From assembly GCA_964613815.1 (NCBI GenBank), contig CAZTKG010000003.1, positions 54,903 through 118,902 of the forward strand: a stretch of 64,000 nt of DNA. Reading direction: 5' to 3'. The notes below the pieces were generated by a model. The model made no database searches. It worked only from the letters and a program-made list of their open reading frames with translations, and was not told where the DNA came from. A program made the position numbers and the translations under genes. Below, one piece after another: positions 1 to 64,000 of this stretch; within the stretch, counting starts at the first letter, position 1; each line of letters opens with the position of its first letter. The DNA comes from an uncultured Gammaproteobacteria bacterium (lineage in GTDB: Bacteria > Patescibacteriota > Patescibacteriia > UBA9934).

Positions 1-1923
1 CTCAGCTGCATGGATCGCTTCTCCAAAATCTAGGTCGATCGTGAGGTCGTAATCCCTAGCGCCCATTTGCTTTTCTACGTGAAGTTGGTAGATCCCTTTT
101 TTGATCGCTTTTGATACGGATTCTGGGAGAAGATATTGATAAGTGACTGTTCGTGATGCTCCTGGTTCAATGGAAGTAAATGCTCCAAAGCTACTGAATC
201 CGAGCTCATCTGTAATTGTGACTTCGTCTGGCGTTTCATCTGGGTTCCAGTATAAGTCACCAATGAGGGTGCCGCTTGCGCCAAGGAATTCACTTCCTTC
301 TGGAACGTAGGCCCGTACGTAGGTTCGGTAGCGTGAGACGGTCTCTGAGAATTCTCCGTTATGGTTATAGGTGATGCTTACGGTCGCCTTGTGACGCTCG
401 TCTTCTACAGGCACGATGCTGTAATTGATCTCGCGCGCGACTACCCCATCCGACTTCAGCGCCCCAAGGTTTGCATCGGCGACCATCAGAAAGTCATCCG
501 CGCTATTTGTCATGGATCCTGCCCATCCCGCATCTTCGAATACGTTCTGCGTGTCTTCATTGAAGCTTGTGAGCGCGATCTTCTTTTGATCAAACCCAGC
601 CACAACTGCCTCTGCGACCCTTGACCAATCCTTTAGCGGCAGTGCGAATAATTCTTTTAAGACGACACCTGTAAGCTCACCTACAACATCCTTTCGATCT
701 TCCCGAGCGATTCCTTGGTCTACGTACGCAAATTCTACGAGATGCTCGAGATCGTCACCTAAGTTCTCTGGCGTGAACGTAACACCGCCCGCCTCGACAG
801 GCCCGATGATTTCTAAGATGTCTTCTGCCATGTTGATACTGAAACCGATGACACCGTGGATTTCTGGAACAGGCTCTTCCGCGACAGAGAGCTCTTGCCG
901 CATAAGATCTACGGCAAATTGACTTGATGTTGGAAAGTCTGGTGACCAGTTTGCGTCTCTGAAGTACCAGTTTTTGAGATTGAGATACTCTGCGAGCGGC
1001 TGAGGTGGCTCGACGCGATAATCCGGGTCTCCGGCAACAAGTCTATCTACAGCGTATGAGTCGTCTATTTTTTGTTCGATGAGCTCACCACCTTGCATGA
1101 GTAAAAGACCATAGACGCCAATAAACCCTCCGCCTGGACGCAGCTCGTTATTGTTCAAGAAGAGGAGTAGCCATTGTCGATCCTCGTCTAGACCCGCGAT
1201 TTCATCAACCGATGCTGCGAATGGAACAAGAAGGTCCATGCCGGCAATGAGCCCCGGGAATAGCTCTTGAAATGGCTCGATCGCCTCGTTTAGCTTTGGG
1301 TGAAGCTCTAGTGCCATGAGCTCGTTAATGTCATCTACCGCAATCTTGAGGTTGACTTGGATTTCCTTGAGATCATCGACCGACCTATGAAGCTCCATGA
1401 GCAGTTCTGCCTTTACCTCTGGACTTATGCTTGCATATGTATCTACTTCTGATAAATCGCCAGCTGGATCGATATGCGCTCGCGCTTCTGTGACGACGCC
1501 ATAGACGTTTGCGATGACCGTAAGCGCGTTTCCGAAAGCCTGCACAGACGCGTCGCTTGCTTCCAATGTGAGGCGCAGCCCGCTTATGTAGTCACCAGCG
1601 AACGGTATCCATTCGGCGAATTTGAGCATATGGATCGCTGAGCGCATTTGCTCGAGACCATTTTGGACGTAGATAATGTTTTCGCTTGCCTCTTCGAAAT
1701 TTAACTCCGTTACCGCATCTTGCGTTTTTGCAAACCACCTGTTCACCTCCACCGCTCCTGATGTAAATCTTCCGACGGCAAATAAAGTAAAAGCCAGTGC
1801 TCCGAGCAGAAGGACACATAGGGACCAAAACACTATACGCTTTTTGCGTCTCTTCTTTGGTCTTGGTTCGTGATGCTGCCCTCCTGCGATGGGTGCGTTA
1901 GGGATCTGAAATAGATCTTCCAT
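1..1923 (-). CDS. DUF4012-domain membrane-anchored protein (partial, runs off the window start)
   Basis: The ORF track does not list it because no stop codon falls inside the window. My manual minus-strand translation from the ATG at 1921-1923 is open to coordinate 1. An N-terminal basic stretch plus one TM (RIVFWSLCVLLLGALAFTLFAV) is followed by LLLFLNNNELRPGGGFIGVYGLLLMQGGEL, which I recognise as the DUF4012 signature. Confidence 0.6.
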   Translation of the reverse strand, partial: MEDLFQIPNAPIAGGQHHEPRPKKRRKKRIVFWSLCVLLLGALAFTLFAVGRFTSGAVEVNRWFAKTQDAVTELNFEEASENIIYVQNGLEQMRSAIHMLKFAEWIPFAGDYISGLRLTLEASDASVQAFGNALTVIANVYGVVTEARAHIDPAGDLSEVDTYASISPEVKAELLMELHRSVDDLKEIQVNLKIAVDDINELMALELHPKLNEAIEPFQELFPGLIAGMDLLVPFAASVDEIAGLDEDRQWLLLFLNNNELRPGGGFIGVYGLLLMQGGELIEQKIDDSYAVDRLVAGDPDYRVEPPQPLAEYLNLKNWYFRDANWSPDFPTSSQFAVDLMRQELSVAEEPVPEIHGVIGFSINMAEDILEIIGPVEAGGVTFTPENLGDDLEHLVEFAYVDQGIAREDRKDVVGELTGVVLKELFALPLKDWSRVAEAVVAGFDQKKIALTSFNEDTQNVFEDAGWAGSMTNSADDFLMVADANLGALKSDGVVAREINYSIVPVEDERHKATVSITYNHNGEFSETVSRYRTYVRAYVPEGSEFLGASGTLIGDLYWNPDETPDEVTITDELGFSSFGAFTSIEPGASRTVTYQYLLPESVSKAIKKGIYQLHVEKQMGARDYDLTIDLDFGEAIHAAE

Positions 1924-2761
1924 GTTGACTATGTGCTAACCTTGGATTTTCTTTGTCTTTGTACTTTTTGTAGTACCTGAGAAAGCTCTGGATTTGAATC
2001 CAGGCAAATCTATTTGTGAGTTGACTGAGAAGCCCCCCTTTTGCCGATGCTCTTCCGTGATAATGCATCATTGTTGCCATTGGCATGTAGACGACGCGGA
2101 ATCCATTTTCCCAGAACCTTCTACACAAATCATTGTCTTCATAATACATGAAAAATTGCTCGTCGAACAAACCGACCTGATCCAAGTGTGCCCGCCTTGT
2201 GAAAAGCGCCGCACCCATCAGGGAGTCAACATTTATGATCTCATTGTGACTAACGTCTTGCATCAGATATTCTTCCACTGCCGCACTTGCGTGCGGGAGC
2301 TTTCCGAGAAACGTTCTTCGATATGCCGGAAGCATAAACGTCGGCTGACGAACACACGAGTATTGCAGTGATCCGTCCGGGTTTGTGAGCTTAGGACCGG
2401 CGATTCCAACGTCTGCGTTGTCGTCCATGAATGCCTTGAGCTCGTCGAGCGCACCTGGTGAGACAACGATGTCCGGGTTGAATATTAGGACGTACTCCCC
2501 TTTTGCGATGTTTATTCCTTGATTCATCGCCCCGCCGAAGCCAAGGTTTTTTGCTTGTGGGAGATGCCGGATCCAAGGGAATTCTTTTTTGAGCATTTCT
2601 GCGACGCCAGCTGGAGGATTGTTGTCGATAATGATGATTTCGTAGGCGCACCTTGGAGCAGAACGAACAATCCCTCGAAGCGTTTGCCTCAGGGATTTTT
2701 TCTTGAATGTATGGACGATGAGAATACTTACATCGACGTTACGTGCTCTTTTGGCCGACAT
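1898..2761 (-). CDS. GT2-family glycosyltransferase (GT-A fold)
   Basis: 287 aa. N-terminal YEIIIIDNNPP and FNPDIVV DxD-like motifs are typical of WcaA/rhamnosyltransferase-like GT2. It sits in tandem with a second GT2. Confidence 0.8.
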   Translation of the reverse strand: MSAKRARNVDVSILIVHTFKKKSLRQTLRGIVRSAPRCAYEIIIIDNNPPAGVAEMLKKEFPWIRHLPQAKNLGFGGAMNQGINIAKGEYVLIFNPDIVVSPGALDELKAFMDDNADVGIAGPKLTNPDGSLQYSCVRQPTFMLPAYRRTFLGKLPHASAAVEEYLMQDVSHNEIINVDSLMGAALFTRRAHLDQVGLFDEQFFMYYEDNDLCRRFWENGFRVVYMPMATMMHYHGRASAKGGLLSQLTNRFAWIQIQSFLRYYKKYKDKENPRLAHSQHGRSISDP

Positions 2762-3791
2762 ATGTTCGTAATTCAGCCTCTGAAGTCCTTTTATTCTTAA
2801 AGATGTGACGCCTTTTCTTTAGCATTTTTGGCAATAATTTGCCAATTTGCAGAAGGCGCCTTCTTGTTTCCGGCTCAAAGATAGCTCCGTACATCATGCG
2901 ACCACCTTGACCAAGAATGATCCATGGAGCATGAATGATTGCGGTTGATAGAGCGAGATTTTTTATGAGCATCAATGCCTGATTGCGTGTTGATAGCGCA
3001 GCGAAGAATGGGCGCTGCGTTCTGCGGTTCTTGAGGCGATCTTTGAGGGACTGTTTTTCTTTCCCGTACATCCCTCGGTAGTGGTACGCGACGGCTTTTG
3101 GAGCGAATCTGGTTTGATGTCCTTTTCTGGCAAGACGCATGGCAAGGTCACAGTCTTCTTTGTAAGTAAAAAACTCTGCATCTAGCCATTCTTTTTGGTA
3201 TCTAATATCTTGCAAAGCCTCTTTTTTGATCAGTGCCATCGCAAGCGAGGCACCGAAAAGTGTTTTTTTGAGATCGTACTGACCCCTATCTACCTCTCCC
3301 GCTCCGCGATCGGTGAAACGCCAACCCTTCCATGGTGTGAGCCCTGTTGAATCAATGATGTCGGATTTTACCGTTGTACGAAGAGATTCGTCTCCAGCGT
3401 TTTCGTAGAAACACCGGAGAAGCTTTGGCTGGATAACGCTTATGCTATTTGATGATTTGATCGCCTTAACCATCTCTTCCACTGCTGTCGGTTGAAGAAT
3501 GAGGTCCGCGTTCAGGAATAGTACCGCCGATTCTTCATCGTCATCCTGAATGCGGCTCATGGTGTGTTCAAGGAGTTGGTTGTGACCACCGGCGAAGCCG
3601 AGGTTTTTTGCGTGTCTTCCAGCGAGAGCTCTTGGGTATTTTTCTCGGATGAATTGCGGGGAACCGTCTGTACTTCCATTGTCAAAAACCCGTACAACGA
3701 GGTTTTGATAGGTTTGCGCCTCAAGGGACTCGAAGAGGTCTTCGAGGTAGTCTTTTTCGTTCCAGGTGAGGATATGGGCATAGACTCTCAT
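2739..3791 (-). CDS. GT2-family glycosyltransferase
   Basis: 350 aa with VRVFDNGSTDGS and ADLIL motifs, a GT-A fold. It overlaps its downstream neighbour by 23 nt. Confidence 0.75.
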   Translation of the reverse strand: MRVYAHILTWNEKDYLEDLFESLEAQTYQNLVVRVFDNGSTDGSPQFIREKYPRALAGRHAKNLGFAGGHNQLLEHTMSRIQDDDEESAVLFLNADLILQPTAVEEMVKAIKSSNSISVIQPKLLRCFYENAGDESLRTTVKSDIIDSTGLTPWKGWRFTDRGAGEVDRGQYDLKKTLFGASLAMALIKKEALQDIRYQKEWLDAEFFTYKEDCDLAMRLARKGHQTRFAPKAVAYHYRGMYGKEKQSLKDRLKNRRTQRPFFAALSTRNQALMLIKNLALSTAIIHAPWIILGQGGRMMYGAIFEPETRRRLLQIGKLLPKMLKKRRHIFKNKRTSEAELRTYVGQKST

Positions 3792-3858
3792 GAGGAAGAG
3801 TGTACCCTGAGTTTTGTAAATAAAAAAGTACCTGCTGCGTGGAGCAGACAGGTCGGAC

Positions 3859-4167
3859 CTAGTGGCGCTCGTGGCAGCGCTTGGTGGTGCCCTTCACCTT
3901 GTGGGTGTGGACAGGCGCTGTGCGGGCCGGGACGTGACGCGGCACTGGGCGCTTGGCGATCTTGCGCGGCGGCGGCGGCGCTGGACGCGCGGCGGGGACG
4001 ACGGTGGCACCAGGGATGAGGACTGGCACAGCGATGCAAGTGACCGCTCCTGGGATGAGGAGAGGTGTGCAGGTCTGGATAGTGACCCTGGCAGCCGCGG
4101 CCGTGCCCGGGCCAGCGAAGACGATTCCGAAAATCGAAAACGCCAAGATTGAACGAAGAAGACTCAT
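3859..4167 (-). CDS. small secreted Cys/Pro-rich repeat peptide (hypothetical)
   Basis: GGAGG sits 8 nt upstream of the second Met (TTTGGAGGAACTCATG). A signal-peptide-like N-terminus (MSLLRSILAFSIFGIVFAGPGTAAAA) precedes a tandem LIPGA(V/T)T repeat and a basic, Pro-rich tail. The DNA is much more GC-rich than its surroundings. Confidence 0.35.
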   Translation of the reverse strand: MSLLRSILAFSIFGIVFAGPGTAAAARVTIQTCTPLLIPGAVTCIAVPVLIPGATVVPAARPAPPPPRKIAKRPVPRHVPARTAPVHTHKVKGTTKRCHERH

Positions 4168-4222
4168 GAGTTCCTCCAAATGACAGCGCTGGCGTGCGCC
4201 GCCTTCCTAAGACTAGGATACC

Positions 4223-5704
4223 CTATCCTTTCTTTTTTGTTACGTTGAAGCCAAGATATTTTCCGAGCATGAAGCGGGTTTGCGCATCTATTGCTGGGAA
4301 TGCGCCAAAAACGACGAATGTGATTGGGAGAAGTGCCCATTGTGCAATCATGACGATCCAATTTCGCCTGTGCTTACCATGCGGGCGATGTGGGAGGAGG
4401 AAAAGGCTGAGAATGGCAGAGGCAAATACCCCCAGTGTCGCAATCTGCATCATGAATTGAAGGGTGAATGGGGAGTTTGTGATGATGGATTCGGTGGAAT
4501 TTTGTGCGATGAAAAACGGGAGGTAGCCTAACACAAAAATCAGCATTGGCGCGGATGCCCAGGTGTACATTCCTTCGATATGATTGAAGATGTATTTGAG
4601 TTTTTTAAGCCTCGGGATGAGTGGCTTGTTTTTGAATTGCGTCATCATGTACGGAAGGTGCTCTACGCCCCAGGCCCATCTGCGTTGCTGCTTGTAGAGG
4701 GCCTTGAGTCCGTCCAGATATGACTCTCCCTCGACAGCATCCATGTGAACGGGGATGAATAGCGGCTCTACCCGATAGTCGCCGTCGTAATGCAGGAGGC
4801 CTTGCATGAAGATTCTGGAGTCTTCGGAAACAAGGTCCGGCTCCCAGAAGCCAACATCGACGAGCATCTGCCATGACATGGAGTGGGAGGAAAATGTCCA
4901 AAGCCGTTCTGGGCGCATAAGCTCACTCATGAGCCAGAATGTTGTTCCAAATGCGGCGACACGTACTGGAGCTGATGACTCCCAAATATTGTTCGAAAAG
5001 AGGACTACTGGTTGGTACGAGGCCCTGAGCGGATCTTTTACGGTCAGAAATGCGTGCGCGAGGCGAGCCAAGTATTGTGGGTGCGGGATTGTGTCGACGT
5101 CGAACGCTGATACGATGATGTTCTCGTAAGGAATGTTTGCGCTATCAATGTCGACCTTTGCTTTTTCTGCTACCCACTTCAGGTTTGAACCCTTCCCGGG
5201 GATCTCCCCTTCTAAGCCTTTTGGATGTAATGTGAAGTTTAGTGATGCAAATACTCCTGAAAACTCCTTTGTTAGCTCTTTTTTATGACTTTCGAACTGT
5301 TCCTTGTCCCCCTCTTCCCCGCCAACATAGACGTGGATCTTTTTGTTTGGGTATGAGGAAGCATCTAAAGATTTCAGCGCCTTTCTGAGGATCGTAATGC
5401 CTTCTTTGTAGGTTGGGAGAAATATTACATGCTCGATTCGTCCCCAGTCCTTAATTTCTTCTACTTTTTGAAGCCAATCTGTAGAGCGCTCGCGTTTGAA
5501 GTTTTTGTAGGCGACTGAAAGATAAATAAGGAAGTAGAGCACCCTAAGCGCCCAGTATAGATCAAAAATGATGATGAATACTGCCGCAGCCACTGGGTAA
5601 AAAAATGAAGCTCCGAGGGCTAAGATGAATGTTGACCAAATAAGGAAGCCGGGGACGACTTCCCAAAATCTATTCTTTCCATACTGGCCAAACGTGGTTG
5701 CCAT
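4223..5704 (-). CDS. processive membrane GT2 beta-glycosyltransferase (cellulose/chitin/hyaluronan-synthase-like)
   Basis: 493 aa with two N-terminal TMs, a DxD (FDVDTIPHP), the QQRRW motif (QxxRW of processive GT2 synthases) and a C-terminal TM bundle. Confidence 0.75.
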   Translation of the reverse strand: MATTFGQYGKNRFWEVVPGFLIWSTFILALGASFFYPVAAAVFIIIFDLYWALRVLYFLIYLSVAYKNFKRERSTDWLQKVEEIKDWGRIEHVIFLPTYKEGITILRKALKSLDASSYPNKKIHVYVGGEEGDKEQFESHKKELTKEFSGVFASLNFTLHPKGLEGEIPGKGSNLKWVAEKAKVDIDSANIPYENIIVSAFDVDTIPHPQYLARLAHAFLTVKDPLRASYQPVVLFSNNIWESSAPVRVAAFGTTFWLMSELMRPERLWTFSSHSMSWQMLVDVGFWEPDLVSEDSRIFMQGLLHYDGDYRVEPLFIPVHMDAVEGESYLDGLKALYKQQRRWAWGVEHLPYMMTQFKNKPLIPRLKKLKYIFNHIEGMYTWASAPMLIFVLGYLPFFIAQNSTESIITNSPFTLQFMMQIATLGVFASAILSLFLLPHRPHGKHRRNWIVMIAQWALLPITFVVFGAFPAIDAQTRFMLGKYLGFNVTKKKG

Positions 5705-5738
5705 AAGGTAAGGACGCTAGCACAAATCTGTCCTTTTA

Positions 5739-6659
5739 TCAAGTCTTGAGATAGCGACGCATCGCAAGATATGTCGTTGCCGTGCTGAGGAGGAAGAATC
5801 CAATAAACTGCGCGCCAAATAGCTCGATCGCGTAAGTATTGAAGTACCCTGTAAAATCTATTGCTACATCTCCAAAGAATTTATGCACCCAGATGTCGAA
5901 TGTATCAAGTGATAGGTAGACCCCGAGCGCGACAGCACCAACGGAGAAGACGCTATAGATGAATGCCTCGATGATGAACGGGGCTCGCACAAACCAGTTT
6001 CCCGCTCCGACAAGCTTCATGATGCCGATCTCATCCCTGTGGATGTAGATAGCGACTCGAATCGTGTTAAAGACGATGAGCGCCGTCATGACGATAAAAA
6101 ATGCGATAAGGCCAACGCCTGCGATACGAACGCGTTCAGAAAGCGTTTCAATTCGCTCGATGACTAGCTCGTAATCTTCGTAATCCTTCTCTTTTATGTG
6201 CGGTGAAAATTCCGGCGTCTCTACCGCCTCAAGGATGAGCGCGAAGTCTTCAGCAGATTCGGATGAAATGACAAGCGCATCTCCGAATGGGTTTGTCCCG
6301 ATCTCTTCCAAGGAAGAGAGAATGGTGTCATCCCCCGCATAACGCTCTTGGAATATCGCAAGCGCATCCTCGGCTGTTATTACCCTTGCCTCGCGAACCT
6401 GAGCTAAATCCTGTACGTATGCCTGTGCGGCACTCACGATGTCCTCTGGAGTTTCCGGCTGAAAGTAGACGAGAATCTCGATCTTTTCCTCGACTGACTC
6501 GAGAGCTGCATCTGCGATAACATTAATGAATACGACAACATTTATGGTTACGAGCGTGAGAACGAAGATAGAAAATGTCACCAATGAAAGCCAAAAATTC
6601 CGGAAAATGTTCTGGATAGCGAATTTGATGACGCGAAATATTGAGAGAAAGAAGCTCAT
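5739..6659 (-). CDS. ftsX: FtsX-like permease
   Basis: 306 aa with an N-terminal TM, a large extracytoplasmic loop and three C-terminal TMs. It overlaps ftsE by 4 nt. Confidence 0.75.
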   Translation of the reverse strand: MSFFLSIFRVIKFAIQNIFRNFWLSLVTFSIFVLTLVTINVVVFINVIADAALESVEEKIEILVYFQPETPEDIVSAAQAYVQDLAQVREARVITAEDALAIFQERYAGDDTILSSLEEIGTNPFGDALVISSESAEDFALILEAVETPEFSPHIKEKDYEDYELVIERIETLSERVRIAGVGLIAFFIVMTALIVFNTIRVAIYIHRDEIGIMKLVGAGNWFVRAPFIIEAFIYSVFSVGAVALGVYLSLDTFDIWVHKFFGDVAIDFTGYFNTYAIELFGAQFIGFFLLSTATTYLAMRRYLKT

Positions 6660-7339
6660 GAGAGGACGTATTTACCGCGCTCAACATCTGAGACAACCTT
6701 TCCGCCTCCGATGGTGACAACGCGCTTCTTGAGAGAGTTTACGATGTCTCGGTCATGCGTCACGAGAACGATCGTCGTTCCGTATTCGTTGATTTTTTTG
6801 AGGAGCTGAATGATTTCTTGCGCGTGGATCGCGTCTAGGTTTCCGGTAGGCTCGTCTGCAACCAGGATCTTTGGACTGTGCACAAGGGCGCGCGCGATGG
6901 AGACGCGCTGGCGCTCCCCGCCGGAGAGCTGGTTTGGGTAGCGCTGTATTTTGTCTGCAAGCCCAACGATTTTGAGGACTGACGGGACGACTTCTTTGAT
7001 GTATTTCCTGCCCGCTCCCGCAACCTGGAGCGCGAACTCGACATTTTCGAATACGGTTTTGCGAGGAAGGAGCTTGTAATCCTGAAACACGAAACCGATT
7101 TGCTTGCGCAGCGTTGGTATTTCGCTTTGACGGATCTTTGTAATATCCCAGTCTCCGACGATGATCCGCCCCTTTGTTGCACGCTCTTCCGCGAGGAGAA
7201 GCTTTGCTAGCGTTGTTTTACCTGATCCACTTTGACCGACAACCGAAACGAATTCGCCTGGCTTGATGTGGAGACTTACGTTTTTGAGTGCGCAGGTCTT
7301 TGGTTTGTAGAACTTTGTGACGTTCTTGAAGTGAATCAT
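6656..7339 (-). CDS. ftsE: cell-division ABC ATPase FtsE
   Basis: Walker A GQSGSGKTT, LSGGERQR signature, Walker B ILVADEPTGNLD. The protein is globally FtsE-like. Confidence 0.85.
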   Translation of the reverse strand: MIHFKNVTKFYKPKTCALKNVSLHIKPGEFVSVVGQSGSGKTTLAKLLLAEERATKGRIIVGDWDITKIRQSEIPTLRKQIGFVFQDYKLLPRKTVFENVEFALQVAGAGRKYIKEVVPSVLKIVGLADKIQRYPNQLSGGERQRVSIARALVHSPKILVADEPTGNLDAIHAQEIIQLLKKINEYGTTIVLVTHDRDIVNSLKKRVVTIGGGKVVSDVERGKYVLS

Positions 7340-7407
7340 ATGGTGGATTGATTATAGCAGATGCGGTTTGTCAAAGAAAAAAGCCCAGCTTGTGCTGAGA
7401 TTTTTTC

Positions 7408-7482
7408 TGGAGCCATTGGGCGGATTTGAACCGCCGGCCTATGCTTTACGAAAGCATTGCTCTACCCCTGAGCTACAATGGC
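7408..7482 (-). tRNA. tRNA-Thr (anticodon CGU)
   Basis: Reverse complement GCCATTGTAGCTCAGGGGTAGAGCAATGCTTTCGTAAAGCATAGGCCGGCGGTTCAAATCCGCCCAATGGCTCCA folds as a cloverleaf. Anticodon loop TTCGTAA, with an encoded CCA. Confidence 0.8.
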
Positions 7483-7499
7483 ATCAGACTTGTTAAAAT

Positions 7500-7730
7500 G
7501 CCGTGTCATCGTTCTTTTTCTCCGCTTCTCGACTACGTACCATTAGTACGTCTTACTGCGATGCTCGAAAGAAGAACGATGACACGGCATTTTCCCTGCG
7601 TCTGGGTCTTTGCCAGTGCGATGTCATCATTCTTTTTCTCCGCTTCTCGACTACGTACCATTAGTACGTCTTACTGCGATGCTCGAAAGAAGAACGATGA
7701 CACGGCATTTTCCCTGCGTCTGGGTCTTTG
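7500..7730. repeat. tandem duplication (about 112 + 118 nt) of a long-hairpin element
   Basis: Copy 1 has perfect arms gccgtgtcatcgttcttt / aaagaagaacgatgacacggc around a roughly 50-nt loop that contains an inner acgtac/gtacgt hairpin. Copy 2 is identical except for 3 substitutions in the left arm. Both end in attttccctgcgtctgggtctttg. Confidence 0.6.
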
Positions 7731-7767
7731 TGGGGTCTATGCTAGCTGAAACTGCGCTTTTCTTCAA

Positions 7768-8796
7768 CTACTCGGCTATGACCATGTAGTATGTACCGTT
7801 TGATGATCTTGTAACACCCGGATCCGCACCTGCGATAATCCACTCTACCGAGCTGAAAACGCCGACGTTGTTTGTGCATGATCTCCCGATCTGCCCTGAT
7901 TTTGTTCCGTAGAACAACATACGGCATTCGTCATTTTTTTCGCCCCGCAGCGTTGATCCGAGTTGGTACATTTCCAAGCTCGATTCTTCGGAGACGCCCC
8001 CTATCTCCCACTTTGATGAACTCTTATCTGTATCTATTTGCATCACGTAGTTGACCGTCTCTCGCGCCTTCATCGCTTCGGGTGACGCCATGTAAACCAG
8101 CAACCAGTCTCCATTCATGATCGCGGATGGGTCCATGTATGCCTCCTGATCTTGATCGTCGCACCAGAGAACACCCTCTATGTCCTGGAATGTTCCGTCA
8201 ATGCCGCCATCTGACAGCGCCACTGAAATGCATGGCTGCGCTTTTCCTGGTGGGCGGACGGTGTAAACAAGTGCTAGGTCGCCGTCAATTTCTATAAGTG
8301 TCGGGTCAAATCCGTTGAAGATATTTTTACCCTGGACATCGATCGGATTTGGCCCGTCGATCACATCGCCATCTTCGCTTATGATGGTGTACGCCATCCT
8401 TCCGCAGAGATCTGACGTATCCATGAATGACTGATGCGTCACGATGAGCTCGTCGTTGTATTCGATGATGTGCGGCACACTTGATTCACCATGAACACTC
8501 CCAACATGATCGAAGTTCATGCCATTGTTTGATGTATATAAAATGAGTTCATCGTTTGGCGCGGCAGATGGACAATCTACGGCAACGATCTGCTCTTCGG
8601 ATCCTAACTCGAGCTCTTCATCGGATTCTTCCTCCTGTACCTGTTCTTGCGCCTCTTCTATCTGCTCGGCCGTGGCATCTTGCTCTGGCGCAGGCTCTTC
8701 CTGTGTTGTTGCCGATGTTTGCAAAAGCGCTATGAGCACAATGGCAGCAATAAATGATGCGGCCGAGATAAACATGAACTGATGTGCGTTTTTCAT
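7768..8796 (-). CDS. hypothetical secreted/membrane-anchored protein with an acidic low-complexity linker
   Basis: N-terminal TM, a Glu/Gln-rich linker, then a Gly/Asp-rich globular domain that may be a beta-propeller. No motif recognised. Confidence 0.45.
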   Translation of the reverse strand: MKNAHQFMFISAASFIAAIVLIALLQTSATTQEEPAPEQDATAEQIEEAQEQVQEEESDEELELGSEEQIVAVDCPSAAPNDELILYTSNNGMNFDHVGSVHGESSVPHIIEYNDELIVTHQSFMDTSDLCGRMAYTIISEDGDVIDGPNPIDVQGKNIFNGFDPTLIEIDGDLALVYTVRPPGKAQPCISVALSDGGIDGTFQDIEGVLWCDDQDQEAYMDPSAIMNGDWLLVYMASPEAMKARETVNYVMQIDTDKSSSKWEIGGVSEESSLEMYQLGSTLRGEKNDECRMLFYGTKSGQIGRSCTNNVGVFSSVEWIIAGADPGVTRSSNGTYYMVIAE

Positions 8797-8797
8797 A

Positions 8798-9655
8798 TTA
8801 TGGCATTGAAATGTGATAAACCTCTTCGCTCTCCTCCATTAACTCATTAAGCGCGGATGAAAGCCCCTGTTTGTCTACGGTGATTATTTTGATCCCAATT
8901 TGCGGCTCATCTGCCTCTACGTAATCATATACGTATGCGATGAAGAAATATGTCTCTGTTTGCAGAATTTCTGAAACTTGATCTACCTCCAGTTCTACCA
9001 GCGATTCGTACCCCTCCGGGAGATCACCGAGCTCGAAATATCCAATGTCACCTCCGTTTTGTGCGGAAAGATGCGCAGATCTCTGCGTCGCAACTCCGGA
9101 GAACTCAAACCCAACATCTAAATCAGACTGAATAGCTACCACTCTTCCGATAGCCTCTGCCTGGTACTCTTCACTCTGCATCACCTCTTCCTCTAAGGCT
9201 ATTTGCAGCCCATGTGGGTATTCGATGTATTTTTCATGGTCTTTTTTTGACCACCCAAGCTCTCCAAGATACGCGAGCGACTCAAACTCCTGTGCTGCCG
9301 ATGTCTCTATTTGCAGTTCGGTCGCTAGCTGCTCCATGTATGCGAGGCGCTTTAGGTACTCTAACCCTTGCAGAAAAGACTGGTCCTGATGGACTCCGAT
9401 GACGATCTCGAAGTAATTTGCCATTTCCGCTACATCGCCATACTTAATTGATTCGCCATTAATACTTGCGGCCGGGAATGGGACAGCTCCTGCCACGACC
9501 CTTGCGATTCCGTGATGCCAGTACTGTGACTTGAAGCCGTCCACGATCCACCCCCCTCCGTAGACGATAGCCAATATTCCCATGATGATAAGCGAATGAA
9601 GTAATCTTTTCCCGGGATGCTTTTCTCTTCGCTTTGTTTTATGAACTCTTGCCAT
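8798..9655 (-). CDS. hypothetical membrane-anchored protein (possibly SurA-N/PpiD-like chaperone domain)
   Basis: Basic N-terminus plus one TM, then an acidic soluble domain. The similarity call is weak. Confidence 0.4.
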   Translation of the reverse strand: MARVHKTKRREKHPGKRLLHSLIIMGILAIVYGGGWIVDGFKSQYWHHGIARVVAGAVPFPAASINGESIKYGDVAEMANYFEIVIGVHQDQSFLQGLEYLKRLAYMEQLATELQIETSAAQEFESLAYLGELGWSKKDHEKYIEYPHGLQIALEEEVMQSEEYQAEAIGRVVAIQSDLDVGFEFSGVATQRSAHLSAQNGGDIGYFELGDLPEGYESLVELEVDQVSEILQTETYFFIAYVYDYVEADEPQIGIKIITVDKQGLSSALNELMEESEEVYHISMP

Positions 9656-9657
9656 AG

Positions 9658-10083
9658 CTAGTCCTGTCCTCCAAGTTCGCTAAAAACATCTGGACGGAAA
9701 AAGTAGTAAAACCATCTCATTGGATTTGAAATCCCCCCCTCTGTGTATGCTTCGAAAAACCCCGCGCTCTCTTCTGAGACCTCCTCCTCTACTCCTGTAA
9801 TAATGACGAGCTGCTCACCTTCTTTACCAAGACCTTGCTTGGTCCGGCCCTCCGTTTCTAGAAAATACTCACTTGATAGCTGCTGTATGAGCGAAAGCGT
9901 TGCAAGTTCCTCTTGTTTCAGATCTTCCCGCTCAGCTTCTTGCATCGCGATCTCCTGTTCAATTTGCAAGTTCCCGACATACTCACGTCCAAACGCAAAA
10001 ATAAGCAGTATAAGCACCGCTACATTTATCACAAAAAATAGGCTCCATTTCTTGGCACGAGATTTACGTCCCTTTGTGGACAT
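9658..10083 (-). CDS. FtsB/DivIC-like septum-formation initiator (putative)
   Basis: 141 aa with N-terminal TM and coiled-coil (QIEQEIAMQEAEREDLKQEEL), architecture of FtsB/FtsL family. Confidence 0.4.
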   Translation of the reverse strand: MSTKGRKSRAKKWSLFFVINVAVLILLIFAFGREYVGNLQIEQEIAMQEAEREDLKQEELATLSLIQQLSSEYFLETEGRTKQGLGKEGEQLVIITGVEEEVSEESAGFFEAYTEGGISNPMRWFYYFFRPDVFSELGGQD

Positions 10084-10615
10084 GTTTGCTTGCGATTAAC
10101 GCGTTATGATGTGATTTTACCTCATTTAGAAGGTTCTTGATATGCCCGATGTTTTCAATTCCCTTAAATTCTATGTCGTGCTTCTTGAGCTTTTTCCCTC
10201 TAATTCTTAGCGTTCCTATTTTGAGGATCTTCCTTACCTTTCCACGCTTTACAATGCGGATGTCGCGAATATCTTCCCATGTCAGTGCGTATGCCTTTCG
10301 ACTGACAAGACCATCTTGTTCGATGTCGATCATGCGCTTGTTCGTGATGATCATCATGGTCATGTGCCACATTACCCATTCTCGAAAACTATACCATGCA
10401 CCCGTTGTAATAAGGCCCAAAAAAATCATGTACCCAGCATGTCCCATTGTCAACAACGGGAACATGAAAAAAAATGGGGAGCATATCCATATGCCTGCGA
10501 GCATAAATCTTGGCATGTGATGCCATGCGCTTGCCCTTACAATACTGATGATCTCCTCACCCTCCTTGAGGTGGATGATGCTATTTTCGCCCATACCCCC
10601 GTTTTGCGAGCCCAT
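10064..10615 (-). CDS. membrane protein with bacterial PH (bPH_2/YdbT-like) domain
   Basis: 183 aa with two TMs followed by a PH-like domain (ITNKRMIDIEQDGLVSRKAYALTWEDI). Confidence 0.5.
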   Translation of the reverse strand: MGSQNGGMGENSIIHLKEGEEIISIVRASAWHHMPRFMLAGIWICSPFFFMFPLLTMGHAGYMIFLGLITTGAWYSFREWVMWHMTMMIITNKRMIDIEQDGLVSRKAYALTWEDIRDIRIVKRGKVRKILKIGTLRIRGKKLKKHDIEFKGIENIGHIKNLLNEVKSHHNALIASKHVHKGT

Positions 10616-11888
10616 CTAGCGCCGCCTGCTTGTCGCTCCACGGCACCTTCTTTCCCTTTGCGAGCGCCATCACGGGCTCATTCCCCTTTGCGGTAAGAAG
10701 CACAGCGGCACCCTTCTTTGCTTTTGTGATCGCGAATGCGATTGCCTCCGCCCTGTCTTCTATGATGAACAGGTCCTTTTCTAATGTCTTCCCTCCCTTC
10801 TTTGCTCCCTTTGCTACATCTTCCATGATCGCGAGCGGGTCCTCGTCGTAAGGGTCTTCGTTTGTGATAATGACGATGTCCTCTTGCTTTGCTGCAAGTT
10901 CGCCAACAGTAAATCTGCGAGAGATGTCCCTTCCGCCTCCTGTTGAACTATGAATTCCGATGATTTGTTTTGCTCCGCGTTCTTTTACTGTGTCTAGCAA
11001 TGCCTGTATCCCCACTGGCTCGTAGCTGTAGTCTATAATGACGTCAAATGGCTGGCCAGCATCGACTAGCTCGAAGCGACCCGGGATTGGCCGAAGCGCC
11101 TTTGTTGCGGTCGCGATGCGTTTTAGCGAATAGCCGAGTGCATGCACGGTAGCGATTGCTGCGAGTGCGTTCTTTCTTTGGAATCCTGCTGCGAGGGGAA
11201 TGCTCATTGACACTGTTCCGATGGTGAATATTGTCTTGCCCGCCTTTGTGGATTCTACGGCTTTTATCACGTTTTTCCCTTTGGTATTCTTGCATCCAAA
11301 TTGTACCTTTGTGTCCGCAGGAAAACTTAAGAAAAACTTTGCGTGCTCGTCGTCTGCATTTATGATGCTGATCTTTTCTTGATCCCCCTTTCTATATGTC
11401 TTCGTAAGCCCTGCGAATAACTTTCCCTTCGCCCGCCTGTATGCCTCAAAGCCTCCATGTGACTCGATATGTTCTGGAGTGAGATTTGTCAGAACCGCTA
11501 GGTCGTAATCGATCCCTCTGTGTCTGTGTTGTGCGATGCCCTGCGATGTTGTTTCAACGATTGCGTATTCACACTTTGCGTTTACCATTTTTTGGATCAT
11601 GTCTTGCAGGAAAAACCTCCCTGGCATGGTCATCTTTAGGTCGTTTTTTATGCTCTCCCCAGCAATGCAAAATCCAGCGGTTGTCGTGTATCCGACGCGT
11701 GCATCTAACCTTTCGAGGAGTTGCGCGATGAACTGGACCGTTGATGACTTTCCGTTTGTGCCCGTGACGCCGATGACGGTCAGCTTTCTTGACGGATGCC
11801 CATACCAAAATGCCGCCGCGATGGCGAGCGCGAGATGATACCAGCCGATGATGAATCTTGGAGTGATTTTTCTTAGGATGCTGAGCAT
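10581..11888 (-). CDS. Mur ligase family protein (MurE/MurF-like UDP-MurNAc-peptide ligase)
   Basis: GVTGTNGKSST P-loop, the Mur ligase middle domain and a C-terminal domain. Confidence 0.75.
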   Translation of the reverse strand: MLSILRKITPRFIIGWYHLALAIAAAFWYGHPSRKLTVIGVTGTNGKSSTVQFIAQLLERLDARVGYTTTAGFCIAGESIKNDLKMTMPGRFFLQDMIQKMVNAKCEYAIVETTSQGIAQHRHRGIDYDLAVLTNLTPEHIESHGGFEAYRRAKGKLFAGLTKTYRKGDQEKISIINADDEHAKFFLSFPADTKVQFGCKNTKGKNVIKAVESTKAGKTIFTIGTVSMSIPLAAGFQRKNALAAIATVHALGYSLKRIATATKALRPIPGRFELVDAGQPFDVIIDYSYEPVGIQALLDTVKERGAKQIIGIHSSTGGGRDISRRFTVGELAAKQEDIVIITNEDPYDEDPLAIMEDVAKGAKKGGKTLEKDLFIIEDRAEAIAFAITKAKKGAAVLLTAKGNEPVMALAKGKKVPWSDKQAALDGLAKRGYGRK

Positions 11889-11891
11889 AGG

Positions 11892-14513
11892 CTACGCAGA
11901 AGCAGAAATAGCGTTCGCTCGGCGTGATTTTGCCCGAAATGCGAACTTGATACACTCAACCAATAATACATGAACAACGGCAAATCCTGCTAATACGGCC
12001 CATAACTCAACACTTAGCAGCTCGAGATGCATCGCAGAGCGGATTTGCGGGATCAACATCGGGACCGCGAGCAAAAGCGCTCCAACCCCAACGCCGCCAA
12101 GGAGCATCTTGTTTTCGAAGATATTTTCTTTGAACATGGTTGTTCGGAGCTTTCTGATAGAAAAGATGTGGACGAGAGAGCTGATGCCAATTGCGAGGAA
12201 GATGAACGTCTGCGCAGTCGTAAGCTGCATGCCGGCATTGATGAAGCCTGTGTAGATCGCGAATAGAGCGATATCTGTAATAAGTGCGACGCCGATGATG
12301 ATCCAGCGAAGTTCGCCGTTAATGATTGGCTCTGAGCGTTTGCGCGGCGCCCGTGTCATGACGTCACTTTCTGCTGGCTCGAAGGCGAGCACAGCGCCTG
12401 GAAATCCGTCGGTGACGATGTTGATCCAGAGGATTTGAGCGGCGAGGATGGGAGTTGGGAGACCGAAGAGGAGCGCTCCGGCGATGAGGATCATTTCTCG
12501 GAAGCTATCTGTGAGAAGGAAGGTGGTGACTTTTCTGATGTTGTCGAAGATGACGCGCCCCTCTTTGATCGCGTTTACGATGGTGCCGAGTCTGCTGTCG
12601 AGGATGACCATGTCGGACGCCTGTTTGGCGACCTCGGTTCCTGATCCGACGGCGATGCCGATGTCTGCTGATTTGAGTGCTGGAGAGTCGTTTACGCCGT
12701 CCCCCATCATGGCGACGGAATGTCCCTTGGTCTGGAGCGCGTCGACGATTCTTGACTTGTGCGCAGGCATGACGCGAGCGAAGATGCTGATGCTGTCGAT
12801 CTTTGCGAAAAGTTCTTTGTCATCCATTTCGTCGAGATCTTTTCCGGTGATGCAAAGATCTTCTGCCGTTGTGATGCCGGCCTGGGTGGCGATACTGATT
12901 GCTGTTTTGGGGTGGTCGCCGGTGATCATAATTGGGCGGATTCCTGCCGTGCGTGCTGTTTGGATGACTTCTGCGGTCTCTTCTCGGATTGGGTCTGTGA
13001 GGCCGATGAAACCGATGATGGAAAGGTCTTTTATGCTGGATTGTGATAACTGACCTGCGCGTGATGATGTTGATGCAGCGCCGATGATTCTGAGGCCTTT
13101 TTCTGCCATTTCTTCTAGCTCTTTGCGGAAAAAGCGCATTGCTTCGTCTGAAATGTCGGCACGATCTAATAGGATGTCTGGAGCGCCGACAACGAATAAC
13201 TGATCATCTACCGTTGCTGCGGCGAATTTGTATTTTGAGTCAAATGGAAGGAAGCCGTCTCTTTTGATTGTGTCATCGTCCGTGAGATGTGCTGCACTGA
13301 GGAATTCCATAATAGCGACTTCCGTGTAGGTTCCGGTGAATACCATCTCTCCGGTTTCTTGATCTTTTTCTTTTGTTGCTGAGCTTGTAGAGACGAGTGC
13401 TCGGACAAGATCGCCTCCTGAGCCGAGGTTTTTGAATTCGTCTGCATTGAAAGTTCTTTTGCCGACTCTTACTTCGCTTACTTTCATTTTGCCCTCTGTG
13501 AGCGTACCGGTTTTGTCCATGCAGATAACGGAGACGCTCCCCAAGGTTTCTGCGGCGACGAGTTTTCTGACGAGCGCTTTTTGCTTTAGGATGCGCTGCA
13601 TGCCGATGGCGAGGATGGCGGTCATGGTGACAACGAGACCTTCTGGAATTGCGGCAACGAGGAGAGCGATGGATGTACGGAACATTTCTGCGACTTCGAC
13701 GCCCTTTATGAGGCCGACGGAGAAGATGATGACCACGATGAAGAGAATGGCGCCGGTGATGACGGCGGCCATTTTGCGCATGGAAGCCTGGAGGGGGGTT
13801 TCTGATTCTTCTGTGCGCGCGACTTGGTCTGCGATTTTGCCGAGCTGTGTGTGCACACCGGTCTCTGTGACGATTGCTTCTGCTGAGCCGGATAGGACGG
13901 TGGTTCCGGCAAAGACGGAGTTTGTGCGTGATGATGGGGCCGTGCCTTTTTTGATGACTTCGAGGGACTTTTTTATTGGAGCGGACTCGCCTGTTAATGC
14001 GGACTCGCCCACCTCTAATGACTCGATTTTGATAAGTCTGGCGTCGGCGGTGACCTTGCTTCCTGCGGAGAGGATCATGATGTCGCCTGGAACGACCTCT
14101 TCTGCGGGGATTGAGACGATCTGTCCTGCCCTTCTGACGCGGACGGAGGCTGGGAGGTAGTTTTTTAGCGCGGATAGTGCCCTATCTGCCTTGAATTCTT
14201 CGATAAAGCCTAGACCGACGTTGATCGCAAGTGCGATGCCGATGACGGCGACATCTACCCATTCTTTGATGATCGTGCTCGCTCCTGCTGCGACGAGTAG
14301 CACGGCTGCCATTGGGCCCTTTAGCTGACTAAGGAAGACGGATAGCGCTGTTTTGGAACGTTGTTTTGGGAGGGCGTTTTTGCCGTGCTCAGCTTTTGAT
14401 GAGGCAATAGCGTCTTTTGATAATCCTTGGGTACCTGAATGAAGTGACTCGAAGACTTCTTCGAGTTGCATGCTGTGCCAAGGGATCATGTCGACGGATT
14501 TTTGCGGCTCCAT
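11892..14513 (-). CDS. P-type cation-transporting ATPase (type IIA, Ca2+/Mg2+-like)
   Basis: 873 aa with ICMDKTGTLT phosphorylation motif, MITGDHPKTA, GDGVNDSPALKSADIGIAVG, ten predicted TMs. Confidence 0.9.
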   Translation of the reverse strand: MEPQKSVDMIPWHSMQLEEVFESLHSGTQGLSKDAIASSKAEHGKNALPKQRSKTALSVFLSQLKGPMAAVLLVAAGASTIIKEWVDVAVIGIALAINVGLGFIEEFKADRALSALKNYLPASVRVRRAGQIVSIPAEEVVPGDIMILSAGSKVTADARLIKIESLEVGESALTGESAPIKKSLEVIKKGTAPSSRTNSVFAGTTVLSGSAEAIVTETGVHTQLGKIADQVARTEESETPLQASMRKMAAVITGAILFIVVIIFSVGLIKGVEVAEMFRTSIALLVAAIPEGLVVTMTAILAIGMQRILKQKALVRKLVAAETLGSVSVICMDKTGTLTEGKMKVSEVRVGKRTFNADEFKNLGSGGDLVRALVSTSSATKEKDQETGEMVFTGTYTEVAIMEFLSAAHLTDDDTIKRDGFLPFDSKYKFAAATVDDQLFVVGAPDILLDRADISDEAMRFFRKELEEMAEKGLRIIGAASTSSRAGQLSQSSIKDLSIIGFIGLTDPIREETAEVIQTARTAGIRPIMITGDHPKTAISIATQAGITTAEDLCITGKDLDEMDDKELFAKIDSISIFARVMPAHKSRIVDALQTKGHSVAMMGDGVNDSPALKSADIGIAVGSGTEVAKQASDMVILDSRLGTIVNAIKEGRVIFDNIRKVTTFLLTDSFREMILIAGALLFGLPTPILAAQILWINIVTDGFPGAVLAFEPAESDVMTRAPRKRSEPIINGELRWIIIGVALITDIALFAIYTGFINAGMQLTTAQTFIFLAIGISSLVHIFSIRKLRTTMFKENIFENKMLLGGVGVGALLLAVPMLIPQIRSAMHLELLSVELWAVLAGFAVVHVLLVECIKFAFRAKSRRANAISASA

Positions 14514-14514
14514 A

Positions 14515-15627
14515 CTAATGACGCGCGGTTATGTAGACGGACTCTACTTTTCTTGCGATGTTGTCCCAATTGAAATGGATATCGATGACTGCCTGTGCCT
14601 CGTGGCCACGCGCCTTGACCATGGTCGGTGACTTGATGAGGCGTCCGATTTGCGAGCGAAGGCCGTGGACATTTCTGTTTGGGAAGGTGAACCCGGCGCC
14701 GTGAGTTGCTTCGATGTTTTCTGGGATATCGGATACAAGCACGGGGACTCCGTAGGCCATGGATTCTAGGACGACGAGTGGGAGGCCTTCTGCTTCTGAG
14801 GGGTGGATGAATGCGTAGGCGTTTGCGAAGAGCTGATCGAGCATGTCGCCGGTTTTGTAGCCGAGGAAGACGACGCGTTGGTCGCCTTTTGTGGCATCTC
14901 GGAGCCGCTGATAGTACTCGGTTGTAAAGCTTGGAGCGCCGACGAAGACGAGTTGGAAGTCGGTGTCTAGTTTGATGAAGGCCTCTATGAGGAAGTGGAG
15001 ACCCTTTTGTGGCACGAGCCTACCGACGTTGACGAAGTACTTCTTTGGGCGGAGACCGATGCGTTCGACGAGGTCGGAGGTTGATATTTCTTTTACGGTT
15101 GCGCCGTTTGGGATGTAGATGGTTTCGGTTTTGAGATCTTTGCGGCAATAGAGTTGGATCGCGTGAGAGACTGCGATCGTGTAGTGACCGAACCAGACCG
15201 CGGCACGTTCGCCGAATTTGAGGTATTGGCGCGCGAACCAGCCCCATTTTTTGTGGAATTGGTCGCGGGAGTGGAAGGTGATGATGATGGATTTTGATCT
15301 TGCGAGAAGGCGGTGGATCCAGGCGAGTGTTGCTGGGCCGACGCCGTGGTAGTGGATGATGTCGTAGGGTTTTTTGATGGAGTGGAGGATGGCTAGCAGT
15401 GTGTGTGACCAAGTTTCGAAATGCTTGAGCGGGAGCGATGGGAGAAAGACAAAATTGAGGCCAGGGAGTTCCTGTGGCCTTGTGTTTGCGTAGCGTTTTT
15501 GGGCGTAGACGGTGACGGTGTGCCCCATGGCGACGAGGCGGGTTGAGATTTCTTCGACGTGCTTTTCTACTCCGCCCATGCGCGCGCCTGAACCGATGCC
15601 TTTTTGGCCGATCATGGCTATGTGCAT
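14515..15627 (-). CDS. GT4 glycosyltransferase (DUF1972-like N-terminus; paralog of 60976..62133)
   Basis: The N-terminus MIGQKGIGSGARMGGVEKHVEEI matches the paralog's MIGQKGVPAKFGGVETHVEEL and is collinear with it. C-terminal EGLPLVVLESMAYGVPV is a GT-B motif. Confidence 0.8.
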   Translation of the reverse strand: MHIAMIGQKGIGSGARMGGVEKHVEEISTRLVAMGHTVTVYAQKRYANTRPQELPGLNFVFLPSLPLKHFETWSHTLLAILHSIKKPYDIIHYHGVGPATLAWIHRLLARSKSIIITFHSRDQFHKKWGWFARQYLKFGERAAVWFGHYTIAVSHAIQLYCRKDLKTETIYIPNGATVKEISTSDLVERIGLRPKKYFVNVGRLVPQKGLHFLIEAFIKLDTDFQLVFVGAPSFTTEYYQRLRDATKGDQRVVFLGYKTGDMLDQLFANAYAFIHPSEAEGLPLVVLESMAYGVPVLVSDIPENIEATHGAGFTFPNRNVHGLRSQIGRLIKSPTMVKARGHEAQAVIDIHFNWDNIARKVESVYITARH

Positions 15628-15687
15628 GGAGGTATTATAGCAGGTTTTTTATGGTTTGATTTTGCTGATAAGCCCCATCTCCCAGGC

Positions 15688-15716
15688 TTGACATCTTGGT
15701 GATTTTCTGCTAGCGT
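15688..15716 (+). promoter_or_regulatory. candidate sigma70-type promoter for 15745..16308
   Basis: TTGACA (15688-15693), a 17-nt spacer, then TAGCGT. The -10 is weak, so this is tentative. Confidence 0.25.
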
Positions 15717-15744
15717 TTGGCTGCACCTTCAAATGGGAGAACCC

Positions 15745-16308
15745 ATGCAGACTCCGTATCAGCATTTCCTTGATAGCCTTTCCATTCTCATGCAGATGCT
15801 GCAGGATGGCAGGCTGGGACTCGACATGCTGGACGCGCTTCTCAACAATCCGCTGCGCGCCTATGGCAGCACCGCCATGTTGAGCCTCGGTGTGATTCCG
15901 ATCGATTTCAGCATCCCGATCACACTCTCTGCAGGCGAGTACACCAACGACCCTGAGCACCCGGTGAACCTGGAGCTGTTTCAGATGGAAGTCGATGCGG
16001 ATACGCCGCGCGGTCTGGAGCATTTCGAGATGCACCTCGTTCGTCTCGATCGCTACGGCGAGCCGACTGTGCAGCTACCTCGGGGCTCGCGTCCGGGATC
16101 GATCTGGCATCTCCTGATGCTGAACTTCACTCGCCCGGAGCTCGTCCGCCACCTCAACATGGTCGCGCTTGCCAAGATGGTCGGGAATGAACTCCCGATG
16201 CTTCACCGGCGAGGTCGCGAGACCTACCTGAGCCACGTCACGATGGCCCGGTTCGACACCAAGACTCTCGTCTACGGTATCTGGGTCGTCCCCGTTTCCG
16301 CTCCCTGA
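15745..16308 (+). CDS. hypothetical protein (higher-GC island)
   Basis: I chose the start at MQTPYQ (GGGAGAA upstream). No recognised motif. Sustained ORF with higher GC. Confidence 0.45.
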   Translation: MQTPYQHFLDSLSILMQMLQDGRLGLDMLDALLNNPLRAYGSTAMLSLGVIPIDFSIPITLSAGEYTNDPEHPVNLELFQMEVDADTPRGLEHFEMHLVRLDRYGEPTVQLPRGSRPGSIWHLLMLNFTRPELVRHLNMVALAKMVGNELPMLHRRGRETYLSHVTMARFDTKTLVYGIWVVPVSAP

Positions 16309-16355
16309 TTTTGAAGGGGCGGTTTTTTTGATCGCAAAAAAAGAGCCGTTATGGC

Positions 16356-17216
16356 TCAGATGACTGCTGACACCTCTTCCTCACCCACGTAGCGATTCAC
16401 GAGGTCGCGTACTGCGAGGAAAACCTCTGAGTTACTTAACCCAGCGCCGTTTTGGAGATCGGTAGAGATCCTAGCGATCACAGGGAGGACGTCCATATCT
16501 GATCGCCCTGTCTCAGCCCTCCTCATCTGCCTGTATCGATGAACCCCCCTGCAAAACGCCCCTTCGTCGTTACTTTTTCTACTGGTCCTTTCTGGCACTA
16601 CGAACAGCCTGGTTCTTCCAGCGGACTTGATCTGCAGAGCGATCTCGTCGTCTCCGTCCCCCCCTAGCATCACTACGTAATCCACCTTGAGATCGCCGTC
16701 GGACTCAGGTAATGGCTCTACCACTCGTAGGCCGTAGCAGTCGAGTGCGAAGATGAGGTGTGCAGAAACGAGCGCGCCACGCATAGAGCGGTGCCAGATC
16801 TTCCGACCTACCCCCTCGCCCCACCTTGACCTCATGAACTCCCCCCTGTCCTCGTCAGAGAGATAGAGCATCGCACGAACGAGTTCTTGCATGCCAAAGA
16901 TCGCGATTCTGAATGATGACCATGGGAATCGCCCCCTCCCCCTCTCTTGAGCGGTCGTCACCAGTATTGTCATGATGCTTCCGCGCAATGCGAATAGCAG
17001 ACCCCCGTGCCCCCTTGAATGATCGTCGGCTGCTGCTACGATGTCTCGCATAGCAGCACTTATCCGATCCCTCCTTCCTGAGACGAACGCTGCCACAACG
17101 TGCTCTTCATCGATTGAATCAAAACACGTCTTCAGGGCGTTCCACAGCACATCACCTCCAATGGTCTGGAATCTCTCCACGACCACTGCATGCCTCTCCT
17201 CTTCCTGTCCCCACAT
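16356..17216 (-). CDS. hypothetical protein (higher-GC island)
   Basis: 286-aa Arg/Asp-rich ORF with no recognised motif. It is convergent with 15745..16308 across an A/T palindrome. Confidence 0.45.
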   Translation of the reverse strand: MWGQEEERHAVVVERFQTIGGDVLWNALKTCFDSIDEEHVVAAFVSGRRDRISAAMRDIVAAADDHSRGHGGLLFALRGSIMTILVTTAQERGRGRFPWSSFRIAIFGMQELVRAMLYLSDEDRGEFMRSRWGEGVGRKIWHRSMRGALVSAHLIFALDCYGLRVVEPLPESDGDLKVDYVVMLGGDGDDEIALQIKSAGRTRLFVVPERTSRKSNDEGAFCRGVHRYRQMRRAETGRSDMDVLPVIARISTDLQNGAGLSNSEVFLAVRDLVNRYVGEEEVSAVI

Positions 17217-17288
17217 ATTCCCTCCATATTGGCTTTCTTGGGGTCGTGAGTTATACCTTAAATGCAGGCACCGGTCAATCCTCCATAC

Positions 17289-17317
17289 AAAAAACAGCGC
17301 CGGAGCGCTGGTTTTTT
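17289..17317 (-). terminator. rho-independent terminator (bidirectional geometry) after the zinc-ribbon mini-gene
   Basis: aaaaaa-CAGCGC-cgga-GCGCTG-gtttttt, a 6-bp GC stem flanked by A and T runs. It starts 5 nt beyond the stop of 17322..17576 (stop codon 17322-17324, flanking A-run ends 17317). Confidence 0.6.
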
Positions 17318-17321
17318 GATC

Positions 17322-17576
17322 TTACATCGCTGGAGCAGCTGTGTCGTCTCCTCCTTCGGCTGGTGCCTCTGGAGCAGCTTCTGCTGGTGCTTCAGCTGGA
17401 GCCTCTTCTGCTGGTGCTTCTGGTGCAGCAGCTTCTTCCGCCGGTGCTTCTGCTGGAGCCTCTGGAGCTGCTTCAGCTGGTGCTTCTGATGATGATCCAC
17501 CAGAACAGTTTGGACACATTCCGTCCGTTAGTTGCTCGTCAGCCAATTCGGCTGAACATCCTGTGCAAACGCCCAT
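17322..17576 (-). CDS. small zinc-ribbon protein with acidic PEAPAEA repeats
   Basis: 84 aa with CTGC...CPNC (two CxxC pairs), then (P/A)EAPAEA repeats encoded by tandem DNA repeats. Confidence 0.5.
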   Translation of the reverse strand: MGVCTGCSAELADEQLTDGMCPNCSGGSSSEAPAEAAPEAPAEAPAEEAAAPEAPAEEAPAEAPAEAAPEAPAEGGDDTAAPAM

Positions 17577-17607
17577 AAAGATGTAAAGTTAATGTAATTA
17601 CAGGGGG

Positions 17608-17636
17608 ATTATAGCTGAATATGTCGATATTTGCAA
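17608..17636 (-). promoter_or_regulatory. near-consensus sigma70-type promoter for the zinc-ribbon mini-gene
   Basis: On the minus strand: TTGCAA (17631-17636), a 17-nt spacer, then TATAAT (17608-17613). The ATG follows 31 nt downstream with no obvious SD. Confidence 0.45.
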
Positions 17637-17743
17637 ACCTCGATGGGAATTTCGCTAAGGTTATTTATTCGCGCGTTAAGATCGCTATTTCACGCCTTGA
17701 TTTTCTCCGCAGTTTGTGATATAAATTTCGCACCTCACATTGA

Positions 17744-17819
17744 GCGCCGGTAGCTCAGTTGGTAGAGCAAGGGCCTTTTAAGCCCGTGGTCGTGGGTTCG
17801 AGTCCCACCCGGCGTACCA
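17744..17819 (+). tRNA. tRNA-Lys (anticodon UUU)
   Basis: GCGCCGGTAGCTCAGTTGGTAGAGCAAGGGCCTTTTAAGCCCGTGGTCGTGGGTTCGAGTCCCACCCGGCGTACCA. Anticodon loop CTTTTAA, T-loop GGTTCGAGTCC, encoded CCA. Confidence 0.85.
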
Positions 17820-17825
17820 AGAAGT

Positions 17826-17851
17826 CATCGCGAAAGCGGTGGTTTTTTTTT
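17826..17851 (+). terminator. rho-independent terminator after tRNA-Lys
   Basis: CATCGCG-aaa-GCGGTGG stem-loop followed by T9. Confidence 0.6.
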
Positions 17852-17927
17852 GATGCGCAGCTTTAGGCACATTGACACGCCCCTTTCTTTATGACACTCT
17901 ACGCCTCCACCTTCACAAGGACTCGAC

Positions 17928-18872
17928 ATGAAACAAAAGAATAGTCATGTTGGCATTCTGGGCGATTTCTTTAATAGCCCCTTTATCACTCGAATAGGAC
18001 TCTGCCTTACTTCGAGGGAAGCTGGTCTTTGGTCGCAGATCTTGAGCTTGGAAGACGACCAAGACTTTCAGACGAACTCAGTGCGGCTCCGTGCATTCAT
18101 TGGCCGACTTGTTGATGCTCGCGTTGTTCAGATGATCGAGGAGGGTCGATATCGAATTACCGTGCCACTTGATCGGATCGTTTGCGTGGAGATTTATCGG
18201 CGCGCGAGAGTTAAGGTGCTTCCTGCCGAAGTTGAGACGATCACCTCTTTGCAGCGAACTGTCGTGAACATCCTTACGCTTCATGGGCGTACGTCTGTCA
18301 ATTCTGTACAGATGATGGCTGGGTCAAGGTGTCCGATTGAACGACTCGGAATCCTGATTGATGGACCCGATTCAGAGCCACTGCTTTGCCCGATTGGCTT
18401 TGCCATGGCCGAGCTTGTGCCTATGTCGGCGAGCGCCCTTGGCGATAAGCAGCGTAAGCTCCCGTTTCCACTTCCAGACTTCTACCTCGCAGATCCTGGC
18501 CCGAATATTCCGCGGAAATGGATGGTTGGAAGCGCTCTGATGGCACCACTTGCGGAGACGTGGGAAGTGCTCATCGCGATTGTTCGCGGCGTGGTTTCGC
18601 CGATGAGTAATCGACTGCTCGCGAAGCGGAAGAGACGACCTCTAGCACCCCCCTCGCCTGCTCCGCCAGCTGTCATCGCCCCTCCGGAGCCAACTCCCGT
18701 AGCACCGATACCGACACCCCCTCCGGATCCTGATCCTCTTCCGGCACTTCCTCTAGGGCTCTTGCCTGCCCTTTCTGCGCTTCTGTCTCGCGCTCATCCA
18801 ACCTCCGCGCGGAATATTCTGCGGCAACTCGGCGAGCTCAGCGGATCCGGAGATACATCGCCTCCACCTTAG
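17928..18872 (+). CDS. hypothetical protein with a Pro-rich C-terminal tail (higher-GC island)
   Basis: 314 aa. The N-terminal region may be winged-helix-like. The C-terminus is PPSPAPPAVIAPPEPTPVAPIPTPPPDPDP. No motif recognised. Confidence 0.45.
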   Translation: MKQKNSHVGILGDFFNSPFITRIGLCLTSREAGLWSQILSLEDDQDFQTNSVRLRAFIGRLVDARVVQMIEEGRYRITVPLDRIVCVEIYRRARVKVLPAEVETITSLQRTVVNILTLHGRTSVNSVQMMAGSRCPIERLGILIDGPDSEPLLCPIGFAMAELVPMSASALGDKQRKLPFPLPDFYLADPGPNIPRKWMVGSALMAPLAETWEVLIAIVRGVVSPMSNRLLAKRKRRPLAPPSPAPPAVIAPPEPTPVAPIPTPPPDPDPLPALPLGLLPALSALLSRAHPTSARNILRQLGELSGSGDTSPPP

Positions 18873-18916
18873 CGTCTTGCGCTGAGGTTTTTTTCATCTG
18901 TGAATAACCTTTACGC

Positions 18917-18940
18917 TCCCATCTCGACCCTGTGGAGATA
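18917..18940. repeat. half copy of the 27-bp-arm palindromic element
   Basis: tcccatctcgaccctgtggagata matches the left arm of the elements at 23722 and 24786 with 2 mismatches. No right arm. Confidence 0.5.
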
Positions 18941-18956
18941 GGAAGGGACTGAAGAA

Positions 18957-18991
18957 CTTTTTCATAAAAATCACACCCGTTTGCGGGTGTG
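18957..18991 (-). terminator. rho-independent terminator of 18992..20056
   Basis: On the minus strand, directly after the TAG stop: CACACCCG-caaa-CGGGTGTG followed by ATTTTTAT. Confidence 0.6.
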
Positions 18992-20056
18992 CTATGACGA
19001 TGTCAGCTTGCCTAACTCGCTCATGACGCGAGCCTGCATGGCCCTTGGAAGACTTTCGAGATGCGCCTTGTGGATGAGCATAGCCACGATCATGTCGACG
19101 CCGGTGAGGCGTTCGTCGACGCGAGCCATGACGCGCTGCTCTAGAGCGTCCATGCCGGTGAACTCGTCGATCGATGCGAGGACCGTGGCTTGGATGCGGG
19201 CTTCGGCGCCGTCGAACTCCTCCAGCCGTGCGCGTACCTCGTCGAGGCCACTCAGACGCTCTTCGATGAGAGCAACGAGTCGGTCCTCGATACCTTCGAT
19301 ACCAGCAAGCCCTGCAGTGATTTTTCGCGTGGACTCTCTTCGGAGGGATAGCCGAATTCGCTCCTCTGCACCAGCGAGCTGCGCAGCTCGCTGTTCGAGC
19401 GCCTGCTCCAGCTCTTCGATGCGCCGGATTCGATCGTCCATCTCGGTCATGACCGCGTGTTCGACGGCGCGTGCGATCTGACTCTGAGATTCGTCGACTT
19501 GCGTGAGCGCGCTGTCAAGCCTTTCTATGACGCGTGCCTCGACCACTCGAGCAATATGTACCTCGAATGCAGTCATCGGCGACTCGGGTACGGCTTTGCG
19601 TCCTGACTCAGCAGCGTCCACCTGAGGCGACTGAGGATCTCCGCCTCCACCGCCTTCGCTGCCCTCTCCTTGATGATCATCGGCCTCGGGAGCGCTCCTC
19701 CTCGCCCCCTCGAGCGCCTCCTGCCAGGGCAGAATGTCTACAACGACGTCGGTCCACTCGTAGAACTTTGGCCTCTTGCCAGCCCCTTCAGGCATGACAA
19801 CACCATCCGGCCTCGGGACCTCCCTGACCACGCCGTGTGTCACCGCTGTTCGCAATGCGCTCCCGGCGCTTGCGCGACTCTTGTATACCCCCTCGAAGTC
19901 CTCTTCGAGCATCAGCCAGACGCCCTGACCTTGAGTCCTCCAGAAGATGCGCCAGAATACTCCGTTGAACATTGTTCGCCGCATTGCAGGGACTGGACTT
20001 CTTGCAAGGACCACATCTGGACGAGTTCCGATGCCTTGTCTCTGACCTTCTGTCAT
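18992..20056 (-). CDS. hypothetical protein with C-terminal coiled-coil repeats (higher-GC island)
   Basis: 354 aa. A Gly/Glu-rich linker is followed by repeated R(I/V)xxLExRLxxxD heptad-like units. Confidence 0.45.
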   Translation of the reverse strand: MTEGQRQGIGTRPDVVLARSPVPAMRRTMFNGVFWRIFWRTQGQGVWLMLEEDFEGVYKSRASAGSALRTAVTHGVVREVPRPDGVVMPEGAGKRPKFYEWTDVVVDILPWQEALEGARRSAPEADDHQGEGSEGGGGGDPQSPQVDAAESGRKAVPESPMTAFEVHIARVVEARVIERLDSALTQVDESQSQIARAVEHAVMTEMDDRIRRIEELEQALEQRAAQLAGAEERIRLSLRRESTRKITAGLAGIEGIEDRLVALIEERLSGLDEVRARLEEFDGAEARIQATVLASIDEFTGMDALEQRVMARVDERLTGVDMIVAMLIHKAHLESLPRAMQARVMSELGKLTSS

Positions 20057-20168
20057 GATTTCTCCTTTTGATTATTGTTCTGTCCGATTTACCGGACAAG
20101 AGGAGAACTTTTTCATTTTTTGGCTCATTTGTCAAGCATTTTGGGTGCTCATGCTATGATCTAGCGGT

Positions 20169-21373
20169 ATGCAAAAAGCTCTTGAATCGAATATTTGGAA
20201 GTACGCGGTTTATCTTGTGACGAATAAGAAGGTGTATGTCGCCATCTTGAGTGCGTATTATTTGACGATTCCGAATGTGACGGCGCAGAGCATTGGGCTG
20301 ATTACGCTTGTTTCGATGCTTGGTGGGTTCTTTTTTGAGATTCCTAGTGGGTATGTTTCGGATAAGATTGGGCATAAGCAGGCGCTTATTTTGGCAAAGG
20401 TGCTTGGACTGATCTCTACTGTTCTCTATCTTTTTGCGGATAATCTTCTTCTTTTGATCTTTGGCGCTGTCATGCTCAGTATTGGCGTCGCGTTTCATAG
20501 CGGGACCGGGAGTGCGTTTTTGCATGAGACGCTTTCTGGACTGAAGCGGGCGAAAGATTATGCGCGGGTTTCTGGGAAGCTTAGTTCGATTGGGTTCGCG
20601 GTGCCGATTGTGCTTTCTACGACGATTCCGTTTTTGGTGAGTATTGATTATAGTTTGCCGTTTTTGATTGCGCTTGTGCTGGATACTGCAGGTGTGATTG
20701 TAGCGATGTCGCTCGTCACCCCGAAAGCAAGCCAGCATGAGATTGAGGAGATTCGGAAGACGAACTTTTGGCAGGTGATGAAGTCTGGTCGGGAGATGAA
20801 GGTGTTTAGCTTCTTGATATTCTCTGGAGTTTTGGCGGCATTCTTGATGTCTGCTGGACGCTTTCGGGCGCCTTACCAGGTATTTTTGGAAGTTCCGGTG
20901 ATTTGGTATGGGGTCTTTCATGGGACTGGGCGGATTTTGCGTCTATTTTGCTCGCGTATACTGGGAAGATTCGAGAGCGGATTTCGCTTTTTGGGCTTTA
21001 TCGGTTTCAGTTATTGATCTTTGGCTTGTTTTTAATTGCACTTGGGGTTTCGACGTCGGCGCCGGTAATTGTAGGGTCCCTGCTTTTGATGAATGGATTC
21101 CAGTGGGGGCTGAGTAAGGTTGATCAGAGTTTTATGATGGACCTGCTTGGGCAGAGTAAGTTTAAGGCGACGCTTCTTTCTGTTCGGGGGCAGATTTGGC
21201 TGGTGACCGGGGCGACTCTTGGGTTTTTGCTTGGGACGGTGATTGATTGGGTTGGGTATCGGGAAGGGTTTTTGTGGTATGCGGTGGCGTTTTTGATTCT
21301 TCTTGTGCCGATGTATGTATATATTCATGTTCGGCATCGGGATGTGAATGAGAAGCTTTTGTCTGTGAAATAA
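20169..21373 (+). pseudogene. MFS transporter, frameshifted (two ORFs 20169..21017 and 20903..21373 in different frames)
   Basis: Both pieces are polytopic and MFS-like. The frame switches near 20890-20950. This could be a pseudogene or a sequencing error. Confidence 0.55.
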
Positions 21374-21405
21374 AACTCCCGCCACGTGTGTGACGGGTTT
21401 CCCCT

Positions 21406-22868
21406 TCAGTGCGCTTTGGCGCCTGATTTGGGGAAGGCGTTGTAGATCCTGATGGACAGGACGGCGCCGAGGATGACGAATGGGAGGATGACGAGGGGCC
21501 AGGCCATCCAGGTGCTGGGGTCTTTGGCTGCGTCTCCGGTCGTCAGGAAGTAGCCCATGGTGATGGAGTGCAGGCCGGTGCCGATGTAGACGCATCCGTC
21601 GACGATGCCGACGGCCTTTCCGGTGTTCTTGACGCCAGAGAAGTCGGCTGCTGCGGTGCCAGAGAGGATGCCGTGCACGCCGAGGACGCAGGCTGCGACC
21701 ACGAGGACTCCTGCGCCGGTGATCCAGGAACCCATGCCAGGGCCGTTCGCTGTGAGCGACGCGACGATGGCGACGATGGCGACGGTCATGGCTCCGTAGG
21801 AGATCATGACCATCGGGCCGCGCTTGGAGCCGAAGAACTTGTCGGAGATCCAGCCAGTCATGAAGCCGCCGGTGACGCCACAGATGAGGAGACAGAAGCC
21901 CCAGTTGCTTGTGACGTGGAAGTCCTTGTAGAAGCCGACCGAGTGGGCGAACTGCGGGTAGTATTGGAAGACGCCGTTTCGGATGATGCCGGAGCAGAAT
22001 TCGATGGCGCAGATGATCAGGAGGACGCGATGCTTCTTGCCGGTCGCGATGGTCTTGATCATCTCCCAAAGGCCGAGCGTTCGGTCTGCGACCTGTTGGT
22101 CACCGGTCTCGAAGTCCTCGAACTTACCCGTGTCGCTTGGCTTGTTGCGGAGGAAGATCAGCATGGCCAGGAACCATGGGATCGCGAAGAGTGCCGGGAA
22201 GAGGAACATCCACCAGTTCTGGTCTACGCCGGTGTTTGCGGCGCCGAGCAGGTTGTAGAAGATGGACTCGGTGACATTGAGGTCCGCGAGCACCACGTCC
22301 GCCTTGCGCGTGACTGTGCGGATGGCGTATCCCCAGTCGAAGGCGAAGTAGATGCCGGTGCTGATCATGATGCCGAAGATGGTACCGAACGTGCCGCGTT
22401 CGCGGACGTGGAACCAGGGCATCTTGGTGGTGACGATCGACATGGCTCCCAGGCTCTGGAAGAACATGTTGACTGCGTAGAGCACGGTGAGCGCATGGGT
22501 GAGCTGGATGTCCCAGCCCTTCATCATGACGCCGTAGATGACGGCAGCCATGGCGAGATTGGCTGTTACAGCCCCAGCGACGCCGACGAGCATGCCGCGA
22601 CGGCCGCCGTAGCGATCGACGAGCGGACCCCGTTCACCATGAAGCCGATGAAGTAGAAGATCGCGCCAATGCCGAAGATGAAGCCGAACTCGTTGATGTC
22701 CATGAGCTCGTCGCCGAGGGCGCTTTTTGCCGGGTTGAGGCAGTAGCGCATGAACATCAGGCTGGCGTAGCCGAAGCCGAGCGGGAACCAGTTGAGAAAG
22801 CGTCGGAAACGGTATTCCGGCGGGTGGATTGGGACGTTGTTTTTGTCGAATTTGAGTGTACGTGCCAT
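21406..22868 (-). pseudogene. GlpT/UhpT-family organophosphate:phosphate antiporter (MFS), frameshifted
   Basis: The N-terminal piece (22566..22868) aligns by eye to the E. coli GlpT N-terminus (YRRLR.. vs YRFRRF..; GYAAYY vs GYASLMF). The 395-aa piece continues in another frame. The frameshift is near 22590-22610. About 62% GC. GGAGG sits 6 nt upstream of the ATG. Confidence 0.55.
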
Positions 22869-22945
22869 CGATTACCTCCGTCGAAGACGGGGGTAGTTAA
22901 CCTTTTATTGAGGTTATTGTCAATGAATTTATGCCAGTATTTACC

Positions 22946-22974
22946 TTGACAAATTGAGAATTATTGGCTAAATT
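22946..22974 (+). promoter_or_regulatory. candidate sigma70-type promoter for 23018..23668
   Basis: TTGACA (22946-22951), a 17-nt spacer, then TAAATT (22969-22974), in an AT-rich intergenic stretch. Confidence 0.35.
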
Positions 22975-23017
22975 TTTGAGTCTTCGCTATGGTTAGGTAG
23001 TGAGACAGGGAGAGAAT

Positions 23018-23668
23018 ATGCACCTTTTTTGGCTGATTTTTGTCGCGATCGCCTCGGCGGGGACCGAGTGGGCGGAGCGTTTGGATAAGGTCCAAGGCGA
23101 CTGTCGATCTGACCAACTGGTCTCGTGGGCGTCTGCGTACCACTCTGACTGTGATGCTGCGGTGGCCGTCGATGGCGTGCCGGGCATCATGTTCGATGTG
23201 GTGAGTGCGTACTGGGGCGATGGCCAGTTGAATCTCAGTGTCGTGGATGACAAGGTTGTCTACTTCGGCCTGATCGGCGAGGAGAAGGCGGCGGCGTACG
23301 GGATCGATCAGGGCGTGTACGTCGTGTGGGGCGATCGGATGACGCGGACGCCGAACGGCGTTGCCTCGCATCCGCATGTGCTTCTGAAAGCCGACGGGAC
23401 CGAGAAGCGTTTGAACTTTGCTTTTTTCGCCGACATCGACGGGCAACTTGCCTTTGAGGCGTATGGCGAAGAGGGTCAGGGTCGGACGCTCGTGATCGGG
23501 GAACGTACGGCGAACAACACGCGGAAGGTTCGGCATCTGAAGATGGTAAGTCTGTGCAAGGACGATGACATCATGACGCGCGAATGCAAGCGTAAGTCCG
23601 TGCATGTGAGCACGGTCTTCGATGATGAGTGGACTGAGACCGCGTGGGTCAGCGCCAAGGCTCGGTGA
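23018..23668 (+). CDS. hypothetical secreted protein
   Basis: I chose the start at MHLFWLIFVAIASAGTEWA, which is signal-peptide-like with GGGAGAGAA upstream. No recognised domain. Confidence 0.45.
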   Translation: MHLFWLIFVAIASAGTEWAERLDKVQGDCRSDQLVSWASAYHSDCDAAVAVDGVPGIMFDVVSAYWGDGQLNLSVVDDKVVYFGLIGEEKAAAYGIDQGVYVVWGDRMTRTPNGVASHPHVLLKADGTEKRLNFAFFADIDGQLAFEAYGEEGQGRTLVIGERTANNTRKVRHLKMVSLCKDDDIMTRECKRKSVHVSTVFDDEWTETAWVSAKAR

Positions 23669-23721
23669 GTCTCGTAGCACCTGAATGGGTGCTCTTTTTG
23701 TTTTTTCGCCTTTCCGATGTC

Positions 23722-23795
23722 TCCCATCTCGACCTTGCGGAGAGATCTCTTCGAACACATTAGCGGCAAGATCTCTCCGCAAGGTCGAGATGGGA
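23722..23795. repeat. palindromic intergenic element (27-bp perfect inverted arms, 20-nt spacer)
   Basis: tcccatctcgaccttgcggagagatct (23722-23748) and its exact reverse complement (23769-23795). Confidence 0.7.
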
Positions 23796-23857
23796 AATAA
23801 TGATTATGATCCATGAAAAAAATCCCTCCACTTAGGGACGGATGCGGTACTGGGTGC

Positions 23858-24697
23858 TCAGACGAGCTTGAACCAGCGTTTGGAGACGAGTTCGTAGTTG
23901 GCGACGCCGAGGAGGGCTCCGATGGTGGCGGAGGCGATGAAGACGGCGAAGACTTCGGGGCGGGTCATGGTGGGGTCGTAGAGGACGAGGTAGCCGAAGA
24001 CGGTGGCGAGGCCGGTGTCGAAGGCGCAGATGAGGCGTTCGTGGCAGTGGATTTTGCGGAAGAACTTTCCGATGCCGATGATGATGAGTGCCAGGATTGC
24101 GCAGACGATGGCTACAGGGAATATGCATCCTGTTACTGCCCAGATTATTGCGTTCTCGTAATCGAGATCTGCATACTCGTACTCATGCTTTTCCCGATAG
24201 TCTGACGACCTCCAAGATCTCTTTAAGATGAACTCTGCTCCGAATTCGGTGAGCAGCTTGAATACTGCTGTAGCCAGAGTTGAGATGAGAAGGATCAGCA
24301 CTGGAATAGCAATGTTTCCCATCAGAATACTTCCCGACCCACCAATGATCGCTTCGAATGCGATCTCTTCGAAGGTCATCCCGGTCTCAGCGTGCCGGAA
24401 CAGGATCCAGGCAAGCGGACTGAGTGCGATTGCCGTGAAGAAGAAGAGATGGAATGGGCGCGGCTGCTCTGCCCACTTGGCAACACCTCTTCTGATTTCG
24501 ATCAGGCCCTGACAGCTCTGCTGTGCCACTTCCACTGCAGCCTTGTGGGTCTCCCTGAAGCGATATGACAGGAAAGCGGTGCCCATGCCGACGATGAGGC
24601 CGAGCCACCAGATGCTCGCTGGGAGGGTGATCGCTGTGCCGATACCGGTGGTGACACCGAGGATGATCGCGAGGGCGATTTCGTGTCTGGTTTTCAT
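23858..24697 (-). CDS. hypothetical polytopic membrane protein
   Basis: 279 aa with about 7 predicted TMs. It is flanked on both sides by the palindromic elements. Confidence 0.5.
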   Translation of the reverse strand: MKTRHEIALAIILGVTTGIGTAITLPASIWWLGLIVGMGTAFLSYRFRETHKAAVEVAQQSCQGLIEIRRGVAKWAEQPRPFHLFFFTAIALSPLAWILFRHAETGMTFEEIAFEAIIGGSGSILMGNIAIPVLILLISTLATAVFKLLTEFGAEFILKRSWRSSDYREKHEYEYADLDYENAIIWAVTGCIFPVAIVCAILALIIIGIGKFFRKIHCHERLICAFDTGLATVFGYLVLYDPTMTRPEVFAVFIASATIGALLGVANYELVSKRWFKLV

Positions 24698-24785
24698 GAA
24701 AAGAGCTCCTGTGCGGACGGGATGTCCGGTGAAATTACCGTAACTTAGCTTTTTATTGGCGTCAATGACCGGATCATTCTCTTTT

Positions 24786-24860
24786 TCCCATCTCGACCTT
24801 GTGGAGAGATCTTGCAGCTATTCGCGCTCGAAAGGATCTCTCCGCAAGGTCGAGATGGGA
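24786..24860. repeat. palindromic intergenic element (second full copy)
   Basis: tcccatctcgaccttgtggagagatct (24786-24812) and gatctctccgcaaggtcgagatggga (24835-24860), with a 22-nt spacer and one arm mismatch. Confidence 0.7.
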
Positions 24861-24914
24861 AACGAAGGAGAGGTAGGTTGATGATATCGAGCGATGAAAA
24901 AAGACCCGGATGGG

Positions 24915-26033
24915 TCATTTTTTCTTTTCGGCTTTTTCTCCTTGGACGATTTTGATGAACTCCCCTGCCCCGTCTGTTTTGAGGGCTAGGTTTATTTTTA
25001 CTGCTAGCTCACCTCGTTTTGACGCGCTTCTTGCTAGCTTTGTGATGGCCTGTTTGATGATTTGCGGATTTGTTTTGTAGAGGACCAGGGCGCCGCCTTT
25101 CTTTTCGATGATTTTGGCGTTTGCGACTTGGTGGGAGTTTGGGATTGGGATGAGGATGGTTGGTTTTGCGAGGGCGGCCATTTCCATGATGGTGCCCATT
25201 CCTGCTCTGCCGACGACGATGTCAGCGTCTCTTAGGGCGACGCCCATTTGTTCGATGAGGGTTTCGTGGACGCGGTAGGTGTCGCCGATTTTCTTTAGGG
25301 ATGGGATCATCTTACCTTTGCCGGTGATGTGCGTGATATGCACCTCCTTGGCAAGATCTGGGCCGATGATTTCCATGGTTTTGTTGATGGATGCCGCACC
25401 GGTGCCGCCGCCGAAGATCAATACTTTTGGTGGACCTTCTGGTCTTTTGATCGGCTTAGGGACATCTAATAGCGAAGGACGAACGATGCCTCCGATTTGT
25501 GTTGTTTTTTTCTTTGGGAAGTGCTTTTTTGATGTTTTCCAGGTCGTGGTGATTTGCCTTGCGAATGGGGCCATGAGCTTATTTGCGAGACCTGGGATGA
25601 CATCTAGTTGGTGGATGAAGACGGGGATTCTGAGGATCCAGGCCATCCAGGCGATTGGGACGGAGACGTAGGCACCTACGGAGAGGACGGCTCTTGGGCG
25701 CTCTTTTAATAGAATTGATAGGGATTGGGCGCAGCTGATCATCAAAAGCGGACCTATGAAGAGCCAGCCGAGTTTTTTTCCTCGTGAGAGTTTTGGGGCG
25801 ATGATGGTCTGGAATGGAATTCCGGCTTTTTTGACGAAGGGTTTTTCTGGGCCTTTTTGGGTGCCGATCCAGGTGAATTTGATGTCTGGGTCTTGCGCGC
25901 GCCATTCTTCTGCCACGGCTAAGAGTGGCGTGACTGGGCCTAGGGTGCCACCTCCGGTAAGCATGACTGGGCCGGTTTTGATATCTTCCTCCTCTTCTCG
26001 GGAGATAATGTCGCTAATTTTTTTGTGCTGCAT
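24915..26033 (-). CDS. murG: undecaprenyldiphospho-muramoylpentapeptide beta-N-acetylglucosaminyltransferase MurG
   Basis: N-terminal GGGTLGPVTP glycine loop and C-terminal GRAGMGTIMEMAALAKPTILIP. GT28 architecture. Confidence 0.85.
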   Translation of the reverse strand: MQHKKISDIISREEEEDIKTGPVMLTGGGTLGPVTPLLAVAEEWRAQDPDIKFTWIGTQKGPEKPFVKKAGIPFQTIIAPKLSRGKKLGWLFIGPLLMISCAQSLSILLKERPRAVLSVGAYVSVPIAWMAWILRIPVFIHQLDVIPGLANKLMAPFARQITTTWKTSKKHFPKKKTTQIGGIVRPSLLDVPKPIKRPEGPPKVLIFGGGTGAASINKTMEIIGPDLAKEVHITHITGKGKMIPSLKKIGDTYRVHETLIEQMGVALRDADIVVGRAGMGTIMEMAALAKPTILIPIPNSHQVANAKIIEKKGGALVLYKTNPQIIKQAITKLARSASKRGELAVKINLALKTDGAGEFIKIVQGEKAEKKK

Positions 26034-27126
26034 AGCGGGAAACGTTTAGGACTAGGCCCATTGCTGCTAATGATATCGCATATGATGTTCCTCCGTAACT
26101 CAGGAATGGGAGCGGGACCCCGGTGATGGGCATAATACCGATCATGGATCCGATGTTGACGAAGGCTTGGACGCCGAACCAGGCCATGATACCGACGACG
26201 AGGTATTTTCCGAAATCGTCCTTGGCGCCCTCGGCGATGGAGAGGCCTCGGAGGATGAAGATGAGGAGGGCTGCGAGGAATAATGAGGTGAAGAGGAACC
26301 CCAGCTCCTCTCCGATGACGGCAAATATGGAATCTCCTACGACCTCTGGGAGGTATTGGAACTTTTGGAGAGAGTGGCCGTAGCCTCGGCCGAAGAAGCC
26401 TCCGGATCCTATGGCGAGTAGTGATTGGTTGATTTGGTAACCGATTCCTTGAGGGTCGAGTTCTGGCTGGAGAAAGGTCATGAAACGGGCGGCGCGGTAG
26501 GGGGAGGATTTGATGGCGAGCATGAGCGCGCCTGCTCCGACGCCGGCGAGGCCGAGGAGGTAGACCATTGGGCCTCCAGCGATGAAGTAGAGGATGAAGG
26601 CCATGGCGGTGATGATGGAAAGAGTTCCGAGGTCTGGCTGGAGGATCATGAGGAGCGAGATGACGCCGAGGATGAGGACGAATGGGACGAGGCCGCTCTT
26701 GAGGTCTTTGAGGTCGTCACGCCTAGTTGCTAGCCATGCCGCGAGGTACATGAGGAACGTGAGTTTTACGACCTCGGATGGCTGGAATGATATTGGGCCC
26801 AGTATGACCCAACTATTTGCGAATGTGCCGAAGTCCGTTCCAAGACCTGGGATGAAGACGAGGATGAGAAGGATGATGGAGAGGATCATGGCCGGGAATG
26901 CGAACTTTTTCCACTTTGTGTATGGGACGGTGAAGGTGATGAAGAATGCGGCGAGACCTGGAAGGAGACCGGCTAAAACCTGATGTTTGAGAAAGTAGTA
27001 ACTGTCGCCGAAGCGTTCGTAGGCGACTGGGCCGGAAGCGGAGGCGAGGACGATGAGCCCAAACAAAACAATTCCTGCAAGGAGGAAGAGGAATGTTTTG
27101 TCGATTTTTCCCCCGTCTTTTCCCAT
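26014..27126 (-). CDS. ftsW: SEDS-family peptidoglycan glycosyltransferase FtsW/RodA
   Basis: 370 aa with 10 TMs and the GSGGFFGRGYGHS... motif region. It lies between mraY and murG. Confidence 0.85.
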   Translation of the reverse strand: MGKDGGKIDKTFLFLLAGIVLFGLIVLASASGPVAYERFGDSYYFLKHQVLAGLLPGLAAFFITFTVPYTKWKKFAFPAMILSIILLILVFIPGLGTDFGTFANSWVILGPISFQPSEVVKLTFLMYLAAWLATRRDDLKDLKSGLVPFVLILGVISLLMILQPDLGTLSIITAMAFILYFIAGGPMVYLLGLAGVGAGALMLAIKSSPYRAARFMTFLQPELDPQGIGYQINQSLLAIGSGGFFGRGYGHSLQKFQYLPEVVGDSIFAVIGEELGFLFTSLFLAALLIFILRGLSIAEGAKDDFGKYLVVGIMAWFGVQAFVNIGSMIGIMPITGVPLPFLSYGGTSYAISLAAMGLVLNVSRYAAQKN

Positions 27127-27129
27127 AGA

Positions 27130-28179
27130 CTAGCCTGTCAGGCCGGCGTCTATTAGGTAGAGGATGAGGCCGAGCGCTGCGGCGATCCAGGAGATGACCC
27201 AGAATCTCATGACGACCTTTGGTTCTGGCCAGCCCTTTGCCTCGAAATGGTGATGAATTGGGGCGACGAGGAAGACTTTTCGTTTCCAGATTTTTCGAGC
27301 GAGGATTTGGATGATGGTCGTGATGGCCTCTATGACGAATACGAGGCCAATGATTGGGAGAAGGAGGGCTGAGTTTGTGAGCATGGCGATAATGCCGAGG
27401 GTGACTCCGAGAGACATGGCACCGGTGTCGCCCATGAAGAATCTTGCTGGGTAGATGTTGAACCAGAGGAATGCGAGAAGGGCTCCCATGATGACGCCGC
27501 AGAGAACGGCGAGGTCGTAGCGCTCTTGGAGGATGCAGATCACGGCGTAGGCGCCGAATGAGGATACGAGCGTACCACCAGCGAGACCGTCTAGGCCGTC
27601 TGTTTGGTTTACGGAGAAGGATGTTCCGACGATGACGGTGATGAAGAGTGGGATGTACCACAGACCGATGTTGTAGGTGCCGATGAATGGAATGTGGAGG
27701 AGGTCCCAGTCTAGTTTGAAGAAAAACCAGAGAGCGCAGGCTACGGCCACTATCAGATAAAGAGCTAGGCGATGACGGATGTCGATACCTCCGCCGTTTT
27801 TGCCGATGCGACGGACGTTGAAGAAGTCGTCAGCGAGGCCGATAATGCCGGCGATGACGAGAGCGCCTAGAGGGAGGAGGACCTGTTCGCGTGAAAGGAA
27901 GTGGAATTGTTCGAAAAATGGGGCGACGTCTTTTAGGAGAGCGAAAATTAGGGCAATGGCTAGCGTTGTTCCCCAGATGAGAACACCACCCATAGTTGGG
28001 GTTCCCGATTTTTTCTCGTGCATTTTGTGGAAAATCGGGGCCTGCTTTTTGGATCTGAGGGATTTGCCGAGCTTGTATTTGTAGAGGATTTTGGTGAGCA
28101 GTGGAGTCCAGAGGATCGCGACCACGAATGAAAGCGTGGTGAGTGCGAGGATTTTGAATTCAATGAAGGGGTCGAGCAT
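27130..28179 (-). CDS. mraY: phospho-N-acetylmuramoyl-pentapeptide transferase MraY
   Basis: GLADDFFN, NQTDGLDGLAGG and PIHHHFE motifs. Confidence 0.9.
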   Translation of the reverse strand: MLDPFIEFKILALTTLSFVVAILWTPLLTKILYKYKLGKSLRSKKQAPIFHKMHEKKSGTPTMGGVLIWGTTLAIALIFALLKDVAPFFEQFHFLSREQVLLPLGALVIAGIIGLADDFFNVRRIGKNGGGIDIRHRLALYLIVAVACALWFFFKLDWDLLHIPFIGTYNIGLWYIPLFITVIVGTSFSVNQTDGLDGLAGGTLVSSFGAYAVICILQERYDLAVLCGVIMGALLAFLWFNIYPARFFMGDTGAMSLGVTLGIIAMLTNSALLLPIIGLVFVIEAITTIIQILARKIWKRKVFLVAPIHHHFEAKGWPEPKVVMRFWVISWIAAALGLILYLIDAGLTG

Positions 28180-28182
28180 AGG

Positions 28183-28566
28183 CTAGATTCCGTATGAGAG
28201 GTTGAGGAGAACGATAAAAACGACAGCAAGGAAAACGAATATTTCGCAGACAGCGGTTGTTGCGAGGAGGAAATATGAGAGGACTTTTTGGCGCTTCCAG
28301 GCGATCGCGGCTCCGACTAGGTTGATGATCATGATGGCGAGGCCGACGACTGGGACGGTGAAGAGCTGCTGCCAGGAGCCGATACGGTCGACGCCGGAGT
28401 GGACGTTGTAATGGAGCGGGACGGTGAATTGGTCCATTGCGCTTGGGAAAAGCTTCCAGTACATGAGCGCGAGGCTTGCGGTGAGGAAGACGCCGGTGAC
28501 GATGAGTGGTGCGATGACGAAGAATCTGGATCCTAGCTGTTTTGATTTTGTTCGCTTTTTGGGCAC
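28183..28566 (-). CDS. small hypothetical membrane protein
   Basis: 127 aa with 3-4 TMs. Co-directional with mraY and 4 nt from it. Confidence 0.4.
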   Translation of the reverse strand: MPKKRTKSKQLGSRFFVIAPLIVTGVFLTASLALMYWKLFPSAMDQFTVPLHYNVHSGVDRIGSWQQLFTVPVVGLAIMIINLVGAAIAWKRQKVLSYFLLATTAVCEIFVFLAVVFIVLLNLSYGI

Positions 28567-28569
28567 AGA

Positions 28570-28866
28570 CTAGTTGTAATATGGATCTTCGCCTTCTTTG
28601 TGATTTGTTGCGTCTATGACGGCGGTGACTTCTGGGACGGCGTCCATGATGAGTGCTTCGATGCCGGCCTTTAGGGTAACGTTTGCCATAGCGCAGCCCT
28701 GACAGCCGCCCGTGAGGCGGATATGGACCTCTCCTGAGTTTTGGTCGACGCTTTTTATTTCCACTCCCCCACCGTGACGTTCTAGGCGCGGCCGAACGCT
28801 CGCTAGAACTTCTTCAATCTTTTCTTTCATACTGCATATAATATCGCGAATCTTTGATGAAATCAA
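28570..28866 (-). CDS. NifU-like (Nfu C-terminal domain) Fe-S cluster protein
   Basis: 98 aa with IRLTGGCQGCAMA (GGCxGC). Confidence 0.7.
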   Translation of the reverse strand: MISSKIRDIICSMKEKIEEVLASVRPRLERHGGGVEIKSVDQNSGEVHIRLTGGCQGCAMANVTLKAGIEALIMDAVPEVTAVIDATNHKEGEDPYYN

Positions 28867-28893
28867 AAATAAAACAGAGCCCTGAGGCCCGTT

Positions 28894-29169
28894 TTATTTT
28901 ACGATCTTTACGAACGTTCGCTTTTTGAGTGCTCCGTGGAAGTTTCGGACGCGTTTTTTGTAGAAATTTACGACTCCCTCGACTGCCGCGTAGAGCGTGT
29001 CGTCGTTGCCGCGTTTGACGTTTTCCCCTGGGTGGTACTTGGTTCCTCGCTGACGAATGAGGATTTGACCAGGTTTTACAAATTGACCGTGAGCCTTTTT
29101 GAGGCCAAGGCGTTGCGCTTGGGAATCACGGTTATTACTTGTACTTCCTTGGGCTTTTTTATGTGCCAT
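28894..29169 (-). CDS. rpmA: 50S ribosomal protein L27
   Basis: [24 protein letters not shown]...[14 protein letters not shown]. Confidence 0.85.
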
Positions 29170-29244
29170 AGGGGGTTAAATAGTGACTGATGGGGAGAGA
29201 TGATTTGCCAGAATGTTACTGTTTGTTGGGATTTTTGTCAAGTG

Positions 29245-30879
29245 TTATGACTTACTCCCTCCAGCTGCTTTGATGAATCCTGTGAAGAGCGGATGCGGGG
29301 AGAGTGGTCGGGATTGGAATTCTGGGTGGAATTGGACGCCGACGAAGAATGGGTGGTCTTTTACTTCGACGATCTCTACGAGGTCTTGGTCTGGGTTTAC
29401 TCCGGCGATTTGGAGGCCGGCTTTTTCGATTTCTTCTCGGAACTTGTTGTTCATTTCGTAACGATGGCGGTGACGTTCTGAGATTATCTCTTCGCCGTAT
29501 ACCTCTCGTGAAAGCGAACCCTCTGCCAACTTGCAGTCGTAGGAGCCTAGGCGCATCGTGCCGCCGAAGTTTTCTTTTGCGAGTTTCTTTTTCTGATCTT
29601 CCATGATGTCAATGACTGGATGCTTTGTTTTTTCGTCAATCTCAGCCGTGTGCGCATCTTTCCAGCCGACGATGGTGCGCGCGTATTCGATGACGGCGCA
29701 CTGCATGCCGTAGCAAATGCCGAAGTAGGGGATCTTGTTTTCTCGGACGTATTTAATCACATCGATCTTGCCCTCGATCCCGCGTGAGCCGAAGCCTCCT
29801 GGGATGAGGATGCCGTCGTAATTTGATATTTCCTTTAATTTTTCTGGGTGCTTCTCGTACTCTTCGGAGTTGAGCCAGTCGATTTCTGTTTTGATTTCTA
29901 GATGGGCACCTGCGTGCTTGATGGCCTCTAGAACGGAAATGTAGGCATCTGATAGTGTGAAGTCTCCTGTGGAGAAATACTTTCCGACCACGCCGATTTT
30001 GACCGTCTTTTTGGCTGACTTGATTTTGTCTGTGAATGCCTTCCATTCCTTCAGATCTGCCTTCTTTGGTTTTAGGCCGAATTCTTTGAGGACCTTATCG
30101 CCAAAGCCTTGCGCTTCGAACATCTCTGGGATGTGGTAGATAGACTCTGCGTCTGCGGCGCTGATGATATTTCCCGGGGGGACGGAGCAGAAGCGTGCGA
30201 TCTTTTCTTTTCTTGGCTCATCCATCTCTACGGTAGAGCGGCCGATGACGAAGTTTGGCTGGATTCCTGTTGCGTTCAGGGTTCTGACAGCGTATTGCGT
30301 TGGCTTTGTTTTCATCTCGCCGATGGATGGCGGGACAGGGAGATAGCTGACGAGAGCGAATTTGACGGCATCAGGATTCTCTACCTGCATCATTCTTGCC
30401 GCCTCTAGAAAGAGGACGTTTTGGTATTCGCCGACTGTGCCTCCGACTTCGATGATGGTGATGTCGGCGTCTGCTAGTTCTGATGCCGCTTTGATGCGTC
30501 GGATGACTTCTTCTGGGACATGTGGGACGACCTCTACGCATTTTCCTTTGTAGGCAAGGTTTCGCTCGGCCTCGATGACGGATTGGTAGACACGACCGGT
30601 GGTCATGTAGTTCACGCGGGTGATTTCTGTTTCGATGTAGCGTTCGTAGGTTCCGATGTCTTGATCGGTCTCGTCGCCATCTACGGTAACGAAAACTTCG
30701 CCATGTTCGACGGGGTTCATCGTGCCCGCGTCAACGTTGACGTAAGGGTCGATTTTGATTGCCGTGAGTTTGTAGCCTTTTGCTTTTAGGGTGAGCGCTA
30801 AGGATGCGGTTGAAGTTCCTTTTCCGACGCCGCTCATGACGCCTCCAACAACAAAAAGATACCGTCTCTGCATAGACAA
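29245..30879 (-). CDS. pyrG: CTP synthase
   Basis: N-terminal VVGGVMSGVGKG. GATase domain GICYGMQ and HPEF. Confidence 0.9.
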   Translation of the reverse strand: MSMQRRYLFVVGGVMSGVGKGTSTASLALTLKAKGYKLTAIKIDPYVNVDAGTMNPVEHGEVFVTVDGDETDQDIGTYERYIETEITRVNYMTTGRVYQSVIEAERNLAYKGKCVEVVPHVPEEVIRRIKAASELADADITIIEVGGTVGEYQNVLFLEAARMMQVENPDAVKFALVSYLPVPPSIGEMKTKPTQYAVRTLNATGIQPNFVIGRSTVEMDEPRKEKIARFCSVPPGNIISAADAESIYHIPEMFEAQGFGDKVLKEFGLKPKKADLKEWKAFTDKIKSAKKTVKIGVVGKYFSTGDFTLSDAYISVLEAIKHAGAHLEIKTEIDWLNSEEYEKHPEKLKEISNYDGILIPGGFGSRGIEGKIDVIKYVRENKIPYFGICYGMQCAVIEYARTIVGWKDAHTAEIDEKTKHPVIDIMEDQKKKLAKENFGGTMRLGSYDCKLAEGSLSREVYGEEIISERHRHRYEMNNKFREEIEKAGLQIAGVNPDQDLVEIVEVKDHPFFVGVQFHPEFQSRPLSPHPLFTGFIKAAGGSKS

Positions 30880-30884
30880 GGTGA

Positions 30885-31322
30885 TTATTTGGACTCTACG
30901 ACGACCGTGATGGTGACGTCGAATCCTGAGGGGAGATTAATTGTGACTTCTTGTGAGCCCGTTTCTTTCGTTGGCTCGAATTTGATCCATTCTGGCTTCA
31001 CTTTGTGACCCAGAGACTTGAGCGCTCCTGCGACATCTTTTGGTCCAACTGCTGCAAATAGCTTACCGCCATCTGCTTTTCCTGTGATAACTACCTCTTC
31101 CCCGTCTATTTTTGAGACGAGTTTTTTCATCTGCTTTTCTTCGCGTTTCTGCGCAGCGCTCGCTGCTTTGATTTTTTGATCTCGTTCGCGTAATGCCTCG
31201 CCACTTGCCTCTACTGCTACGTGCTGCGGGAATAGAAAATTTCTTGCGTAGCCTTCACTCACCTCTACCACCTCCCCTTTTAGTCCTAATGACTTTACGT
31301 TTTCTAGCAGTATGACCTTCAT
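30885..31322 (-). CDS. rplI: 50S ribosomal protein L9
   Basis: [33 protein letters not shown]. Confidence 0.85.
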
Positions 31323-31324
31323 AT

Positions 31325-31786
31325 TTATCGTTTCTTTTGATTTGCCTCCGCTATTTTTTTTGCTTTATGTGTGATAGACCTCATGTCTTTGTATCCAGAT
31401 CTCCGCGTGACGTCTTCAATTGGCACCCACGCCACGTCCTTGATTCCCTCTTTTTTCTGGGCAGCAGTTCCGCGCTTTAACCTTGAGCCGCGAGGCGCCT
31501 CGAATAGATAGTAGTGGATAAATTTGTGGACCCTCTGCCCTTTGTGGACATACCGGTCCTTGAACCAAATATCTATTGATCCCAGCCTAGCAATGAATCT
31601 GAGGTTTTTCAATCCAACTTCTTCTCTGAGCTCTCTGCGGGCCGCGTCCTTGTAGCGCTCCTCGATACGATTTCTGACATGTCCTTTTGGAAATGTCCAG
31701 ACGCCGAAAGGATCTTTAATCATGGCAAAATGGAGTGATCCATCTGCTGCTTTACGATACACCAAGCCTCCAGCGGATACTTCGGT
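31325..31786 (-). CDS. NUDIX hydrolase
   Basis: Nudix box [25 protein letters not shown]. The ORF is open back to 31918, but that would overlap the upstream gene by 125 nt. I placed the start at the GTG just downstream of the S41 gene stop. The start remains uncertain. Confidence 0.55.
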
Positions 31787-31793
31787 GCGGTGC

Positions 31794-33014
31794 TTACTCC
31801 CCTTTGATGAGGGAGATCGCTTTGTCGAATTGTGGCGTCGCTTCAGCATAGAAGTCTTCGCTAGTGTACTCGACGATGATATCTGGCGTAATGCCAATTT
31901 CGTTAATACTGGATCCATTCGGCGTCAGCCACTCCGCTACAGTGATCTTGACGGCTGACCCATCTGGTAGCTCATAGTATTCCTGAACTGAGCCCTTTCC
32001 GAATGTCTGCTCTCCGATGATTGTGGCGTACCCGTAGTCTTGCAGTGCTCCTGCGAGAATCTCTGATCCTGATGCTGAACCTCCATTTACGAGCACTACG
32101 GTTTTGATTCCATTCAGCTGAGCCACTCCGGAGGAGGCGAACTCTCGCTCCGCCTCTTGTACGCGCTCGATAACAACCGTACTGCCATTTACCCAGAATC
32201 CCGCTAGATTAATTGCCTCTGTGAGCAAGCCGCCTGGGTTATTGCGGAGATCTAACACGATTCCTTTCACGTCGGATGTGAGTACTTCCTGTACCGCAGA
32301 CTGAAAGAGGTCTGTTGTATCGTCATTGAACATACTCACGGAAATGACGGCGATTCCGTCGTCTTGTATCTCCCAATTCACACTATCTACTTTGATTTCT
32401 GATCTGACGATTGAGATTTCTAGAAGCTCTTCCTCGCCCTCTCTTAGGATCGTGAGAACAACCTCCGTTCCTTCTTCACCCCTGATTTGAAAGACTGCTT
32501 CGTTGACGGAAATCCCGAATGCATCGTTGCCGTCGATCTCGAGTACTCTATCGCCCGGCATTACGCCTGCCAAGTCGGATGGCGAGCCTTCGAGCGGTGC
32601 GACGATGGTGACGTACTCATCTTTACTCGCAATCTCCGCTCCTATCCCAAAAAATGTTCCCTCAAGCTCTGCATTGAATGCTGCGGCTACCTCTGGGTCG
32701 AAGTATGTGGAGTATGGATCGTCTAGTCCGCCGAGGAGCCCTTCTAGCGCTCCGTAATAAAGGTCCTGCTCGGATACTGGTTGGTCTATATAGCTGTCTT
32801 TGACAAGGTCCCATATCTCCCAAAATCCACTGAAATCTATGTCTTCAGCTCCCGATTCGTCGCCTTGGTGTAATACTCTTGCCTCCCCCTCTGGGATCAC
32901 CGATCTTGCGCCAGAGACCTCTCCAAGGATGTATCCTCCGTAGAAAAGCGCGACACCGATCGTGAGGCCGGCGAGCAGGTATGAGAATGATGGAATTCTG
33001 GGATTTGATTTCAT
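31794..33014 (-). CDS. S41 C-terminal processing (tail-specific) peptidase, CtpA-like
   Basis: N-terminal TM, a PDZ region and LVNGGSASGSEILAGALQDYGYATIIGEQTFGKGSVQ. Confidence 0.8.
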   Translation of the reverse strand: MKSNPRIPSFSYLLAGLTIGVALFYGGYILGEVSGARSVIPEGEARVLHQGDESGAEDIDFSGFWEIWDLVKDSYIDQPVSEQDLYYGALEGLLGGLDDPYSTYFDPEVAAAFNAELEGTFFGIGAEIASKDEYVTIVAPLEGSPSDLAGVMPGDRVLEIDGNDAFGISVNEAVFQIRGEEGTEVVLTILREGEEELLEISIVRSEIKVDSVNWEIQDDGIAVISVSMFNDDTTDLFQSAVQEVLTSDVKGIVLDLRNNPGGLLTEAINLAGFWVNGSTVVIERVQEAEREFASSGVAQLNGIKTVVLVNGGSASGSEILAGALQDYGYATIIGEQTFGKGSVQEYYELPDGSAVKITVAEWLTPNGSSINEIGITPDIIVEYTSEDFYAEATPQFDKAISLIKGE

Positions 33015-33092
33015 AAATCATGGGTATTTTATCACATGAATGACCTGGCTCCAACTTGCTTGTCGCGCACCCCAATTGATATGATATAGACT

Positions 33093-34421
33093 ATGAAAAG
33101 CCGCAGTGTTAGACGGATCGTTTTTTTCGTATTTATTCTTGTTTTTGCGATCGGCGCCCCTGCATCCGTATTGTATACGGCTGGTTTTCGATATGACTTC
33201 TCAAGCAGCTCCCTTGTTCGTACAGGGTCTCTTTTTGTTCAATCTATTCCGCGGAATGCCGACATCTCACTGAACGGCGAACGCATTCAAAAGAAAACCC
33301 CCTTTACCTTTAAGCATCTTGTGCCGGGGACATACGACATCGAACTCACTAAAGATGACCACCATAGCTGGACGTCATCTCTTGAGATTAAGAGCTCTGA
33401 AACAACGTATGCAGACGATGTTCTTCTGTTTACGAACGCACAGACCGCGCCTTCGCCCCATGCAAACGTTCGATCTGCATCCCCGTCCCCCCAGGGGTCC
33501 TTCTTTGTTGCCATTGAAGAGCATGAAGGGTGGCGTGAGATTTGGCTTACCAGCAATGCCGATATGAGTCGCGTCATGGTTGGCCGTCATCTTTCACACC
33601 TTCAGGCTACTGATATCGTCTGGTCTGCTGATGGTCGTCATTTTGGACATATCTCTAATGGATCGGCCTATGCCTGGGACCGAGATGGAGCGCAGACAGC
33701 TTTTATTGACGACACCTCCTATGACTCTTTCTCTTGGCACCCGTTTGCATCCGAGACTTTTCTCCTGACCTCTGCTGAACACACCCTTGGCTTTGATGCT
33801 TCTGGAAATACCGTTGACCTTTCCATGGATGGCTCCATTGACCTTGATGCGAGTTCCCTTCTCTTTGTTGATGCAGATATCTATACCGAGCTTCGAATGA
33901 CGACCGGTGAGAAGACAGAAGTGATCGCTCTCCTTCCTCGTGGGGAGTATACGTTTTCTGAGCGAGATGAATCGTATTTGATTTTGACGAACACCCTTCA
34001 CCAGCTCTACCTGTTAGATCTTGATTCTGCTCAGCCTATTCTTCTTGAAACGCGCGCGATTGATTTTGACTGGGATCCCCGCCTTCACCGCCTTGCCTAT
34101 ACCGATGGACTTGAGCTGAATGTATATGATGCTAATAGTCATCATACGGAGTTTTTAACGCGTCAGAGTGCACCGATCACCGCAACTTCCTGGCACCCCT
34201 CTGGCTTTGCCGTTTTGTACGGGACCGCTACCAATGTTCGCGCCATGCTTTACAATCGACATGGAGCTTCTCGTCAGGTTACCCAACTTTTGGATGCGAA
34301 TATTGACCAATTCTGGCTGAGTGAAGATGGGCAATATTTGATGACCTTGAACATAAATGACACCATTTATCGACAACAGATCGCTCAGAACGGGCTTCTT
34401 CAATTAATTACGCTAAAATAG
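33093..34421 (+). CDS. PEGA-domain protein with C-terminal beta-propeller-like domain
   Basis: N-terminal TM. PEGA-like SIPRNADISLNGERIQKKTPFTFKHLVPGTYDIELTKDDHHSW. The C-terminus has repeated SWHP/TSWHP blades. Confidence 0.55.
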   Translation: MKSRSVRRIVFFVFILVFAIGAPASVLYTAGFRYDFSSSSLVRTGSLFVQSIPRNADISLNGERIQKKTPFTFKHLVPGTYDIELTKDDHHSWTSSLEIKSSETTYADDVLLFTNAQTAPSPHANVRSASPSPQGSFFVAIEEHEGWREIWLTSNADMSRVMVGRHLSHLQATDIVWSADGRHFGHISNGSAYAWDRDGAQTAFIDDTSYDSFSWHPFASETFLLTSAEHTLGFDASGNTVDLSMDGSIDLDASSLLFVDADIYTELRMTTGEKTEVIALLPRGEYTFSERDESYLILTNTLHQLYLLDLDSAQPILLETRAIDFDWDPRLHRLAYTDGLELNVYDANSHHTEFLTRQSAPITATSWHPSGFAVLYGTATNVRAMLYNRHGASRQVTQLLDANIDQFWLSEDGQYLMTLNINDTIYRQQIAQNGLLQLITLK

Positions 34422-35273
34422 CGGCTCTACACGTGTGAGAAATTCTTTGAGTGCCTCCTGCCTTGTGCGGAGAGGCGCTGTTTTTGTATTGAGGAGCCTG
34501 GCGTATTTTGGACGCTTTGCCGGGCGCGGGAACTCTGTTGCCGGGACTGGCCTATACGGCGTTGTCACTCCATGGAGGTTAAAAATTTCTTTCGCGAAAT
34601 CATAAGGTGTGACTCCCCCTCCCTCGTTGATAAGGTGATAAATTCCTGGCTTCGCTTCTGCAATGAGATTTGCCGTGGCCTTTGCGATGTCTACGGTGTA
34701 GCTTGGGCAACCGACCTCTTCGTTGACAATCTTTAGTTCTGGAAGCTCTTTCGCGAGGCGAATCATGAGTTGCACGAAACTTTCTTTGGCTCCTGCTGAT
34801 TTCGCTGGTTCGCCGAAAATTTTTGAAAGACGGCAAATGAACCAGCAGCCACCGATGCTGCGCACATTGAGTTCGCCGTTGTATTTTGTTTGTCCGTAAA
34901 GTGAAATTGGGTTTGGGATGTCTGACTCTTCGTAGCCACCAATGGCGTTTCCTTCGAAAACATAGTCGGTACTGTAATGAACGAATGTGGCGCCGACGCG
35001 CTTCGCTGCTTTTGCAAGATAGCCTGGGCCAAGGGCGTTGATTGCGTATGCGAGAGGATACACTTCTGGCTCTTCGATTTTGTCGACGAGGTTGTAGGCT
35101 GCGGCGTTTATGATGAGGTCGGGCTGATGCTCATTGATGTAGCGGTCTACGGCTGCGGCGCTTGTGATGTCTAGCTCGTCACGGTCGGTGAGGATGAGTT
35201 CGCTCCTGTCTTGGAAAACGCGTGCGAGATCTTGTCCAAGCATGCCTTTTGCGCCTGTGATGAGAGTCTTCAT
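34413..35273 (-). CDS. rmlD: dTDP-4-dehydrorhamnose reductase
   Basis: MKTLITGAKGMLGQDL. The start is 2 nt after the rmlC stop. The longer ORF start at 35294 was rejected. Confidence 0.8.
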   Translation of the reverse strand: MKTLITGAKGMLGQDLARVFQDRSELILTDRDELDITSAAAVDRYINEHQPDLIINAAAYNLVDKIEEPEVYPLAYAINALGPGYLAKAAKRVGATFVHYSTDYVFEGNAIGGYEESDIPNPISLYGQTKYNGELNVRSIGGCWFICRLSKIFGEPAKSAGAKESFVQLMIRLAKELPELKIVNEEVGCPSYTVDIAKATANLIAEAKPGIYHLINEGGGVTPYDFAKEIFNLHGVTTPYRPVPATEFPRPAKRPKYARLLNTKTAPLRTRQEALKEFLTRVEPLF

Positions 35274-35274
35274 A

Positions 35275-35820
35275 TTAGAAAAGGCTGCGTGCATCTTGTA
35301 CTCGCGGAAGTTTTTGATCTTTTTCTGATAGGATCGGAGCTTTTCCGTCTAATGGCCAGCTGATGCCGATTTCTGGATCATTCCAGGCGACGCCGTTGTC
35401 TAGACTTGGGTCGAAGGTTTCTGAGATTTGGTATTGCAACTCACATTCTGTGAAGGCGTAGAATCCGTGACCGAATCCGGCAGGGACGTAAAGCATTTGC
35501 TTGTTTTCTTCGCTGAGTTCGATGCCGAACCACTGCATAAATGTTGGCGACTGTTTTCTGAGGTCAACCGCGACATCCCAAAGTCGACCGCGCGTGCAGC
35601 GGACGAGTTTTGCCATTGGGCGGGGGGATTCTTGGAAATGGATGCCTCTTAGTGCACCTGCCGCGGATTTTGAATGGCAGGACTGCTTTGGGACGAATAT
35701 GATCCCGAGGTCTGCGAGTTTTTTGATATTGAAGGATTCGTAAAGCCAGCCGCGGCTGTCGCCGTAGACTTCTGGGATGATAATCCAGAGATCTTGGATT
35801 GGTGTGGGGAGCTTTCTCAT
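35275..35820 (-). CDS. rmlC: dTDP-4-dehydrorhamnose 3,5-epimerase
   Basis: Cupin fold with SRGWLYESFN, GIHFQ and VPAGFGHGF. The start at MRKLPT abuts the rmlB stop. The ORF as listed extends further upstream. Confidence 0.8.
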   Translation of the reverse strand: MRKLPTPIQDLWIIIPEVYGDSRGWLYESFNIKKLADLGIIFVPKQSCHSKSAAGALRGIHFQESPRPMAKLVRCTRGRLWDVAVDLRKQSPTFMQWFGIELSEENKQMLYVPAGFGHGFYAFTECELQYQISETFDPSLDNGVAWNDPEIGISWPLDGKAPILSEKDQKLPRVQDARSLF

Positions 35821-36839
35821 AGTTCCGGTTTTGATGCCTGCTCGAACTGTTGCTTGTACCACCCTCGATAGCTTGCGCTTTCGCGGATTGGGCGCCACCA
35901 TGACTCGTTGTCGCGGAACCATTTAACCATGTGCGCGAGGCCACTTTCGAATGAATACTGTGGCTGCCATCCGATTGATTGGATTGTATGCGAGCTATCG
36001 ATCGCGTAGCGACGGTCTTGCCCTGGGCGGTCGGAGATGAATTTGATCATGTGCTCGCCGACGCCCATCACGCGGACGAGCGCCTTTGCGGTGTCATGGA
36101 TGTTCATTTCTGTGTCGCCTCCCATCATGTAGGTTTCGCCGATTTCGCCGCGTTCGATGATCGCGAGAATACCCTTGCAGTGGTCTTCTGCATGAATCCA
36201 GTCTCGAATTTGGCGACCGTCTCCATGGATATGGACTGGCATTCCTTGGAGGATGTTTGTAATGGCGATGGAGAGGAACTTCTCTGGATAAAGATAGGGG
36301 CCGTAGTTGTTTGTGCAGTTTGAGATGGTTGCCCCGAGGTCGTGCGTGTGGACGGCTGCTCGGATGATGTGGTCGGATGCCGCCTTTGTCGCACTGTAGG
36401 GGTTTTTGGGGTCGTAAGGGGTATGTTTGGAAAATTTGGGGTCTTCTGGTCCGAGAGAGCCGAAGACTTCGTCGGTGCTGACGTGGTGGAAGCGCTTTTG
36501 ATGCCTTGCACAGGCGTCTGCGAGGCGTTGGACGCCGAGGATGTTTGTGAGGATGAATGGCTCGTTGTCGATAATGGATCGGTCGACGTGGGTTTCTGCG
36601 GCGAAGTTGATGACCGCATCTGATTCTGCGACGAGCTTTTCGACAATTTCTTTGTTTGTGATGGAGCCGTAGATGAATTTGTATTTGGGGTGCGTTTGGA
36701 TGTCGAGGGTATTCGTGAGGCTTCCGGCGTATGTGAGAGCGTCAAGATTGAGAACCTCCCAGTCGGGACGCTCTTTGAAAATGGTTCGAATAAAGTGAGA
36801 CCCGATGAAGCCGCAGCCACCTGTTACAAGCAATTTCAT
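35817..36839 (-). CDS. rmlB: dTDP-glucose 4,6-dehydratase
   Basis: MKLLVTGGCGFIGSHF with the YxxxK SDR core. Full-length RmlB-like. Confidence 0.9.
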   Translation of the reverse strand: MKLLVTGGCGFIGSHFIRTIFKERPDWEVLNLDALTYAGSLTNTLDIQTHPKYKFIYGSITNKEIVEKLVAESDAVINFAAETHVDRSIIDNEPFILTNILGVQRLADACARHQKRFHHVSTDEVFGSLGPEDPKFSKHTPYDPKNPYSATKAASDHIIRAAVHTHDLGATISNCTNNYGPYLYPEKFLSIAITNILQGMPVHIHGDGRQIRDWIHAEDHCKGILAIIERGEIGETYMMGGDTEMNIHDTAKALVRVMGVGEHMIKFISDRPGQDRRYAIDSSHTIQSIGWQPQYSFESGLAHMVKWFRDNESWWRPIRESASYRGWYKQQFEQASKPEL

Positions 36840-36863
36840 ACAGGTCTAACCTTACGATTCTCT

Positions 36864-37421
36864 TTATGTTCCGTCAATGATTTCTTGGATGCGCTTTCGG
36901 CCTTTTAGCCAGGGGATGATGGCCCAGGCTGATCTGATTGATCCGTCTTCGATGCCTTGATCGATCTCTTGTGCCGTCCACCATTCTAGCTCAAGACCCT
37001 CCTCTTCCTCTGTGGGAATGAATTCCTCTAATGTTAGTCCATGCGCAATGAACATCTCCATATAATCGTCGCTGAGTCCGGGTGTTGAGTTTGCGCGCCC
37101 GATGTATTCCCAGTGCTCGGCGGTCGCAGCAGCTTCTTCACGTAGCTCTTTTTCTGCCCCCTCCTGTGAAGTCTCCCCTTCTTCGATCCCGCCTGCCGGA
37201 ATTCCAATCTCTACCTTCTGCGTACTTGGGCGGAACTGCTTTACAACAGCCACCCTTCCATCTTCACGGATCGCTACCACCGTCGCTCCTGGAAATTTTG
37301 ATGTGTAGTGATACTCCTGAATCTGCCCGCTCGCACGCTTGTATGTATCCTTTTTGTACTCCCACCATGGATTTTTGATCACGACCTCTGATGAGAGCAG
37401 CTCCCAGTCTTTGTTTGTCAT
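36864..37421 (-). CDS. NUDIX hydrolase (ADP-ribose pyrophosphatase-like)
   Basis: Nudix box GGIEEGETSQEGAEKELREEAA. Confidence 0.7.
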   Translation of the reverse strand: MTNKDWELLSSEVVIKNPWWEYKKDTYKRASGQIQEYHYTSKFPGATVVAIREDGRVAVVKQFRPSTQKVEIGIPAGGIEEGETSQEGAEKELREEAAATAEHWEYIGRANSTPGLSDDYMEMFIAHGLTLEEFIPTEEEEGLELEWWTAQEIDQGIEDGSIRSAWAIIPWLKGRKRIQEIIDGT

Positions 37422-37822
37422 AGCGCGTTTTTGATGAGGTTTGCGGTTTTTGACAGCTCCTCTTGGGTTGGTTTTGATTTTTGGAACGTTCTTGGGATGC
37501 CCTCGTAGCGCGGAATGACGTGGAGGTGGGTGTGGAAGATTTCCTGGCCGGCGTCTTTTCCGTGGTTCATGCCGAGGTTGTAGGCTGATGCGCCCAGGGC
37601 GGACATCATCGCTGGTGCGATTTTATGTAACGTCTTGATGAGGGCCAGCGCGTCAGATTCTGCGGAGTCTGATAGATCTGTTGAATGTGTCTTTGGAATG
37701 ATCAGTGCGTGCCCCTTGGACATAGGGAAGATGTTGAGAAATGTCATTGTTTGACCGTCTTCGTGGACCTTGTGGGACGACGCTTCGCCGGAGATTATTT
37801 TGCAGAAGAGGCAGTTATTCAT
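37418..37822 (-). CDS. HIT-family (histidine triad) hydrolase
   Basis: HTHLHVIP (HxHxHxx). Confidence 0.8.
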   Translation of the reverse strand: MNNCLFCKIISGEASSHKVHEDGQTMTFLNIFPMSKGHALIIPKTHSTDLSDSAESDALALIKTLHKIAPAMMSALGASAYNLGMNHGKDAGQEIFHTHLHVIPRYEGIPRTFQKSKPTQEELSKTANLIKNAL

Positions 37823-38147
37823 AGGTTGTGATTAATCTTGAGAGAGTCCATGGAAGGAGGAGTGCGATGAGAGTGATGATGATTCGCATATCTGTGAGAG
37901 ACTCGCCGGTTTTCCAAATAATGATTGCGAGCGTGATACTTAGAAATGCGAGAATCGGATAGCGAATGAGGCCCACTTTCTGCTCATTGTCTGTCCTCGT
38001 CCAGGCGAAAGCTGCGATGATAACTACTAGAAGCAGCCAATGAGGAGAGAGTGTAGAGACGACGAAACCAGGGCGAATGAGTTCGGCCAGAAGGAGCGCT
38101 ACGTAGGTCACTGATCCTGTCAGGAATGCTGTTTTGTAGGGATTCAT
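37815..38147 (-). CDS. small hypothetical membrane protein
   Basis: 110 aa with 3 TMs. Translationally coupled within the operon. Confidence 0.4.
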   Translation of the reverse strand: MNPYKTAFLTGSVTYVALLLAELIRPGFVVSTLSPHWLLLVVIIAAFAWTRTDNEQKVGLIRYPILAFLSITLAIIIWKTGESLTDMRIIITLIALLLPWTLSRLITTYE

Positions 38148-39592
38148 AAGCCGAAGGGGATGCGGTTTCTCACCTCTTTCAGGAACTCTCCCGCTGATAA
38201 TTTTTGCTTTTCCAGCATCATTGAGATTGATTTGATTGCGACCTCTGCTTCTTGATCCTTGATGCCCGGGATCGAAAGAGCAAACTTGTATCCACCCTCT
38301 ACACGTGGGAGATCAGCAATTTGGAACGTTGCGGATGCCATTTGTAAGCCGTCTTCTTGTGATGGAGGCGTGTAGTCCGCGAGAATATAATTAATCCCCC
38401 TTGCCTCCAGATCTGTGTGTACGGAGAGCTTTGCTGGATCTGGGTCGAAGAATGCCGACTCTGTGAATGCGAACTTTCCATTCCCGGTTATTCGGATGTC
38501 ACTGAGAGGCGAGATTACCTGCACAACTCCCTGATCCTCTACCGTGTGTGATATTTTTTTATGCGTTTCTTCCAGCGCTACTGATGATGCACCTATCGTG
38601 ACTTCTTGTAGAGCATCGGCGTGCTGTGTTTCTAAGACGACATGCTTCGCGTTCGTCACAAGTGTTGTTTGCCTTGCATCCGGGAGGTATGCGACGTCGT
38701 CTCCGATGTAGACACCTCCGATAAATGTGACGAATTGCTGCGTCGTTGAAATCGTACGCCAGAAAATATCGCTCGTTCCTGACAGCTCTACGCGGTAGAC
38801 CCCTTCTGGAAGACCTGTCTCGTGAACTGATATCGTTTTCCTTGCCTCTATTTGATTACTTGTTTTATTATCGTCTACTTCCTCTCTTTGATGCACGATG
38901 AGCTCATCCTTACTGCTCCAGACCTTGATACTTATGTCGTCTTCTCCGACGGCGCGATTCATGTCCATGGCTAGAATTTCTAGATTCAGATCTTCGTCTT
39001 TCACGTATGTTATGAATTGATGATAACCGCGGAGAGAGACATCGATCTCTTGTACGGCTGATCGAGGCTGATAGCTTGCCATCAGGTATTCTGACTGGAG
39101 CTCTGTATGATATGTCGCTATCTGCTCTCGACTAACTCCGGCTTGTTGGAACTCTTCTATTGATGCAAACTCGCCCTCCCGATCGAATAAGGTTAATTTT
39201 CCGTCAGATACCGATGGCCAATCTAGCGATTCTAGCATGGTGTTTTGTAACGGCTTTAGGTCGAGCGCACCTGAGTAGATGTCTTTTACGGCACCAATTT
39301 CTATGATTTCTGCTCCGCTGTTTGCAAACTCCACTTCAAGCGTGATTGATTCATACGCTGTGTGCGGCGTATGAATGGATATATATACCGGCTCGTCGAC
39401 GATGGTCGTTTCTGTTTTTGAAACTTTTACCCGTTCACCTGGGAGGAACTCGTCTATGTATTGCGAAATCTGTTCTGGACCTTTTGACTCTTTGAGGACT
39501 CCTCCCGGATTGATATCTTTCCAGATCAATAGAAAGAATAACGCGAATGGCGCTGCGATGATGAAAATGGATATGCGGGTGCTATTTGTCAT
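38144..39592 (-). CDS. hypothetical membrane-anchored secreted protein
   Basis: 482 aa with an N-terminal TM. No recognised domain. Its start overlaps the GT-C stop. Confidence 0.5.
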   Translation of the reverse strand: MTNSTRISIFIIAAPFALFFLLIWKDINPGGVLKESKGPEQISQYIDEFLPGERVKVSKTETTIVDEPVYISIHTPHTAYESITLEVEFANSGAEIIEIGAVKDIYSGALDLKPLQNTMLESLDWPSVSDGKLTLFDREGEFASIEEFQQAGVSREQIATYHTELQSEYLMASYQPRSAVQEIDVSLRGYHQFITYVKDEDLNLEILAMDMNRAVGEDDISIKVWSSKDELIVHQREEVDDNKTSNQIEARKTISVHETGLPEGVYRVELSGTSDIFWRTISTTQQFVTFIGGVYIGDDVAYLPDARQTTLVTNAKHVVLETQHADALQEVTIGASSVALEETHKKISHTVEDQGVVQVISPLSDIRITGNGKFAFTESAFFDPDPAKLSVHTDLEARGINYILADYTPPSQEDGLQMASATFQIADLPRVEGGYKFALSIPGIKDQEAEVAIKSISMMLEKQKLSAGEFLKEVRNRIPFGL

Positions 39593-41219
39593 TGGCTACG
39601 ACTACTTCGATATGATATAGCGTTTCCTCTTGCATGACGAGGATAGGGTTCATGATAATGCCTCTTTTTTTCTTTAGGTGGTCTAGGTCCTTCTCTGGGA
39701 ACGTGATTCCGAAATAAAAAAGCGTTTGCGACTCTGCAAGATCGGCAATGAGCATGTAGGTTGACTCATCTCGCAATGGAACGACGACATTTCGATGCGG
39801 CCACAGATACTTATCTGCCGTATCTGTGATGATAATGGCGTCCACTGGGACTTCTTTTAAGACCTGCTCCTGTTTTTCGTGGAATGTAAACAGGTTATTT
39901 CTTGTTGAGATGAGCCCATCTTCTCCAGCAAATACCGTCAGTGCCGAGGTCCCCATGAGACATCCTGCCATGATATATGTGATTGCGGCACCTCTCTTCC
40001 CGCTGATCGCGCTAGCGATAGCCTCTGACATTTGCTTTATCGCGAGTGCAGTGAATACTGACGCGAGTGCGAATAACGGAAGCCAGTAACGTGCGTATGA
40101 GTTTGCAATCGTAATTGATGATGGGTCAGGATTGTCATTGAAGACCCAACTTCCGTAAACAATGGCCAACCATGCTGCGAGCGCCAATGTCATGATGATT
40201 ACATCCTTCCAAGGTCTTTGGTTCCACCTGGTCTTGATGGCAATCATGACTCCTATTAGCGCTAGACCGCTTGTGAACGGGTAAATCCAAAATCCGTAGT
40301 TCCAGACATTCTTAATAATAGCGCGTTCATGGATTCCGAATGGGAATAATATATCTAGCGCAACACTTGATTCTTGTGCACTTTCGATATTCACTACGAT
40401 CTCCTGTTCTATCTCTTGTTCTGCGGTGTATCCGGTCGCGTGCCATGATCCATATAGACCGCTGTTTAATTGCAGCACAGGAAGATACGTGATCACCAAA
40501 GACAAGATAAGGATGATGATCTGTTTTTTTTGGATTGTTTTTTGGGCGTATCTGATAGCGATATACCCCGCAAGGACAGCCATGATCCAGAGCACCTCAC
40601 TTGTTCGAAACGCGATCGCTGATCCGAATGCCACCCCTGCCAAGATCATGTCTAGCGTGCTCCAGTCCTCTCCTTTTGACCTGTGTCTGAGTTCGAATGG
40701 CCTTGATGTGAGCACGTATACCCCCACAATGAGCAGCACCGTGAATGGAACATTGTGCATCATACTTCTCGCTGAATAGAACCAGTATGCAGGATGGAAG
40801 AGGAGTGCGATTGCCGCCAAATCTGCCAATGTGTCACTTGTGAACGTGTCCTTGATAATGCGTCGCCACATGTATGCGCCTGCAAGTGCGACTATGGGCG
40901 TTATGACTCTGACTAAATGACCAACATTCAATGCGGTAAGTATTTTTGTCGGGAATGCGTAGAACATTGGGAGGCCCAGGAAGCTGCCAGGCACAACCTT
41001 CCCTGCGATTGAGATCGCACTCCTTGGGTGCACCCTGTTTTGATGCGCGATGTCTTGTGGCGCATCTGGAATTGACTGTGTACTAAAAAATTGCGTGAAC
41101 CAATAGTTCGCGCTCTCATCTGGTGAATTGAAGATCTCTGGCACCCCAAACCACAGCCAAGCTGTGGTAACGAGGAATACGGCCGCAATGATGATTGTGG
41201 CCGTTTTTCGCGTACACAT
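39582..41219 (-). CDS. GT-C fold glycosyltransferase (ArnT/PMT-like, polyprenol-phosphate-sugar dependent)
   Basis: 545 aa, polytopic. The first extracytoplasmic loop carries NSPDESANYW (the DE motif of ArnT/PMT GT-C enzymes). Confidence 0.6.
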   Translation of the reverse strand: MCTRKTATIIIAAVFLVTTAWLWFGVPEIFNSPDESANYWFTQFFSTQSIPDAPQDIAHQNRVHPRSAISIAGKVVPGSFLGLPMFYAFPTKILTALNVGHLVRVITPIVALAGAYMWRRIIKDTFTSDTLADLAAIALLFHPAYWFYSARSMMHNVPFTVLLIVGVYVLTSRPFELRHRSKGEDWSTLDMILAGVAFGSAIAFRTSEVLWIMAVLAGYIAIRYAQKTIQKKQIIILILSLVITYLPVLQLNSGLYGSWHATGYTAEQEIEQEIVVNIESAQESSVALDILFPFGIHERAIIKNVWNYGFWIYPFTSGLALIGVMIAIKTRWNQRPWKDVIIMTLALAAWLAIVYGSWVFNDNPDPSSITIANSYARYWLPLFALASVFTALAIKQMSEAIASAISGKRGAAITYIMAGCLMGTSALTVFAGEDGLISTRNNLFTFHEKQEQVLKEVPVDAIIITDTADKYLWPHRNVVVPLRDESTYMLIADLAESQTLFYFGITFPEKDLDHLKKKRGIIMNPILVMQEETLYHIEVVVANDK

Positions 41220-41236
41220 GTCTATGGTTTAAGCCA

Positions 41237-41809
41237 TTACAGGGAGTACGTCAATAAGGAAACTATCGCGAAAATTACAGAAAGGATGAGGGTTCCGTTT
41301 GAAATATCGATGAATAAGTCCGCGCCGGACCAAAGCGCGATGAGAAGCGACGTCACCCCGATGACCTGAAGTATCATCTTTATCTTGCCCCAAATATTTG
41401 CGGAGAGAATTTTTCCGTGCTGACGCTCGTACCAGCCCCCGGCGATGAGCATGATTTCTAACGAGATGATAGCGATTGCGAGAATTGGATTTACATGCTT
41501 GACTACGATGAGAAGAATGACGGACCCGATCAATGCCTTGTCTGCGATCGGATCGTAGAATGTCCCCCATTTTGTGATCTGTTTTCTGATTCTTGCCACT
41601 GACCCGTCTATCGCATCCGTAAACGCCGTGAATAAAAAAAGTGGTACGCCAATTGCATAATTCTCATAGAATAGGAATGCGAGTACAATTGGAATGAGGC
41701 ACATCCGTAAAATCGTGATGTGATTTGGTGTCACAAACTTTGGGACCAACCAGACAAATGGACGCATCAATGCGTCGTGTGGGAACAGCTTATGCGGATC
41801 TCTAGACAT
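41237..41809 (-). CDS. CDP-alcohol phosphatidyltransferase family protein
   Basis: DAIDGSVARIRKQITKWGTFYDPIADK, which is the D-G-x2-A-R-x8-G-x3-D-x3-D motif. 5-6 TMs. Confidence 0.75.
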   Translation of the reverse strand: MSRDPHKLFPHDALMRPFVWLVPKFVTPNHITILRMCLIPIVLAFLFYENYAIGVPLFLFTAFTDAIDGSVARIRKQITKWGTFYDPIADKALIGSVILLIVVKHVNPILAIAIISLEIMLIAGGWYERQHGKILSANIWGKIKMILQVIGVTSLLIALWSGADLFIDISNGTLILSVIFAIVSLLTYSL

Positions 41810-41828
41810 ATAATGACCCTATCTTACC

Positions 41829-43892
41829 ATGCTATCTATCGCTAACCCAAGCCACTCCTTCCCCACCGCTCTTCTTCTTTTTGGAGCGGCAATTTTGAAT
41901 GCGCTGACAATTGGAAGCGCTGTTATTGGCGGACTTTGCCTTTTTGCACTTTTGTTTGTTTGCGGCACCTCGCTTGGGCCGTATGTTTATCGCGGAGACC
42001 GGATCGCCCTTCAGGTTGTCCTCGGTGCGCTTGGCACGATTTGCGCCTTACTGATTGCGCTCACCGCCGTCTTCTATCTCTCTCCTGGAATTCCGTTCTT
42101 TGCCCTCTCTTTTGGAACACTGATTGTTCTTAGCGTCATCGCACTTCTTCCAAGTCGTGGGGTAGAGCCGGCGCTTCTCGTAGATGCCTTGCAATGGCTC
42201 AGGAGCAGCTCCTATGCTTTCGTTGCTCTATGTCTTGTCACCTGGTGGCTTCGCGTGTCCTCTGTAGATATCACTGCCGGCGTTCGAAGTCTCTGGACCG
42301 TCATTGACCCCTCGCTCATTACCGCGCTCGGACTTGGTGCTGTCATTGTTTTTGGACTACTTTCTCGCAAATTCTCCGTTGGTAGTGCTAGCCTTCTGGC
42401 CCTAACGCTCTTCTCGGCGCTTTCGCTTGCAGCGAGCGCCTATCCGCTTGGATACGGATTTGACCCTTTTATTCATCGTGCAACCGTTGAGCATATCGCG
42501 GCGTTTGGATCTATTTCTCCAAAGCCACTTTATTATATTGGCCAATATGTTCTTGAACTCGTTGGCACAAGTGTCTTTTCTTTACCAACGCTTTTTTTTG
42601 ATTCTTTGCTCGTCCCAACGATGGCATCGATCATGATCGTCGCTTGCGCCTCCTTGATGCGCGATAAGGGCTCCAGACTGGATCTTTGTGCACTTGCCCT
42701 CCTCCCGCTTGGTGCATTTATCTCTACAACGCCGCAATCACTTGCCTACACCTTTAGTGCGTGTGTGATTTTTTTATCTATCCGCATGTTCCGGTCTGGG
42801 GACATCCCACTTTGGTTCTTATGGGCCCTTGGCATTACTGCCGTTGCTACACATCCAATTGCAGGGATCTTAACCATCGTATATCTCGCTATCTTGACGG
42901 CATATCTAGCTCTTGATGGGAGGCGCCGCCAACAGAGCATTGCCGCCCTTGCGGCCCTTGGATGCCTCAGTCTCCCTGCCGCGTTCTTGATTCACTCTGC
43001 GCTTTCTGGGCTCTCATCTAGATTCTCTCTTCTAAACCTCCTCCATCTGTCTGACCTGCACCTTGTTGGATTTTTGGCTAACCGGTTCAATAGCTGGTTA
43101 GATTTTATCTATCTATTTTTGGATAACTATCTTTTGATTTTGGTTATTCTTGCCATTGTTGGACTCTTTCTGTCTTTCCGTCATGAAGCATGGCAGGCAC
43201 TCCCCCTTGTCATGGCCGGTATTTGCTTGATTAATTATTGGATCCTCTCTCAAGGCTTTGCTTTTGATTATTTGATTGACTACGAACGTTACGACTTTGC
43301 CCGTCGTACACTCACGCTTGCGGCGCTCTTCCTCCTCCCTCTTTGCGCGGAAGCATTTTCTCGCCTCCGTGACCGTCTTCGTGGATCAAGTATCGTTGCC
43401 GCCTTCGTTGTCCTGTCCTCCCTGGTCTTTTGCGCAAATGTATATGGAGCATATCCTCGTCATGATGGATATGCTCGATCAAGCGGCTTTAATGTTTCCC
43501 AGCTAGACTTTGATGCTGTGAACCTTATCGAGGATCTCTCCGGCGGAGAAGACTACATCGTCCTTGCAAATCAAACAGTTTCATCTGCGGCGCTCGCGTC
43601 CTTTGGCTTTGGTCGATACTACGCCAATGATGTGTATTTTTACCCTATCCCAACCAGCGGACCTTTATACATGCACTACCTGGGCATGGTCGAAGGCCGG
43701 GCTGATGAACGGTTCATGCAGGCCGCTACAGACCTCGCCGATGTTCAACTTGGGTACCTTGTTGTGAACGATTACTGGTGGCGATCTGATGAGCTTCGTG
43801 AATACGCAAAGCAGGATGCTTTTGCCTGGTATAGCGTAGGTGAAGACGAGGAGATCATGATTTTTGAGTATCGTTTTTCTGGCGAATTTTAG
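41829..43892 (+). CDS. large polytopic membrane protein with C-terminal soluble domain (possible GT-C/YfhO-like)
   Basis: 687 aa with about 14 TMs, then a roughly 200-aa C-terminal domain. Only the architecture supports the call. Confidence 0.45.
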   Translation: MLSIANPSHSFPTALLLFGAAILNALTIGSAVIGGLCLFALLFVCGTSLGPYVYRGDRIALQVVLGALGTICALLIALTAVFYLSPGIPFFALSFGTLIVLSVIALLPSRGVEPALLVDALQWLRSSSYAFVALCLVTWWLRVSSVDITAGVRSLWTVIDPSLITALGLGAVIVFGLLSRKFSVGSASLLALTLFSALSLAASAYPLGYGFDPFIHRATVEHIAAFGSISPKPLYYIGQYVLELVGTSVFSLPTLFFDSLLVPTMASIMIVACASLMRDKGSRLDLCALALLPLGAFISTTPQSLAYTFSACVIFLSIRMFRSGDIPLWFLWALGITAVATHPIAGILTIVYLAILTAYLALDGRRRQQSIAALAALGCLSLPAAFLIHSALSGLSSRFSLLNLLHLSDLHLVGFLANRFNSWLDFIYLFLDNYLLILVILAIVGLFLSFRHEAWQALPLVMAGICLINYWILSQGFAFDYLIDYERYDFARRTLTLAALFLLPLCAEAFSRLRDRLRGSSIVAAFVVLSSLVFCANVYGAYPRHDGYARSSGFNVSQLDFDAVNLIEDLSGGEDYIVLANQTVSSAALASFGFGRYYANDVYFYPIPTSGPLYMHYLGMVEGRADERFMQAATDLADVQLGYLVVNDYWWRSDELREYAKQDAFAWYSVGEDEEIMIFEYRFSGEF

Positions 43893-45072
43893 ATAACTTT
43901 TCTATTAGCTTTTGCGTATAAATCGCGAGAGAGTAGCTCGATACTGACCTTCGAATCTCTGCCTCGTCAAATCCCCCTTCTTTGATTCTTGTTTCTAATT
44001 TCTGAATTGATTCTGCGAAATCCTCCTTTGACCCAGGCTTAAACAAAAACCCGTTTTTTCCGTCTGATACGAGCTCGCCTACCCCGCCAATGTTTGACGC
44101 CAACACGGGGACTCCCGCCGAAAGTGCCTCGTAGATCACCGTTGGTGAATTTTCGTAGCAAAGTGACGGCACAATGAGTGCATCTGCCATTGCCAAGCAC
44201 TTTAATAGCTGATCGATAGAGATGAATCCTAAATAGATGATCCTTTTATCCCGCTTTGCTGCGCGCTTTACATCTTCCGACATCCGCCCCTCTCCAGCAA
44301 TGATGAGCTTATAGTTGTTTGGGAGTTTTTTTATCGCATCCAAGAGAAACCCTACGCCCTTATGTTTCTCTACTTGCCCGACAAAAAGGAGCGTCGTTCG
44401 ACCGTCTGCTGGACTTGATCTATTCACCCTTGGGAATACCGGAGCTGGGTTTGCTAGCGTTTGCGCATCAGAGTCCTTAAAAAAATCGTGTTCTGCGTAT
44501 GTCTTTTGTAAGTATGTTGAGGGGAAGATCACGAGATCTGGCGTACCGAACTGACGCTTACATATTGCTCTATATGCTCCGTATGGTGGCGCACAATACC
44601 ATTTTTTTGGGTTTGATCCTGCGAATAACAGCCCTGACGGGTAGATCAATTGAAGATCATGTACGATATGCGCATGTGGGTACCCCTCCTTCTGCACCGC
44701 CCTTGCAATACTTAGACCAATTCCCTTTAAGTTGTGCGTGATGACGACATCTGGCTTCTCGGCCTTTAGAATCTTTTTGATTTTATTTGCACTCAATGGA
44801 GATAGCGCGTCTATAACATGCCACGGGATACGCATGAGCCACGGAAATTTATGTGCACTGAGCGTGAAATAGATGTTTTTTGGATAGAACCTGTATACCG
44901 ATTCTGTACTAACACGTTCTCGCATCTGCGATCTTGATCCTGGCGGCCTTCCGGTGATGACAGCAACTTGATGCCCTAAGCCTGTGAGAGACTCTACGGT
45001 CCTCACAACAACCTGCTCTGCTCCTCCTCGCACATATGGCGGATAGAGGTTTGTAATTATCGCGATCTTCAT
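43855..45072 (-). CDS. GT4 glycosyltransferase
   Basis: MKIAIITNLYPPYVRGGAEQ plus a C-terminal GT-B E-x7-E region (ENSPTVIYEALSAGVPV). Confidence 0.8.
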   Translation of the reverse strand: MKIAIITNLYPPYVRGGAEQVVVRTVESLTGLGHQVAVITGRPPGSRSQMRERVSTESVYRFYPKNIYFTLSAHKFPWLMRIPWHVIDALSPLSANKIKKILKAEKPDVVITHNLKGIGLSIARAVQKEGYPHAHIVHDLQLIYPSGLLFAGSNPKKWYCAPPYGAYRAICKRQFGTPDLVIFPSTYLQKTYAEHDFFKDSDAQTLANPAPVFPRVNRSSPADGRTTLLFVGQVEKHKGVGFLLDAIKKLPNNYKLIIAGEGRMSEDVKRAAKRDKRIIYLGFISIDQLLKCLAMADALIVPSLCYENSPTVIYEALSAGVPVLASNIGGVGELVSDGKNGFLFKPGSKEDFAESIQKLETRIKEGGFDEAEIRRSVSSYSLAIYTQKLIEKLSKIRQKNDTQKS

Positions 45073-46145
45073 TTTACTGCCTTGTAGATAAGCGTGAGGC
45101 GATCTATGACTCTTTGTTCGTCATATGTTTTCTCAACCTTCTTTTGTGCATTTACCCCGAACTCTTTTCGCTTCTTTGGATGATCTATTATCCATCTTAG
45201 AGCATTTGTGAGACTTTCGATACTGCCTGGCTCGATAATCATCCCTGTGCGGCCGTGGTCCACGAGCGTTCTGACGCCGGGGAGATTTGAGACAATCGAT
45301 GCTGTACTGGCCGCCATTGCCTCCAAGGTGACGATCCCGAATGCCTCTGACCGATCAATGGATGGGAGCACATGAACGTTCGCATTTTGGTACGCCCGGT
45401 CTAACTCCTCTTGATCTAGCCTCCCTGTAAATATGATCCGATCCTCGAGATCCAGGCCTTTTACCAGGTCCTGATACACCTGCCTTCTATTCCCTTCTCC
45501 TACGATTTTTGTCCGCCAATTCTTGTTTTCTATCTTTTTTAGGGCTCTTATGAGCTTGTCGACGCCCTTGAAGTAATGCGCGTCGTCTAGACCGCCGACG
45601 AAGATGATTTCTGAGGCCTTTGCCTTCCTCCCTGTTGCATCCCGTCTTTTTGGAGCGATAAAGGGGAGCTCTGTGAGGTTTTTGTGTGACAACCCTATTG
45701 ATGAAGCGTAATCTCTTGAGCTCACCAAAACGACATCTGCACCCGAAAGCAGCCTCTCTTCTACACATCGCCTATAGATTGCAAAGATTAGGCCGAGCCA
45801 TCCCGCTGCTTTTGTTTTCATGTGGTAGGTGATGATAAGCGGCGTTTTGTGGAGCCTTGATGCGATAACTGCCGGGATTACTGCTCCGTAAGATGGATAA
45901 TGAACGTGTATTACGTCGAATCCTTTTAGCCTCCACATGAGCTGCGGCATAAGCGCCGCGTGACCCCATTTTAACCACGGCCGTAGGAAATTCTGCCTCA
46001 CCCCCTTGCCTGCCCTTTTCTGCAGAGGGCAAAATACTTCAACATCTAGACCTTTTTTGGATAACCCATTTGCGTATTGAAACGCCGCTGTCCCTATGCC
46101 TCCAATGGCTGGTGGGAATACTGTTGTTATGTGAGCTACGCGCAT
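45069..46145 (-). CDS. GT4 glycosyltransferase
   Basis: MRVAHITTVFPPAIGGIGT; C-terminal EAFGIVTLEAMAAS. Confidence 0.8.
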   Translation of the reverse strand: MRVAHITTVFPPAIGGIGTAAFQYANGLSKKGLDVEVFCPLQKRAGKGVRQNFLRPWLKWGHAALMPQLMWRLKGFDVIHVHYPSYGAVIPAVIASRLHKTPLIITYHMKTKAAGWLGLIFAIYRRCVEERLLSGADVVLVSSRDYASSIGLSHKNLTELPFIAPKRRDATGRKAKASEIIFVGGLDDAHYFKGVDKLIRALKKIENKNWRTKIVGEGNRRQVYQDLVKGLDLEDRIIFTGRLDQEELDRAYQNANVHVLPSIDRSEAFGIVTLEAMAASTASIVSNLPGVRTLVDHGRTGMIIEPGSIESLTNALRWIIDHPKKRKEFGVNAQKKVEKTYDEQRVIDRLTLIYKAVK

Positions 46146-46146
46146 A

Positions 46147-47229
46147 CTACCAAATGATGAGGGTTCTTAGAGCCCTCCAGATGGTATCTACAATGATATT
46201 TGACGCCCTGATGAAGATTGATAATGACTCCTGACCATCAATTCTTCCTGAAACAAGCCACAGCCACTCTTTGTCCTTGATCTTTCTTATTGACTGCGCT
46301 CTTTTTCGCATTCTCCATGTTATGGCGAGGTTTTTTGCTTTTAGTCTTGATGTCGTGCCACGCCATTTTGCCGGAAGCCAACCTCCTGATAGCGCTGCGA
46401 TGAATCCGAAGCTGTCGATCGCGATCCAAATCGGCGCCAGGAGGATGATTGTTGGCCACTTTGCATATGCCATCATGACCATCCAGCGGTAGAGCTCCAT
46501 CCATTCGAACATTGTCTTGTTTCTGCCAAATTCGTAGTCATGATAGACGATAGACTCTGTCGCTAAGACGTTTTTGAAGCCAACAAATTTGATCCTGAGG
46601 CCGAGCTCTAGATCTTCGTGATACATGAAGAACCCTTCGTCTAGGAGACCGATGTCCTTTAGGATACTTACTTTATAAAGAGCTGCGGCTCCGGATGCGT
46701 AGGAAATTTCTTCCCCGTTTTCAATCGTCGCCTCATCTAGCCCCACTCCATTGTGACGTGCGTAACCGTAACCCGCCATGTGAACAACGCCTCCTGTCGT
46801 GTTTAGCGTTTCGTGATCGCCCCAGAGCACCACTTTTGACTGGACAGAGCCGATTTCTTTTGAAGACTCTGCCAGCTCTATTGCTTCTTTGATAGCGTCT
46901 TTATGAAGCTTTGCATCACCATTTAATAAAAAAACATAATCAAACCCCTTTTGTATCGCCCAGAGCATTCCGACATTGTTTCCACCTGTGAACCCGCGAT
47001 TCTTTCTGTCATTTAGGCTAATGACCCTTGGAAGGTCGACTCCGGCTCGTGGCATCACCTTTGTCCTGATGTACTCATCAATGCCATCTGGAGATCCATT
47101 TGGGATGAACACTAGTTGCGTCCTGTCCTTTGGGTAGGACTGCATCGCAACCGAAGACACGGCCTCTGGTGCGTACTTGAGGACGTTGTAGCAGATGTAA
47201 ATAATGGCTACACTAGGCGTCTTTTCCAT
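46147..47229 (-). CDS. GT2 glycosyltransferase
   Basis: VAIIYICYN, FIPNGSPDG, LLNGDA. GT-A fold. Confidence 0.75.
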   Translation of the reverse strand: MEKTPSVAIIYICYNVLKYAPEAVSSVAMQSYPKDRTQLVFIPNGSPDGIDEYIRTKVMPRAGVDLPRVISLNDRKNRGFTGGNNVGMLWAIQKGFDYVFLLNGDAKLHKDAIKEAIELAESSKEIGSVQSKVVLWGDHETLNTTGGVVHMAGYGYARHNGVGLDEATIENGEEISYASGAAALYKVSILKDIGLLDEGFFMYHEDLELGLRIKFVGFKNVLATESIVYHDYEFGRNKTMFEWMELYRWMVMMAYAKWPTIILLAPIWIAIDSFGFIAALSGGWLPAKWRGTTSRLKAKNLAITWRMRKRAQSIRKIKDKEWLWLVSGRIDGQESLSIFIRASNIIVDTIWRALRTLIIW

Positions 47230-47569
47230 GCCCGTTCTTTTGTGGCGACTTAACCTCGCTTACTGCAAGACTCCTGACAAGGTCCGTTAACTCTCTATTT
47301 TGCCGCTCCAACCTCATGAGAACGCGATACATTGCGTAATAAAGGATGATGATTGAGATGTAGACGATGAGGTCAGCGCCCCTTTCGACCCCAACCCAGT
47401 CAGCGACAATGTCTGTTGTTTGAGGAGAGATCGCGACCGCGCAAACGCCAATCCAAAAAAGTGCCCATACGGTGAACCAGTACACTGACACTTTCTGCGC
47501 CTGATATTGACGAAGGGTACGGGCAATTGCGATAACGGCAAATGTCGTTAAGATGCCTTGGAATAGCAT
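47213..47569 (-). CDS. DUF2304-like small membrane protein (GT2 partner)
   Basis: 118 aa with 3 TMs and a C-terminal coiled coil. It lies immediately downstream of the Dpm1-like GT2, which is the typical DUF2304 context. Confidence 0.45.
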   Translation of the reverse strand: MLFQGILTTFAVIAIARTLRQYQAQKVSVYWFTVWALFWIGVCAVAISPQTTDIVADWVGVERGADLIVYISIIILYYAMYRVLMRLERQNRELTDLVRSLAVSEVKSPQKNGHGKDA

Positions 47570-47572
47570 ATA

Positions 47573-48247
47573 TTAGCCAAAAAACTTTCCCTTAAAGAAA
47601 TCTTTTACCACGATTATTGCGCCAAGGGAAGACTGGCCTTTGTTAAGCACCTCTTCTGAGTAGGTGATTGATACGGGGCGCTCGACAAATTTGATGCCGT
47701 TTGTTTTGATGAGGTCCAGGATTTCTGATGCATGAGCCATGCGATCGAGCGTGATGTTGATGGATTCCGCTGCTTTTTTTGATAGTGCACGAAAGCCATT
47801 GTGTGTGTCGGAAGTGCGTATCCCAGAAACGAGCATCGTGAAGCCTATTCCGCCTTTTAAGGTGATTTTTCTGGTGAGCGGCATCCCCGTTGCGACTCCC
47901 AGGAATCTTGAACCTAGAACAACGTCTGCGCACCCTGATTTGATGGGCTCCAGCAGTGCCGGTATGTCGGATGCCTGCATTTGACCATCTGCATCGAAAT
48001 GAATGATCGCTTCTGGACGCAGCTTCGATAAGGCGAAGGATGTTCCTGTTTGGATCGCTGCTCCCTGTCCTCTGTTTATGCGGTGTGTGAGTACGTGAAT
48101 CCCTGTGCGTGCTGCCACCTCTGCTGTACGGTCGCGAGATCCATCGTCCACCACAACAACGTCATCGACAAAATCACGGACGTCTTGAATTGCCCGTGAT
48201 ATTCGTGAATGCTCGTTGTATGCGGGTATAACCGCGACCGTCTTCAT
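47573..48247 (-). CDS. polyprenol-phosphate glycosyltransferase (Dpm1/GtrB-like GT2)
   Basis: AVIPAYNE, VVVVDDGSRD and HFDADGQ. About 224 aa, a soluble GT2 of the Dpm1 type. Confidence 0.8.
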   Translation of the reverse strand: MKTVAVIPAYNEHSRISRAIQDVRDFVDDVVVVDDGSRDRTAEVAARTGIHVLTHRINRGQGAAIQTGTSFALSKLRPEAIIHFDADGQMQASDIPALLEPIKSGCADVVLGSRFLGVATGMPLTRKITLKGGIGFTMLVSGIRTSDTHNGFRALSKKAAESINITLDRMAHASEILDLIKTNGIKFVERPVSITYSEEVLNKGQSSLGAIIVVKDFFKGKFFG

Positions 48248-48251
48248 ATTG

Positions 48252-49274
48252 TTATTCCTCCTTTTCTCCGGTTAGGAGGATCTTGTTTGCTCGAATGTAG
48301 TCGATGGTTTTCTGCAGACCGTCTTCTAGGCGTACAAGCGGTGTCCATCCGAGCTGTTCTTTTATTTTTGTGATGTCTGGCAATCCCAGCTGCGTGAGAA
48401 ACATGAGCGTGTCTTCGTATTTTATTTTTGAGGATGAGCTTGTGAGTTTAATGATCTGCTCAGCAACGCTTGAAACCTTCACGTCTACGTCACTCCCTAT
48501 ATTGACCGGACCGATGCCTTTTGGTGCCCTGATAATGCGGATAAGTGCATCTACTACATCTGTTACGTACACCATGGATGTTTGAAATGTTTCATCGCCA
48601 TTGATGACCAAATCCTCTCCATTGAGCGCATTTAGGACAAAATCTGGCACTTGGTGACCATCGAATAGCGGCATCCTTGGTCCGTAGGTACGGAAGACTC
48701 TGGCTATCTTCGCATCTACTCCGTAGACCTGTTCGTATGTGTAGAACATGGTTTCTGCGAATCGCTTTCCTTCGTCGTAGCACGCTCTTGGTGTGAGATG
48801 ATTCACGATTCCGAGATCATCTTCTTTGAACATGATTCGCTCCTTTGTGCGCCCTCCGTAGACAACCGATGTTGATGCGAGGATGATCTTCGCTTGGTAT
48901 TTTACGGCAATATCAAGAATGTTTCGCGTTCCTACAGAGTTTGAAAGAAGCGTCTGCGCTCTATGTTCGTTGAATTTTTTGATCGATGTTGGCGTCGCGA
49001 GATGGTAAATTTCACTAATCCCTTGAAATTTTATCTTGAATGGCCTCAACTCCTCGAATGACTCAATGTCGAACGGTGTGTTAATGTCGAGCCTTAGGAA
49101 CTGAAAGTTTGGATTTCGGAGATAGGGGTCGATGTTTCTGACGTGGCTCGTGGAAAAATTATCGATACACACCACTCGCTTCCCCTCCTTGAGGAGCTCG
49201 CCGCAGAGGAATGAACCTATGAACCCTGACCCTCCAGTTACAAGGGCGACCGGGATTTCTTCTGGGTTTGACAT
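48252..49274 (-). CDS. NAD-dependent SDR, UDP-glucuronate decarboxylase (UXS)-like
   Basis: VTGGSGFIGSFL and the CYDEGKR motif characteristic of UXS/ArnA-decarboxylase-type enzymes. Confidence 0.7.
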   Translation of the reverse strand: MSNPEEIPVALVTGGSGFIGSFLCGELLKEGKRVVCIDNFSTSHVRNIDPYLRNPNFQFLRLDINTPFDIESFEELRPFKIKFQGISEIYHLATPTSIKKFNEHRAQTLLSNSVGTRNILDIAVKYQAKIILASTSVVYGGRTKERIMFKEDDLGIVNHLTPRACYDEGKRFAETMFYTYEQVYGVDAKIARVFRTYGPRMPLFDGHQVPDFVLNALNGEDLVINGDETFQTSMVYVTDVVDALIRIIRAPKGIGPVNIGSDVDVKVSSVAEQIIKLTSSSSKIKYEDTLMFLTQLGLPDITKIKEQLGWTPLVRLEDGLQKTIDYIRANKILLTGEKEE

Positions 49275-49282
49275 AATGATTG

Positions 49283-50824
49283 TTAACTTGCTAATTCGGC
49301 AAGCTCTTGCCGTGTTTTCATGATAGACTGATTCACCTCTTCCACTTCTTCGATATCGTCTCCTTGCCCGAACTTACTGAAGAATGTTGGTTCAATGTCG
49401 ATGACGTAGTCTGCCCAATCCTCTCCAAACATCCCTATCGCGATCTCCTCTGACGTAATTGCCCTGAGATTTGGCGCGTATTCGTCATCTGAGTGAGAGA
49501 GCGAATAGACCGTTGGATCTGATTGGATTTTTACAAGGACGATTTCTGCTTGCGGAAGAACGAGGCCTGAGAGCGCGTAGTTGCTGAGCTCACTATCTTC
49601 TATTTGCGTAATTTCGTCGAATGAATCCTCGTATGTGAAGTATGCGTTTGCGTTTATGAATGCTCTGCGTCCGCCGTCCTCCGTGAGCACATACACGGTT
49701 GAGAATGACGGACTCGTGAAGGGATCTCCTGGCTCAAGCGTATCTGGATCCTCTGTATCCGAGTAATTTACTGCTATCTCTAATGCGCTTGCGATGTTTA
49801 GCCGTCCTGATCCAACCTTGTTTTTGAATGGTCCGTACATTGGGTCCACGGAAAGCTTGAGGATTGTTCTTATTTGCGTCGGTGACAGGCTTGGGTACTG
49901 CGACAATAGGATTGCTGCCGCCCCTGATACAACCGGTGTCGCCATGGATGTACCTGACCAATGATCTTCGTATACCTCTGTGTAACCACGCGCCTCGTTT
50001 TCGTATCTTGTGGAGAAGATGTCCTCTCCTGGCGCACTGATGTCGGCGCAATTTGAGCCGTAATTTGAGAATGATGAACGGTTGTCGTCGTCGTTTGAAC
50101 TTGCGACGCCGATAATCCAGTCTGCATGCGGAGCCCTATAGCACACTGGGAATAGCGGGTTATCTTCTGTATTCTGACTTTCGTTTCCCATCGCGGCAAC
50201 GATGACAAGATCTGCTTCGTATGCGCGTTTTATTGCTGATCGGAGAATAGGATCTGACTGTTGCCCGGAAAAGCTGAGATTGATGACATCTGCTCCGTTT
50301 GCAATCGCGTAGTCAATTGCCGCGGATGCCTGCGTACTTGTTCCAGCTCCAACCTCGTCAAGCATTCGGATCGGCATGATACTCACCTCCCAGGCGACGC
50401 CTGTGATGCCCTCGTCATTGTTTCCAACTGCGCCGATAATGCCAGCGATTACCGTTCCGTGGGACATCGCCTCTTCGGATGCGGCCCCGTCGATGTCTGG
50501 TGATGGGTCCGCATCTGCGTCAATAAAGTCCCATCCGTTTACATCGTCCTCGAACCCGTTCCCGTCATCGTCGATGCCGTTTCCCTCGATTTCTCCAAAG
50601 TTGACCCACATGTTGCCTGCAAGATCTGGATGGTCGATATCTACTCCGGCGTCGATGACTGCTACAATAATTTCTCTTGAGCCCGTTTCTTCATCCCAAG
50701 CTGACGGCGCCTCTGTCTGTTCGAGGTGCCAGAGCTCTTCGTAGTGTGTGTCATTCGGTGTTTGCGCGAGTGCTGGCGACGCCAGTAATGATAGCGTTAG
50801 CGCCCCTATGAGGTATTTCTGCAT
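49283..50824 (-). CDS. secreted subtilisin-like serine protease (peptidase S8)
   Basis: Signal peptide MQKYLIGALTLSLLASPALA. Catalytic triad contexts VIDAGVDIDHPD, HGTVIAG and GTSMATPVVSGAAAIL. Confidence 0.85.
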   Translation of the reverse strand: MQKYLIGALTLSLLASPALAQTPNDTHYEELWHLEQTEAPSAWDEETGSREIIVAVIDAGVDIDHPDLAGNMWVNFGEIEGNGIDDDGNGFEDDVNGWDFIDADADPSPDIDGAASEEAMSHGTVIAGIIGAVGNNDEGITGVAWEVSIMPIRMLDEVGAGTSTQASAAIDYAIANGADVINLSFSGQQSDPILRSAIKRAYEADLVIVAAMGNESQNTEDNPLFPVCYRAPHADWIIGVASSNDDDNRSSFSNYGSNCADISAPGEDIFSTRYENEARGYTEVYEDHWSGTSMATPVVSGAAAILLSQYPSLSPTQIRTILKLSVDPMYGPFKNKVGSGRLNIASALEIAVNYSDTEDPDTLEPGDPFTSPSFSTVYVLTEDGGRRAFINANAYFTYEDSFDEITQIEDSELSNYALSGLVLPQAEIVLVKIQSDPTVYSLSHSDDEYAPNLRAITSEEIAIGMFGEDWADYVIDIEPTFFSKFGQGDDIEEVEEVNQSIMKTRQELAELAS

Positions 50825-50852
50825 AATGCCCTTATTTTAGCACAAAGGCGCC

Positions 50853-51572
50853 CTAGCTACAGGCGTCTTTTGCTTTTTCTATGTCTTTTTGGAGACTTTC
50901 CTGCCCTGGCTCGTCCACGATATCTTCTGCGACTTCGTAATGATCCATTGCTCGGTCACAGTCTCCTTGCTCAAGGTAGAATTTCGCGAAAGCGATCATC
51001 GACCATGGTGTTTGGCCAATGTCGGCCACCGCCTCTTTGAATGCACGCTCTATTTCTTCCACATTTTCTGGGGTGAACTTTTGGAGCGCTGTAATGTAAT
51101 CGCGATAGTATTCTTCGCTCGATCGAATGCTAATGGCCTGTGTGTAGGCCTCTATTGCCCCTTGCCCATCCCCCATTCTGGATAGCGTATTCCCCATATT
51201 GTTCCATGTGACGTAGTTTAGAGGATTTCTCTCGAGAAGAGCCGCGTACGCGTCTCGAGCCCCTCTGAGGTCACCCATCATATATGCTGACTCTGCTGCA
51301 ATGACATATAGATCAAAATCAGGGTCTTGGTCTTCAGCGATGTGCGCAGCGACTCCGCTGCGAGCCAATGCCGAGCGTTGCAAGAGCAATGTCCTTACTG
51401 CTTCTTCGATATTGAGATTTTCTATTGTGTAGATGAGGTGGCTATCTGTACTGACTGGTATTGCAAGCTTTCTTGACGCCTGGCGAGGGAAGAGCAAATG
51501 AATCGCGACGGCAATAACGACGATTCCGATAACGAAATATACTGCTCTTGATCGGTCTTCGATGGATTCCAT
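50853..51572 (-). CDS. membrane-anchored TPR-repeat protein
   Basis: N-terminal TM followed by TPR-like repeats (AYAALLERNPLNYVTWNNMGNTL...). Confidence 0.6.
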   Translation of the reverse strand: MESIEDRSRAVYFVIGIVVIAVAIHLLFPRQASRKLAIPVSTDSHLIYTIENLNIEEAVRTLLLQRSALARSGVAAHIAEDQDPDFDLYVIAAESAYMMGDLRGARDAYAALLERNPLNYVTWNNMGNTLSRMGDGQGAIEAYTQAISIRSSEEYYRDYITALQKFTPENVEEIERAFKEAVADIGQTPWSMIAFAKFYLEQGDCDRAMDHYEVAEDIVDEPGQESLQKDIEKAKDACS

Positions 51573-51624
51573 AGTGGAGTTACTTTAGCGGAATGTACGC
51601 ATTATGGCAATGTTTTTCCATGAC

Positions 51625-51650
51625 AAAAACAGCCCCGAAGGGCTGTTTTT
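51625..51650 (-). terminator. rho-independent terminator after the giant surface-protein gene
   Basis: aaaaa-CAGCCC-cgaa-GGGCTG-ttttt, 21 nt beyond the stop at 51671. Confidence 0.65.
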
Positions 51651-51670
51651 GATTTGACCTGAGGTCACTA

Positions 51671-54600
51671 CTAGAACTGTAGTGATCCACCTGTTACAGG
51701 TAGGTCGTCGACGAGATACGCACCCCATCGTTCCTGTGCTGCAGTTGAAACGGTTGTTGAACCGTCGTCCTGCCATACAAAGGCACTTGGAAGTCGATCT
51801 AGGTCGTCTGATGCAACACCGGTCGCGTCAGTCGCTGAGTTGAGGTATCCACGGACAACTGTAAGTGTTGTTCCATCAGGTACCGCTGCAACGAGCATGC
51901 GCTCTTCTCCTGTGTCACAGTCCCCCCCGTTGTCACTGTCGAGACAGATGATGTCTCCAGCTGTGTATCCAGACGAATCTGTCACAGTAAGAGTTGTATC
52001 AGTCGTGTCACTAAGTGTTTCGTTGAGGGTTGAAGATCCGATGTAGGTTGTTACAAGTGGATCTCCGCTGAGCTCGAGCTGCATGGAGTCATCGTTTGTT
52101 GATGAAGCCCCTGTTGAGTCGAGGTACACAGCATAGGTGTAAGTTTCACCAGCTGGGATGGTCTCAGCAGTGCTGAGGGCCAAAGCGATGAATCCTACGT
52201 CTTCTGATGAACAGCTGTTCGCACTTGTGTCGAGCAATGTCCAGTCAGAGTCTGAGTCAAGAGCTGTTGACGTTCCTTCCTTAGACAAGTTGTAGATGTC
52301 CATGTCAGAAGTTTCAAGCTCTCCAGAAGCACACTGGTTCCAGTCTCCTGAACCGTTGTCGGTTGCAGAGAACTTCCATACCAACTCTTCGAGCACTACA
52401 TCTTCACCTGAAGAAGCAGCAACGTTGAATCGGAATACTTCCTGGTCGCTAGGAACCTTACCAGTTCCTGAAGGACTGTCGTCAGACAATGTAACGGTTG
52501 GCTGAGTTTCACGGATAACGAATGTGTTGATTCCGTCTGTGCCTGATGCGTCGTCTCCGACAGCACTTACGTCATCGTCATCATTTGTTACACCAGATCC
52601 AACACCAGCTGCCTTGAAGTTGTCGTCGTTTGTTGCGTCAACGAAGAATCCCATTCGGATCTTTTCGTTTGATGTAGCTGAACCTTCAGAGTTTCGATCT
52701 GTTGAAGGAACGTCTACGTATACGCTGACGTGAGCCTCATCCTCTTCTGTTACGTAGAGGTTGATACCTGAGAACTTCGCCTCATTACCGTTCATTGACG
52801 TTGTGTCGGTCGTGGTTGTTCCGTCCTCGAGTGGGTACTCAAGCGTTACGAGAGAGATGTTGTTCGCGTATGCAGAACTGTCTGAAGACGCTGCATCATC
52901 CTCCGCCTGCTCTTCTGAGAAGGTGATGGTGGTGATTTCGAAGTCTTCGTTTGTTGCATCGATCTCGTAGGTTGCAACCAAGTTGTTCGTGCTTCCTGTC
53001 ATGATGAAGTCAGCACTTGGTGTGTCTGCTCCCTTTGCCACGCTCAAGCTTCCAGCGGTGTTGATCGTAACAACATCTGTTGGAGATGTAGCGCCGTTCG
53101 GGTCGTCAGTCGTTGGGTCAACATCGGTTCCGTCTTGGTCTTCAGCAACGATGTCTTCTGACATGTCGTTGATGTCGAATGCGACGTATCCAGCTGATCC
53201 TCCTGGGTTTCCGAAGTTACACTCAACTGCAAGGATTTCGCTATCTCCAGCTTCGATAAGCCAGCTCACGTCGTCAAACAAGATTGTTTGACCGTTTGAA
53301 GCAGGGCTATCTGGGCCGTCGAGCAAGTCTCCAGCAGCGTCATAGATAGAACATGACTCAACGTAGTCGTTTACGTCGACACCTGTTACATCACCAAGAG
53401 TGAATGTTCCAGTTCCATCAGCATCAGCGTACACAGAAAGTGTAATGCTTGAGATGGTTGTGTCTCCAGCGTCACCAGCATTTACTGAGTAGTTTGCGAC
53501 ACCAACGTCGTCCATACCCATAACCGTTGTAACATCTCCCGGTGTTGATCCAAGAGCGATCACAAGGCTAGCTGATTTTGCTGACTGATCTTTACCAACA
53601 ATGTCTCCACTTGGAACGATTGAAGCGGTAGAAATCGTGTCTCCGTTTGAGTCCTGTGCTGAGAATTCTGAGATGTCGAGAACAGCAGATACTTCTGTTC
53701 CAGAAGTCATGTTGTTGTCGATGTCTGCAGTCACTGCAAGGTTCAATGTTTCTCCGGCGGCCATTGTGAAGTCGTCAGAGAAGGTGAGAGACTGGAATCC
53801 GTCGTTTCCGGTTGTTGATGGGTCGACAGGTCCCATGATGGTCGCTCCTGTGTCGGCGTTAATGATCTTGATGTCACTAACGTTCGCTTCTGCTGTTGAC
53901 TGGTTGTTGACCAATCCGTCGTCGTCAGCAGTTGAGTCATCATCTGATGTACCGCTGTCGTACGCGTCGTTGTCGCCGTCGTCATCAGCAGCAATGATGA
54001 AGTCCATGTCCTTAACGGTGATTGCTTGCGCAGCCGTTAGGGTGTACTCGAAGAGTACGTTGTCCTGGCTGTTTGTGGTGATGTCACCAGCTCCAGGTCC
54101 AGTCCATGCCATGGTGATTTCTCCGCCTTCGATGGTACTGAATGAACAGTTACCCGTTGAAGCGGTACATGATGCACCATCGTATGTTCCAGATGTTGCG
54201 ATGTCGACAGTCATTCCGAATCCAAAGTCTCCACCAACAGCGAGCACGTCGGCCGCGTTGTCAACGTAAACCTTGATGTTGTCGGTTGCATCTCCGCCAA
54301 TGTCTGCTGACACGGTGAAGACGTTACTGTTTCCATCTGAGATTGAGAATGCTTCGCTAAGGTTGAACTTCACGAGCTTGTCGCCTAGGTATTCACCTGA
54401 TCCAAGCATGTCTGATCCATCCCAGAGCTGGTAGTCTGAGTGGTCGTCTGCGCTGTCAATCTTAAGCGTAATCTCTTCGATCTCTGCAGCCTCGTTGTCT
54501 GCTGCAATCTTGAACTGTCCGATTGTTTCGTCGTTACCACCAAGTGTTGGATCGCTAACGGTTCCACTCTTGGTGATTGTGACTGTTCCAGCAGATGAAG

Positions 54601-55780
54601 AAGCGATTGAGAACGTGTTTCCGCTTACAGGGAAGCTTCCGCTTACGTCTCCACCGTCTGCATCTACGTCGTCAGCTGAAGAGATTTCGAAAGCGATCTC
54701 GTCTCCAGAAGAAGCACTAGATGAAACTTCGATTCGCGCCGTGAGCGTTCGTGCCTCACCTGCGTCGAGTGAAAGTCCAAGGTTTGAGAATGTTACCTGA
54801 CGAGTTGATGCGTTTACTGAACGCGCGTCTGTAAGACGTGTTGATCCCTCGTATAGGTAAGCGTTTGAAATGTTTGTTGTTGCTGCGACACTAGACAATG
54901 TTAGGACCACATCGTCGAATGTTGCTGCGTCGTCACCAGCCGCTACGTCGAAGCTGAAGACTTCAACAGAGTTTGCTCCTGTTGGAAGCGTTGCTCCTGA
55001 AGGAGTTGATGAAGAAGTTGAAAGAGTCACTCCACCAGCATCTGAGCTAGTGTCTGTGTCTGTATCTGCTGTTCCGCCCTGCTGAGCTGCGTCAGTCAAA
55101 GCTGAAACTTCTCCGTCGATGTCGTCTCCAGCAGATAGACTGCTGTCGTCGATACTGTCACCTGAGAGGAATGATGAATCCCAAAGTCGGTTTGCATCTC
55201 GTCCATCTTCGGTGAGCATGCGCTTTTCTCCGTCCCAAGCAATGTAGTAGTCACTTCCGTCCATGTATGTCATTCCATCGAATGCAGACGCGGTTGTTAG
55301 TGATGATCCTACAGAGTAGTCAACGAAGAACACGTCAGGAACATCGTCAATCGTTGATGCCCATGAGTCGCCAGCGAGTCCGCTAGCTACGTCTTCTGTT
55401 TCAACCCAGTGGATTGTTCCATCGGTTGCCACAGCGTACGTTTTTGCGTCGCTCTGGATCTTGATCCATCGGACACCTGGTCGGTAGACCACGTTTCCAG
55501 CCAATGAGATGTCTGCAAGATCGCTATCTGAGATCTCGTTTACATCGTCAAAGTCTGCATACCAAGTTTTGTATGTCTTTTCGTTAGAGAACGTGTAGCG
55601 TGATCCGTCGTAACCGTAGTAGTAGAGCGTTGAAAGAGATTCACCCTTGATGAGTGACCCCATGTCAGCAGCGCTTGCTGAAGGAACAGCAAAAGCGGCA
55701 ATACCGACTGCCCATAGAACAGTTGCGGCGGCAATTGTAATCGCTAACGCACGTTTTCCGATTGTTAACACATTTTCCAT
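51671..55780 (-). CDS. giant secreted Ser/Thr/Asp/Gly-rich cell-surface protein (S-layer/adhesin-like)
   Basis: The ORF is open to 55801. I prefer the start at MENVLTIGKRALAITIAAATVLWAVGIAAFAVPSASA, a signal peptide. The remaining roughly 1350 aa are Thr/Ser/Asp/Gly-rich with many degenerate repeats. Confidence 0.7.
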   Translation of the reverse strand: MENVLTIGKRALAITIAAATVLWAVGIAAFAVPSASAADMGSLIKGESLSTLYYYGYDGSRYTFSNEKTYKTWYADFDDVNEISDSDLADISLAGNVVYRPGVRWIKIQSDAKTYAVATDGTIHWVETEDVASGLAGDSWASTIDDVPDVFFVDYSVGSSLTTASAFDGMTYMDGSDYYIAWDGEKRMLTEDGRDANRLWDSSFLSGDSIDDSSLSAGDDIDGEVSALTDAAQQGGTADTDTDTSSDAGGVTLSTSSSTPSGATLPTGANSVEVFSFDVAAGDDAATFDDVVLTLSSVAATTNISNAYLYEGSTRLTDARSVNASTRQVTFSNLGLSLDAGEARTLTARIEVSSSASSGDEIAFEISSADDVDADGGDVSGSFPVSGNTFSIASSSAGTVTITKSGTVSDPTLGGNDETIGQFKIAADNEAAEIEEITLKIDSADDHSDYQLWDGSDMLGSGEYLGDKLVKFNLSEAFSISDGNSNVFTVSADIGGDATDNIKVYVDNAADVLAVGGDFGFGMTVDIATSGTYDGASCTASTGNCSFSTIEGGEITMAWTGPGAGDITTNSQDNVLFEYTLTAAQAITVKDMDFIIAADDDGDNDAYDSGTSDDDSTADDDGLVNNQSTAEANVSDIKIINADTGATIMGPVDPSTTGNDGFQSLTFSDDFTMAAGETLNLAVTADIDNNMTSGTEVSAVLDISEFSAQDSNGDTISTASIVPSGDIVGKDQSAKSASLVIALGSTPGDVTTVMGMDDVGVANYSVNAGDAGDTTISSITLSVYADADGTGTFTLGDVTGVDVNDYVESCSIYDAAGDLLDGPDSPASNGQTILFDDVSWLIEAGDSEILAVECNFGNPGGSAGYVAFDINDMSEDIVAEDQDGTDVDPTTDDPNGATSPTDVVTINTAGSLSVAKGADTPSADFIMTGSTNNLVATYEIDATNEDFEITTITFSEEQAEDDAASSDSSAYANNISLVTLEYPLEDGTTTTDTTSMNGNEAKFSGINLYVTEEDEAHVSVYVDVPSTDRNSEGSATSNEKIRMGFFVDATNDDNFKAAGVGSGVTNDDDDVSAVGDDASGTDGINTFVIRETQPTVTLSDDSPSGTGKVPSDQEVFRFNVAASSGEDVVLEELVWKFSATDNGSGDWNQCASGELETSDMDIYNLSKEGTSTALDSDSDWTLLDTSANSCSSEDVGFIALALSTAETIPAGETYTYAVYLDSTGASSTNDDSMQLELSGDPLVTTYIGSSTLNETLSDTTDTTLTVTDSSGYTAGDIICLDSDNGGDCDTGEERMLVAAVPDGTTLTVVRGYLNSATDATGVASDDLDRLPSAFVWQDDGSTTVSTAAQERWGAYLVDDLPVTGGSLQF

Positions 55781-55939
55781 AAATCTGTAATGCCTTTCCA
55801 TTTAAGAGTAGAGGGTTGAGCGGCCACTGCGGCCTCGACCTTTAAGCTTTCACCCTAATTTTAACTGACAACCTAACGTGAGAATGCGACGCACTCTCAT
55901 GGCAAGGGCCTGCAGCCCCTGCACATGAATTTGCGTCTT

Positions 55940-57070
55940 TTATTTGATGACTTCCGTGATCTCCTCGATTCCCTCTGTATTGATAGACACTTCGCCCTCC
56001 TGTTGTTCGGACACCGCCTGCTCCTCTGACATGCTTTGCGCGGTCATGATGCCGATTTCTATTTCTGCAAGCTCTGCCTCTATCGCGAGAATGTCCTGCG
56101 TTGTTGCCTCTAGAATGTCGAATGCTGCGCGGAACCCTCCTGCTGCCATGAAGCTCATGGCCTGGGAGACGTCCTCTGTTGACTTGGCGAGCTGGAAATT
56201 GAGAGCTGCTGTATCTGCCCCTGCGAGGAACGTGTCTGTGATGAGATCTGGATTTACGTCGAAGAAGTTCTGAATGACGACGAGCCTGCCGTAGTCAAAT
56301 GTTTGCCGGGACTGGATTGCTACGTAGTCTTCTTTGAACTTTTTGCTGAGATCTGCGCTTGTGACGACCTCTTCTGACTGCTCATGCGTTTCGACAAGGA
56401 CATCTGTGACGGTTTCTGATACGGCCCTCGATGCGTCCTCTGCTTGTTTTACTGATTCCGTGAGTACCGCCTCTGGATCGTTTTCTGCCTCCGTATTTAA
56501 TGCAATTGTGAGTGTGTCGATTTTTTCGTCTATTTCTTGCGCCACCTTCGCTGCTTCGCTACCTCCCTCGACCTGCAGAAGCTTGAGCTGACCGTCTGCG
56601 AGCTGGAGCTCTTTCTTGAGGGCCGTCATGGTGCTTTCGATGTGCTCACCTCTTGATGCGCCCTTTAGGGCAACGACCTCTTGAAGTCTTCGTTCTGCGT
56701 ACTGTGTGTGGAGGACCGCCCTGCTTTCGTATGACGCAAACTGGAGACGCGCTTGCTCGGTTGCTAGCTTGAGACTGTAGAGCGTGTCGCCTGGGAGTGC
56801 CGCGTGTGCGCCCTGGAAGGTCCCGATACCTCCGATGAGGAGGACGCCGATCATTGCTGCTGAAATTGCCGGCTGACGAAGTGCTGCTTGGAGTGTCCAG
56901 ATCGCTCTTGTGAACGCCGTCTCTTGTAGAGGTAATGACGCTGGCTCTTTTTGATCACTTCCGATCGCTGCCATGATTTGAGCGCGTTTTTGCTTTTTGA
57001 TCTCAAAATTTGATGCGCCGAGTCGCTCATCGTTTCTTTGATTCTTCAATTGTTCGAAGATGTCGTTCAT
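55940..57070 (-). CDS. putative anti-sigma factor, single-TM (DUF5667-like)
   Basis: Overlaps the ECF sigma stop by 4 nt. One TM (AISAAMIGVLLIGGIGTF), then an extracytoplasmic Ala/Glu-rich domain. Confidence 0.5.
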   Translation of the reverse strand: MNDIFEQLKNQRNDERLGASNFEIKKQKRAQIMAAIGSDQKEPASLPLQETAFTRAIWTLQAALRQPAISAAMIGVLLIGGIGTFQGAHAALPGDTLYSLKLATEQARLQFASYESRAVLHTQYAERRLQEVVALKGASRGEHIESTMTALKKELQLADGQLKLLQVEGGSEAAKVAQEIDEKIDTLTIALNTEAENDPEAVLTESVKQAEDASRAVSETVTDVLVETHEQSEEVVTSADLSKKFKEDYVAIQSRQTFDYGRLVVIQNFFDVNPDLITDTFLAGADTAALNFQLAKSTEDVSQAMSFMAAGGFRAAFDILEATTQDILAIEAELAEIEIGIMTAQSMSEEQAVSEQQEGEVSINTEGIEEITEVIK

Positions 57071-57609
57071 TTTTTCTTGTTTGCCTCCATGATTCTTTGG
57101 AGCGCTCGTTTTGCTCTATGTAATGACACACGAATGTTATTTGGCGTCTTTCCGAGGATTCTCGCGATCTCCTTTATCTCCATTTCGTTTAGGAACTTGA
57201 GGATGATGAGTTCGCGGTACTCTTCTTTGAGCTGTCTGATTCCTTTTGCGAGCTTTCCTGCTGCATCTTTTGTATCCAGCTCGTGCTCGATATTTTCTGA
57301 TGAGGCGATTGCTTCTGCTTCGCTGATGTCGCCCTCGATAATGCGTTTGCGGTAGAAATCTGCCACGAGTCTTGTTGCGATGCGATAGAAGAGTGCGCCG
57401 GCGTAGTTGACCCTGCTTGCTGTTGCGTACTCCCAGCCGCGGAGGAAGACCTCTCCTGCGAGCTCATCTGCGTCGTGCCCGGTAGGGAGTTTGAAGAAGA
57501 GATAGCGGCGGATCTTTTCGAAGTAGGCGTCGTAGAGCTCGCCATATGCTTCGGTATCGCGGTGCGCGTATACGCGGTGCAAAAGGAATTGTTGTTTTTT
57601 CGCGTTCAT
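57067..57609 (-). CDS. ECF-type RNA polymerase sigma factor (sigma-70 regions 2 and 4)
   Basis: Region 4 HTH LIILKFLNEMEIKEIARILGKTPNNIRVSLHRAKRALQ. Region 2 around FLRGWEY. Confidence 0.85.
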   Translation of the reverse strand: MNAKKQQFLLHRVYAHRDTEAYGELYDAYFEKIRRYLFFKLPTGHDADELAGEVFLRGWEYATASRVNYAGALFYRIATRLVADFYRKRIIEGDISEAEAIASSENIEHELDTKDAAGKLAKGIRQLKEEYRELIILKFLNEMEIKEIARILGKTPNNIRVSLHRAKRALQRIMEANKKK

Positions 57610-57750
57610 GTCGCGTACATCTATATAGTCGTGGAAATGATGAAATCATTACACTTGGAAAAATATTGTGGGTATCTTGCATTAATTTGCGAATCTTGGC
57701 GAGGACGTAAAAGGTCTTTCGACCTCACGTCCCAAGGGCCCGCTGTTCTG

Positions 57751-57774
57751 TTTGTCATCGGTTTCTTTGACAAA
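57751..57774. promoter_or_regulatory. inverted repeat TTTGTCA-N10-TGACAAA upstream of the HTH gene (candidate operator)
   Basis: Perfect 7-bp arms at 57751-57757 and 57768-57774, about 50 nt upstream of the ATG at 57826. Overlaps a TTGACA -35-like hexamer. Confidence 0.3.
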
Positions 57775-57825
57775 TGATCTCTTCTTGTCTAGGCTATTAT
57801 TGACATTAACTTTTGGTCTGGATTT

Positions 57826-58101
57826 ATGACTACTCCATCTGCGAATACCGTTCGACTTTCTGTAAGTGAGGCCGCTAAGCTTTTTGGAGTGAGTACGCGA
57901 ACGATTCGCCGAGCTATTGCGGATGGGAGCGTTTTGTATATTGTCGTGCAGGGGCGTTATAAGTTAAGCTTTGATTCGCTCCTTTCTTGGTCTCAGCGGA
58001 AGCCTACGATTCGCAAGAAGCGTGATCGTGATGGAATTGGGCAGTATGTGGAACAGTGGAAGATTCGGAATCCGCACTTCTCTCCTGGTGACCAGGAATA
58101 G
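57826..58101 (+). CDS. excisionase-family helix-turn-helix DNA-binding protein
   Basis: LSVSEAAKLFGVSTRTIRRAIADGSV, a MerR-superfamily/excisionase-type HTH. 91 aa. Confidence 0.6.
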   Translation: MTTPSANTVRLSVSEAAKLFGVSTRTIRRAIADGSVLYIVVQGRYKLSFDSLLSWSQRKPTIRKKRDRDGIGQYVEQWKIRNPHFSPGDQE

Positions 58102-58117
58102 CGACAGGAGGACATAA

Positions 58118-59317
58118 TTGCTTATTGTGTCCAATCGAAAAGAAGACGAATTTTTGTATCGGGAGCTTTGTGAGCTGCCGACCTTCCCTTTTCATGCTTT
58201 GACCCGGCCGAGCAAGGAAAGCGTAACGCGATCTCGGTTGGCGTTTTTTGATACGCGAAAATTGCCGAGGTTTGCCTACCCCCGTGCTCGTAGGTACCCG
58301 GTGGATGATTATTTGCAACATGTTGACGGGTTTTTGAAGGTGATTTTGACGAGCAAGGTGCGAGCTAGGGTTCAGGAGCTGTATGTCGCGAAGGCTCGAG
58401 AGCTCCGGCTTCGGGCGGAGATCGTGCAGGCGATTTGCGCTGGGGATGATGAGGGAGTGAGCACGAAGACGCTTGAGCTATTTGGACCGATCGCGAATAC
58501 TCGAGGCGAACTTGAGGCTGAGTTTGGAGAGATGATTTCTGGGGGCACCCCTTTGTATCGGCATGAAAAGCGGATTAATGCGGAAATGATGCATGGGATG
58601 GTTGAGAGCGCGCTGCAGCATTATGGCATTACGAATGTTGATATTCGTCCGACGGGGCGGTCTGGGATGCGGGTTGCGCAGATTCCGGGGGCTGGGATGC
58701 GCGTGAAGATTCCTCGGGATATTTTGATTTCTCGAGCTCGGGCGGTGAGATTGATTGCACATGAAATTGAGGTACATGCGCTTCGGGCGCATAACGGAGC
58801 GAATAGTCCGCTCATGATCTTGGCTCGTGGACTGGATGGGTATTTAGCGACTGAAGAGGGGTTAGCGATTTGGCATCAGAATTCGATGAGCGGGAAGGCT
58901 CGGCGGTTTGATCCGGGGTTTTGGGAGGCTTATGCGAATGTTTTAGCTGGAGAGATGTCATTTGTGGAGGTTTTTGATGTTTTGAGTCAGGCTCGTGCAT
59001 TGCTAGCTGATCATGTTGGGAATGAGGATCCTGTAGAGGCCGGGCGTGATGCTGCTTGGCGGCTCTGCCTGCGGGTTTATCGGGGGATTTCGAAATTTGA
59101 TACTGCTGGAGTTGGCTTTTATCGGGACCACGTGTATCGATCTGGACTTATGATGGTTCGAAATGTGATCCATGATGGCTACAAGGAGAATATTCGGCCC
59201 CTCTTTTCTGGGAAGCTCGGTGTCAATCATTTGGATAAACTTTCTGATATTGAGTTAGGACATGTTCGCGTGCCCGAAGGGATTGGGAGAGAAATCGTTG
59301 ATTCCGCAATGCTATAG
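58118..59317 (+). CDS. DUF1704-family protein (QEGLA-motif, MATCAP-like HExxH metallopeptidase fold)
   Basis: HEIEVHALRAHNG (HExxH) and TEEGLAIW (QEGLA-like). 399 aa. Confidence 0.5.
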   Translation: MLIVSNRKEDEFLYRELCELPTFPFHALTRPSKESVTRSRLAFFDTRKLPRFAYPRARRYPVDDYLQHVDGFLKVILTSKVRARVQELYVAKARELRLRAEIVQAICAGDDEGVSTKTLELFGPIANTRGELEAEFGEMISGGTPLYRHEKRINAEMMHGMVESALQHYGITNVDIRPTGRSGMRVAQIPGAGMRVKIPRDILISRARAVRLIAHEIEVHALRAHNGANSPLMILARGLDGYLATEEGLAIWHQNSMSGKARRFDPGFWEAYANVLAGEMSFVEVFDVLSQARALLADHVGNEDPVEAGRDAAWRLCLRVYRGISKFDTAGVGFYRDHVYRSGLMMVRNVIHDGYKENIRPLFSGKLGVNHLDKLSDIELGHVRVPEGIGREIVDSAML

Positions 59318-59345
59318 ACGGCTTCTAAGCTTTATCAGCCAATAG

Positions 59346-59370
59346 AAAAACCCCCTCTTTAGCTAGGGGG
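59346..59370 (-). terminator. terminator hairpin at the convergent junction
   Basis: CCCCCT-ctttagct-AGGGGG. On the minus strand it is followed by a T-run and overlaps the stop of 59363..60058. Confidence 0.5.
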
Positions 59371-60058
59371 ACTTGGCGCGCACCTCCTTTGCCCTGAGGC
59401 ATTTGGAGATGTAGAGAACTCTTGTTGCCAGGGACTCGTGGAGCCATGCGGCTCGTGGCTGGTCGGCTGTTGCGATCGCGGCCTCTAGCGATCTGAGCAG
59501 GCCTGGCTCTGTCGCCTGCCTCACGACCGCCTTGTGGCCCTGGATGTACAGTAGGCCGCTTTTGTGGCGACTCGTCATCCATGCGAATTTCATGATTGTT
59601 CGCGGATCCAGCCCGCTTATTTCGGCGAGTTTGGATAGCATTGCCCAATGGACAACCTTCGCCTCATTGTCCTGAAATGCCACACGTGATGGGACTCGGT
59701 CTTTCCATTGGAACTTGGCCGGGTGGCTGCCGAGGCCACTTGCCGTCACGCGCCTCCCAATCCTTGCCTCCCAAAAACCGCCACCGTCTCCAGAGATTGT
59801 TGCGATCGGGCACGGACTCCAGAGAAGCAACATCTTGGCTTGCATGATTGGCCCAAGGTTTTCAACGCTTGTCACAACGCCTTCTACCCTGCTTGATGCG
59901 ATCACCCTTGGTCTTTCCAGAACCGCACAGGTCAGCCTGTGTGTGAAGACCTGAGCCTTTGCAGCGAACATCTCTTCTGGAATTTTTCCTTCCCCGATCT
60001 CCAGATTGCCGGTGACAAGTCCGGATTGATATGAGCCCAGAACTGCTTGAATGCGCAT
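59363..60058 (-). CDS. hypothetical protein
   Basis: The ORF is open to 60199. I prefer the start at MRIQAV, which has GGAGAAGAA 5 nt upstream and lies downstream of an intergenic terminator hairpin. No recognised motif. Confidence 0.4.
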   Translation of the reverse strand: MRIQAVLGSYQSGLVTGNLEIGEGKIPEEMFAAKAQVFTHRLTCAVLERPRVIASSRVEGVVTSVENLGPIMQAKMLLLWSPCPIATISGDGGGFWEARIGRRVTASGLGSHPAKFQWKDRVPSRVAFQDNEAKVVHWAMLSKLAEISGLDPRTIMKFAWMTSRHKSGLLYIQGHKAVVRQATEPGLLRSLEAAIATADQPRAAWLHESLATRVLYISKCLRAKEVRAKSP

Positions 60059-60135
60059 TTCTTCTCCTGAATGAACTGTTCTTGGATGTTTTCCAAGGCA
60101 GATGAGAATATCACTCCTCGTGCTTTTTGTCAATG

Positions 60136-60158
60136 AAAAATCCCCTCTTTCGGAGGGG
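60136..60158 (-). terminator. rho-independent terminator of 60162..60839
   Basis: CCCCTC-tttcg-GAGGGG directly after the stop. On the minus strand it is followed by ATTTTTCATT. Confidence 0.55.
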
Positions 60159-60161
60159 TTG

Positions 60162-60839
60162 CTATGCGCAGATCGCGATGAATGTGCCGGTGTCTTCAAG
60201 GGTGTCTGGATGGCGGGCCCAGCCGAAGGGGATGGCTTGGCGGGTCCAGCGGGTGAGGATAGCGATGCGATTGAAGGCTTCGCGGTCGCCGATGGCGGCG
60301 TAGAGCGCGAGGGCGCGGAGGCCTGAGAAGATACTGAAGGAAAGGAGCGTGGCCAGATTTGGGCTCGGGAGGCCGAGCCTACGTCCGAGCTCCCTCCCGA
60401 TCGCGTTCATCGGATGCTCACCGCCAAGCGCCGTCTCGAGGGCGGAAAACTCCGATACCTTCCTTCCGCAGCGAGAATCACTCACGGCCTCGTCGTAGAC
60501 CTCTGTGCGCAGACGAAGCTGTACGCCATTTGTCAGCACCCCCTGCAATGCATCGCTTGCCGGCGCCAGAACCAACTGTCGGAACTCGCGTTCACGAATC
60601 CATCCCGGGCGCTTCAGTGGCACGCTGAGTTCTCGGAACGAGATGAAATGCACGGCGTCGACCTGCATTCCGGTGGCTGCAGCTACCTGTGCCGCATACG
60701 TTGACTCCATGCGGCGCATGGGAGCCTGACCGCGCAGTGACATCGACACTAACCACTCCGCGTGTGTTCTGATGTCTTGCTTTGCCCAGGGCCGATGCTT
60801 TTCTGGGATGAGTTCGAGGATTGCTTCTGTGAGGGTCAT
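60162..60839 (-). CDS. hypothetical protein
   Basis: 225 aa with no recognised motif. GC is higher than flanking DNA. Confidence 0.4.
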   Translation of the reverse strand: MTLTEAILELIPEKHRPWAKQDIRTHAEWLVSMSLRGQAPMRRMESTYAAQVAAATGMQVDAVHFISFRELSVPLKRPGWIREREFRQLVLAPASDALQGVLTNGVQLRLRTEVYDEAVSDSRCGRKVSEFSALETALGGEHPMNAIGRELGRRLGLPSPNLATLLSFSIFSGLRALALYAAIGDREAFNRIAILTRWTRQAIPFGWARHPDTLEDTGTFIAICA

Positions 60840-60975
60840 GATCTCTCCTTGAAAGAACTTTTGGGAGTTTACTGATATTTTCTTGTGTGCGCAATGGATG
60901 CTCCGTCGTGGGATTGCCGCGTTGCGCTCGCAATGACTGCTGAAACCAAAAACACCCTCGCTTGGCGGGGTGTTT

Positions 60976-62133
60976 TTAGACAGCGTATACTCCTTCTCGG
61001 AGTGCGACGTGTTTTTCGTATAGTTCGATGGTTTCTACGGCGATGTCGTCCCAGTTGTATTCGCTTTCGACGAATACGCGGGCGGTGTGACCGATGGCGG
61101 CTGTGCCCATTGGGTCCTGGAATCGCTCGATGATTTTTTGTGCAAGATCTTCGACGTTCCCGGTTTCGAATGAGATCCCATGCTCTTCGATGACCTCATA
61201 GTTTTCGGGGATGTCGGATCCAACGACACACTTTCCGTAGCTCATTGCCTCTAGCACGGCAATTGGAAGTCCCTCGGATGTGGATGGATGGACCATGAAT
61301 TGTGAACCGGCGAATAGCGCCTGGAGAACTTCTCCTGTTTGATAGCCGGTGAATACGATGGAATTGTCGCCTGCTGCTAGCTCGTGGAGCTCTTTGACGT
61401 AATCGTCTGTGAAGGCTGAGCCTCCGACGATTGCGAGCTTCTTGTCCTTAAAAAGCTTTGGCTCAAGTTCCTTGGCTCGTTTCCAGGCCGCAATGAGAAC
61501 ATGTTGGCTTTTGTGGCGTACGAGGCGGGATACCATTGAGATGTAATCACCTGATTTTAGGCTGAACGGAGCGAGGACGACGTTGTCGATGGCTACTCGT
61601 CGTGGCGTGATGCCGTTTGCAACGTAATTTGCCTGTTTATGATATTGGAGAGAGATGTAGTTCGTGAGCGTTTTTGATACGGCAATGGTTGCGTCTGCGA
61701 ATTTTAGGCAGGCAAACTCTCCTGTTTTTAAGGCCCAGCGTGCGAGGAATCCCCACTTTGCGTGATGGCGGTCGATGCAGTGAAATGTTGTGACAACGAC
61801 TGCCTGCGGGCGGAGGATGCGGGGGATCCATGCCATTAATGATGGTCCTACCGCGTGAAAATGGATCACGTCTGGTCGGCCGAAAAGACATGCGTGCAGT
61901 GTTGCAAACAACGTATGCGAGATCGCGTCCAAATGCTTTGTCTTGATTGAGACAAGACGTTTAATTTGGATTCCATTGTAGCGATCCGCTTTTTCTTTTG
62001 CGTACCAAGGTCGAGCATAGGCAGTCACCTCATGACCTTCACGTACAAGACGCGTTGCCAATTCTTCGACGTGCGTTTCTACGCCGCCGAACTTGGCTGG
62101 TACACCTTTTTGTCCGATCATTGCGATCTTCAT
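60976..62133 (-). CDS. GT4 glycosyltransferase (DUF1972-like N-terminus; paralog of 14515..15627)
   Basis: MKIAMIGQKGVPAKFGGVETHVEEL. C-terminal EGLPIAVLEAMSYGKCV. Collinear with the 14515 paralog. Confidence 0.8.
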   Translation of the reverse strand: MKIAMIGQKGVPAKFGGVETHVEELATRLVREGHEVTAYARPWYAKEKADRYNGIQIKRLVSIKTKHLDAISHTLFATLHACLFGRPDVIHFHAVGPSLMAWIPRILRPQAVVVTTFHCIDRHHAKWGFLARWALKTGEFACLKFADATIAVSKTLTNYISLQYHKQANYVANGITPRRVAIDNVVLAPFSLKSGDYISMVSRLVRHKSQHVLIAAWKRAKELEPKLFKDKKLAIVGGSAFTDDYVKELHELAAGDNSIVFTGYQTGEVLQALFAGSQFMVHPSTSEGLPIAVLEAMSYGKCVVGSDIPENYEVIEEHGISFETGNVEDLAQKIIERFQDPMGTAAIGHTARVFVESEYNWDDIAVETIELYEKHVALREGVYAV

Positions 62134-62323
62134 AGATTAGATAGGATGTTTGTCTCTTCCGTTCCATTGAAGCGGAAAATTAGCAGAAAATATAAAAAAA
62201 GTCAAGTGTGATACCGACGATTTTGTCCACATCTTTTGACTGGGTTTTCACCCTCTTTTTCTCCTTGTTCAATTCCCCTTTACGAGCGCTGTAAGTCTTA
62301 CTATATTTTGCTGTTTTTGGCCA

Positions 62324-63559
62324 CTATTTTCTGTGTTTTTGTTTGATTTTTGTGTACAGTTTGCGAAGATTTTGCCAGTGATTTTGCGGATCTCCGAGTT
62401 CATGTGCGCGATGCCGTGCGGATTCGCCCATTGAATGCAGAACTGACTTATTGTGAATTATTTCGCCTAATGCGTCTGCTAATGCTTGCGGTGAACCGGG
62501 CTTGAATAGCCTTCCGCTGATACCATCTTCGATAATTTCGGCTAATCCTCCTGATTTTGCCGCGACAACAGGCACCCCTAATGACATTGCTTCTAGAGCA
62601 CTTAGGCCAAAGGGTTCGTGCCAGATTGATGGTGCGACGACGACTTTTGCCTGTTCGATATGCTCCCAAAGCTCCGTGCCCTTAATAAAGCCTAGGAACT
62701 CGATGTTTTCTTGACCTTCTGCAAGCGTCCTTAGCTCTGACTCGTATGGACCTGCTCCGACGATTTGAAAACCTTCCTTTGGGAGGAGTTTTGCTGCGTT
62801 TATGAGGGTCTGAACCCCTTTGTAGTCCGCGAGCCTGCCGAAGTAGATAATACGTTTTCCGACGGACTTCTTTTTGCGGTGATGCTCGCGCTCGATCAGC
62901 TCCGCAGAGAGGAATGGGTGGAAGACCTCTATTTGATCTTCGTGATAGCCGTTTTTGATGAGGGCTTGGCGGGTGAATTCTGAGTTTGCGAGGAATTTGT
63001 TTATCTTGTTTTGATAGAGTCCTAGCGCTTTTTGACATCGGTAGATGGCCTCTAGCGCTAGCGTTGCTGTGTATGAGCCTTTTATGAATCGAGATGAGGC
63101 GACCTTGTGCAGCCCTGGGTTTTTGATTGGAAGTGAGCCTTTGCCACCCCAAAGACTGTAGTTTGCTGAGATGAGAGAATAGTCATGTACGCTCATGACG
63201 ACGGGAATATGTCTCTTTTTGCAGACAGAGAGGATGGAGGGTGAGATGTGCGTGTAAATGTTGTGAACGTGAACGATGTCTGGACGGAAATCGTCGAGCA
63301 GTTTTGTGAACTTCTTTTTTGCCTCCGTTGACCAGAGCGCCCTTGCTGTTTTGCTTATGATTGATCCTGATGCACCAGATTCCGTTTCTAACTCTGAGAC
63401 AAAATACTTTGCCCATGGAGATGGGATGTTCTTTGGATAATGCATGCTGAATGGGGCGACCTGGTGGCCGTCCTGTTCTTGCAAGTGCATGAGCTCGAAC
63501 ATATAGCGCTCTGCTCCTGCGCGAAGATAGTGGTACTTGTGCGCGTGGACGATGCGCAT
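62324..63559 (-). CDS. GT4 glycosyltransferase
   Basis: I chose the start at MRIVHAH, which abuts the stop of the upstream ligase-like gene. C-terminal EPFGLSALEAMSLGVPVV. Confidence 0.75.
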   Translation of the reverse strand: MRIVHAHKYHYLRAGAERYMFELMHLQEQDGHQVAPFSMHYPKNIPSPWAKYFVSELETESGASGSIISKTARALWSTEAKKKFTKLLDDFRPDIVHVHNIYTHISPSILSVCKKRHIPVVMSVHDYSLISANYSLWGGKGSLPIKNPGLHKVASSRFIKGSYTATLALEAIYRCQKALGLYQNKINKFLANSEFTRQALIKNGYHEDQIEVFHPFLSAELIEREHHRKKKSVGKRIIYFGRLADYKGVQTLINAAKLLPKEGFQIVGAGPYESELRTLAEGQENIEFLGFIKGTELWEHIEQAKVVVAPSIWHEPFGLSALEAMSLGVPVVAAKSGGLAEIIEDGISGRLFKPGSPQALADALGEIIHNKSVLHSMGESARHRAHELGDPQNHWQNLRKLYTKIKQKHRK

Positions 63560-63560
63560 A

Positions 63561-64000
63561 TTAAGTGAGAATCTTTTCTTCTTGTCCAAGGACAGCAACA
63601 CAGGCTAGGAGGACCCATAGATACGGCGCGAGCGTTCTTACCTCTAGGAATGTTGCGAGGAAGGCGTTTACTGCAACCGCGATCATTGCACCCGCCATGC
63701 CGAGTGCGAGCGTTCTCGTGAATTCGTCGTCTGATTTTCTCCAGACTCTGATACACATTGCGAATAACGCGATGTATGCCCAGAGATAGAGGCCGAGGCC
63801 GATTGTTCCCGTTTCTCCCCAGAGACTGAGCCAATTGTTGTCTATGTAGCCATCTGATCCGTAGACGCCGAATGGGAGCGAGAGGTCGTCGTAGACTTCG
63901 GTGTTTTTGAGTGCCGCAACTGCTCCGCCACCATATGAGGCTGGGCCGTGACCGAACAACGGGGATGCTGGGATGACTTCGAGCGGGGTTTGGACGATCC
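63561..64000 (-). CDS. O-antigen ligase/Wzy-like polymerase family membrane protein (partial, 5' end beyond window)
   Basis: The frame is open to the window edge. SPLFGHGPASYG resembles the Wzy_C loop motif and is followed by TM helices. Confidence 0.55.
   Translation of the reverse strand, partial: IVQTPLEVIPASPLFGHGPASYGGGAVAALKNTEVYDDLSLPFGVYGSDGYIDNNWLSLWGETGTIGLGLYLWAYIALFAMCIRVWRKSDDEFTRTLALGMAGAMIAVAVNAFLATFLEVRTLAPYLWVLLACVAVLGQEEKILT

Follow-up and report, generated by a model that had tools for sequence, protein, structure and literature searches.

In the window, by which we mean the whole 64-kb stretch of DNA that was analysed, from an uncultured, ultra-small bacterium of the Patescibacteria, a GC-rich insert lies between two GT2 genes on the same strand, a multi-pass synthase upstream and a second GT2 downstream (Table 1). 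The first-pass annotation had assigned this locus to an EPS operon, which is an interpretation; what is seen around the locus is the conserved cluster FtsE-FtsX-GT2-GT2-GT2-DUF4012-MreB. The GC-rich block that it had described between these two genes is there: GC content is 62.1% over positions 3790-4222, 66.3% over the ORF discussed below (3859-4167) and 70.9% over 3860-4110, and the 200-nt maximum of 73.5% (3914-4113) is the highest in the whole window, for which the mean is 50.6% with a standard deviation of 5.0% (z = 4.6 for the insert peak). The window also has an 18-24 kb GC-rich island. No second copy of the insert exists elsewhere in the 64-kb window, and searches of plasmid and phage DNA with the insert and of viral contigs with the sense product returned no match. 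A 14-nt inverted repeat lies near the insert ends (3749-3762 and 4151-4164), and the 6-nt TACCCT found at both ends is within chance. We considered a repeated or mobile element and rejected it, the insert being single copy in the window and its terminal repeats short.

Table 1. Positions of the genes and features at the GC-rich insert, and of the ORFs at the same junction in two related genomes.
Feature	Position	Strand	Remarks
Upstream neighbour, 493-aa multi-pass GT2 synthase (PF13632)	4223..5704	minus	
GC-rich insert	3792..4222		431 nt, from synthase stop (4223-4225) to start of the 350-aa GT2 (3791)
Shine-Dalgarno GGAGG	4172..4176	minus	5 nt upstream of the ATG of the 102-aa ORF
Candidate gene, 102-aa ORF	3859..4167	minus	ATG at 4167, TAG at 3859-3861
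aa 1-26, MSLLRSILAFSIFGIVFAGPGTAAAA	4090..4167	minus	candidate Sec-type signal peptide or signal-anchor, heuristic only
aa 35-60, second hydrophobic segment	3988..4065	minus	Pro/Gly-punctuated, 13-aa (39-nt) internal duplication
aa 58-102, basic Pro/His-rich tail	3862..3996	minus	12 K/R, 1 E, 10 P, 5 H
PPPP, (GCG)5 run	3967-3978	minus	inside the tail
Example tryptic peptide of the 102-aa product			VTIQTCTPLLIPGAVTCIAVPVLIPGATVVPAAR
Terminator-like hairpin (8 pairs, 3 G-C) plus CTTTTTTATT	3819..3850	minus	consensus scan
Antisense 96-aa shadow ORF	3862..4152	plus	GTG start, Arg/Asp/Gly-rich, GC1/2/3 = 0.77/0.61/0.66
Downstream neighbour, 350-aa GT2 (PF00535)	2739..3791	minus	ATG at 3791
L018 ORF (L018p)	5647-6369		GCA_043818555.1; own promoter TTGACA-17-TATAAA
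L030 ORF (L030p)	4560-5093		GCA_022565055.1; TTGACA upstream of start

The 102-aa product with a GGAGG ribosome-binding site that had been reported on the operon strand matches an ORF in the insert exactly. Its start lies 55 nt downstream of the synthase stop on the same strand, and the frame spans the gap from there to a terminator-like hairpin. GGAGG followed at 4-9 nt by ATG occurs at only 14 sites on the minus strand of the 64 kb, and about 8 of the 43 genes here carry such a Shine-Dalgarno while the majority do not. A consensus scan of positions 3300-4700 found no promoter-like site, which together with the placement of the Shine-Dalgarno near the synthase stop implies co-transcription with the synthase. 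Of the window's 1,595 candidate starts, only that of the 102-aa ORF combines a strong Shine-Dalgarno with a signal-like N-terminus; 1.65 such starts are expected by chance window-wide, so that one is about the chance level, and 0.016 are expected within the region of the insert. It is these start signals, and not the openness of the frame, that speak for coding.

Frame openness is uninformative here, all six frames of the insert being open for at least 75 codons. We also rejected ORF length as coding evidence, a longest stop-free run of at least 102 codons having P = 0.76 in simulations at the composition of the insert. The GC content by codon position in the 102-aa ORF (GC1/2/3 = 0.66/0.60/0.75) follows the order expected for a coding frame, GC3 > GC1 > GC2. 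Scored by host-codon log-odds, the sense frame is the best of the six (0.06, the best off-frame reaching 0.053) and is also the frame that carries the start signals, but it falls far under the mean of real host genes (0.37; minimum -0.02). Its GC3 is 0.745, where host codon usage would give 0.489 +/- 0.048 for this peptide (z = 5.3); the first 26 codons are host-like in GC (GC3 0.62), and the mature part is GC-rich.

These data bear on the possibility that the insert is untranslated filler, either a fragment of foreign GC-rich DNA or the decayed remnant of a larger gene (for example of the 178-241-aa ORFs described below in L030 and L018) left at an insertion hotspot, with fortuitous ORF signals. 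We regard this as the main rival to a translated gene, a serious one though less likely than not. Foreign codon usage, an open frame expected by chance, a coding score between those of real genes and off-frames, and the chance expectation of about one Shine-Dalgarno plus signal-like start per 64 kb are all compatible with it, but such starts are expected only 0.016 times in the 431-nt region where this one lies, the ORF fills the gap between the point 55 nt past the upstream stop and the hairpin, the start signals stand in the best coding frame, and the N-terminal part is host-like in composition.

Gene finders call a different gene here, the antisense 96-aa ORF, in 5/5 contigs of the population, and its product is present in the NCBI, ENA, JGI and Logan protein sets. 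That this publicly annotated ORF is the true gene is nevertheless very improbable: its GTG start has no Shine-Dalgarno, it overlaps the terminator hairpin, its GC1 exceeds its GC3 in the pattern typical of a shadow frame, its codon log-odds are -0.18 compared with +0.06 for the sense frame, and its low-complexity Arg/Asp/Gly-rich product matches itself and no other homologue. The clearly gene-like ORF of L018 is likewise overlain by a wrong-strand call. Public annotation probably reads the locus on the wrong strand, and the product is probably a membrane or exported protein of 102 aa.

By inspection, the signal-peptide-like N-terminus that had been proposed for this product is borne out, with a basic R5, a 14-residue hydrophobic core and an Ala-rich c-region, and a small-x-small cleavage motif follows the hydrophobic stretch SILAFSIFGIVFAG (PGTAAAA/R, also by inspection only). 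The PAPPPP stretch (aa 62-67) and the C-terminal KRCHERH are both present. The description as Cys-rich does not hold, as there are 3 Cys in 102 aa and the enriched residues are Pro (15) and Ala (15). A tandem repeat of 14 aa, with a corresponding 42-nt direct repeat in the DNA, had also been described; an internal duplication does exist, but its period is 13 aa or 39 nt, its units (PLLIPGAVTCIAV and PVLIPGATVVPAA) are only about half conserved (7/13 identical), and at the DNA level the repeat is limited to a 16-nt core (4007-4022 and 4046-4061, 88%, spacing 39). The only repeat that Tandem Repeats Finder reports in the insert is (GCG)5, which corresponds to the PPPP codons.

Two hydrophobic segments are apparent in the product by Kyte-Doolittle analysis, the second (aa 33-57) being the more hydrophobic with a 19-residue mean of up to 2.08, and this second segment is followed by a tail that holds 12 of the 14 K/R residues of the protein. 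The single-sequence AlphaFold model has an overall pLDDT of 62, which is low confidence, and renders the second segment as a beta-hairpin, with strands and not a helix, at a pLDDT of about 75. The 4 Pro in this putative membrane segment are unusual, and the product is of low complexity. As the tail behind the second hydrophobic segment contains 12 K/R but only 1 E, the positive-inside rule predicts that the protein would be retained in the membrane with its tail in the cytoplasm. The earlier proposal of a secreted peptide keeps its signal-like N-terminus, but secretion itself is doubtful, since the second hydrophobic segment and the basic tail argue for membrane retention.

We found no homologue of the sense product in 5.8 billion protein clusters (word-indexed search) or among 1.84 billion representatives (full HMMER), no family in Pfam or NCBIfam at E <= 1, and nothing in the PDB. 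The product is absent as a called protein from a collection of 15 billion, and the three remaining frames of the insert found nothing in Pfam. Judged by these sequence searches, the 102-aa product is an orphan with no detectable relatives. A look-up of the exact product retrieved five contigs from one population, which do not differ at the insert (100% identity), so that sequence variation among them is nil. The source samples are SAMN10231923 / ERZ23498905, JGI 3300007765 and 3300007770, SRR9166051 and SRR8062317. The nearest relatives of the synthase are only 68% identical, with none between 68% and 100%, and the synthase itself is a divergent Patescibacteria GT2 for which no close characterised relative was found. 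The suggestion that the segment is foreign or recently evolved is supported by the GC3 deviation, by the lack of the insert in most relatives and by the absence of homologues on either strand.

In most relatives the synthase and the GT2 gene are adjacent with no gene between them, and in eight loci (L002, L003, L005, L006, L007, L022, L024 and L026) the two genes abut directly. Other relatives carry inserts at the same place, encoding malic enzyme, an SDR, an IS200-type transposase and Zn-ribbon proteins, and in L035 a GC-rich gene is found there on the opposite strand. The junction between the synthase and the GT2 gene is an insertion hotspot in related Patescibacteria. In two of the closest relatives, L018 and L030 (synthases 67-68% identical to that of the window), this junction likewise holds a GC-rich ORF in the same orientation, in each case with a Shine-Dalgarno, a signal peptide and a low-complexity, basic, His/Pro-rich body. 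The ORFs of L018 and L030 are homologues of one another (BLASTP with composition adjustment, E = 2e-4) but only 27% identical, in loci whose synthases are 71% identical, and their GC3 is 0.73-0.74, compared with 0.50-0.61 in the two GT2 genes that flank each of them. Their homology at such low identity indicates that genes of this architecture exist at the junction and change so quickly that sequence similarity no longer links them.

The window ORF resembles the L018 and L030 products in its junction, strand and own Shine-Dalgarno, in a signal peptide with an A-x-P-[GA]-x-A c-region, in a beta-strand-like hydrophobic stretch followed by a low-complexity basic tail, in net charge (+13 to +15), in GC3 (0.73-0.75, with hosts at 0.5-0.6), and in having been missed by gene finders or called on the wrong strand. 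The products of the two relatives differ in being longer (178-241 aa) and His/Tyr/Ser/Thr-rich, with H-x-x-G-C-x-H-like motifs. Between the window ORF and these two products BLASTP gives E = 82, which is not significant, hhalign gives a probability of 2.5% with only the signal peptide covered, and the MAFFT alignment shows no significant likeness; blastn finds no similarity between the DNA of the insert and that of the L018 and L030 inserts. That the window ORF belongs to a hypervariable set of GC-rich genes at this junction, encoding exported, basic, low-complexity proteins and systematically missed by gene finders or called on the wrong strand, is less likely than not. For the alternative of untranslated filler, the orphan status on both strands and the accumulation of unrelated inserts at the junction are in its favour, and the clearly gene-like ORFs that L018 and L030 carry there count against it.

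The first-pass annotation had compared the product with small partner proteins of processive synthases. PgaC and IcaA are GT2 synthases, and PgaD and IcaD are their small integral-membrane partners, IcaD being about 100 aa long and PgaD consisting of two membrane helices and a cytoplasmic C-terminus. PgaD and IcaD are mutually non-homologous, and each is needed for full activity of its glycosyltransferase (PMC7112194). The window ORF is like them in size (about 100-140 aa), in its N-terminal hydrophobic segments and in following directly after the gene of a multi-pass GT2 synthase in the same orientation. It is unlike them in having no Pfam or NCBIfam match at E <= 1, in a tail that is Pro/Arg/His-rich and of low complexity, in accompanying a divergent Patescibacteria GT2, and in not being co-conserved with the synthase, as most relatives have no gene there. 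A conserved synthase subunit is contradicted because the synthase and GT2 genes abut in about eight relatives and no family model, PgaD and IcaD included, matches; a lineage-specific accessory is possible. The generic category into which the ORF falls is that of taxonomically restricted (orphan) genes on horizontally acquired islets, which share its atypical composition and codon usage, its lack of homologues, its small size and low complexity, and its location at a junction that varies among relatives.

The hairpin downstream of the ORF (3850-3829) begins 9 nt past the stop codon (3859-3861), and the whole element ends 28 nt before the ATG of the 350-aa GT2; the consensus scan saw 3 terminator-like sites in the region, with 1.6 expected. 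For the whole insert (431 nt) the fold z-score is -3.6 when the operon strand is folded and -0.6 for the opposite strand; the GC-rich core alone gives -1.5, and the L018 and L030 inserts give about -1. One explanation that draws on these features is a translated leader or monitoring peptide acting in cis, through the hairpin, on read-through to the GT2 genes that follow: once a ribosome came to the last codons of the ORF, or stalled close to them, the 5' arm of the hairpin would be covered. The stall could be at PPPP or at the His-rich end, and the N-terminal signal would couple it to membrane insertion in the manner of SecM, MifM or VemP. The closeness of the hairpin to the stop, the PPPP motif, the order of signal or anchor, tail and directly downstream gene, and a fold that pairs the Shine-Dalgarno region of the ORF with CUCUUCCUC just upstream of the GT2 ATG would fit it, but no pairing is supported by conservation, long-range minimum-free-energy pairs are unreliable and the z-score shrinks in the GC core, PPPP lies 35 codons ahead of the stop and is not C-terminal, and relatives carry GT2 genes expressed without such a leader. 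We hold it to be very unlikely.

SecM, MifM and VemP are arrest peptides that monitor secretion or membrane insertion; their small ORFs specify an N-terminal signal or anchor and lie immediately ahead of another gene. The window ORF is like them in being a signal- or anchor-bearing ORF ahead of a gene and in its polyproline stretch, and unlike them in having no conserved arrest motif, a PPPP that is not C-terminal, a GT2 and not a Sec/YidC component as downstream gene, and no conservation across relatives. A SecM/MifM-like monitor, in which pausing would set hairpin formation and tune the read-through that leads from the synthase to the two GT2 genes behind it, is a highly improbable function; if true, the ORF would be a device of this kind tied to the making of envelope glycans in a genome of the Patescibacteria.

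It is likewise very unlikely, in our view, that the insert encodes either a structured non-coding RNA or a bacteriocin-like peptide that is secreted. The GC-rich island and the whole-insert fold on the operon strand would suit an RNA, but Rfam covariance models do not match the insert at gathering score or even at E <= 1, and the signal weakens in the GC core and in the analogous L018 and L030 inserts; a structured RNA was rejected on these grounds. The bacteriocin-like peptide that had been offered as another option is small and cationic with a hydrophobic N-terminus, as the product is, but we find no support for it: there is no double-glycine leader or family match and there are no modification, immunity or C39-peptidase ABC genes nearby, the neighbours being FtsE, FtsX, three GT2s, DUF4012 and MreB.

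The explanation that we favour, and to which we give an even chance, is an orphan gene, either acquired or young, that is transcribed together with the synthase and encodes a small envelope protein whose Pro-rich tail is strongly basic. A lineage-specific insert, horizontally acquired or recently evolved, would have entered the repeatedly invaded junction between the synthase and the GT2 gene, bringing one small gene translated on the operon strand from its own strong Shine-Dalgarno within the synthase transcript, with a weak intrinsic terminator behind it. An N-terminal signal or anchor would direct the product into the Sec pathway, and the duplicated hydrophobic P[LV]LIPGA segment and the +11 Pro/His-rich tail would most likely hold it in the membrane, either as a hairpin or as a cleaved signal peptide with a stop-transfer anchor, in both cases leaving the basic tail on the cytoplasmic side. 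From there it could touch anionic lipid, or the neighbouring glycosyltransferases on their cytoplasmic face, and the protein would be a dispensable, fast-evolving accessory and not a core subunit. What the sequence data establish are the anatomy and composition of the insert, its orphan status and its insertion as compared with relatives, whereas translation, topology and any connection to the synthase are inferences.

No new conserved synthase subunit is revealed by this locus, and the wider consequence at present is little. If real, the ORF would be a gene for a small envelope protein of the sort that standard pipelines place on the wrong strand or miss, because its composition differs from that of the host. 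The junction between the synthase and the GT2 gene, within a conserved FtsEX-GT2-DUF4012-MreB envelope cluster, is also marked by the insert as a recurrent landing site for foreign DNA. Two related genomes show the same annotation error where their ORFs are clearly gene-like, and such repeated miscalls imply that the small proteomes of Patescibacteria may be undercounted at GC-rich islets.

Nowhere in the window does GC rise higher than in the insert separating the two GT2 genes, where it peaks at 73.5% over 3914-4113 (window mean 50.6%, sd 5.0%, z = 4.6). The compositional anomaly reported by the first-pass annotation is real, as is the ORF anatomy. The 102-aa candidate on the operon strand (the window ORF) has a GC3 of 0.745, against 0.489 ± 0.048 for the same peptide in host codons (z = 5.3), and amino acid composition accounts for only about half of its GC excess; the first 26 codons (signal region) are near host composition and the remainder is GC-rich. 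The insert is single copy within the window, and searching plasmid and phage collections with its DNA gave no hit. The view that it is foreign or recently evolved is upheld by the GC3 shift, by the lack of homologues for its sense and antisense products and by closed junctions in many relatives. Elsewhere in the window, a GC-rich block of distinct composition begins beside tRNA-Lys, carries a transporter-like ORF and several Pro/Arg-rich ORFs, and resembles a genomic island inserted at that tRNA. Just downstream of tRNA-Thr lies a direct repeat (about 109 nt, period 118 nt) whose copy number varies among population contigs, L014 differing from L013 and the window.

Features of the locus and of the same junction (synthase | GT2) in related loci
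Feature	Locus	Coordinates	Strand	Remarks
Synthase, 493-aa multi-pass GT2	window	4223-5704	minus	PF13632
GT2, 350 aa	window	2739-3791	minus	
GC-rich insert between the GT2 genes	window	3792-4222		431 nt
Window ORF, 102 aa	window	3859-4167	minus	
Antisense ORF, 96 aa	window	3862-4152	plus	public gene calls
Terminator-like hairpin and T-run	window	3850-3819	minus	starts 9 nt past window-ORF stop
Inverted repeat, 14 nt	window	3749-3762 / 4151-4164		93%
GGAGGAA / UUCCUC	window	4170-4178 / 3792-3800		
tRNA-Thr	window	7408-7482		
Direct repeat	window	7504-7612, 7622-7730		
tRNA-Lys	window	17744-17819		
GC-rich block	window	about 17,900-24,700		
Transporter-like ORF	window	21406-22593		GC3 0.86
L018p, 241 aa	GCA_043818555.1	5647-6369	plus (operon)	
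L030p, 178 aa	GCA_022565055.1	4560-5093	plus (operon)	
IS200/IS605-type transposase-like ORF	L023	5761-6093	plus	
151-aa gene	L035	4637-5092	minus (opposite)	GC ~68% in 43.5% GC genome
Malic enzyme	L001, L020			
Short-chain dehydrogenase	L021			
Zn-ribbon proteins	L008, L009, L012, L025, L028			
Entirely different neighbours	L019, L031, L032			

The window ORF translates exactly into the peptide first described, and the GGAGG claimed as its ribosome-binding site is found 5 nt before the ATG. Its open frame is not evidence for coding: each of the six frames of the insert has a stretch of 75 codons or more free of stops, and in 76% of sequences simulated with its first-order composition an open run reaches 102 codons or more. 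The start signals, unlike frame openness, do carry weight. About 8 of the 43 long ORFs in the window have a recognisable Shine-Dalgarno (SD) within 20 nt of the start and most have none; that of the window ORF is among the strongest. Its start is the only one among 1,595 (start codons in the window opening at least 50 codons) to combine GGAGG with a basic-then-hydrophobic N-terminus, whereas chance, if SD and N-terminus are independent, predicts 1.65 such starts window-wide and 0.016 for the insert region, which has 15 candidate starts. Untranslated foreign filler is the main rival reading of the insert, and a serious one. Host-trained codon log-odds are best of the six frames for the window ORF (+0.06; -0.18 for the antisense ORF), with GC3 (0.75) > GC1 (0.66) > GC2 (0.60), yet well under real host genes (mean 0.37), and therefore its sequence does not resemble that of a native gene. 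Since only 55 nt separate it from the synthase stop and a promoter scan of the region found no promoter-like site upstream, it would be co-transcribed with the synthase.

The 102-aa product has no homologue among 5.8 billion protein clusters or, by HMMER, 1.84 billion representatives, no match in Pfam, NCBIfam, PDB sequences or viral contigs, and is absent from a 15-billion-protein collection. Public calls place the 96-aa gene on the opposite strand in each population contig; a search with its product returned only itself. In our view this antisense ORF shadows the sense frame and is very unlikely to be the true gene, given its GTG start without SD, its GC1 > GC3 pattern and its Arg/Asp/Gly-rich product.

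The peptide opens with a short basic start (MSLLR), a 14-residue hydrophobic core, a PGTAAAA c-region and a loop of 15 residues. A second hydrophobic segment, at aa 33-57, exceeds the first in hydrophobicity (Kyte-Doolittle mean over 19 residues as high as 2.08) and is built from the duplicated P[LV]LIPGA unit; after it comes a 45-residue tail with 12 K/R, 1 E, 10 P and 5 H. Under the positive-inside rule, a basic tail after a hydrophobic segment remains cytoplasmic, which makes a small membrane protein whose tail lies in the cytoplasm more likely than a peptide secreted freely; of the proposed secretion, the signal-peptide-like N-terminus stands and free release is disfavoured. AlphaFold without an alignment models aa 28-49 as a beta-hairpin at low confidence (pLDDT 62), a form in which the product may be exported and beta-rich. 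The peptide is not Cys-rich (3 Cys, against 15 Pro, 15 Ala and 14 K+R). Its tandem repeat was overstated: the duplication exists with a period of 13 aa/39 nt rather than 14 aa/42 nt, its units PLLIPGAVTCIAV and PVLIPGATVVPAA agree at 7/13 positions, the DNA repeat is a 16-nt core only (88%), and Tandem Repeats Finder reports (GCG)5 alone, the PPPP codons.

The source population is an uncultured Patescibacteria (CPR), and five public contigs (ENA, JGI, Logan) are 100% identical to the window at the locus. The minus-strand order is FtsE, FtsX, synthase, window ORF, 350-aa GT2, 287-aa GT2, DUF4012 and MreB. This order, without the window ORF, is repeated in many Patescibacteria (window 1-1923 minus; loci L013-L036), which points to a module for the cell envelope or morphogenesis and away from a classical EPS operon. 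The GT2 cluster described earlier is there on the operon strand, and it is a conserved cell-envelope cluster, not a demonstrated EPS operon. The synthase has no detected relative among solved structures. The closest functional analogy for the window ORF is the arrangement of PgaC-PgaD and IcaA-IcaD, in which non-homologous small membrane proteins encoded after the GT2 synthase are needed for full activity (PMC7112194). The window ORF differs from PgaD/IcaD in sequence and in lacking co-conservation with the synthase, and a conserved accessory subunit of the synthase is contradicted, the junction being closed (gap -4 to +90 nt) in L002, L003, L005, L006, L007, L022, L024 and L026. The bacteriocin-like alternative has no support from gene context, and a known RNA family is excluded, with no Rfam match for the insert.

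It is conceivable that the window ORF is a cis-regulatory leader or arrest peptide, given its PPPP, the hairpin closely following its stop, and a predicted fold that pairs its SD with sequence preceding the 350-aa GT2 ATG; the whole insert folds with z = -3.6 on the operon strand (-0.6 on the other), but the GC-rich core by itself reaches only z = -1.5, and no conservation stands behind the geometry or pairing. An inverted repeat joins the first window-ORF codons to GT2 codons 10-15, and GGAGGAA of the window ORF can pair with UUCCUC just upstream of the GT2 ATG; together they close the entire insert in the predicted fold.

Among about 35 related loci, the closest synthase homologues reaching just 68% identity with that of the window, the junction acts as an insertion hotspot; the transposase-like ORF in L023 is consistent with a landing site for mobile DNA. 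The L035 gene is cytosolic-looking, with a GGAGG SD, hairpin terminators on both sides and no family match. L018 and L030, two of the closest relatives, carry GC-rich inserts (58-71%) at this junction. Their ORFs L018p and L030p each have an SD and encode a signal peptide followed by a low-complexity, basic body rich in His, Tyr, Pro and Arg. The L018 insert has a TTGACA-17-TATAAA promoter and L030 a TTGACA upstream of the ORF start. L018p is missing from the protein collection, the antisense strand being called in its place, and L030p is called on one short contig only. The two are homologous (E = 2e-4, composition-adjusted), with 27-28% identity against 71% between their synthases, and their GC3 (0.73-0.74) and codon-position signature are common with the window ORF. 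His, Tyr, Ser, Thr and Arg are highly abundant in both proteins, whose H-x-x-G-C-x-H-like motifs may bind metal. The window ORF matches them in where it lies, in its strand and in its architecture, and the motif A-x-P-[GA]-x-A recurs in its signal c-region; BLASTP, MAFFT, hhalign and blastn of the inserts gave no significant similarity. Because that pair diverges so fast, orthology is possible despite the dissimilarity.

From its sequence, the window ORF is most likely an orphan gene, acquired or young, whose putative product is a small envelope protein. It would sit at a junction that has been invaded repeatedly, with the public annotation on the wrong strand. Rather than a conserved synthase subunit, the window ORF would by analogy be at most a lineage-specific accessory of the synthase.

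Follow-up and report, generated by a model that had tools for sequence, protein, structure and literature searches.

The window, the 64-kb stretch of DNA analysed here, contains a tRNA-Thr(CGU) gene preceded by an operon that encodes, in order, a Mur ligase, a 183-aa protein, DivIC, PpiC and a 342-aa exported protein, with the genes lying 1 nt apart. A tandem array of two long hairpins is situated between the last of these genes and the tRNA (Table 1). Since the tRNA and the 342-aa ORF are both encoded on the minus strand, the array lies 5' of the tRNA on their common strand. The next gene downstream, ftsE, was used as the anchor for comparisons; its best matches among 185,579 species genomes were 79% identical and came from Candidatus Uhrbacteria (Patescibacteria), the group to which we assign this uncultured marine organism.

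Table 1. Features of the tRNA-Thr(CGU) locus, in window coordinates.
Feature	Position	Strand	Remarks
ftsE	6656..7339	minus	Next transcription unit downstream; synteny anchor for comparisons
Intrinsic terminator	7384..7399	minus	Canonical hairpin and T-run right after the tRNA; ends the transcription unit (terminator scan)
tRNA-Thr(CGU)	7408..7482	minus	CCA encoded; 12 nt downstream of hairpin 1; Rfam tRNA model, 71.2 bits
Hairpin 1, tRNA-proximal	7495..7593	minus	22-bp unbroken outer stem, UUUC/GAAA helix, apical ACGUACU-AAU-GGUACGU stem-loop, then four U
5' tail of unit 1	7590..7612	minus	Minus-strand sequence AAAGACCCAGACGCAGGGAAAA; its final bases contribute pairs to the base of hairpin 1
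Junction between units	7613..7616	minus	Unique, about 5 nt (minus strand ...GCA-CTGGC-AAAGACC...); missing from the single-copy contig
Hairpin 2, distal	7617..7707	minus	Sequence of copy 1 except for three changes in the 3' arm; not followed by a U-run
5' tail of unit 2	7708..7730	minus	Identical to the tail of unit 1
Candidate promoter	7739..7767	minus	Weak, sigma-70-like, TTGAAG-17 nt-TAGCAT; read by eye, not flagged by the scan; abuts the stop codon of the upstream gene
342-aa exported protein	7768..8796	minus	No Pfam match; distantly BNR-like; last CDS of the operon

A strict promoter scan of the minus strand detected no consensus promoter from the 342-aa gene to the tRNA. This negative is weak, because the same scan also misses TTGATT-17-TATAAA, which can be read by eye before tRNA-Lys. 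The 12 nt between hairpin 1 and the tRNA are too short to hold a promoter, and we therefore infer that the hairpins belong to the tRNA-Thr precursor. On the plus strand, an ORF at 7426..7749 covers both tRNA and repeats in antisense; we take it to be most likely artefactual, and the small ORFs over the repeats were rejected as artefacts of the repeat or of the antisense tRNA. A Pfam scan of the roughly 55 ORFs in the window found no transposase, integrase, recombinase, reverse transcriptase, Nop-domain protein or RNase III. Elsewhere the window carries a second, unrelated long palindrome that is also repeated.

Tandem repeat analysis (TRF) placed the array at 7504-7730, with a period of 118, 1.9 copies and 99% matches, and a repeat search of the window delimited two copies of 97% identity at 7499-7612 and 7617-7730. 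Read on the tRNA strand, each unit starts with a tail of about 22 nt and continues into a long hairpin; on the plus strand the tail common to both units reads ttttccctgcgtctgggtctttg. The arms of hairpin 1 (7495-7519 and 7569-7593) are 25 nt long, 96% complementary and 49 nt apart, and those of hairpin 2 (7617-7637 and 7687-7707) are 81% complementary on the plus strand. An inner ACGTAC-N5-GTACGT hairpin is common to both copies. The two copies differ at three positions, all in the left arm of the plus strand (GCGATGTCATCATTC vs GCCGTGTCATCGTTC). With at most three mismatches allowed, a 17-nt stretch of the arm occurs five times, against 0.15 expected. These measurements bear out, in every point checked, a preliminary description made from the letters alone, which had reported a tandem nested-hairpin element of about 115 nt immediately upstream of tRNA-Thr, a perfect stem around a loop of about 50 nt with an inner acgtac hairpin in copy 1, an imperfect stem with three left-arm changes in copy 2, a tail shared by both copies, a position between an exported-protein gene and the tRNA with all three on one strand, and an artefactual ORF track across the region.

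Folding on the minus strand gave a dG of -49.5 kcal/mol (z -9.55) for copy 1 and -36.3 kcal/mol (z -4.83) for copy 2, beyond what chance would give. Copy 2 folds more stably on the tRNA strand than on the plus strand (-36.3 vs -31.9 kcal/mol). On the tRNA strand, two of its three changes are C-to-U substitutions that keep pairing as G-U and the third produces a C-C mismatch, so that the stem of copy 2 has only one mismatch there. Together with the unique CTGGC junction, the three changes are grouped at the end of the distal unit, and the other ~100 nt are identical. Such clustering at the repeat junction is unlike random decay; it points to a duplication junction that was remodelled, or else to a duplication of greater age whose core has been homogenised. 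The earlier argument that asymmetric decay marks copy 1 as the functional unit needs revision for the same two reasons, the retention of G-U pairs on the tRNA strand and the clustering at the junction.

To follow the duplication beyond the window, same-species contigs were recovered from several public assemblies through the exact sequences of two flanking proteins. Three of these contigs (L002, L004 and L007) carried the same two-copy sequence as the window, amounting to four independent assemblies built with different pipelines. Two further contigs (L003 and L006) stop within the repeat, and L001/L005 contain one copy with a perfect stem and are exactly 118 nt shorter; apart from this, the single-copy contig matches the window at 100% identity across 11 kb. 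The broken and single-copy contigs are what a spurious duplication introduced by assembly might leave behind, and the preliminary description had raised a collapsed repeat as a concern. Four assemblies, however, agree on the unique junction and on the three distinguishing bases, and if either state is an artefact it is more likely to be the single-copy one. The two-copy state is thus certainly real, and a spurious duplication is scarcely credible. The single-copy contig represents either a collapsed repeat or a real indel.

The possibility left by the preliminary description that the array belongs to a known family did not materialise: against Rfam 15, only tRNA reached the gathering threshold in the array region. 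The next-best matches were to models of plant miRNA-precursor hairpins, at 30-34 bits compared with thresholds of 84-110. No further copy of the unit was found within the 64-kb window. An exact-pattern scan with the stem arm gave no match in IMG/VR viral contigs or in GTDB species genomes; in JGI metagenomes it gave eight chance 19-mers within coding sequence, a weak result since this collection does not include the source contig. Scanning viral contigs for the core motif yielded two chance matches only. By blastn, the whole unit matched nothing among phages, plasmids and 5,426 E. coli genomes, and the window element nothing in 80 related loci. A search of other genomes for the unit and its association with tRNA genes had been proposed at the outset. 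The unit itself was not recovered beyond chance matches, but tRNA-adjacent hairpins did turn up in relatives, as described below.

Among the identities first offered for the array was an attachment site, duplicated as the scar of an element that integrated at the tRNA. The direct repeats do adjoin a tRNA gene, and in comparison with two related loci (L103/L104) the region from the 342-aa gene through the hairpins to the tRNA is an additional block of ~1.46 kb. The anatomy contradicts this identity: the repeats lie 5' of the tRNA and next to each other with nothing between them, they contain no tRNA sequence beyond a 10-nt chance match, and the window lacks an integrase or recombinase among its ORFs. 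We rejected the attachment site, which we regard as hardly conceivable.

A second identity offered was a termination element, by which the array would serve the upstream operon as an intrinsic terminator or as an attenuator, limiting read-through into tRNA-Thr. Copy 1 is indeed a very stable hairpin followed by UUUU. Against this, the four U follow copy 1 only, the interior of hairpin 1 spans 49 nt, the terminator scan flags only 7384-7399, past the tRNA, and the related hairpins of other genomes (see below) are not followed by U-runs. Termination at the hairpins would also leave the tRNA unexpressed, because no promoter fits into the 12 nt. We consider this role very improbable.

A processing element for the upstream gene, which had been offered alongside termination, fits best, since the hairpins stand between the last CDS of the operon and the tRNA with 12 nt in front of it, and the terminator comes after the tRNA. 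The reading we favour, at about an even chance, is a recent tandem duplication with a 118-bp period of a lineage-specific palindromic spacer of ~97 nt in the tRNA-Thr(CGU) leader, where the spacer acts as a processing or stability hairpin. Under this reading a single RNA of the tRNA strand would begin in the upstream operon, or at the weak promoter where the operon ends, and would carry the hairpins and the tRNA before stopping at the terminator. After a cut by RNase P at the 5' end of the tRNA, the upstream mRNA would end in a long stem of at least 22 bp, a 3'-terminal structure that could protect it. Structures at the 3' end shield bacterial mRNAs from 3' exonucleases, as is established for REP-type elements. 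Alternatively, a nuclease specific for double strands, such as RNase III, might cleave the stem, whose 22 contiguous bp have a substrate-like geometry. RNase III cuts perfect helices between cistrons in phage T7 early RNAs and in rRNA operons. By either route the mRNA and the tRNA would be parted, to the presumed benefit of the cell. The second copy may have arisen by slippage or unequal recombination, and copy number may vary within the population.

Three observations sit uneasily with the processing hairpin. The gene for RNase III was not seen in the window. The nearest relatives, whose ftsE is ~80% identical, have neither a tRNA nor a hairpin at this site. In addition, several of the related hairpins in other genomes lie antisense to neighbouring genes, and a purely co-transcriptional role leaves these unexplained. 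As a separate observation, in one of the nearest relatives a member of the hairpin family described next lies after ftsX.

We compared 80 ftsE neighbourhoods from related genomes (Uhrbacteria and allies). In these relatives tRNA-Thr(CGU) is usually preceded by tRNA-Gly(CCC), and the spacer between them has a bimodal length distribution, with a class of 1-50 nt and a class of 120-760 nt. In many spacers of the longer class there are between one and three ~125-nt hairpins, all with a single stereotyped architecture. Hairpins of the same family also occur directly 5' of tRNA-Gln(UUG) and in a small number of short gaps that separate protein genes. In an alignment of 11 sequences with a hand-set structure, 95.8% of the cells were paired and 24 of the 48 pairs showed double changes; none of 500 shuffles reached these values, nor did slid registers come close. 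RNAalifold on 20 family sequences found compensatory changes in 26 of 34 pairs. Across 25 copies, G-U cells exceeded A-C cells (87 vs 20), also in the variable outer stem, indicating that selection acts on the structure of one strand, in the form of either RNA or single-stranded DNA. These results establish a structured ~125-nt hairpin family with a strand-specific structure that is previously undescribed: full-text searches of the literature found no description of it, and Rfam detected only tRNA in the 12 related loci that were scanned.

The outer stem is the most variable part of the family and the interior the most conserved. The invariants are two tandem G-A loops one helical turn apart and an apex of the form GRCGUAC-loop-GUACGKU. 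Each of the 14 copies located 0-5 nt 5' of tRNA-Thr(CGU) or tRNA-Gln(UUG) has the same orientation as its tRNA; the opposite orientation is seen in five copies right after tRNA-Gly and in four after protein genes. Identity is 79-91% between genomes at orthologous positions, compared with 62-83% among paralogues within a genome, which argues for old elements kept in place and not for a recently active transposon. A deletion form (L055:7378-7446) as well as tandem and inverted arrangements also occur. Comparison of filled and empty tRNA-Gly/tRNA-Thr spacers revealed no target-site duplication, and the 5' flanks of family members have no common promoter. When the longest stems upstream and downstream of tRNA-Thr were compared, the downstream side was dominated by terminators.

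Whether the window element belongs to this family was examined with covariance models. The full-length model R1 (P1-P8 architecture) was built from other species, without the window sequences. With default filters it recovered only the two window copies, at 27.9 bits (E 3.6e-4) and 17.2 bits (E 0.11), and it preferred the minus strand over the plus strand (27.9 vs 20.9 bits). With the filters off, an unrelated palindrome at 23720-23797 scored 28.6 bits, level with the window element, indicating that the R1 score is largely a generic signal of long hairpins. The core model R2, built from 23 sequences, gave no match at 7495-7711 with the filters off (E<=10), and nhmmer with two sequence-only family profiles gave none to the window element (E<=10). 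The conserved core of the family consists of the P7 helix, a tandem G-A loop, the P8 apex and a second tandem G-A loop; by eye, the P7 helix and both G-A loops are missing from the window element. The lack of a tRNA and a hairpin at this site in the nearest relatives also counts against membership.

The apex, by contrast, is shared. Within the 64-kb window, CGTAC-N3-8-GTACG occurs only in the two copies (0.15 expected). The apical motif CGUAC-N(4-6)-GUACG after R-A-G-R is present in both, as AAGACGUAC-UAAUG-GUACGU at the tip of the hairpin; L047 has the same 5' flank, AAGACGUAC, and the apex 9-mer ACGUACUAA is common to the window element and L027. Like the 14 family copies, the window element lies on the tRNA strand 5' of its tRNA, at 12 nt from tRNA-Thr(CGU) as against 0-5 nt, and this tRNA, as in the relatives, neighbours ftsE. 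Apex, position and strand are all that the element and the family have in common. On balance we lean, by a modest degree, towards an as yet unproven homology with the family, in which case the window element is probably a shortened, degenerate member.

Some of the observations could also describe a neutral or selfish intergenic palindromic repeat of the MITE, REPIN or ERIC kind, which would be tolerated beside the tRNA and duplicated by slippage without any role for the host. Occurrence is patchy at orthologous sites, both orientations are found, and the tandem, inverted and deleted forms would suit such an element, as would the other repeated palindrome in the window, a palindrome of another kind upstream of tRNA-Thr in L023, and the change in copy number between contigs (1 vs 2). 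On the other hand, the array is the sole pair of copies in 64 kb, scans of public collections gave chance matches only, no target-site duplication was seen and no transposase was found in the window. Moreover, conservation in the family is lowest at the ends and highest in the interior, the reverse of what is expected for inverted repeats bound by a transposase, and orthologous copies have been kept across species with compensatory changes. A repeat of no use to its host therefore seems to us possible but on the unlikely side.

The remaining identity first offered was a structured small RNA gene present in two copies. The strand-specific structure of the family, with its covariation and invariant internal loops, would suit one or two independent small RNA genes, whose hairpin would be freed from the tRNA precursor by RNase P and would act in trans, perhaps by serving as a scaffold for proteins. 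The abutment on the RNase P site, at 0-5 nt for family members and 12 nt for the window element, points the same way. Yet the hairpin has no Rfam match, the conserved internal loops are lost in the window element, neither a promoter nor a terminator belonging to it was found, and the family members placed antisense leave no room for a promoter. For the window, such a gene appears improbable. A broader proposal is that the Uhrbacteria hairpins of tRNA-Thr and tRNA-Gln, including the window element in a reduced form, constitute a new class of structured RNA made of hairpin-tRNA dicistrons, in which the hairpins would be released by RNase P and act in trans. We regard this class as quite unlikely. 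If it exists, its members might serve as protein-binding scaffolds, a possibility suggested by analogy, in that the two tandem G-A loops recall sites of the box C/D or K-turn type.

For the window itself the outcome is modest: an odd repeat can now be read as a structured spacer that was duplicated within the leader of a tRNA. The tRNA-abutting family in relatives is more interesting than the feature that led to it. It is a wider by-product of this analysis, a covarying hairpin family next to tRNA genes in CPR bacteria that is absent from Rfam 15. Were these hairpins processing signals or stable RNAs, they would bear on how tRNA and mRNA mature from joint transcripts in minimal genomes, where RNases are few and spacers very short. 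If true, this would also provide a model for annotating the 'empty' gaps of 120-500 nt between tRNA genes.

Several known systems resemble the hairpins in part. TIGR arrays occur in CPR bacteria among others, with flanking stems that are variable in sequence and always palindromic; the arrays lie beside a Nop-domain Tas gene, and their variable spacers of 8-12 nt are unpaired (PMC12045711). The G-A motifs of the family, two per strand and 10-11 nt apart, resemble box C/D spacing. Unlike TIGR spacers, however, the 10-11-nt segments of the family pair with each other with covariation and do not differ between several of the copies; the surrounding genes have housekeeping functions, no Nop-domain protein is encoded in the window or beside family members, and the window element has no G-A loops. 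A TIGR-Tas or box C/D guide array was accordingly rejected: the interior is paired and conserved, there is no array of that type and there is no Nop-domain gene.

REPINs are hairpin-forming inverted doublets of REP sequences associated with RAYT transposases, and like the family they lie in extragenic space, where they form clusters and tandem arrangements and show compensatory changes (PMC3116915). In REPINs the flanking REP 16-mers are conserved and the spacer varies (PMC3116915), whereas in the family the variable part is the outer stem and the conserved part the interior. The 64-kb window contains no RAYT or IS200-like gene, and the copies are not abundant there. A MITE was rejected: inverted arms are present, but there is no target-site duplication, no further copies were found in the window or in the collections scanned, and the termini of the family are its most variable part.

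The ERIC/IRU sequences of enterobacteria are imperfect palindromes of ~127 bp in transcribed intergenic regions. The family resembles them in size (~125 nt), in forming long imperfect hairpins within short intergenic spacers in either orientation, in having short forms with internal deletions, and in its conservation across species with compensatory changes. They differ in that neither the window unit nor a family member (L055:2690-2814) had a blastn match in the 5,426 E. coli genomes. The phylum is another one, the strict abutment on the 5' end of the tRNA, on the tRNA strand, is not known as a trait of ERIC, and the window element is a single locus.

RNAs from the spacers of tRNA operons, such as 3'ETS-leuZ of E. 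coli, and tRNA-snoRNA dicistrons likewise consist of a non-tRNA RNA that is co-transcribed with a tRNA and freed by the nucleases of tRNA processing; dicistronic tRNA-snoRNA and tRNA-C/D sRNA genes are among the examples cited in the TIGR study (PMC12045711, refs 66-67). Those RNAs base-pair through single-stranded regions, unlike the window element, which is almost fully double-stranded.

A double-stranded element of this kind is closer in form to the intercistronic hairpins cut by RNase III. These are found in phage T7 early mRNAs, in the stems that flank rRNAs and spacer tRNAs, and at metY-nusA of E. coli. They have no sequence relation to the window element, and the gene for the enzyme was not located in the window. 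They share with it a stem of at least 20 bp between cistrons of one transcript, beside a tRNA, and, by analogy, cleavage or retention of the stem would set the stability of the 3' end of the upstream RNA.

In the ftsE neighbourhoods of related Patescibacteria (loci L016-L095), a tRNA-Gly(CCC)-tRNA-Thr(CGU) pair near ftsE was conserved across Uhrbacteria, Falkowbacteria and Magasanikbacteria. The length of the spacer between the two tRNAs was bimodal, with one class of 1-50 nt and another of 120-760 nt. Of this pair, only tRNA-Thr is present in the window. Very long spacers were seen in L071 (764 nt) and L074 (505 nt); they are devoid of the ~125-nt hairpin family described below and may contain small ORFs. 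In two other neighbourhoods, additional copies of a string resembling the tRNA-Gly 3' end (GATTCCGGTATCCCGCT) were observed within L061:3527-3759 and the L069 tRNA-Gly/tRNA-Thr spacer; these copies may represent fragments of pseudo-tRNAs or repeats resembling attachment sites.

The 342-aa protein encoded upstream of the window hairpins had no Pfam match; a distant relative (25% identity, E 4e-8) was a BNR-repeat-like protein located after ftsX in L055. In L103 and L104, which carry the nearest ftsE relatives, PpiC and ftsE are separated by only 94 nt, and neither the 342-aa gene nor the hairpins nor the tRNA lies between them. Upstream of the window ftsE, we also noted perfect TTGACA and TGCTATAAT motifs with a spacing of only 12 nt. 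The -10 box is about 17 nt from the ATG, and no obvious Shine-Dalgarno sequence precedes the gene.

Other repeats were found in the window. The arms of both copies of a long palindrome are perfect, with 27-28 bp (TCCCATCTCGACCTTGCGGAGAGATCT), and their loops (20-23 nt) are unrelated to each other. The first copy is preceded by a canonical terminator, and the gene between the copies, on the minus strand, had no Pfam match. Separately, a tandem repeat is situated on the upstream side of tRNA-Lys(UUU), roughly 280 nt away, within an ORF whose product is a peptide rich in alanine, proline and glutamate.

Repeats and related features, with their locations
Feature	Location	Size or copies	Remark
Gene for 342-aa protein	window 7768-8796		
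TTGACA and second motif	window 7340-7372 (minus strand)		5' of ftsE
27-nt tandem repeat	window 17354-17463	about 4 copies	inside small ORF 17322-17576 (minus strand)
Long palindrome, different from the tRNA-Thr hairpins	window 23722-23795 and 24784-24862	two copies	one on either side of gene 23858-24697
Different repeated hairpin	L023 1947-2246		in the 300 nt upstream of tRNA-Thr
Family member in L099	L099:4516-4617		
Short form of ~125-nt family	L055:7378-7446	69 nt	outer helices only

The niche upstream of tRNA-Thr(CGU) is filled in L023 by a different repeated hairpin (ACCTCGAAGTCTGACTT...) with a perfect 18-bp stem, together with a terminator.

Members of the ~125-nt hairpin family were present in L027, L034, L036, L037, L040-L042, L046, L047, L050, L051-L056 and L099, mostly 0-5 nt 5' of tRNA-Thr(CGU) or tRNA-Gln(UUG). 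The family showed strong covariation, with two tandem G-A loops, both invariant, and an apex of the form GRCGUAC-loop-GUACGKU. In the short form from L055, a short loop takes the place of the entire family interior. A comparison with Rfam gave no match for this previously undescribed family.

Follow-up and report, generated by a model that had tools for sequence, protein, structure and literature searches.

In the analysed window, a 64-kb stretch of DNA from an ultra-small, uncultured, Uhrbacteria-like member of the Patescibacteria, murG and a GT4 gene are separated by 9287 bp holding protein-coding genes, a tRNA gene and a palindromic repeat (Table 1). The ~8.7 kb of extra DNA behind murG, with six hypothetical genes and two broken transporter genes, was recognised by comparing gene order with that of distant relatives, not with an island-prediction tool; relatives were compared within 10 kb of murG, and even the nearest is distant (MurG 52% identical). 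Across 82 related Patescibacteria loci, the backbone order is murG, (Zn-ribbon mini-gene), tRNA-Lys(UUU), (GT4) and P-type ATPase, and in the 19 relatives with both murG and a GT4 orthologue the gap between the two measures 502 to 4753 bp (median 1677). For example, in L008 (MurG 52% identical), mraY-ftsW-murG is followed by a 1.27-kb gap containing the Zn-ribbon gene, tRNA-Lys and tRNA-Ser, and then by GT4 and the ATPase. None of the eight cargo proteins had a tblastn match (E < 1e-4) within 10 kb of murG in the 82 relatives, and unrelated genes occupy the gaps of relatives at this locus. An initial annotation, made from the sequence alone, had described the segment as accessory, and the comparison agrees that it is extra.

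Table 1. Features of the murG-to-GT4 interval, with positions in the window
Feature	Position	Strand	Remarks
Block A, extra DNA with convergent hypothetical pair	15628-17321		GT4 to Zn-ribbon gene; GC 55-60%
h191, hypothetical	15733-16308	+	likely true start 15745, giving 187 aa; GGGAG motif before 15745; terminator-like hairpin 16302-16319
h286, hypothetical	16356-17216	-	GGAGGG motif upstream; terminator 16357-16343
Zn-ribbon mini-gene, 84 aa	17322-17576	-	N-terminal CxxC...CxxC; Ala/Pro/Glu-rich repeat tail
tRNA-Lys(UUU)	17744-17819	+	ARAGORN; Rfam 71.5 bits
Block B, extra DNA	17850-24914		tRNA-Lys 3' side to murG
h314, hypothetical, Pro-rich C-terminal tail	17928-18872	+	AAGGA motif upstream; terminator 18866-18888
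Palindrome, lone degenerate arm	18917-18938	+	2 mismatches to arm consensus; partner arm absent
h354, hypothetical, 354 aa	18992-20056	-	AAGGAGA motif upstream; terminator 18991-18972
MFS#1, frameshifted	20169-21373	+	frame a 20169-21017; frame b on to 21373
MFS#2, OPA (organophosphate:phosphate antiporter)/GlpT-like, frameshifted	21406-22868	-	ORFs 22868-22566 (100 aa, N-terminal) and 22593-21406 (395 aa)
h222, hypothetical, 216 aa from ATG	23018-23668	+	GGGAGAG motif before 23018; terminator 23676-23693
Palindrome, full copy 1	23709-23797 (core 23722-23795)		27-bp perfect stem, 20-nt loop
tm279, membrane protein	23858-24697	-	7 hydrophobic segments (Kyte-Doolittle hydropathy); AGGAG motif upstream
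Palindrome, full copy 2	24784-24873 (24784-24862)		opposite orientation to copy 1; loop and flanking sequences match as reverse complement

The tRNA-Lys, which is followed just 3' by a hairpin and a T9 run, is found downstream of murG at 43 of the 82 related loci, in either orientation. The Zn-ribbon mini-gene, which has internal repeats, was matched by tblastn just downstream of murG in 8 of the 82 and is usually divergent from tRNA-Lys. Because both are found at this position in relatives, we regard them as core and not as cargo, although they had first been placed inside the island. The extra DNA instead forms two blocks flanking this pair, one on each side. The interval corresponding to Block A measures 0.1 to 0.7 kb in two relatives with the gene order seen here (L010 and L014). 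On the side of Block B, murG and tRNA-Lys are 7.1 kb apart, compared to mostly 0.06 to 1.6 kb in relatives whose tRNA is oriented as here, four of which have 3.2 to 3.9 kb.

The hypothetical genes include two convergent pairs, h191/h286 and h314/h354, as originally described. A Shine-Dalgarno-like motif precedes five of the six genes, and a separate terminator-like hairpin is present for five; from their sequence, the six look like independent transcription units. No relatives were detected for any of them, the exhaustive homology search covering h354 alone: phmmer against 1.84 billion representatives returned no homologue beyond its own cluster, and by this measure h354 is a strict orphan. 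Neither h191, h286, h314 nor h222 had a family match, and none above noise was found for tm279; h191 also had no viral-contig relative and h314 no viral match. The AF2 model of h286 was unusable (pLDDT 47), and that of h314 had a pLDDT of 35. The N-terminus of h222 is signal-peptide-like (MHLFWLIFVAIASA), which, with the hydrophobic segments of tm279, fits the secreted protein and the 7-TM protein annotated earlier.

The GC content of the island is 54.9%, compared to 49.9% in the rest of the window, and is the highest of all 9.26-kb windows in the 64 kb. The enrichment reported in the initial annotation was thus real, but its range of 58 to 63% throughout was not: GC is patchy, reaching at least 58% in ~14 of 37 overlapping 500-bp windows, and blocks of 58 to 63% stand beside one of 43 to 50% at 20.0 to 21.25 kb (the first MFS gene), at or under the genome average. 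Spurious long ORFs were indeed present on both strands, at 21.0 to 22.7 kb. A second GC-rich orphan pair lies elsewhere in the window, at 59.4 to 60.8 kb. Five of the six hypothetical genes have elevated GC (GC3 0.75, z 3.4, for h191 and 0.74 for h222), a pattern also compatible with most of the cargo having come from one source of higher GC. Across the cargo, however, GC3 spans 0.52 to 0.86, and this mosaic composition, along with the two blocks on either side of the tRNA, speaks against the single island originally envisaged.

Both transporter genes occupy two reading frames each, as first noted. The first part of MFS#1 matches Pfam MFS_1 (E 2.8e-15), and the joined 401 aa match MFS_1_like over positions 24 to 371 of 373; its shift lies near GGATTTTGCG, at ~20930 to 20945, and its composition is host-like (GC3 0.53). 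The GlpT-like character of MFS#2 was confirmed by a match of its family profile to the GlpT structure 1PW4 (E 5.8e-22), and the residues aligned to GlpT R45 and R269, which we take to be substrate-binding residues, are invariant in the family. Its shift lies within MFS motif A, where the alignment has N-GPLVDR in homologues and AACGGGGTCCGCTC here. The family thus shares motif A and the two arginines with E. coli GlpT, UhpT and PgtP (OPA). Unlike these, it scores 38.8 bits against an NCBIfam equivalog cut-off of 632 (glpT), far under the cut-offs and therefore indicative of a distinct subfamily, and the copy here is frameshifted.

MFS#2 has a GC3 of 0.86 (z 5.3), and its codon bias had been read as a sign of an Actinobacteria-like donor. 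However, in each of the five Patescibacteria genomes compared, one of them at 39% GC, the GC3 of this family is an outlier, and codon bias therefore does not name the donor. The closest intact homologues (485 aa, 71 to 74% identical) come from Parcubacteria/Patescibacteria wherever a source is named, and they are solitary among housekeeping genes, in unrelated neighbourhoods. Since MurG itself reached no more than 52% identity to any of 5.8 billion proteins, the higher identity of MFS#2 points to acquisition within the phylum and not from Actinobacteria.

Both frameshifts need a -1 correction, lie at short homopolymer runs (G4, T4) and are identical, with 0 gaps, in five samples from ENA and JGI assemblies (L001-L004 and L094). 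Because they recur in independent assemblies, the two transporters are most likely recent pseudogenes, in keeping with the degradation suggested at the outset. It is very improbable that both genes are functional, whether by programmed -1 ribosomal frameshifting or as transporters made in two pieces. The direction of the shifts, the homopolymer runs and the fixation of the frameshift alleles in five samples would suit this reading, as would the good conservation of the MFS#2 halves (84% and 72% identical to P0122, and free of additional stop codons) and the Shine-Dalgarno-like motif kept by this gene. Against it, the canonical X XXY YYZ slippery heptamer is absent at both sites, the close homologues of MFS#2 are all single uninterrupted ORFs (473 to 489 aa), and the MFS#2 shift falls in the conserved motif A loop, so that a split would part TM2 from TM3. 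It would also be improbable for programmed frameshifting to have arisen independently in two unrelated transporters.

Three palindromic copies had been reported, two of which are full, while the third is a lone arm that does not fold (z -1.3). The full copies bracket tm279, with folding energies of -58 to -62 kcal/mol (z -11) for copy 1 and -54 to -60 kcal/mol (z -8 to -9) for copy 2. A fourth copy is located upstream of holB, outside the island, for a total of four intergenic sites in ~84 kb of this genome. Like REP/BIME, Correia and RUP elements, the palindrome is short (~80 nt) and consists almost entirely of 27- to 29-bp inverted arms. Unlike REP/MITE-like repeats, it had no recognised target-site duplication and was not found in other genomes, and one copy has the opposite arm order; we know of no cognate transposase.

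Integrase, transposase and recombinase domains were absent from every ORF tested, as the initial annotation had stated for integrases and transposases. For the hypothetical cargo, nothing significant was returned from PADLOC, PHROGs, Pfam or NCBIfam, and viral-contig scans with three of the proteins were likewise negative. Nor was there a match in INPHARED phages or PLSDB plasmids, which were searched by tblastn with the full set of six, two of these in truncated form. The proposed selfish or defence role of the cargo therefore found no backing in these searches, and we infer that the region contains no currently active mobile element. The att-type search was likewise null, as expected from the initial inspection, in that repeats of the tRNA-Lys 3' end did not exceed 12 nt, a length expected by chance. 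Nothing shows use of the tRNA as an attachment site, and it is present at the locus in island-free relatives.

These results bear on whether a single integrative element targeted the tRNA-Lys 3' end, later losing its integrase and att repeats and undergoing rearrangement, with an inversion of the tRNA/Zn-ribbon module separating Block A from the remainder. As in the classical tRNA-integrated islands of Proteobacteria (at tRNA-Lys, tRNA-Leu or tmRNA), a tRNA adjoins DNA of atypical composition and the larger block is on its 3' side, Block B beginning directly past the 3' end and terminator. The tRNA/Zn-ribbon pair occurs in both orientations among relatives, and inversions therefore occur at the locus; most cargo genes also share the GC enrichment. 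Nevertheless, we consider this scenario quite unlikely. The tyrosine or serine recombinase and the direct repeat of the tRNA 3' end seen in classical islands are lacking here, and the extra DNA flanks the tRNA on both sides. Composition is uneven, with MFS#1 host-like and MFS#2 extreme, homologues of MFS#2 elsewhere share no common element, and phage and plasmid matches are absent.

Island genes were carried, as far as each contig reaches, by 13 of 13 GT4 contigs and 18 of 18 murG contigs, several of which stop before or within the island, and no island-free variant was seen among them. The population is clonal, and the region is invariant in the sampled populations. Foreign DNA joined by the assembler, or a binning chimera, might be suspected from the differing composition of the flanks and from assembly breaks inside the region, several at 16679 to 16870 (inside h286) and, in Logan contigs, at 24792 (palindrome copy 2). 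Yet both outer junctions are reproduced at 100% identity in 110- to 200-kb contigs from different samples (ENA and JGI), and the core tRNA-Lys/Zn-ribbon pair sits mid-region, making an artefact scarcely credible.

It could also be hypothesized that nothing was acquired, i.e., that fast-evolving or newborn lineage-specific genes expanded in place and that GC is a gene-specific property. The lack of homologues of h354, the family-wide high GC3 of MFS#2 with no donor signature, the further GC-rich orphan pair and the fixed state of the region would all be compatible with this. Still, we judge it unlikely: the 74% identity of MFS#2 exceeds that of any MurG (at most 52%) and would be difficult to explain by vertical descent, de novo origin of six well-formed genes within 9 kb is improbable given their Shine-Dalgarno-like motifs and terminator-like hairpins (five each), and the gaps of relatives contain unrelated genes.

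Patescibacteria/CPR genomes carry hundreds of genomic islands, mostly single-gene and transferred within the phylum (PMC12455944). Like these, the region is a lineage-specific block of atypical composition in a conserved backbone, its cargo is mostly hypothetical plus membrane and transport genes, and the sole gene of traceable origin leads to another Patescibacteria lineage. It differs in being devoid of any mobility genes, in its mosaic make-up, with two blocks or more, and in that two of its eight genes are most likely already pseudogenes.

We favour a model in which the interval would normally hold little more than the Zn-ribbon mini-gene and tRNA-Lys(UUU), and the ~8.7 kb would have been gained to either side of the tRNA, by two separate events at the least and probably by more. 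Entry would have proceeded without an integrase, through recombination with DNA that had been taken up, at a presumably insertion-tolerant operon boundary with convergent terminators, and the dispersed palindrome bracketing tm279 may have been a source of recombination substrates. The region is an ordinary variable region whose cargo is decaying, a type of feature already known, and the murG to GT4/P-type ATPase interval is probably a plasticity zone of this Uhrbacteria-like lineage, which grew piecemeal.

The extra DNA between the GT4 gene and murG was set against the corresponding loci of relatives. The best match of MurG among 5.8 billion proteins was 52% identical, and the top genome matches were labelled Candidatus Uhrbacteria or Patescibacteria group. 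Scanning GTDB genomes with a MurG alignment retrieved 82 related loci. In the nearest relative (locus L008), mraY-ftsW-murG was followed by a 1.27-kb gap, GT4 and a P-type ATPase gene, with the gap holding a 65-aa Zn-ribbon gene, tRNA-Lys(UUU), a small ORF and tRNA-Ser; in another, murG was followed by a 223-aa gene and then the ATPase gene. tRNA-Lys(UUU) was found downstream of murG in 43 of the 82 loci, in either orientation, and the Zn-ribbon gene was detectable in eight of the 82, mostly divergent from the tRNA. Indeed, two loci (L010 and L014) displayed the exact order of the window, i.e., murG, tRNA-Lys on the opposite strand, the Zn-ribbon gene, GT4 and the ATPase gene. Given this conservation, the tRNA and the mini-gene, which the initial annotation had counted as island content, are part of the backbone, and the extra DNA consists of two blocks. 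The genes listed in that annotation were all recovered: besides the tRNA and the mini-gene, these were two convergent pairs of hypothetical genes, two MFS genes each lying in two frames, a hypothetical protein whose N-terminus resembles a signal peptide, and a protein whose seven hydrophobic segments mark it as membrane-bound.

Coordinates and third-position GC content (GC3) of features at the locus, of homologous transporter genes in other Patescibacteria, and of assembly breaks
Feature	Sequence	Position	Strand	GC3	Remark
Block A	window	15628-17321			h191, h286
Zn-ribbon mini-gene	window	17322-17576	-		84 aa
tRNA-Lys(UUU)	window	17744-17819			
Block B	window	~17850-24914			h314, h354, MFS#1, MFS#2, h222, tm279
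MFS#1	window	20169-21373	+	0.53	host-like
MFS#2 (GlpT-like, OPA family)	window	21406-22868	-	0.86 (z 5.3)	neighbours 0.55
h191	window			0.75	hypothetical
h222	window			0.74	hypothetical
tm279	window			0.71	membrane protein
h354	window			0.65	hypothetical
h286	window			0.62	hypothetical
h314	window			0.52	hypothetical, host-like
OPA gene	L090	10001-11458		0.91	neighbours 0.64
OPA gene	L092	10001-11422		0.95	neighbours 0.62
OPA gene	L096	8001-9458		0.82	neighbours 0.54
OPA gene	L095	8001-9356		0.51	39% GC Uhrbacteria; neighbours 0.29 ± 0.03
Break inside h286	L103	16823			contig end
Break inside h286	L094	16824			38 N
Break inside h286	L102	16870			contig end
Break inside h286	L004	16679			contig end

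The distance from murG to GT4 ranged from 502 to 4753 bp (median 1677 bp) in the 19 loci with a GT4 orthologue, compared to 9287 bp in the window, and tblastn of the eight cargo proteins gave no match (E < 1e-4) in the 82 loci. The segment is thus extra relative to these relatives, as had been proposed, and its cargo is absent from the same site in all of them; however, even the nearest is just 52% identical in MurG. Larger gaps in some relatives contained unrelated ORFs, which fits an insertion-tolerant site. It was also observed that the Zn-ribbon protein, with its Ala/Pro/Glu-rich repeat tail, and tRNA-Lys(UUU) form a conserved divergent pair directly downstream of murG (window 17322-17819; L008 3340-3795; also L010, L014, L017 and L035). 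Relatives carry the pair in either orientation, which implies that local inversion has recurred. Elsewhere in the window, beside tRNA-Thr(CGU) at 7408-7482, a 118-bp unit is tandemly duplicated (7504-7730; 1.9 copies, 99% identical), each unit holding a long inverted repeat, GCCGTGTCATCGTTCTTT…AAGAACGATGACACGGC.

Large contigs representing several samples and two sources of assemblies (ENA SUTE22-1, at least three samples; ENA SCRA20-1; JGI 3300008625) reproduced the locus at 100% identity and with zero gaps, while one contig (L004) differed by 5 SNPs in 10.3 kb. Since the same sequence was obtained across samples and sources, both MFS frameshifts are reproducible, and an assembly chimera can for practical purposes be dismissed. 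All 18 murG-bearing and all 13 GT4-bearing contigs ran into island genes as far as each reached, several ending before or inside the island, and no island-free variant was seen among them. Four independent assemblies broke or gapped within about 200 bp inside h286 (16679-16870), a stretch that other assemblies cross; the breaks may be due to a C-rich tract (CCCCCTCGCCCCACC) or to a minor structural variant. An apparently split h286 in sample SCRA20-1 was rejected as a mutation, being a run of 38 N in the scaffold. The SNPs separating the window from L004 (16717, 17507, 19377, 21170 and 23962) all fell within 16.7-24.9 kb, and the core sequence in the comparison (2.1 kb) carried none; five in total are too few for statistics. 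Both of the SNPs that were translated were non-synonymous (h354 L227R and tm279 R246C).

With regard to composition, the GC rise reported for the interval was borne out as an enrichment and not as a continuous plateau. The segment 15640-24900 has 54.9% GC compared to 49.9% for the remaining window (50.6% for the whole), the maximum of all 9.26-kb windows in the 64 kb. In a sliding-window check, the enrichment was patchy, with high blocks at 15.75-17.25 kb (55-60%), 18.25-20.0 kb (58-61%), 21.25-22.75 kb (59-63%) and 23.0-23.75 kb (58-60%), and just 43-50% at 20.0-21.25 kb. The long spurious ORFs noted on both strands were also present, lying over the GC3-rich MFS#2. The GC3 values of the cargo genes (see the table) were read against 41 other long ORFs in the window (0.547 ± 0.059, maximum 0.70). 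A second GC-rich ORF pair lacking any Pfam match was observed at 59363-60839 (278 aa, GC 0.55; 225 aa, GC 0.61), adjoining a MATCAP/DUF1704-like gene at 58118-59317. The 225-aa ORF had the top GC3 outside the island (0.70), and GC-rich orphan genes may recur in this genome.

MFS#2 is not one intact ORF of the expected ~450-490 aa; it is divided between an ORF of 100 aa and one of 395 aa, which lie in different frames. The shift lies inside MFS motif A, where homologues read N-GPLVDR and the window reads AACGGGGTCCGCTC, and a -1 correction is needed. When repaired, the protein had uninterrupted homologues of 473-489 aa at 70-74% identity, occurring singly in unrelated neighbourhoods, and those with a named source were Parcubacteria/Patescibacteria. 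As MurG reached at most 52% identity in any genome, the 74% identity of MFS#2 indicates, at the level of sequence, acquisition by transfer within Patescibacteria. Within-phylum transfer is a published pattern for these bacteria (PMC12455944).

A profile of 30 members of the MFS#2 family matched GlpT (1PW4; E 5.8e-22), and TIGR00881 (PgtP subfamily) matched MFS#2 with E 5e-15. Phmmer of single MFS sequences against PDB gave no match, so that GlpT was reached by the family profile only. In the repaired protein, R41 and R296 were invariant across the family alignment, opposite 'VRKN' and 'LLRYG' of 1PW4; their counterparts in GlpT, R45 (TM1) and R269 (TM7), are its substrate-binding residues. Scores for GlpT orthology fell far below the cut-offs (TIGR00712, 38.8 bits vs 632.55; NF008433, 32 bits vs 748). 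By these comparisons, MFS#2 is a predicted member of an OPA-like subfamily to which the NCBIfam equivalog cut-offs assign no substrate. An Actinobacteria-like codon bias had been noted in this gene as pointing to a higher-GC donor. This argument fails, because the OPA gene had a higher GC3 than any of its neighbours in each of the five Patescibacteria genomes examined, including one of 39% GC in which ribosomal and tRNA-synthetase genes surround it. The excess may stem from gene-specific codon selection or from repeated transfer, and the case cautions that high GC3 in a gene can reflect its whole family and be no donor fingerprint.

In MFS#1, the shift was located at GGATTTTGCG, and with the frames joined, the Pfam MFS_1_like match covered 24-371 of 373 positions instead of 24-239. 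Both transporters are therefore frameshifted as initially annotated, one of them GlpT/UhpT-like. Reproducible shifts could in principle belong to transporters that still function; a canonical slippery heptamer was found at neither site, and we consider functional products extremely improbable.

For the six hypotheticals, searches of NCBIfam, PHROGs, PADLOC and Pfam (the last with E up to 10) returned nothing significant; tblastn against INPHARED phages and PLSDB plasmids was negative, and relatives of h314, h286 and h191 were not found in IMG/VR scans. In an exhaustive search of 1.84 billion representatives, h354 was a strict orphan, matching its own cluster alone, and the 90%-identity clusters of the hypotheticals held members from this population alone. 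They nevertheless look like genuine genes, transcribed separately, judging from sequence signals: GC was lowest at codon position 2, a Shine-Dalgarno-like motif preceded five of the six (that of h222 before the ATG at 23018; the exception being h191 at its listed start), and a terminator-like hairpin followed the stop codon in five of the six (all except tm279). AlphaFold2 single-sequence models were unusable for fold searches (pLDDT 46.8 for h286 and 35.4 for h314). The C-terminus of h286 (…VDYVVM…ALQIKS…) was considered as a PD-(D/E)xK/DUF4365 nuclease motif and rejected, as Pfam gave no support at E up to 10. The proposed selfish or defence-type cargo was not substantiated in PADLOC, Pfam, PHROGs, IMG/VR, INPHARED or PLSDB, which yielded no recognisable defence-system, phage or plasmid proteins: the best PADLOC E-values (0.012-0.08) were noise, Pfam nuclease, ATPase and methylase domains were absent, and PHROGs E-values were 0.015 or worse. 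An in-place, lineage-specific origin of the region would accord with the orphan status of h354 and less readily with the 74% identity of MFS#2 to homologues in other Patescibacteria, and appears rather unlikely. On a further reading, which is very unlikely, these six genes would all function in an episymbiotic Patescibacteria lineage to which they are restricted, with surface, regulatory or host-interaction roles, and would have come together from a higher-GC source so far unsampled. The OPA family, consistently rich in GC3, would then mark a gene passed repeatedly among Patescibacteria for scavenging phosphorylated metabolites; if so, the loss of the OPA transporter here would record a recent change in the lineage's uptake from its host.

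The initial annotation had counted three palindromic copies, of which two are full (stems of 27-29 bp, -54 to -62 kcal/mol, z -8 to -11.5), lying on either side of tm279 and inverted relative to each other; what was counted as the third is a lone degenerate arm at 18917-18938. A fourth copy was found on contig L098 (19429-19508), upstream of holB and about 6.7 kb left of the window's start, with its arms in the opposite order (rcX - 18 nt - X, where rcX is the reverse complement of arm X), as in the inner arms flanking tm279. The element thus has dispersed copies with terminal inverted repeats, as in MITE/REP-like families (in the island two complete copies and a single arm, near holB one more copy), and because one copy lies outside the island, the family is dispersed and gives no boundary signal. 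No target-site duplication was visible at the copy ends. An exact metagenome-wide scan for the arm gave only a chance match within a PBP gene and did not recover the genome's own contigs either. Rfam matches were below-threshold microRNA hairpin models and meaningless, and integron attC sites were rejected, as core-site motifs and tandem orientation were absent, the copies being inverted.

This palindrome was the only repeat found in the island. A 25-nt query from the tRNA-Lys 3' end (up to 3 mismatches) matched itself alone, blastn-short of the tRNA and flank against 15.5-25.1 kb gave matches of at most 12 nt (E 0.08 or worse), and neither block had boundary repeats, in line with the earlier failure to find a direct repeat by eye. 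The reported lack of an integrase or transposase likewise held, with Pfam, NCBIfam and PHROGs scans of candidate genes at 15.6-24.9 kb giving MFS domains only. A single degraded integrative element would fit the position of block B, which starts on the 3' side of tRNA-Lys; the uniformly atypical composition expected of a tRNA-targeting island from one donor was not seen, the cargo GC3 spanning 0.52-0.86, and we regard this origin as unlikely. The best explanation, which we hold to be probable, is that imported DNA recombined piecemeal at a permissive operon boundary and that, after this accumulation, the two transporters would have decayed.

Together, these results describe a genuine insertion zone of a known kind that is specific to the lineage and modestly enriched in GC. 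Nothing points to an active or novel system; the feature is largely ordinary and its value modest. It is a clean case, anchored by synteny, of a variable hotspot within the streamlined genome of a member of the Patescibacteria, directly downstream of the mraY-ftsW-murG cell-wall cluster, showing transfer within the phylum as well as rapid pseudogenisation. The GlpT-like organophosphate-antiporter family occurs widely across Patescibacteria and may be relevant to how these symbionts scavenge metabolites.
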